Source of the DNA: Vitrella brassicaformis CCMP3155 | Lineage: Eukaryota > Protista > Chromerida | Direction of reading: 5' to 3' | Assembly: GCA_001179505.1 (NCBI GenBank) | Contig: CDMY01000702.1 | Coordinates: 1 to 28,935 of the forward strand | Length of the DNA: 28,935 bases | Shown here: piece after piece, positions 1 to 28,935 of the stretch | Layout of the letters: each line of letters begins with the position of its first letter | Position numbering within the stretch: position 1 is the first letter of the stretch | Made by a program: the position numbers and the translations under genes | Notes under the pieces: generated by a model | What the model saw: only the letters and a program-made list of their open reading frames with translations | Databases searched by the model: none | Told to the model about the DNA's origin: nothing

Positions 1-1406
1 GTGAGTGACTCAGAGAATGGGGCAGAGGGAATGCGGGGCGGGTGGGGCTGTTGGGAGGGCTGTGGCAGACCATCAGCCGACGGCACCACGTCGACTTCCG
101 CACACTGGCCGATGAAGCGGGATGGCGAGTCATCGGCCTCGGGGGGCTCAGGGGGCCTCCCCCCTCCCCTCCCACCACGACCGCCCTTACCCTTCCTCCC
201 CCTCGGCGAGCCCTTCCTGCCGCGTGTCGGCGACCTGCCCCTCCCCTGCGATTGCTGCTCCGCCCACTCTGCCACCTCGGGCGGCGCGTCCACCTTGACC
301 ACCTTGCGCTGGGCTTGCTCATACCACAGGGAGTCGATCACCTCGTTGATCTCCTTCTCCTTGGCCGGGTCGGGCGGCGGCTGCTCCACGGCGTCATAGA
401 CAAGCCACGCAGCCGTACCGCGGGGGTCGTATGTGGCCACCACGGCCATCTGGGGATGGGGGGCACGTTTCTTGCATGGCAGGCGGGCGGGGAGCCGCCG
501 CGGCGAGGGCGGTTGGGTGAGAGGCCTGGGGGTGAGGGTCGAGGGGAGGGTGGAGGGGAAATCTGGGGCCGCTGCCATATGTGGTGGTATCGCTGTGAGA
601 GGGAGAGAGAGAGAGAGAGATCAGACAAACACACACAGAGAGAAGATACTCGTATACTAATGCCTCTGTGTCCTTCTGTGCTGGTGTTGGTTAGTGTGTC
701 ACCCACCCCCACCCACCTGCTGGAACGGCCTGAGGGCGTTCTGGGCGTCTTCATAGTGGGGGTTCGCAAACTCCTTCACATCAGGCATGGGGCTGGTCTC
801 CTGCAGGAAGCGGATGGTGCCCTCAAAGTCCTCCTTGGTCGGGAGACCTTGTCCCTTCCGCCCTCCCCCTCCCAAATTCGTGTTGACCAGGAACCGCTGC
901 TCCGCCGTCCCGTTGACATCCGCCGCCGCCGCACTCGCCGCACTAGCACCACCACTCGCAGGATCAAGGACGAGAAGCTTCTGGTAGTACATATGATCCA
1001 TCTTGGCCCAGTTCACCCTGATGGGCTCGTCCTTGTTCTGCTTCTTGATGTTCCGCTTCTTGATGGGCTTGTCCTTGTTGTTGGCCCCTGCTGCCGCACC
1101 CCCACCGGCATTCCTGTCCCTCTCCCTCTCCCTCTCGAAGGGCTGCTCGAGGTCAAAAGGGTGGTGGTCGAGCCCATGGCCGAGTGGGAATGGGATGCGT
1201 GGCGGTGGGGCGTGGGGGAAGGGTGGCAGAGCCATGAGATCGTCCGGCAGGTCATCCGTCAGTAGAGGCGGCGGGGCGGGGCGGGAACGGTTTCGCCGCT
1301 GTGCGGGCGGTGGCACTGGCATGGCAGGTCCTGGCGCAGCTGCAGCTGCAGCAGCAGCAGCTGCTGCTGACGACGATGCGCCACCTCCCAGCATCGACTC
1401 ATTCAT
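1..1406 (-). CDS. Hypothetical protein, 3'-partial; Ala/Pro-rich N-terminus, RGG/basic patch near the window edge
   Basis: ATG at 1406 (MNESMLGGG...). Exon 717-1406 is 690 nt and ends at a phase-0 GTGGGT donor. Acceptor at 450-451, then exon 449->1 reads MAVVATYDPRGTAAWLVYDAVEQ...EINEVIDSLWYEQAQRKVVKV...RGRKGSPRGRKGKGGRGG and runs off the window. Probable 5'UTR exon at 1811-1879. No family recognised. Confidence 0.75.
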
Positions 1407-2130
1407 TGCCCTCGGTTGGGGCCAGCCTGACAGACAACACAACACACAAACAGACAGGACAAAAGTGAGAACAGACGCATGAGCCGTGTGTGTCAATTGC
1501 AACGCACACGAACGAACACCTGATGACACGGCTCAAAAGGCACCGCACCACCGCCCTCCCTGAACTGCACTGACTCTGCCTGGCATGAGCCCCGCTTCAC
1601 TCAAACCGCGCCACAACCGACCTCTACCTGTCACAACGGCCTACACGAGCATCAACCTGCCTGCCTGCCTGCCTGCCTGGAACCCCTGGCTCATGGGAAA
1701 GGCTCAGACGAGGCAAGGTCGATCGGCCGGACGCGTCGGTAACACATTCACTTTTCTCGGCACTGACTGCCTGAGTCTGCCCACCGGGTGATGCCTACCG
1801 GTGAACTCACCTTGAAACGGCGGCGAAGGAGCTGGAAAGGTCGTCACTGACTCGTCAAACCGCGTTGGTCAGGGCGAGCCTGACACACGCACACATACAG
1901 GCAAGCAGAACGGGTGGAAACACGCACACACAGGTCGTCACAGGCTAGATCACATCCAACAGACGTCACACAGATCTGTCACAGTGTCGCTGACTGCCTC
2001 TGCTCAGCATGACTCGGGGAAACACAATTTTGGCTCTCTTTTGAGTCTTCCTTACACGTGCGTGTCTGTGTGTGCCGCTCCTTACGTCGTAAGATGATGA
2101 AATTCGCCCAAATTCGGTCATTTTTGCGCT

Positions 2131-2286
2131 AAGCTCGCATCGATCCGAACTGTTCCTCTTCTCCTCGCTCTTTTTTCCCCGTTTTCCCCTCCCCCCGTCT
2201 TTGTCCGTCACGTCCTGTTGGAAGGGACTATGTCTCAGCGGCCACAGCGGCGGGAAATATATTGAAGTCTGATCGACTGCGAGCTT
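2131..2286. promoter_or_regulatory. Divergent promoter region with two TGCGAGCTT motifs (2131-2139 minus, 2278-2286 plus)
   Basis: Lies between head-to-head genes; the same 9-mer recurs in other upstream regions. Function is inferred. Confidence 0.45.
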
Positions 2287-2439
2287 CTTTGGTGAAGGAA
2301 GAGAGGCGTCCTCTCGCAGGCGAATTATCCTGCCGGTGAGAGGCTCTCTGTACTCGCTCAGCCAGCTCAGCGCCTTTCTCGGCAGCTAGCTTACACTCTC
2401 GCTTGTTATCTCGCGAAGGCTCAGTCGTCGGCGCCATTC

Positions 2440-3080
2440 ATGGCCGCCAGTCAGCCGACACTCAGCCTCCAGCCGCCACAAGCAATCGATTTCCGCCGTC
2501 GAGTCCAGCCTGACGACGATGATTCACCGTCGGTCTCATCGGTGGCTTCTGCCCATCCGGAGGAGCCCGTGACAAGCCCGGGCGAGCTTCACTCGCCTGA
2601 GGAGGCGCCCGGACCGTCGCTGCGCTCCCGGTTCCATCCTTGGAACTTCCTGAGCGGCTCGATGGCGGGTGCTACAGCCAAGACCATCATCTACCCTCTC
2701 GATAGGGTCAAAATGATCTACCAGGTCCGCTCAGGAACACCGCCCGCGCCACACACGTGAGAATGAGGTGAACAGGTGGTGTTTGTTGTGTCTGTGTCCC
2801 CTCCCTCCCTCCCTCCCCTTGTGGTCGCAGGTCCGTGGTGGGCGTGAGGACACTGTCGGTCAGTTTCGTTTGCGTGCCATCTTTCGTGATTTGGGAGGCA
2901 TTGTGAGGAAGGAGGGCTTGTTTGCTTTGTGGAAGGGCAACCTGGCGTCGTTCGCACGGACCTTCCCGCACGCGGGCATAGTGTTCTACACTTATGACAT
3001 CTACCACGACGCCCTGCAGAAGGCGTGCCCCTCTGACTTCAACCGACTGGTGGCAGGGGGATGCGCTGGTGGGTGGGGGT

Positions 3081-3112
<32 letters not shown>

Positions 3113-4101
3113 GTGTGCTGTGCTGTACTGTGCTGGATGCTGTCGGTTGCCTGCCCTGTGTGTGTGTGTGTAGGTATGACGTCAGTGGTGATCACCTACC
3201 CGCTGGACCTGTGGAACACACGGATGGCGGTGTCCAGATCAGTCAAGGAATACAAGGAGGTCAGTGAGCGACAGACATGTACTGTACTGGCCGACAAAGT
3301 GCCAGCTGCACACGTAACCGATGCCTATGCTGTTGGCTATCAGGTGACGTTGTGGAAGCGCGAGGGCCTGATCAGCTTGACCAGGGGCCTATTGCCGACT
3401 GTCTTGGGCATCTTCCCCTACTCGGCAATATCCTTCTACACCTTCGAGAGCCTCAAGCACACCATGCAGAAACAAAGACAGGTAGGTGGCTGCGGTGCGT
3501 ACTTTGACACACACGATTCACACCTGGGTAATGGTCACGTTCACAACTGCACGCCGTCATGCCTGCTATCCTTCTGCAGCGCATTCGTCGGCCCCAGCCA
3601 TCAGACAGCGACACATCCTCGTCTGCTCCCGCCCTCACGACGCCCCAGAAGCTGCCCCCCTGGTTGAATCTGCTCTGCGGCGGCACGGCCGGGTTGGTCT
3701 CACAGACGGCCACCTATCCAATCGACACAGTGCGGAAAAGGCTGCAGGCGGACATATTCCTCAACCACATCAAGGTAGTCAATCAGCAGCCGGATGTCTG
3801 GCGCATCGGCCCCATCCGTCCATCCATGCCACGTGCTCTCTGTGTGTCTATGCAGGAGTTGCGAGCGGCCGAGCGTCACCATGCCAAGCCCCATTCCTCC
3901 CAGCCGCTGCCCGAGCCCCTGCCGCACGCCACGCTGGGCTCGATCGGCCGTGCGACTGCTCAGGGTGTCTGGTGGGTGGTGAGCGACATCTGGCGGACGC
4001 AGGGCATCCGTGGCTTCTACAACGGGGTGACGCTGAACTGGATCAAGGGGCCGCTGTCGGTGGGGCTGAGCTTCACGCTGCATGAACTGCTCAGGCACTG
4101 A
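2440..4101 (+). CDS. SLC25A42: Mitochondrial carrier protein, SLC25A42/Leu5-like (putative CoA/adenine nucleotide transporter)
   Basis: Six exons with GT-AG introns and matching phases: 2440-2724, 2831-3068, 3174-3259, 3344-3481, 3580-3774, 3856-4101. Three carrier repeats (YPLDRVKM, YPLDLWNTR, YPIDTVRKR), LWKGN, GLLPTVLGIFPYSAISF, and C-terminal NWIKGPLSVGLSFT, which resembles SLC25A42 NWVKGPIAVGISFT. Subfamily assigned from remembered motifs. Confidence 0.9.
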
Positions 4102-4208
4102 CGGAGAGGAGAGAGAGAGGGAAATGTGTAGCGACCGGATGGAAAGGGGCTGGCTGTAGAGACACAGGGAGGGAGGGAGGGAGGGAGGGAGGGAGGGGTG
4201 GGAGGGGT

Positions 4209-4508
4209 NNNNNNNNNNNNNNNNNNNNNNNNNNNNNNNNNNNNNNNNNNNNNNNNNNNNNNNNNNNNNNNNNNNNNNNNNNNNNNNNNNNNNNNNNNNN
4301 NNNNNNNNNNNNNNNNNNNNNNNNNNNNNNNNNNNNNNNNNNNNNNNNNNNNNNNNNNNNNNNNNNNNNNNNNNNNNNNNNNNNNNNNNNNNNNNNNNNN
4401 NNNNNNNNNNNNNNNNNNNNNNNNNNNNNNNNNNNNNNNNNNNNNNNNNNNNNNNNNNNNNNNNNNNNNNNNNNNNNNNNNNNNNNNNNNNNNNNNNNNN
4501 NNNNNNNN
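4209..4508. other. Assembly gap (300 N)
   Basis: Run of N flanked by GGGA/GGGT low-complexity sequence. Confidence 1.
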
Positions 4509-5886
4509 GGGGTGGAGTGGGTCGAGTGGGTGGTTTGATCGATGTATAGACAGACACTTTCAGCTGATTGGGAGGGGTGGGTGGGTTACAATGCATGGCG
4601 GATGCTACCAAGACATGCGATGCTTGCTTTGGTAGTGCTGGCTAACGCTGTGGCTAAGATGGCGTGTCTGTGTACCCCTGTTTTTCTTGGGACCTTTTTG
4701 CTGGTCGGTTGGTTCGTTGGTTGGTCGGTTGGTCTTTTCCTCGTGTGTCACAGCAGCGGGCGCATTTTTGTCCGTTGTTTCTTGAGTGTGTCTCTGTGTG
4801 CAGCGAGTGGATGTCTGGTGACTGAAGTGACGCTATCATTCAGGTGACACGGCCGTCGACTGAGAGTAAACCCCACGTATGTGTCCCATCTGGCATGGAA
4901 ACACGTCTCTGCGGAATATAAAATGTAGGCAGCGATGAAACCACAGGCACACCCGCGGCACGAAGACACCCACACACTCCCTCCCCCCACCCACGCCCAG
5001 CAAGCCCTTCACTACGTCACTACGTCACTGCAGCACACACACACCACATGAACTGCCGCACGCAAATCAACGCCCCCAGACAGACAGACAGACAGACAGG
5101 CGGCGACTCTCACTCCAGTCAGTAGAGGGGCTGTGCCGATCTTGATCTTCTTGCTGGGCCGCTGGAGCTCCTGCTCGGCCTTGCGCACGTTGTGGCTGCG
5201 AAGTTGGTAAGGTGACACTGTGACGTCAGCAGCAGCAGCAGAGGTGGCAGCCCCCGTCTTGCCTACATGACAGAACACACAACACAGCACAGCACAATGG
5301 TGACCGCACCCACTCACAAACCCCCCCTCTCTCTCCTTGTCTGTCTGTCTGTCTGTCTGTCCTGTTCCCCCTCCCTCTCGCCCGCCCTCGCTTACGTTGT
5401 GGCTTCTTGGCTTTCGGCTTGGGCTCGGCCTTGGCTTTGGGCTTGGGCTTGGCCTTGGGCTTGGGGGTGGTGTCCGCCTTGAGCTTCTTGCTGGCGGGTG
5501 GAGATGCCGCCTCGCTGTCTGCCTTGCGCTTGCGGCCACCACGCAACTCACGGTGGGCCCCACCGGCGGCAGCCGCAGCAGCAGGACCGGACTTGGCCTT
5601 CGCCTTCCCCTTGGCCTTCGCCTTGGGCTTGGCCTTGAGGGCCTTGGTGGTCTTCTTGACTGGCGCGCGTCGCTGGCGCTTGACACGCGGCACCTCATCC
5701 TCCTTATCCTCCGTCTTGACGGCCGTCTCCTCCCTTTTGGTTTGCGCCCGAGTGCGGGGGCGATGGGCAGTGGAGGGGGCAGCGGGGGCTGGTGGTGGTG
5801 GTGGGAGCAGTGGAGGTGGTGGGCCAGGGGGAGGCGCAGGGAGCGGTGGCTGCTCCTCCTCCTCGACAGGGGGGGCCGGTGGCTGC

Positions 5887-6060
5887 TCGCCCTCCTCCTC
5901 GCCGTTCTCCTCGCCATGCTCATCATCAACAACACCGCCCAATGGCTCCAGGGGGGGAGGTGGTGGGCCAGGGAGAGGCCCCTCCTCCTCGCCCTCCTCC
6001 TCGCCGTTCTCCTCGCCATGCTCATCATCAACAACACCGCCCAATGGCTCCAGGGGGGGC
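5887..6060. repeat. Coding tandem repeat, 102-bp period, ~1.7-2 copies (PPLEPLGGVVDDEHGEENGEEEGE...)
   Basis: TCGCCGTTCTCCTCGCCATGCTCATCATCAACAACACCGCCCAATGGCTCCAGGGGGGG starts at 5899 and 6001. A diverged third copy (VKTPP...VDDEHG) lies at ~6535-6590. Confidence 0.9.
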
Positions 6061-6354
6061 GTCTTCACCCCTGCCGGGGGGACGATCGGTGGTGGGGGCA
6101 CCTCAGGAGGTGCACCAGGTAGGTGCTCGCCCGCTGCCGGCTCGGTCAGGTCGACGACCGGAGCAGCAGCAGCTGCTGCTGCTGCAACAGCCTCCTCCTC
6201 AGCTTCTTGGTCCGTGAGGTTCTGCGCTCCTTTGCGCTTCTTTGAGGCCGGTTTGCTGCCGCCTCTGCTGTGGCTGTCGTCCTTCCTCTTTCGCTGCCGA
6301 GATGGAGGGGTGGGAGGGACCTCGAGTGCCGCAGCAGCAGTGGAGGTGGTGGCT

Positions 6355-6505
6355 GCTCCTCCTCGTCAGCATCAGGGGCTTCCGGCTGTGCCTCCGCGTC
6401 GTCAGCATCGGGGGCTTCCGGCTGCGCCTCCTCCTCGTCAGCATCGGGGGCTGCCGGCTGCGCCTCCGCGTCGTCAGCATCGGGGGCTGGTGGCTGCTCG
6501 TCCTC
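6355..6505. repeat. Coding tandem repeat, 36-bp unit x ~4 (PDAD[DA/EE]EAQP[A/E]A)
   Basis: Repeated TCGTCAGCATC(A/G)GGGG unit; the minus-strand translation shows four 12-aa units. Confidence 0.85.
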
Positions 6506-6774
6506 CTCCTCAGCAGGGGGGGCTGGTGCAGCTGGCTCACTGCCATGCTCATCATCAACACCTTCCACGACAGGGGGCGTCTTGACCTGGCGTCGCTCTT
6601 GATCAGCGCCCGCAGCTCCCCCATCGTCATGGCCTCCAGATCGGCGACATCTGCGTTGTTTGGACCAAGGGAATGACACCAGTGGCCGACAGAAAAGCAT
6701 CCATCCATTTACCATCACCCAACTCACTCTCTCCTTTCTGTTCTACTTACTTACCGATGGCCGCAGGCGGCGGC

Positions 6775-6955
6775 AGCAGCAGGCCCGAAGCGAGCATGGC
6801 ATCGAAACAAGAGACCTCAGGATATAAAATGTAGTCAGCGATCGCTCCATTGACCTGCACACCGAGACACACAATCAACGGCCGACGACTGCTTTCAACT
6901 CTTCTTCAACAAGCCACCTTGTCGCCTCACCTTTCGTCGATCGCAGCTTTGGCTG
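6775..6955. repeat. Dispersed module A, copy 1 (exon end + intron + exon start); other copies at 8056-8236 and 11446-11549 (partial)
   Basis: GCAGCAGGCCCGAAGCGAGCATGGCAT[C/T]GAAACAAGAGA...AT[A/G]TAAAATGTAGTCAGCGATCG...GACCTGCACACCGAGACACACAATCAAC is present three times. Confidence 0.9.
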
Positions 6956-7069
6956 TTGCTCATTCTGTCCCGAATGTCCGCTCCAACAGCAGCGGCCGTA
7001 TCGTTGCTGCAGCTCCACCAGGCAGCTCTTTTGAAGCAGGCGCACACAGGGCATGAGAGCAAGAGTCTT

Positions 7070-7176
7070 CAAAATATAAAATGTCGGCAGCGATTGACGA
7101 CCTGCCCAATGGCAGACAGAGACACAGTGAGGGCGTGTGGCTGTGAGACATGATGTTACCAAAGCTTTCCTTACCG
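7070..7176. repeat. Dispersed module B, copy 1; second copy at 11272-11376; shares the ATATAAAATGT..GCAGCGAT core with module A and with ~4915-4940
   Basis: AATATAAAATGTCGGCAGCGATTGACGACCTGC...GGCAGACAGAGACACAGTGAGGGCGTGTGGC[T/C]GTGAGACATGATGTTACCAAAG is near-identical at both sites. Confidence 0.9.
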
Positions 7177-7319
7177 ATGGTCGTCTCCTCAATCTTGCCA
7201 GCCCCCCGCATTTCTGATCTCCTCCCTGACCTTGTCCTTGGTCCTCTCAGGCCCGCCTGTCTTGATGTGCTCGAGCCTGCCAGTGGTGTCTTGATGTGGT
7301 CGAGCAGCTTCCCCATGGA

Positions 7320-7720
7320 ACGTCATACTTGCCATCTTCTCAGCACCACTTCATCTTCTGCCGCTCCTCAGCCGTCTGCTACCCGTCTCCAGTGCCTGTT
7401 GGCCACGCGAATGAGCAGGGAATTACCGTCCCATCAGGGAAGACCCAATCGCCGGTCAGCATGTTGATTGATGGGATGGTTATCACACGCTGCCCGCCAC
7501 TGATGGTTGTGGAAGAAATCTTGACCTTCACAGGAAGGGCGGGTATTCTTCCCAGGAAGGCGGAGGGGGCAGCGACGAGGCGGCGTGCAGATGAACACGG
7601 GCCGACGTCTTGTTGCGGAGCTGCAGCAGACGGCGTGGCGACTCGATGTCTCTGGCGTTTTGGGTGAGCAGTGCGAGGGATTCGTTGTGCTTTGGTGAGC
7701 GGCGTTTTCCTTCCTCCGGT
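7320..7720. repeat. ~400-bp segmental duplication; partner at 12020-12420
   Basis: Near-identical core (about four substitutions over ~250 nt between 7407-7665 and 12121-12380), with indels at both ends. Confidence 0.95.
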
Positions 7721-8209
7721 GCGCTTGGTGCCCTAGACAGGAAGACGCCCGTCCGGCGCGAGCCCTGTAGCGCCTTGAACGAAGCTCCCTTCGTCGTGGC
7801 GTCGGCCGACACTGGCTTGAATGCTGCATTCAGCTCCTCTTGGGCACGCCGCTTCAGGTGTTGTTGCATACTCTGCTTTGTTTGGCGTCTGTCAACTCTT
7901 TCTGCACCTAATTCAGCTGCTGAACAAACAATAACACGCAGGATGCCTGCACTCGTGGTCCCTGTCTGAGCGTGGTCTCACATACCCATGGCAGCGCCTT
8001 GAGCAACCTTTTCGGCATCGTCCGTCGAAACAAATGGCGGTGGTCGTTGGTGGGGCAGCAGGCCCGAAGCGAGCATGGCATTGAAACAAGAGATCCCGGG
8101 ATATAAAATGTAGTCAGCGATCGATCTGTCGACCTGCACACCGAGACACACAATCAACGGCCGAGGCCTGCTTTCAACTTTTCTTCAACAAGCCACCTTG
8201 TCGCCTCAC

Positions 8210-9276
8210 CTTTCGTCGATCGCAGCTTTGGCTGTGGCCGACCGTTTCCCTCGCACTCAACACCATTAGCAAAGCGGGCGCACGCCACATGGACAAACTT
8301 GTTCCTCTGTGGGGGGTGAGCGGGGCCCTCCCTCTCCCTCTCCCTCTCCATGTCTCCAACATCACCGTCAGGACCGTATCCTCCAGCTGCTGCTGCCGCT
8401 GCTGCTGCGGCGGGTGGGAGGAGAGGTGGGGGTAGGAGTGGGGGTGGCAGGGTTGCGGGTGCAGGCGATGGGCCGAGACCAAGGCCACCAGCCAGGTCGA
8501 GGCCGAGACCTCCTGAAGGAAACGGTCCGCCCGCGGTCGAGAGAGGGGTGGCATGGGCAGCATGTCGGGATGCTGCTGCGGGTGTGGGTGTGGGCGCCGC
8601 CCGCCACTCGCTCTCCTCCTCAAATGAGTGGCTGGGCGGCGCCATCCACCAGGTCCCGCACTCGAGCTGGATCTCCAGCCCCAGCCGCTCAGGGTGCGAA
8701 CAGAACAGCAACTCGTACGCACCCAGCGGCGCGTCGCCGATGGTCGGCACGTCAAACACCTCATCATACGCAGGGGGCACACGCTCGCGCGACGACTGAC
8801 GAATCCCACACACACACACACACATGAACACAGGGACTATCGCGCCCCCCTCACTCCCCTATATGTGTGTGCGAGGTGGCGTACCTTTGCCTCTCCATCC
8901 TTGGGCGCGAGCACGCTGGGCGCCTTGAGCGGTGTGGTGAAGAATCCGCCCCACGGCGGCTGCAAGGTGTTGAGCGTCACGACCCGCACTGTGGGTGAGG
9001 GCGGGGGCGATGCCGTAGCAGCGGGGATGGACGTGCACACGGCAGGTGGCACACTCAATTAGCGGCTCCTCTGTCCCACCCTGACCACACATAACACACA
9101 CAACACACATGACAACCACCCTCGATGTGTGTCTGTGTGTATTGCCTGTCTGGCCTGCTCTCTCCTCCTGGCTGACTGACCTTGAGGCAGACGGCACAGA
9201 TGTTGGGAGCGTATGTGTCGGGTTTCAGAACGAGGCCCCAGGCACGAAAGCGTCATTGGCGTCAGGGCAGCATTAT
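8210..9276 (-). pseudogene. PHD/extended-PHD zinc-finger gene copy 3, disrupted
   Basis: Exon 9181-9276 reads GLVLKPDTYAPNICAVCLK but is preceded by two in-frame TGAs. Exon 8885-9080 reads GGTEEPLIECATCRVHVHPRCYGI, then shifts frame at ~9005. Exon 8210-8795 contains NKFVHVACARF. Confidence 0.65.
9005..9240. repeat. ~235-bp duplication of the PHD N-terminal exon pair including the intron; partner at 10505-10740
   Basis: GATGCCGTAGCAGCGGGGATGGACGTGCACACGGCAGGTGGCACACTCAATTAGCGGCTCCTCTGTCCCACCCTGACCACACATAAC... is shared, and the intron is also near-identical. Confidence 0.95.
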
Positions 9277-9331
9277 CTGCGTTGTTTGGACCGAGGGAAT
9301 GACACCAGTGGCAGACACAAAAGCATCCATC

Positions 9332-9631
9332 NNNNNNNNNNNNNNNNNNNNNNNNNNNNNNNNNNNNNNNNNNNNNNNNNNNNNNNNNNNNNNNNNNNNN
9401 NNNNNNNNNNNNNNNNNNNNNNNNNNNNNNNNNNNNNNNNNNNNNNNNNNNNNNNNNNNNNNNNNNNNNNNNNNNNNNNNNNNNNNNNNNNNNNNNNNNN
9501 NNNNNNNNNNNNNNNNNNNNNNNNNNNNNNNNNNNNNNNNNNNNNNNNNNNNNNNNNNNNNNNNNNNNNNNNNNNNNNNNNNNNNNNNNNNNNNNNNNNN
9601 NNNNNNNNNNNNNNNNNNNNNNNNNNNNNNN
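9332..9631. other. Assembly gap (300 N)
   Basis: Run of N. Confidence 1.
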
Positions 9632-11260
9632 GGCAGCAAGCCGGGCTGCTGCTGTGGGTGTGGCTGTGTGTTGATGGTGACGGCCTTGAGGGCGCCGCCG
9701 CGACGCGGGCACAACTCACACGGCACCTGATGGATGCACAAACAAAGCGAGCGACAGGCAGGCAAGAGTGGCACCGTGTCGTCTGATGCGCTGTGTTGTG
9801 TTGTGTGTGGTGTCGTGTGGTTCTCGCAGACTGACCTCCCAAGGGTCCTCTCTCCTGCGGCAGACGTCGCACCGCCACCGGTGCCGCTTCTTGTCTGGCG
9901 TCGTGGGCAGTCGATGTTGCGGTGGCGGAGGCGACAGTGGACCTGAGAAGAAGACAACAGCAACGGACCATTGACATGTTTTCCTCTCTGCCTCTCTCCC
10001 CCCCGCATACCGGCAGATGACTCCTTTGGGCAGAGTACCCGCTTGCCAAGTGTCATCCGCAGCTCAAACGGCTCATCTTGACCTATCGGCCCACCCGCCC
10101 TGGCGCGCTCAAGCAAGGCTGTCAGCCGACGCAGATCCCAGCCGTTCTCCCCGTCACGCCGCACCGCGGGATCGCACACATGTACCGCCTCGCCCTGCCT
10201 GTCATCGAGCGGCCCTGCCACCACGTGCAGAGCGTCTCGAGAGTCCTTTGCGGGCCTCACGCCGAACTCTTGGACATCCCGATAGGCCTGGTGGAACATG
10301 CGTAGGTCACCGGGGTCACTCCTCTTGTAAAGGATATCTCTCAACGATTTGACGACCCTGAGGACGCAAGCGGGGGGGTGCGATGACGCCGGAGACGGCC
10401 CAGCGGCAGCAGCTGCTGCTGCAGCAGAGGAAGAAGACGCTGCAGCTGCAGCTGCTGCATCGGGTGACGCACCCGACTCCGATTGCTGCTCCTCGACTAT
10501 GTGGTCGATGCCGTAGCAGCGGGGATGGACGTGCACACGGCAGGTGGCACACTCAATTAGCGGCTCCTCTGTCCCACCCTGACCACACATAACACACACA
10601 ACACACATAACAACCACCCTCTATGTGTGTCTGTGTGTATTGCCTGTCTGGCCTGCTCTCGCCTGCTGGCTGACTGACCTTGAGGCAGACGGCACAGATG
10701 TTGGAAGCGTATGTGTCGGGTTCGAGAACGAGGCCCATGGTGGGGGCTCCGTCGGCATCCTTTTCGGCCTCCTCGCCGTCCTCCTCGCCAGCCCTCTCGC
10801 TCTCCTCTCCGTGGGGCGGTGGGAGTGGCGGGGGGNNNNNNNNNNNNNNNNNNNNNNNNNNNNNNNNNNNNNNNNNNNNNNNNNNNNNNNNNNNNNNNNN
10901 NNNNNNNNNNNNNNNNNNNNNNNNNNNNNNNNNNNNNNNNNNNNNNNNNNNNNNNNNNNNNNNNNNNNNNNNNNNNNNNNNNNNNNNNNNNNNNNNNNNN
11001 NNNNNNNNNNNNNNNNNNNNNNNNNNNNNNNNNNNNNNNNNNNNNNNNNNNNNNNNNNNNNNNNNNNNNNNNNNNNNNNNNNNNNNNNNNNNNNNNNNNN
11101 NNNNNNNNNNNNNNNNNNNNNNNNNNNNNNNNNNNTCTCCGTGGGGCGGTGGGAGTGGCGGGGGCTGCTGCTCGTTGGCGGCCTCGTCGCTGTCATTCTC
11201 CTCGCCCTCACCGGCGGGTGGCGGCTGCAGCTGGTCTCCGTGGGGCGGTGGTCGTTGTCA
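9632..11260 (-). CDS. PHD finger + start of extended PHD (PZP/BRPF-JADE-NTO1-like architecture), copy 2; both ends unresolved
   Basis: Splices as ...ICAVCLK|(10578)GGTEEPLIECATCRVHVHPRCYGI...ESSA(10011)|(9942)GPLSP...RHRWRCDVCRRREDPWE(9836)|(9726)VPCELCPRRGGALKAVT into the gap. C4-H-C3 ligands are followed by the CxxC-x3-GGALK knuckle. An in-frame TGA lies upstream at 11258-11260, across the gap. Confidence 0.75.
10836..11135. other. Assembly gap (300 N) inside a probable collapsed tandem repeat
   Basis: TCTCCGTGGGGCGGTGGGAGTGGCGGGGG lies on both sides of the gap (10806 and 11136), with a partial copy at ~11236. Confidence 0.9.
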
Positions 11261-11660
11261 AAGGCCACACTCAATATAAAATGTCGGCAGCGATTGACGA
11301 CCTGCACATTGGCAGACAGAGACACAGTGAGGGCGTGTGGCCGTGAGACATGATGTTACCAAAGGTTTTCTTACCCTCAGAACTGATCTTGCCACACGCC
11401 GACACACAGAAGAGCACTAACTTGTTGGTGTCTGCGTCTCCCTCAGCAGCAGGCCCGAAGCGAGCATGGCATCGAAACAAGAGATCCCGGGATGTAAAAT
11501 GTAGTCAGCGATCGATCTGTCGACCTGCACACCGAGACACACAATCAACATCCTCGCTGGCCTTTCAGCTGACCCCATGCCGTACCCCGGTTCAGCTCCT
11601 GACGAGAGAGAGAACGACAGACTGTCTGACGTCTGTCGCGTACTCGCTAAACGAGCACTC

Positions 11661-13308
11661 CTAGGATGAGAGAATGACGCCCGGTAGGATCTTGGCGACC
11701 GCCGCGTCCTTCTGCTGCTTGGCCATGCCCTTCAGATGGTTCTTTATCCCACCCTCCAGGTCCCCGGCCAACTTGTACCCGGCTGCCGACTGGCGGATGG
11801 CGGTCCGCTCAGCCTCCGTCAACGGCTGCAATCAGACAGGAACAACATACACAATGTGTGATTGCCCTCCTTTGCGTTGCGTCGCTACGGAAGACCCACC
11901 AGGTCCCTCCCCTCGCTCGATGCCTCCTCCGCAGTCATCAAGTCATCGCTCTCGCCCACCGCAGCACCACGGCAGGCTCTCCCCCGTCCGCATTTGCAGC
12001 AGCAGCAGCAGCCCCATGGCCCGTCATACTTGCCATCTTCGCAGCACCATGTCGATTTCGTTGTTCATCTTCTGCCGCTCCTCAGCCATCTGCTACCCGT
12101 CTCCAGTGCCTGTTGGCCACGCGAATGAGCAGGGAATTGCCGTCCCATCAGGGAAGACCCAATCGCCGGTCAGCATGTTGATTGATGGGATGGTTATCAC
12201 ACGCTGCCCGCCACTGATGGTTGTGGAAGAAATCTTGACCTTCACAGGAAGGGCAGGTATTCTTCCCAGGAAGGCGGAGGGGGCAGCGACGAGGCGGCGT
12301 GCAGATGAACACGGGCCGATGTCTTGTTGCGGAGCTGCAGCAGACGGCGTGGCGACTTGATGTCTCTGGCGTTTTGGGTAACCAGTGCGCGGGGTTCCTT
12401 CCTCCGGTGCGCTTGGGCTTGAAGACCTTGAGGAGAGAATCTTCCTCCCAGCAACTGCGGTGGCGGTCTGTCGACTGTCGCTGGTGCACGCGGCAATCCT
12501 TGACAAACACACGGCCCTTGTGGCCGCGATACGCGCACTGGATCAGGATGACCTGAGAACGCATCCTGTGCCACCACGACACACACACACACACACACGG
12601 GTGTGCTGCAATGCTTGATCGTGTCGTGTGTCGTGTGTAGGGGTGTGGACCGTCGTCGTTTCCTTGAGGTCGTCATCCTTGAGGGTGCCGCCGGGCCACC
12701 CACAGATGGCGCACTGTGGGATGAGGCGGGTCGTCTTCTCCGTCTCGCAGCGACGGCAGTACCACTTCGGCTTGTTGTCCCGCCTGGCTGCCTCAACGAC
12801 CTCCCATTGGGTATTTGCCGGTTGAACTGGTGGATTGATGACACCACACAGATACACACAGACAGACACACTCACATAGAGGGAGAGACGGGCAAGATGT
12901 CTGCCTGTCGATGCGTTAGTTCCTGCCTCCCCTCCATCCCTCCCTTCCGCCTTCACTCACCTGCGCAGCACTTCTTGTGAACAGTAACAGAACATCTCTG
13001 GCATTCCTTGATTTCGTTCAGGCTGTCCCCTCCAGAACCAAAGCACACGCTGCACACAAGACACACACACACACACACCTGGATGCACTCCCCCTTCAAT
13101 GAACCCACCCCCTCCCTCTCACCCACCTGCAGAATTGTTGCTGCTCCTCCTCTTGCTTCTCCTTCTGAGCCTTGTTGACCTTCGTCTCGCCAGACCCACC
13201 GGCAGCAGGCTTGTTGTGCCCACAGACACCCGCACCACCACCGGCGGCAGCTGCTAGGGCTGATGATGACGCCGCGGCCGCACCGTCATCATGGTGGCCA
13301 CTGGCCAT
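11661..13308 (-). CDS. PHD finger + extended-PHD-like protein, copy 1; probably frameshifted at ~12395
   Basis: Exons 13127-13308, 12961-13049 and 12651-12826 give QQQFCSVCFGSGGDSLNEIKECQRCSVTVHKKCCAVQP...KWYCRRCE...QCAICGWPGGTLK. The next exon, from 12552, reads VILIQCAYRG...HRSCW. Later exons read MAEERQKMNNEIDMVLRRWQ|(11825)PLTEAERTAIRQ...VILSS*, with TAG at 11661-11663. Confidence 0.75.
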
Positions 13309-13449
13309 GTCCGCGTGTCTCCGCCACAACGTCAATGAACGAGTTCTCTTCCCACCCACACACGGCTTCTTCATTGCGTCAAGGTCCGATTTCTGCGAAA
13401 CTGGTGATGACATTCATGACATTCATTTCTCGTGTCTTTGCGTGTGCAT

Positions 13450-14000
13450 TGCCTTCTCACTTCCATAGCACTTCTTCTGGACCGAAAGAGTTTCGCTTGC
13501 CCTCGTTGAGCTCCAAAAAGTACACAACGCGGGCAGGGCTGAAAAGGAAGGAAGCAGAATGATATGCCGTCAGTTCTCTCACGTGTCTCTTGTCCCCTTC
13601 CCTTAGCGTCAACGAATGCACGAGGTGTGCGCGCTGGCAAAGGTCGGTCAAGTCTGATGTCAAGTCAACGAAGCACTTCTTTCATCATGATCCTGTGTGC
13701 CCAGCACATGTACCTGAGAGATGGTCCTCGTGGCGAGCAGCTCATTTGGCGCCATCATGATGCTGGTCCATATTAAGGGGCCTGCCTGCATCTGAAGGAG
13801 CGCCCCGAGCAGGCACACAGGCAGGCAGGCAGACAGACAGGCAGAGACAGACACACAAAGAGAAGTGGAAGAGATATGATGACCAGAACTGAACATGTGT
13901 GTAATCCTCTTTCGTCGTCTGTCTTCACGTGTACCTGCGCGGAAGGTAATAATCTTGTCACACACAATGCGCTATGAAGGAATTCCGTCTGGCTGCGGCT
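13450..14000 (-). other. Possible further exons (small ORF, or 5'UTR exons of the PHD gene)
   Basis: GT-AG pairs give a phase-0 chain QTEFLHSALCVTRLLPSAQ|MQAGPLIWTSIMMAPNELLATRTISQ|RAHLVHSLTLREGDKRH..., but no recognisable homology. Confidence 0.25.
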
Positions 14001-15389
14001 GCAACAAACGACAAAGGCCTCAGAAACAACAAACAAGAGCTAGCTACACAAACAAACATACACACACATACAACCACACGGCTGGCGGTCTCTATTCAGT
14101 ACATCCTCTATAATCTATTCATTTTATGTGCGTGCGTGTGTCTGTGGAGGGGCGGAGGAGTTAATTAGCTGGATTGATGAATTTGACAACAAAGAGCGAA
14201 TTAAGGAGGGGAGAAGGGAGAAGGCCGTCGGTGGTGGGGTGTTTGTTGCTGTATGTATTGCCGTGGCGTCGATGCGCGTCCACAAGTCGAAGCCGGGTCT
14301 CGTTACCATTTCTTTGAAGCGTAGAAGCCCATGAGGCGGGCGATGAGGCCATGAGGCGGGCGATGAGGGAGGCGATGGGCGTCGATCGAGAGCGAGAAAG
14401 GAGGAGGAGGAGGAGGGGGAGAGTTTGAGCGCTTGTCCCTTCTTTCTTGAGAGAGAGTCTGAAGATGGGGGGGAACTGCCGCGGACGCGCCTTGTCATCG
14501 ACGCCGGCGCTACACACAGAATGTGCTCAACTTTCCTCGTTTGTTTGTTTCTTCCGCTCACCGGCTTTCTGTTCCTTTTCCTGTAGTCGAAAGGAGTTGT
14601 CTGTGCTGCAGCAAAAGCTAAATCAGAGTGAATACTGGTTCGTTAGCGTACACTGATCCCCTGATTCACTGAATGCTTCACCCACCTTTTGAGGACTCCG
14701 CCGAGAAAAGGAGACGGCAACCAGGGAAACACGCCAAATTATTTCATCTGCAGACAAACATGCCAACAGGGTACACAGCAATGAAGCGGACAACCTAATA
14801 ATCCTTGAATATCATTCACACACCATACCGACACCGCAACCAACAAAAAGAGATATGACACGTGTGCCCACCTGACAGGATGTTTAACGTTTGAAGACAG
14901 AAGAAGGCGTCCGCGCACTCAGCTGACGCCAGAGAGATGTCAGGCGGTCGCCACCCATTCAGCAGAAGAAAGGGCGCCACCGGCTGAGGCACTCGCGGCA
15001 CGGCGGTAGAGGAAGGAAGGGGCAGACGACATTCGGCCAAGTCGTGAGGGGCAGGAGGGAATGGGGCGGACCGCGCAAGCCAACGACCACTCACCAAGAG
15101 AGGAGGGAGGCTCAGGCTGATGTCATCGTCTGACGGGCGGGCGGGTCAGGGGCGGTCAGGTGGACTCGTCCTCTTCGCAAACGGCGAGCAGGGGGGGCTG
15201 GGTGGGCCTCGGGCGGGTGGCGCCCGACCTCTCCCGCCGAAAAATGAAAGGAAACGAAGGAGATGTGAGGCGAACAGTGAGAAATGAGGAGAGCGGCTCG
15301 AGAACTGTTTGATATCCCTTGTTCGATAAATTCCGTCTCAGAGACGGCTATGATCTGAATTCTCGCCGCGATTCTCGCCGCAAGCGCAA

Positions 15390-15398
15390 AAGCTCGCA
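15390..15398 (-). promoter_or_regulatory. TGCGAGCTT motif ~140 bp upstream of the rsmJ ATG
   Basis: AAGCTCGCA on the plus strand. Confidence 0.4.
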
Positions 15399-15533
15399 AA
15401 ATCGTGGCCTGCCTAGGACCGGCTCCCCAGGGGAGAAACTTATCTAGGAGTAAAGGAAAGAAGAACTTGAAGATCTGGTCTGCCATCGTGAGTGCATCTC
15501 TCCCTGTGCAGCGGCCCCTTGCCTAACTCATCC

Positions 15534-16786
15534 ATGCTGCCTGTTGCGGCAGCTGCCGAGCTCCTCACATTCACCGGGCCGCCTTTGCGTCTTCAGCACT
15601 CTCTCAGCCGCCGTCACAGTCACAGGCTGCCTGCCCATGCGCATCTCTTCGCCGCTGCCTCTGATGAGCCGATTGGCCCTCCTGTCTGCATCGTCGACAC
15701 GGACACGTCAGGCAAGCAGTCCGCCCGGGAGATCTCAGAGCGGTGCGGCATTCCCCTGGCGACGGCTGACCAGTCAGAGTGCTCGTTTCTGCTGGAGTAT
15801 CGGTCGTCCGACGGGCATCTGACGTTGAGGAGAAGAGGGGACTCTGTCAGATCTGCGTTGAGTGTGGACTATGTGGGCGGGCGGCTGGGCAGGCGGCTGG
15901 TGGGCGTGTCGAGGGGGCAGGGACCGAGGGAGATGGTGGCAAAAGCCGTCACGTCAGCCAAGGTGAAGGCTCCGTGTGTGTGGGATATGACGGCAGGTGA
16001 GGAACACGAACACTGCAAGGCGTGTGATGTGATGGTTGTCATGGGGTCCTGTAGGGCTGGGTCGTGATGCTGCTGTGTTGGCTGCCGCTGGCTGCACCGT
16101 GCGCATGTTGGAAAGACATCCTGGACTCGCTGCATTGCTCGAAGGTCGGTCACACATGCACATACATAGCGGGCATGACTCTGACCCCTGTTTGGTTGGC
16201 TCCTCCTTCAGATGGTGTGCAGCGGTTGCATCGTCACACTGACGCGAACACCCGCCCAGCAGCCGATAGCCAGGGCATCTTCCTTGACGGTACTCCTTCA
16301 GCCGCCCTTGTCCCTGGACCGGGGTTCAGCAAGCGGCTGTTGGGCTGCCACTGTATGGACAGCTCGGGGCTGATTAAGCCTGGTGATCTGCAGCGAGATG
16401 TGCCGTCTTGGATGACGGACGAGCGGCCGGACGTGTGCTACCTGGACCCAATGTTCCCGCCACGGACAAAATCAGCCGAGGTACATCGACAGGACAAGAC
16501 ACCACACCAGACATAGGCATGCTCTACTTGACTCTGTGTGCGTCAGGTGCGAAAGGATCTTCGTCTGCTGCAAGACCTCCTCGGGCACTCGGACACGGAC
16601 GCCGACCACGAGATGCTTTTCCGCACGGCGCTGCGCCTGTGTCGGTGGCGTGTGGTGGTGAAGCGGCCTGCCTCTGGTCCACCACTGCTGGGTGTGCAGC
16701 CGTCCATGTCTGTGAGAGGCAGAGATACCATCAACCGTTTCGATGTGTACCTGAAAGATGAGTTCGCGACGTGGGCTGATGGGTGA
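15534..16786 (+). CDS. rsmJ: RsmJ (YhiQ)-like 16S rRNA m2G1516 methyltransferase with N-terminal extension (putative organelle targeting)
   Basis: Exons 15534-15996, 16055-16144, 16212-16480, 16547-16786. Motifs: [55 protein letters not shown]. All match the RsmJ family. Confidence 0.9.
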
Positions 16787-17196
16787 CAAGTCTGTCGGTT
16801 GGAGGGCGTTGGATCCTGCGAGTGCTTGTCGATAGTTCTGTGGTTCTGACGTTTGGTTGGATCTTGCCATGAGCATTGAAGTTTGAAGCTGACGCTTTTC
16901 GCTCGACGGAAGCGGCTCTGTCGGTGAGGTGCCTGTGCTTGAAGCCTCGGTGCTCAGGTTACTGCTGACCCTTGCTTGTTGCACTTTGCTGGATCTCTTG
17001 CGGCACCCCGCGACACATACATGCAGCCATTCATTCTGCAACAGTCAGCAACACGCGAAAGTCTCAACACACACCACCAGTCACATCACCGTCAGTCAGT
17101 CGCGTCCATCCACCCCCCTTGGTCGCAGCAACAGCGGCAAATCAGCCCCTGCTGCGTGCGTGCGTCTTGCTTCCACGCGTCCGTCCCCCGCCGTGC

Positions 17197-17766
17197 TCAG
17201 ACGTCGGCGATGGTGACCTCGACCTCCACCCCAGGCTCGATAGAGATGGAGGTGATCTGCTTCACCACGTCGGAGGGCGAGTGCAGGTCAATCAGCCGCT
17301 TGTGGATACGCATCTCGAAACGGTCCCACGTGTTGGTGCCTGCACACACGACACACCGTTGTGCTGATCTGCCTCTGCCTGTCTCGTGTCGCTCCCTCCC
17401 TCCCAGCTCACCCTCTCCGCATGGTGACTTGCGCGTGGTGATTCTGAGGGTCTTGGTGGGCAGCCTCACGGGTCCCTTCACCTGGAGGTTCTTCTCCTTA
17501 GCGCCGCTGATCAAATCGCTGCACACTGAACACACACAGACACCCACGACAACCGCAGACACTCACCCCACGTTGGCAGACGGCCTTGGCGGCGGTGTTT
17601 TCCCCCTCTCTTCCCCTCTTGGTGGTGTGTGTATACCTTTCTCGAGCGATTTGACGTTCTTGCTGGTGAGGGTGATGCGGATCTTGTGCATCCGCGTTTC
17701 GTCCCCTCCCTCGCCCATCCCGGCCTTGCCGGCCGCCACTGGCTTCATCGCTGTCGCCGTAGCCAT
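17197..17766 (-). CDS. RPS20: 40S ribosomal protein S20 (uS10)
   Basis: Exons 17637-17766, 17412-17525, 17197-17339 total 387 nt (128 aa). Contains [75 protein letters not shown]. Confidence 0.98.
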
Positions 17767-17996
17767 GCTGGGCACCACGCAACAGCCAAGACAAGTCCTC
17801 ACAAGCGCTTTCACGTTCTGACAATTGCGAGCTTGATAGTTAGCTTGATCGCAGCTGCGAGCTTTTGGCGAGCAGCGAAATCACTTTTTTGACGCGTTTC
17901 TGACGTCCATCCTGCCTTTCCAGCCTTCTTGTCGCATCTGCATCGAAGATCTGCTGAATTGGCGTCAATTATGCAGTGAGGACTTCGCGTGCCTTC
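17767..17996. promoter_or_regulatory. 230-bp bidirectional promoter between RPS20 and nitrilase, with two TGCGAGCTT motifs (17826-17834, 17856-17864)
   Basis: ATG-to-ATG spacing and motif positions read directly from the sequence. Confidence 0.6.
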
Positions 17997-19219
17997 ATGG
18001 CATCGGCCTCCAGCCAGTCGGGCAGGCGCCCTGTGAAGGTGGCTGTCGTCCAGGCAGGCACGTACATGTTCAACACGCCCAAGACGATAGACACGCTGGA
18101 GCGGCTGACGGCAGATGCCAGGCAGCAGGGCGCATGTATTGTGGTCTTCCCGGAGGCATTCGTGGGCGGGTACCCCAAGTTCGCTGTAAGCACCAGAAAA
18201 AGACAGAGAATATGGCGAGGCCACTTACCCACCAGGTGATATCCCTCTGCTGTGATCCCTCTGGTAGGACTTCGGTGTTCGTGTGGGCTCCCGATCTGAG
18301 CAGGGACGAGACCTCTATCGATCATACCACGACGCTGCAATCACCGTGCCGTCAGCAGAGACCGACCGCATCGGATCCGTCGCACGGCAACACGGCATTT
18401 ATCTTGTTGTTGGTGTCATCGAGAAGGATCAGGGCACCCTCTACTGCGCCGTCCTCACCTTCGCTGACACAGGAGAGCTCCTGGGCACGCACAGGAAGGT
18501 CCTGCCCACTGCGGCGGAGAGGTACATCTGGGGGCGAGGCGATGGCAGCACCATGCCTGTGTTCGACACCAATTGCGGCAAGGTGGGGGCTTGCATCTGT
18601 TGGGAAAACTACATGCCGCTGATGCGGATGGCCATGTACGCCAAAGGCATAGAGATCTACTGTGCGCCTACGGGTGGGGTGGGATGGGTGGAGGAAGTCC
18701 ACACACATAGAGAACAGCGGACATGCCCTCTCTGCAATGTGTGTGCCGTCTGCAGTAGACGACCGCGACACATGGCTGAGCACTTGCCGTCACATCGCCG
18801 TCGAGGGCCGCTGCTTTGTCCTCACAGCCGTGCAGCACTTCACACGAGACCACTGGCCAGACTGCGACCTCTCCGTGCCGGCGGCAACCGGCTCGTTAAG
18901 CGACGATGGATCATCCGAACCCCGCCCTCTGATCCGCGGCGGCAGCGCCATCGTGTCGCCCTTTGGTGAGGTGCTTGCCGGCCCCCTATTCAACAAGGAG
19001 GGTGTGCTGGTGGCGGAGATCGATCTCAATGACGTCACCAGGGGCAAACTCGACCTCGATGGTGAGTGAGCTAGAGGGGGGATATAATGGCGCATCATGT
19101 GTTTTGATGTGATGTGTGGGTTTTGGTCAGTGAGCGGTCACTACGCGCGGTCCGACATCTTTCAGCTGACTGTCGACGAGCGGCCCAAGGCGTCTGTGAC
19201 CTTTTTTGCGGCCGACTGA
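17997..19219 (+). CDS. Nitrilase (branch-1, plant NIT/aliphatic-nitrilase-like)
   Basis: Exons 17997-18185, 18268-18673, 18756-19061, 19131-19219. Catalytic triad intact: FPEAF (E), HRK (K), ICWENYMP (C). Also [21 protein letters not shown] and [12 protein letters not shown]. Confidence 0.95.
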
Positions 19220-20309
19220 GGCGCAGGCAGCGACTTTTTCTGTTGCTGATGCCGCTTATGGATGTCACTGACACGTGGCTGGGAAGCACTGTGTTTTCTG
19301 ACCGGTCTTGTCTCTCTGTGTGTTGCCGAGAGGTACACTCACTCTTCACGAACCCTTTACTTGTGCTTCGATCGGTCGTGTTTGGCCGACCCATTTCTGT
19401 GTGTCGAGAACGGCTGCTGTGCACTACTATAAGCCGGCAGACGACGTACAGACGACATACATGGCCCTTTTTTTATTGGGTGCGATGCTCTGAGATGCAG
19501 AGGTGAACGACTACTGGGCGTACACGATAGGCTCCCCGGCATGACTGATGTGCGTGTAGTACTCGTCTACCGGCCGGTCCATCGGTGGTGACTGCACTGT
19601 GGATGATGCACATCCGTACGATTGTGTTCGCGCGTTGTCGAGTGCGGTACGACCAGTAAGTATTTTTTTTATTGTCGTATTTGGTCCGTGGAGGCGCCAA
19701 CTATGCCTCTTGTGGGGGCCTCTCAGGACCACTTCGACCATAAAGATACACCACCCGACGTACGGGATGGCTGGTCGATGGACATTCGTGTGACTGTGTT
19801 TGCAACGTCCACTTAATCGAGAGTCGGGAAGTCTCACTCACACACACACGCACACTCAGCCCCATGCACATACATAAGACACACATCCATCCATCCACCC
19901 ACACATGACATTTATCAGCAAGGGAATGCAGGCGAGAGGGGGCGAGTCAGAACGGCCATGATTTATCTACACACAGATTGACCCATCACACAGCCGTCCC
20001 CTCCCGCCCCCGCTCACCCACCCACCGACAAGCGTCAATTCTATCTGTTCACATACCTCCGGCTGTGCTACCTGCGTGGCAACCCTGTACTCTTCCCTCC
20101 TTACTTGCCCTCCTTGCCTATCTCCCGATACCCTCAACCTCCCAGTGCTATCGTGAGAGAGAGAGAGAGAGAGTCAGTCAGATACCCACCCAAAAAACCC
20201 ATCCATCCTTTCCGTCCGTCAGCCATATACATTGGTGTATCCACACGTTCATGGATGCGTATGCATGACACATACACAGACGAAAACAGAAGAGCAATAC
20301 TGAAACGAA

Positions 20310-21357
20310 TCAATGCATGAAAACCCTCTGTTGACCGCCGTCAATTCCGTTTCCTCGCGCCTACAGCAAGAACACAGAGGGCGGAGAATCGTGCACCAAC
20401 CAGTGATATCCGCCTGCGACAGGTCTTTGATGTGTGCAGTGCCTCGCTCGCACCTTCTGCTTCTGTTTTTGGTTCATGCCGCTTGGATGTGCGTCCACTG
20501 CCTCCGTTTATTAGCCGAGTCAAGAATCGCCCCATGCTGACACACGCAACACGACCACGCTGAACGTATGAGCGAGCTTTTCTACTGCGTGAGCAGCACG
20601 TACCTGTAAGCGCCATCACCGATAGGTGCCTGAGATGCTGTTGGAGCGGAGTAAAGCGACCCTCCTGGAGCAAAGGCTGCACACACAGACACCCACACGC
20701 CAGACAATCAGACAACCGGCAACCTCCTTCCTCCCGCATCTCAACCGGCAACTCCCCTCCCCCCTTCCCTCCCGCATCTCACACGTGTGCGCATACCTCC
20801 TCTCCCCAGCTTCTTGTCGTCGTTGTACGATACCTGGACGAAGCTCAAGAGGCGCGGCGCTTTTNNNNNNNNNNNNNNNNNNNNNNNNNNNNNNNNNNNN
20901 NNNNNNNNNNNNNNNNNNNNNNNNNNNNNNNNNNNNNNNNNNNNNNNNNNNNNNNNNNNNNNNNNNNNNNNNNNNNNNNNNNNNNNNNNNNNNNNNNNNN
21001 NNNNNNNNNNNNNNNNNNNNNNNNNNNNNNNNNNNNNNNNNNNNNNNNNNNNNNNNNNNNNNNNNNNNNNNNNNNNNNNNNNNNNNNNNNNNNNNNNNNN
21101 NNNNNNNNNNNNNNNNNNNNNNNNNNNNNNNNNNNNNNNNNNNNNNNNNNNNNNNNNNNNNNNNCCCCCCCCACCCTCAGGCAGCTGTGGCAGGCGACGT
21201 AGAGGTTCTCGTCCCACTCGAGAAACTTGATCTTGTCCTCCGCATCAGACAGCAAGTCCCTCAGTTGCATATCCCTGAGCTTGGGGTCAACCACCTTCTT
21301 GGACTCAGGAATCAGTTTTCGCAACACTGAGAGCACGCGCTCCTCGTTGTCGGCCAT
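20310..21357 (-). CDS. Hypothetical protein interrupted by an assembly gap
   Basis: MADNEERVLSVLRKLIPESKKVVDPKLRDMQLRDLLSDAEDKIKFLEWDENLYVACHSCLR, then the gap, then ...SYNDDKKLGRG|AFAPGGSLYSAPTASQAPIGDGAY|SMGRFL...RISL|ARGNGIDGGQQRVFMH*, with compatible intron phases. The 3' exons are less certain. Confidence 0.55.
20865..21163. other. Assembly gap (~300 N)
   Basis: Run of N. Confidence 1.
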
Positions 21358-21841
21358 CCTTCTGCTGACAAATGTTCCCCGTAGACAAAGTCGACTTTCT
21401 GTTTCATGAAACCCGCATTCCTAACTCTTTAAGGGTTCGGGTTTGATCGGGTGCGGCCGCGGGTCGGCGCAGACGGCATCAACGCAAGATGGCAGATAAT
21501 ACAGGCGATGTGCTTGAGAGTCGGGTGAGAGATTCAGATTCTCCCGACAGGGGTCAACGAAGCCCCGCTGGATGAGCATCACCTGGCCGTGCCATGTTGG
21601 ATCTTTCCGAGCTGACATCCCTTGCTTCATTGCGTCCTTCCGAGCGACCGAGCCGCCGCGCTTTGTGCGTATGTGTGTGTGTGTGTATTCCAGATCGCCT
21701 GGCCGGAGAAATGGCCGAGCTCCGTGGGCAGGTGGAGGGCATTTCGTCGGAGCTGCTTGGGCAAAGGGCAAGGGACGAACGAGGTCACTTTGGTGGAAGG
21801 TGCTTTGCTCTTGTTCTTTGCAGGGGCTGCTGCTTGCGAGT

Positions 21842-22456
21842 ATGAAGACTCGCCAGGTGAGTAAGAAACGATGGGAGGGAGGGAGGGAGGAAGCACGGTG
21901 CTCATCCTCTGTGTCGTGCAGGTGGCTTGTCGTGTGTGGGGCTGTGAGGAGCACCACAGCATTGCTGCAAGCTGTGTGGCGACGAGAACTCCGACCACTT
22001 CGCCAGCGAGTGCCCCTATGGCGTCAGCCTCTACCATCAGACGAGCAGGGCGGCCGCACGCGCCGTGGCATCCTCAGGCGAAATGCTGCGGGGCTCCACC
22101 GGCATCGTCGGCGGCGGCATCTACCTGTGAGCAGGCCACACAAACATGGCCAACCACAGCCGCACACAGGCATGTCTGTGTCTTGTGTGTTTGGCTGGCG
22201 CGTCAGGGCGGCATCCCCACAGCAGACCGACCGTAAGTCTCATCAGAGGGGCTGCATGGTGGACGCGCGTGTGTACCGGGGCAAGGTCTTGCCCCTGACC
22301 CCAGGCCAGCACCACCTACACGCGGATGCAGTGCAAGCAGGCGGGCTACGACTCGGTGCAGCTGGCCACGGGGCGAGAGATCCGGAGGAGGCCCAGACAG
22401 TGGGCAGGCCACAGGAGGCCCACCAAACGGGCCCTATCTATAAGTGGCTGCGTTGA
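21842..22456 (+). pseudogene. Zinc-finger + PARP-like (H-Y-E clade, Gig2-like) ADP-ribosyltransferase gene with three frameshifts
   Basis: MKTRQ|VACRVWGCEEH (frame break at ~21956) QHCCKLCGDENSDHFASECPYGVSLYHQTSRAAARAVASSGEMLRGSTGIVGGGIYL|AASPQQTDRKSHQRGCMVDARVYRGKV (break at ~22307) TYTRMQCKQAGYDSVQLATGRE (break at ~22379) DPEEAQTV...*. Introns at 21857-21921 and 22127-22206. Possible upstream exons from 21594. Confidence 0.8.
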
Positions 22457-23262
22457 TTCTCTAGGGTCCTTTATATGTGTGTGGGCGCCATACACACACG
22501 CCACGCCACGATGCTGCAGCCGATAGCTTTTTGCTTCCTCGGGGCTTTGTTTGAGACCTGGCCCTTCCCTCTCTCTCGCTCTTTTCTGTCGAGTTATTCT
22601 CGCCCAACCATTCACACATTTGTATTTGTGACGAACTCACCTTCCCCCTCTGTGTGTGTGTGTGTGTGTGTCTCTGTGCATGCGGTCAGCGTGTGTGTAT
22701 CTGTGGGTGGGTGTCGTGTGCGAGAGTGAGTGTTTGCCGCATGGCATCGACAGTCCATCGACCACACACCACACACAGACAGACAGAAACAGATAAATAG
22801 ACAGACAGACAGACGTGTGCCTCGCCGCTCATTTGGATGAGTTGGCGTGGTTGACACACTGTGCACTCATTAATCGTGGAGTGGTCATTACTTCATACGC
22901 ACACACGACAGACCGGGACGTGCAGCTCAATTGCCCTGTCGCCCTGTCGATTGTACGCGTGAGTCATGATGCCATTCAGTCACTCGAAGGCCTCACATGA
23001 ATGGCATTCGAGACTCGAGAGGAAGGCAACGAATACTGTTGAATGCCTCCCTGTGGCGTCCAATCTGAAATGTGCGGACCGCCAATCGAGACCATCGAAG
23101 CTTTCACCGTCTGCCACGTCATCCAGTCAGTCGACCACTGACACCCACTGACATCCAGCAGCACCAACACGTGAAGTCATTCAGTCAACACCTCTAAACG
23201 CACCTCACCCAGCCGCCGTTTCTGGCTACATGGAAGCAGGCAGCAGATGAGCATCCACCACG

Positions 23263-23337
23263 GCATTCACGTCAGTGACACCCGTCTGGCTGGGTGCCAC
23301 TGGGTGCACACATCAGGAGAGTGACTCACACTGACTA
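23263..23337. repeat. Imperfect ~75-bp direct repeat; partner at 26661-26733
   Basis: GCATTCACGTCAGTGA...CCCG.CTGG.TGG.TGCCAC...GAGAGTGACTCACAC is present at both sites. Confidence 0.8.
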
Positions 23338-26064
23338 CATGCCGAGTGTCACCCACTCCCCTCGTTCGTCGACGTACCCCAGATGTTGCCACTCGAATGC
23401 CGCCACGTCCTTGGTGAAGCCGTTGCCGATGCTGGCCGGCAGCCCGTCGTATCTCGCGGCCTCGTCCAGGATGGCCCGCTGCACCACCTCACGCAACTCC
23501 ATCAGCCGATGCTGCCCGCCATGCTGCCCCCTGACGACGAAGCACCGCAGCTGCGGCACCCGCACCCTCTCGCCGTCCACATTGGTCGTCCCGCCCACCA
23601 CCTCCTCATTGCCCACCACTTGCAGCGATGCGGCGGCCCCCACGAAACGCGCCATCGCGGTGTTGACGCGGCGGCCGATCTCAGTCACGTTCTGGACGGG
23701 GCGGGGGCTCTGCTCCAGCACCGATGGGTTGACGAAGGACGACGCCACGCGCCAGGCGATGGGCGACATGTCCCGATTGGCGAAGGGCATGTAGTCGTTG
23801 TGCCAGGAGGGCTCCGGGTCGACGTGTGGGGGGAGGGGGGGAGGAGGCACGGAGGGGCGGGATGGGTCGAATGAGGGGAAGGCGGCCTTGAGCTGCTGGG
23901 CGGTGGCATTGTGGAGTGCCTCTGTTAGCGCGTCGGCCATCTCGCGCTGAGGGCGCAGGGCGGCGTTGACGGTCGCCATGACGTCATGCGGCAGCTGGTT
24001 GAGCACTGTCGCATACTCGGGCAGCATCAGCTGTCGACGACGACGGTGTCGCTCTGTGGCTGTGGGGATGAAGGCGATGTCAGCGCCCGCCTGGAGGAGC
24101 ACACTGATGGTGTGCTTGACATGAGGGATCCGGATGGTGGCCAGGGCTTCCCTCTCGGCCTGCCCCGTGTTGTTGTCTTGCAGCCGCTGGGTGGCCTCAT
24201 CGAGCGATTGGGCAGCGGCGGTGAGGGGTGTGAGAGCGGGGGCATTCGGCAGCCCTCTGTCGATGTCAGCAGCGGTGAGACGGCCGCAGAGAGAGGCAGC
24301 GACACGGTGGGAACCCCAGTGCGCCACCCGATGTAATGGTGTCAGCCCACCGTTGTCCACGGGCCTGATGTCCACCCCGTTCGTCACCAGCAGGTCAATG
24401 TAGTTCTCGATGGACTGCTGGGACCAGATTGGAGGCGTCATGGCGGCCCAATGCATCGGATTGAGGCCGTCCGCATCCCGCTCGGTTGCGAGTGTGCTGT
24501 CCCGCTCGATGAGCTGCCGGTAGAAGGACAGCAGCGTGGCCTCGTGAGCCCCAGTCGGCTGGTCCGTATCCAATGTGGTAGGCACCGTCAGCACCCGACG
24601 CCCCCGCAGCTGGATGCCTGGAACAGACAGACAGACAGACCGACATCACGCTGTGTGTTCCGTGTCGTAAGTGCTGTGAATGAGTGCGCACCTGGCTGGC
24701 CCATCAGGAGGTCGAATGCGGCCCGGTTGCACGAGGCAATGGCCACCACGATGGGCGTACAGGCACGCTCACCCGCATTGATGTCGGCGCCTCCCTGGAC
24801 GAGGCTTCCCATGATAGCGAGCTGGATGCCGCGAGTCTCCCACATGGGCATGGCGAGGGGACAGTGGTCATCGCCCTTAACTGCCCAGATGGACGGCAGA
24901 CTGTTGTCAGTGAGGTTGTCGATGCACAGCGACAGCAGCGGATAGGCAAAATGGTCTCCCGACGTGCTGCCCGCCACGTACAGCCCAGGCTCCACATTGA
25001 GGTCGGCTCCATGCCGCTGGACCGCCAGTGATGCGGCGCTCTCTGATGACCTTGAACAGTGCGTAGCTGGCGACGCTGGTGCCATTCGGGAAGCGGACGC
25101 GGACCTCCTCATTCAAGCTCTTCCAGCCGTGGGGCAACGGCGCACCTGTGGCACAGCGTGCATAGGGGAGGGTGTGTTGGGGGGTAATTTGTTGACCTAC
25201 GTCCGTCCTGTCGGCCCTCACCGCTGCCCTGCTGCCTATCGACACCAACACCGACGCCCCCTCCGACGCGGGGCGGTTGCGGTGGGACACCAACACCACC
25301 AGCAGGATGGGGAGCGAGAGGATTCTGCACACACCATATACAATACAGCTCACAACACAACCATGCCATCTCTTAGTGTGGTAAGGACAGAGGAGGCATG
25401 CAATCACCTGTGGCTGCTGGCCATTTGGCAGGTTGGCGGCAAGTTGGTGCGTCTGGCCGTCTCGCTTGGCCCTCTTGTGCTCCTCACGCTCCAGAGGAAA
25501 GCCGGCACGCTTCACAATACCTACACAGACGACCCAAAGACCATGCTGGCTGTGGTGCATTTATTGGCTACCTGTATAGCTTCCTGACGGTTCCTGCTCT
25601 CCTGCTGCCGATGCTGCCGATGCTTGTGGCCCACCCGCCACCCTTGCCGTGAGCTTAATGTCCTGCCGTTTGCCACGGCGGAACAGCCGATGACACACAC
25701 ACACGCACGGGAGATTGCGTGAAAGTGTCTGTCTGTCGCGGTGCTCTTGTTTGTTGGCGAACCGGCGGTGGCATGTGAGAGGGCTCTGTCATGAAGGCGT
25801 TGTTCCTCTGCCTCACGATGACATTGCTCACCTGCTGGTGGTCCTCCACATCCATTGGCTGCCGCTCGTCACCGCCGCCACACTGCTCGGCATACTCTGC
25901 AAAGACGGTGAAGCGGACACACACACACACACACGACGTTTGGCCATGATGCTGTGTGTGTGATGTGCTGCATATTTGCGTGAGTTGAGTGTACCTTCAT
26001 CGCCGTCGCCACCGTCCGCCATAGCAGGGGAGGCCATGTCGGTGTCGGGACGACCAGACGACAT
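23335..26064 (-). pseudogene. Ankyrin-repeat protein of a Vitrella-type expanded family; frameshift at ~25030
   Basis: The last exon, 23335-24617, has ANK repeats (GLNPMHWAA, LLVTNGVDI, GLTPLHRVA, LTPLTAAA, LLQAGADI). Exon 24692-25145 has GADLN, GADIN and TPIVVAI, but its 5' half (ALFKVIRERRIT) is out of frame with QRHGADLNVEPGL. Upstream exons at 25201-25324, 25408-25520, 25572-25653 and two more up to the ATG at ~26064. Confidence 0.75.
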
Positions 26065-26549
26065 CGCTCTCACTCACCCAAACAGAGCTGCACCACGGAC
26101 AACTGTGACAGACAAGAGATGGCCGGGCACCTGATGCATTTGTTGTGCATCAACCAGTGCTTGCCTATCACACGTATGAGTCGCAGCCAGCCGCACACAC
26201 ACACTCGCTCATTCAACCAACCAGTCCGCCCGTCGACAAGGCAGACCTGAAGACCGCCAACACGCACAGCCAGCAAACAGGTCGTCAGTGTGCTTGTGAG
26301 CAATCCAATCGCCGCATCTTCCCACTCTTTGTCGGACGAGCGGGCGAGTCCGCTACTCCAAGGAGGCCGATCGAAGGCTCGCATTAGCTCGCATCGATCG
26401 GTTTGCAGGTCGGAAGGAGGGCGAAGGAGCCCTTCTGGTGGGCCCACAGGACTCGTCAGGTGCCACTCATTTTGCCGCGGTGAGCCCCAATCACTTTGGA
26501 TGAATTGCTTTTGGTAAAAGATCAGGTCGCTTGGATCACAGCAGCTCAC

Positions 26550-27780
26550 ACGTCGATCAAGTCAAAGACTGCACGAAAGGAAGTCTGTGCTTTAACGGTC
26601 GCCTTCTGGCGCGTACAAGGCACTGTGATCTGTGTGTCAGCAGGTAAGCCCTCCATCACCGCATTCACGTCAGTGACCCGACTGGATGGATGCCACCGAA
26701 TGAACAGGTCATGAGAGTGACTCACACCGACTGATACCTGCCTGTCCATCTGCTGGCCTGCCTCTCATCCATCCATCCATCCATCCATCGACATGAGGCC
26801 GGCATAGGTATGGCTGCCGGCCACCTGGCTGCGCTGCATGCTTCCGTTCCTCCCTCCCTCCCTCCCAACCCATCTGCCGTGTTGGTATGTATGTGGGCCT
26901 CCCTCCTTTCGACACCAACCAATGTCATGCTGGCTGTATGGATGGGGAGGGAAGGGGGGCGGGGGGGAGTGGAGTGACATCCCTACCAGCCTGCCAACGT
27001 ACGCACACGTACGGGAGGGAGGGAGGGGCGGCCTGACTGTGGCATGCTGGGAGGGAGCCTGCTGTAGCGGGAAAGGGGCACTCGAGCTGCTGGACGATGA
27101 CGGCTGGTGCTGGTGGGCGGCGGAGGTGAGCTCGGCGTTTCGTTCTTATGTGCTGCGTTATGGGATGCGTGTACCTTCCCTTGAGCTCCTCATTCTCGCG
27201 ACAAGCCGGCCATCCTGCACACACAGACACACACACACACACAGACACACACACACACACACACACACACACGCGTGGACACTGATTATGAGACAACCAA
27301 TCGACACCCACCTATCATTTACAGCATCATCGGGAACAGCAGCACCATGGTCTGCCGACACCGAGGCACCCTGTCCGCCCTCTTTCACGCAAACCCAATA
27401 ACGTGACGAGCAGCCCATTGTCGGTGTGTGGTGTGTGTGTGTGCGGGCGTGCCTGCCTACCCTAGTGGCTCTTCGTATGGTGCTGGAGCTGCGGGTGCAG
27501 CACTGGGATCGTTGTAGCTACTGGACGAGGGACAGGCGTCAAAGGCGGACCTGACGCAACACAGAACAAACATGGCAACTCGATGGTGTACCGCGAGTGT
27601 TGATTGAGCGTGTGTGCGCACCTCAGCTCATAGAGGTGGCGACGGACGGGCGTCATCGTGGCTCAACGAAGCCCCAGATGTCGGCCTGTCTGTTCCTTAC
27701 TTGGGGTACTTGACGAGTGGCGGAGGGCCCCGGTGACATGACGCAACGCACGCCGCCAGCACTCGAAGACGACATGTCGA
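26550..27780 (-). pseudogene. Possible degenerate multi-exon gene
   Basis: Exon-like pieces bounded by GT/AG (MTPVRRHLYELR|SAFDACPSS...PYEEPL, EGGQGASVSADHGAAVPDDAVND, CRENEELKGR), but intron phases do not join into one ORF. Confidence 0.25.
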
Positions 27781-28137
27781 CCACCTATCCCCTTCTCTGT
27801 GGTGACCGACATTATGAGTGGACCATTCATTCATCCATTCATTCGATCAAGAGTCATGAGCATATCGGTGTCTGTCTCAGATGGACTCAGCCAGCAGGCA
27901 GACAGCATGTCGGCATGCTTCCGCCCATCCACTGCACTCACTGATGCATGCACCATGCACCATGCACACCACACAGAGTATTTCCTTTGGCTTGGGCCGC
28001 CTTGACTGTACACGAGATGCGAATCTGACACACACACAGACACACAGCGGCATTGCAATGATTATCCATGACAGGTTGGTGGGCCGGGCTGTCGATTGCA
28101 TACCTGTGTGTATGTGTGTGTGTGTGTGTGTCATGCG

Positions 28138-28935
28138 TCAGTTGTTGCTATAGATGGCCAAACTGTCATTTACCAACCTGCCACCAGATTCACACACAAG
28201 ACACATCCGGCCATGGCGGCCATTTGTATGTGTGTGTGGCGCACTTGTCCTCCGATTTGATGTTTGCAATGAACTCCGACCTAACAGACACACAGACACA
28301 CAGACAGCCATCCACCTCCTGGGAGTGTGTGTGTTTGTGTCTGACTTGGCCTGTGTGATGGTGTCGGTGATGTGAGTGTTGGCGGCCACGGTGTCCATCA
28401 GAGCAGCCAGGCGCTTCTTGAGTTGTGCGTTTCTTTCACAAACAAACAAACAAACACACACACAAAGACGCAGTGGTGCTGTGTGTGTGTGTGTGCGCGC
28501 GCCCCTCCCAGCCGACTCACTCCTTCTTGAGTCTGGCGTTTTCCTCGTTGACGCGCTGCTGCTCGAGTGCAGCCAACGCGGCCTCACTCTGAGCACGGGA
28601 CGAACGACCTGAACGTTAACACACACACAGGGAGTAGCAGAGAGAGGGAAAGGGAGGCTGTCCATCCATCCATCCATCCATCTGTGTGTGTGTGTGACGA
28701 TGCCTTTGCAGATGAGCATGGCTTCATAGGCGGGGTCGTCCGGCTGGTCTCTGAGCAGCTTGAGGATGAGATCGTCCACAAACGGCGTCAACTGCACGAC
28801 ACGTCAAAGACAGAGATGCAGCCATCCGCCGCAGCCGTGTACTGTAGAGGTCTCTCTTTCGTCCATCCATCCATCCGTCGATGGTGACGGACGGGAGCAG
28901 CTCACCTTCTCGTCCATGTAGATGGCGAGGGCCTT
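28138..28935 (-). CDS. Small protein with Dpy-30/RIIa-type dimerisation-docking motif + coiled coil; 5'-partial
   Basis: Splices as KALAIYMDEK|LTPFVDDLILKLLRDQPDDPAYEAMLICK|GRSSRAQSEAALAALEQQRVNEENARLKK|ENAQLKKRLAALMD...TQA|KSEFIANIKSED|KLVNDSLAIYSNN*. LxxLLxxQPxDP is typical of Dpy-30/RIIa D/D domains. The model requires one GC-AG intron (28609-28703). Confidence 0.75.

Follow-up and report, generated by a model that had tools for sequence, protein, structure and literature searches.

Organization of the locus

The stretch of DNA analysed here (the window, 28,935 nucleotides of contig C702) belongs to the draft genome of Vitrella brassicaformis CCMP3155, to which exact protein matches also assign it, and four gaps of 300 N lie inside it. 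Its forward strand carries a spliced transcription unit, in which a putative Cys/His zinc finger is followed by the motifs of a PARP-type ADP-ribosyltransferase (ART) domain, distributed over different reading frames (Table 1).

Table 1. Features of the transcribed ART-related locus, in positions of the window
Feature	Position	Strand	Evidence
Transcript first exon	21474..21856	+	RNA-type contigs X7 record 23 and X6 record 18
Intron 1, 65 nt, GT..AG, with a (GGGA)n repeat	21857..21921	+	Joint 21853>21919 (cut +3), X6 and X7 only; splice sites read
Putative finger, first half (VACRVWGCEEHH)	21922..21957	+	Aligns with CRVKGCKKAH of intact paralogs; frame used by the mRNA ORF
Frame break 1, within the finger	21955..21962	+	Also in the C431 copy; no indel in 4/4 runs
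Putative finger, second half (C-x2-C-x6-H-x4-C), and N-terminal half of the ART domain	21960..22126	+	E 1.2e-22 to L002; alignment A4
Intron 2, 80 nt, GT..AG	22127..22206	+	Joint 22126>22207 in X6 and X7; position after GGGIYL as in L002-L006
ART middle (AASPQQ...GCMVDARVYRGKVLPLT), third frame	22207..22300	+	Alignment A3
TGA closing the spliced-mRNA ORF	22296..22298	+	Frames followed across the joints
Frame break 2	22300..22316	+	Spacing compared with paralogs; no indel in four runs
ART segment YTRMQCKQAGYDSVQLATGRE, Glu codon 22377	22317..22379	+	Alignment A3 and pairwise DNA alignments
Degenerate tail	22380..22456	+	Post-Glu strand (YIVF in paralogs) not encoded in any frame

The three-frame translation of 21800-22560 contains all the peptides that the first-pass annotation had read there: VACRVWGCEEHH in frame 1, HCCKLCGDENSDHFASECPYGVSLYHQTS...GGGIYL in frame 0, AASPQQTDRKSHQRGCMVDARVYRGKVLPLT in frame 2 (from 22208) and YTRMQCKQAGYDSVQLATGRE again in frame 0. 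Their similarity to the paralogs described below is beyond chance (E 1.2e-22 to 1.4e-14). The codons that had been proposed as the catalytic triad were also placed correctly, with His at 22035, Tyr at 22122 and Glu at 22377. Judged from the alignments, the last of these is likely, though not certain, to be the true counterpart of the catalytic Glu, the DNA alignments of the tail being ambiguous; in the spliced mRNA its codon stands in another reading frame than the His and Tyr codons. The gene had been said to escape the list of open reading frames (ORFs), which is indeed the case for the frame-0 core, because this segment has no start codon. The frame switches that had been assumed to stitch the peptides together require revision: the junction between IYL and AASP is not a switch of frame but the GT-AG intron 2, while the other two are true frame breaks.

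Apart from its last ~19 bases, the first exon shows no homology to the family; it contains ATGs at 21489, 21508, 21572, 21594, 21671, 21711 and 21842. Upstream of it, a divergent neighbour gene (21166-21357, minus strand) starts at 21357 (MADNEERVLSVLRKL...) and enters a 300-N gap at 20865-21164; its start is covered by RNA-type contigs, and it has no Pfam match. We infer that the ART-related unit is transcribed from a promoter region held in common with this neighbour. Farther upstream lies a carbon-nitrogen hydrolase gene with introns (18283-19069, plus strand; PF00795, E 3e-31), and downstream an ankyrin-repeat gene (23335-24594, minus strand).

A PARP-type ADP-ribosyltransferase family with a putative zinc finger

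The pieces of the window copy were searched singly, exon by exon, against the 72.7-Mb, 1064-contig assembly. The 55-residue core (21960-22124) matched 28 places in the organism's own genome, and the five best paralogs (L002-L006) are 55-69% identical to it over the 55 residues (E 1.2e-22 to 1.4e-14). All four pieces are collinear with L002-L006 (alignments A3 and A4), and the exons of these paralogs end at the same residue as the window exon before intron 2. L002, on contig C718, runs without interruption but for one intron, as CRVKGC...HYCRLCGD...DHWATEC, LYHQTS...GGGIYL, the intron, and AASEQ...GCMIEARVYLG...GYDSVHLTGMPTGDEYIVFNWAQV. The full domain is present in the intact paralogs, in some of them within one exon. 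Thus intact paralogs, which the first-pass annotation had proposed to look for, do exist in the genome, and its view of the locus as a member of a zinc-finger/ART family in chromerids is borne out; the family is multi-copy.

The intact members combine one or two copies of an eight-ligand finger pattern (C-x4-C-x3-H-x1-2-H-x-C-x2-C-x5-6-H-x4-C) with a minimal PARP-type ART domain of ~110 residues, and UniRef names the Vitrella members 'PARP catalytic domain-containing protein'. The second half of the finger module, C-x2-C ... H-x4-C, is common to the CCHC zinc knuckle (PF00098; Pfam E 1.2), but the family module has a spacing of x6 instead of x4 and an extra preceding C-x4-C-x3-H-x-H half. All eight candidate ligands, whose role in binding zinc is putative, occur in the window copy, where break 1 divides them. 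The window copy shares with the Vitrella paralogs (for example P0001, P0002 and P0004, the last being CEM31347.1) the putative finger pattern and the LYHQT, GGGIY, GYDSV and Glu motifs. It differs from them by its two frame breaks, its foreign first exon, the lack of the final strand and the lack of a neighbouring PARG gene; it also has one finger where L002 has two. PARG (PF05028) has 25 matches in the genome, none of them on C702, and on the contigs of the closest paralogs (C718 and C238) PARG matches lie 1.6-3 kb away, with short finger matches in between.

By sequence and by predicted fold, the family belongs to the PARP-type ARTs with an H-Y-E triad. Alignment A2 comprises eleven members in which a single frame stays open across the domain; H53, Y82 (in GIYFA) and the motif GYD do not vary in it, and E141 is found in 10/11, with Ile in the remaining copy. 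An Ile in the place of the catalytic Glu is carried by the family member L029 (G000:C718:103575-103895), which reads DRQIYAVYN around it. An H-Y-I triad of this type resembles that of the mono-ADP-ribosylating PARPs. The A2 profile matched the catalytic fragment of PARP3 (3c49) with E 4.6e-8; in this match LYHQT falls on LWHGT, and GkGIYFA on GKGIYFA. A weaker match was PARP4, where the family Glu coincides with that of DDEFVVY; PARP13 and tankyrase 2 came next.

The fold tests used an intact paralog, P0002 (158 aa), in place of the window copy. Its AlphaFold (AF2) model has a pLDDT of 81 and a pTM of 0.73; the ART part is mostly at pLDDT 80-94, and the finger at 48-67. The best 50 PDB matches of this model in Foldseek were all tankyrase, PARP4 or PARP2, with probability 1.0, and a second structural aligner (VIA) gave PARP-family ART domains throughout (Z 9.2-9.9, rmsd ~3 A over ~115 residues). 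The comparison with PARPs that had been suggested for the predicted structure thus returned, among these matches, ART domains of PARPs, tankyrase and PARP13 only. Profile, fold and paralog alignments together uphold the original description of the module as a putative Cys/His zinc finger followed by an H-Y-E ART domain of the PARP type.

Neither the window pieces nor the Vitrella paralogs reached the gathering cut-off of PF00644, which more distant relatives, some of them multi-domain, do pass (P0003, P0006 and P0021), and the window pieces and paralog exons gave no family match in Pfam at all, with traces of eIF3g (E 0.18), zf-CCHC (E 1.2) and ART-PolyVal (E 0.15). In comparison with the PARP catalytic domain (PF00644; human PARP3, PARP4, tankyrase 1/2, PARP13 and PARP1/2), the Vitrella family shares the ART fold and the aligned H-Y-E triad, but its domain has ~110 residues as against ~200, and there is no helical regulatory domain. 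PARP1 has a second NAD+-stacking Tyr; alignment A2, by contrast, shows no aromatic residue at this position.

In an exhaustive profile search of public data, 2,418 cluster representatives passed E <= 1e-3, and 1,081 of them also passed E <= 1e-10. The same finger occurs in some relatives outside Vitrella (P0010, P0012 and P0013). In P0144, of 927 aa, the mini-ART domain is fused to a MOV10/UPF1-like helicase, which hints at RNA-linked roles for the domain. A search of viral contigs with the family alignment found no relative. The fish Gig2 family is regarded as PARP-like; a literature search on Vitrella PARP and on Gig2 ART found nothing bearing on the present family.

Frame breaks, splicing and probable decay of the window copy

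The span 21300-22900 was compared with contigs from four public runs, each belonging to a different study. Across 21919-22126 and 22207-22639, these contigs showed 0 gaps and 0 other letters relative to the window. The contigs of X1 and X4 are contiguous through both introns and hence DNA-like, while those of X6 and X7 carry both GT-AG joints (65 nt and 80 nt), cover at least 21474-22769 and are RNA-like; the kind of each run was deduced from this splicing, as the run records do not state it. Since four runs reproduce the assembly without indels, the frame breaks are genuine. The locus is transcribed and spliced, and its RNA is not corrected. Such contigs drop rare variants, and a minor isoform or allele could escape the comparison.

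At 22722-22790, within a repeat of the CA/CAGA type, 67 nt are missing from the contigs of all four runs, also from those that are DNA-like; the probable cause is a difference in repeat length or an artefact of assembly, not splicing. Separately, marine sediment metagenomes (runs X11 and X13-X16) contain 11-37% of the sampled words of the stretch, which suggests that Vitrella or a close relative occurs there.

Break 1 falls between 21957 and 21960, inside the finger. At break 2, the spacing from VYRG to GYDSV is 61 nt in the window copy; three intact paralogs have 63 nt there, and L002 has 66 nt. Moreover, the hydrophobic strand that follows the Glu in every intact member is not encoded after the Glu codon in any frame of the window copy. 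With two breaks and the post-Glu strand gone, the window copy offers no continuous frame for the whole ART domain. An ORF opened at ATG 21572 or 21842 enters exon 2 in the same frame as VACRVWGCEEHHSIAAS and ends at TGA 22296. It covers no part of the ART domain and, of the finger, just the first half; the segment 21960..22126, with the rest of the finger and the N-terminal half of the domain, lies in a different frame. Because of the two breaks and the lost last strand, the mRNA presents the domain in the wrong frame, its reading terminates at 22296, and an ART protein cannot result.

The closest DNA relative lies on contig C431 (L022, G000:C431:2755-3321), with 81% identity over ~530 nt. The homology starts at ~21838, a few bases before the mini-ORF MKTRQ, and spans both introns; the two copies were therefore related by duplication at the DNA level and not by retrocopying. 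The flanks of the C431 copy are unrelated to the window. The C431 copy has break 1 in common with the window copy. In addition, it has lost 16 nt after LYHQ, it contains a 19-nt insertion and an in-frame stop, and one Cys of its finger has become Ser. Between the two copies omega is 0.57, and the divergence of the exons (~7%) is close to that of the introns (9-12%). Comparisons between intact paralogs gave dN/dS values of 0.24-0.35, with one close pair at 0.49, and comparisons of the window copy with intact paralogs gave 0.34-0.52; from ~97 codons, these values only lean towards relaxed constraint. In a further copy, L037 (G000:C801:13038-13187), the family reading is lost after GYDSIYVTAM, so that this copy is probably broken too. 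At least three broken copies (the window, C431 and C801:13038) thus stand beside ~16 apparently intact ART domains.

Alternative readings of the locus

Our preferred reading is that the window copy is a transcribed and spliced pseudogene of the zinc-finger and PARP-type ART family, which we consider very probable. Three observations speak against it. Transcription and correct splicing persist, which a dead gene need not show, and the copy retains, besides one putative finger with every candidate ligand and both splice sites of the family intron, the codons for His, Tyr and Glu. The dN/dS of the window copy against intact paralogs exceeds that among the intact paralogs to a moderate degree only. 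The notion that the frame breaks are mere errors in an otherwise intact gene would fit the draft state of the assembly, with its four 300-N gaps in the window, but we regard it as extremely improbable: the four runs, which come from four studies, agree with the window letter by letter over the two intervals given above, break 1 recurs in the independent C431 copy, and the terminal strand is missing in every frame. Assembly error was accordingly rejected as the cause of the breaks on the agreement of the contigs. The first-pass annotation had supposed a hidden gene that standard annotation would call in the wrong frame. The locus is no working gene of this kind: the breaks stand in two DNA-type runs and in the RNA contigs, break 1 is shared with the decayed C431 copy, the post-Glu strand is missing, and the mRNA stops at 22296. 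A working product could still be imagined through programmed ribosomal frameshifting or through an alternative acceptor, as use of the AG at 21958-59 would bring HCCKLCG into frame with MKTRQ, and the MKTRQ mini-exon and its GTGAGT donor are conserved in C431. However, the acceptor used in the RNA contigs is 21921, no joint to 21960 was seen in them, and the paralogs show CRVWGCEEHH to be homologous coding sequence, so that an acceptor at 21958-59 erasing break 1 was rejected. Even with this acceptor, break 2 and the lost strand would remain, and two recoding events in one small gene find no support; we consider a working gene of this kind highly improbable.

A new role for the transcript, either as a non-coding RNA or as the message for a ~190-residue protein that starts at ATG 21572 and uses other frames of the old exons, is unlikely, although by a less wide measure. 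The spliced transcript is seen in two studies, nothing interrupts the ORF between 21572 and 22296, and the stop at 22296 lies within the last exon seen. Against this, the frame-1 reading matches no protein (a word search of the 21871-22233 ORF, against proteins of 67-212 aa), Pfam finds nothing in exon 1, the sequence is of low complexity, and the ORF is preceded by several upstream ATGs with short ORFs. The same search bears on homologs conserved in the alternative frames, which the first-pass annotation had named as evidence that would overturn its reading: for the 21871-22233 ORF none was found among proteins of 67-212 aa, and the homologs follow the frames that it had chosen. Finally, a chance resemblance of the motifs in GC-rich DNA, to which the lack of Pfam matches of the window pieces might point, is refuted by the E values of 1e-22 to paralogs, the common intron position and the collinear pieces, and its probability is vanishingly small. 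The locus does not hide a working gene; it is the fossil of one, left by decay, while intact copies of the family sit elsewhere in the genome.

A possible account and its significance

We propose that the window locus is a dispersed, 5'-truncated duplicate from the Vitrella gene family. By analogy with PARPs, the intact domain would hold NAD+ through His in LYHQT and Tyr in GxGIYFA, and the Glu of G-x-E-Y-V-V-Y would transfer the ADP-ribose. The finger of the intact members may aim the enzyme, and the neighbouring PARG gene may erase the ADP-ribose mark. In the window copy, the two breaks and the loss of the last strand have left an mRNA in which the domain is out of frame. A more speculative extension, to which we assign a rather low but not negligible probability, is that the zinc-finger mini-PARP/PARG family serves chromerids and other protists as a conflict or defence system with fast turnover, and that the window locus is a fossil of its birth-and-death evolution, possibly retained as a transcribed decoy or regulator of the intact copies. 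Metagenomic relatives, too, have the finger fused to this domain.

Taken alone, the window copy is one more decayed member of an expanded gene family, and provides one data point on turnover within this family. It also carries a caution for annotation, in that a spliced and expressed locus with recognisable catalytic motifs may still be dead. The family is more interesting than the locus. The kind is already known; the Vitrella branch is its minimal version of ~110 residues, and the Pfam models catch none of the Vitrella members. With its private zinc finger, and often with PARG as a neighbour, this minimal PARP belongs to a family of ~2,400 cluster representatives.
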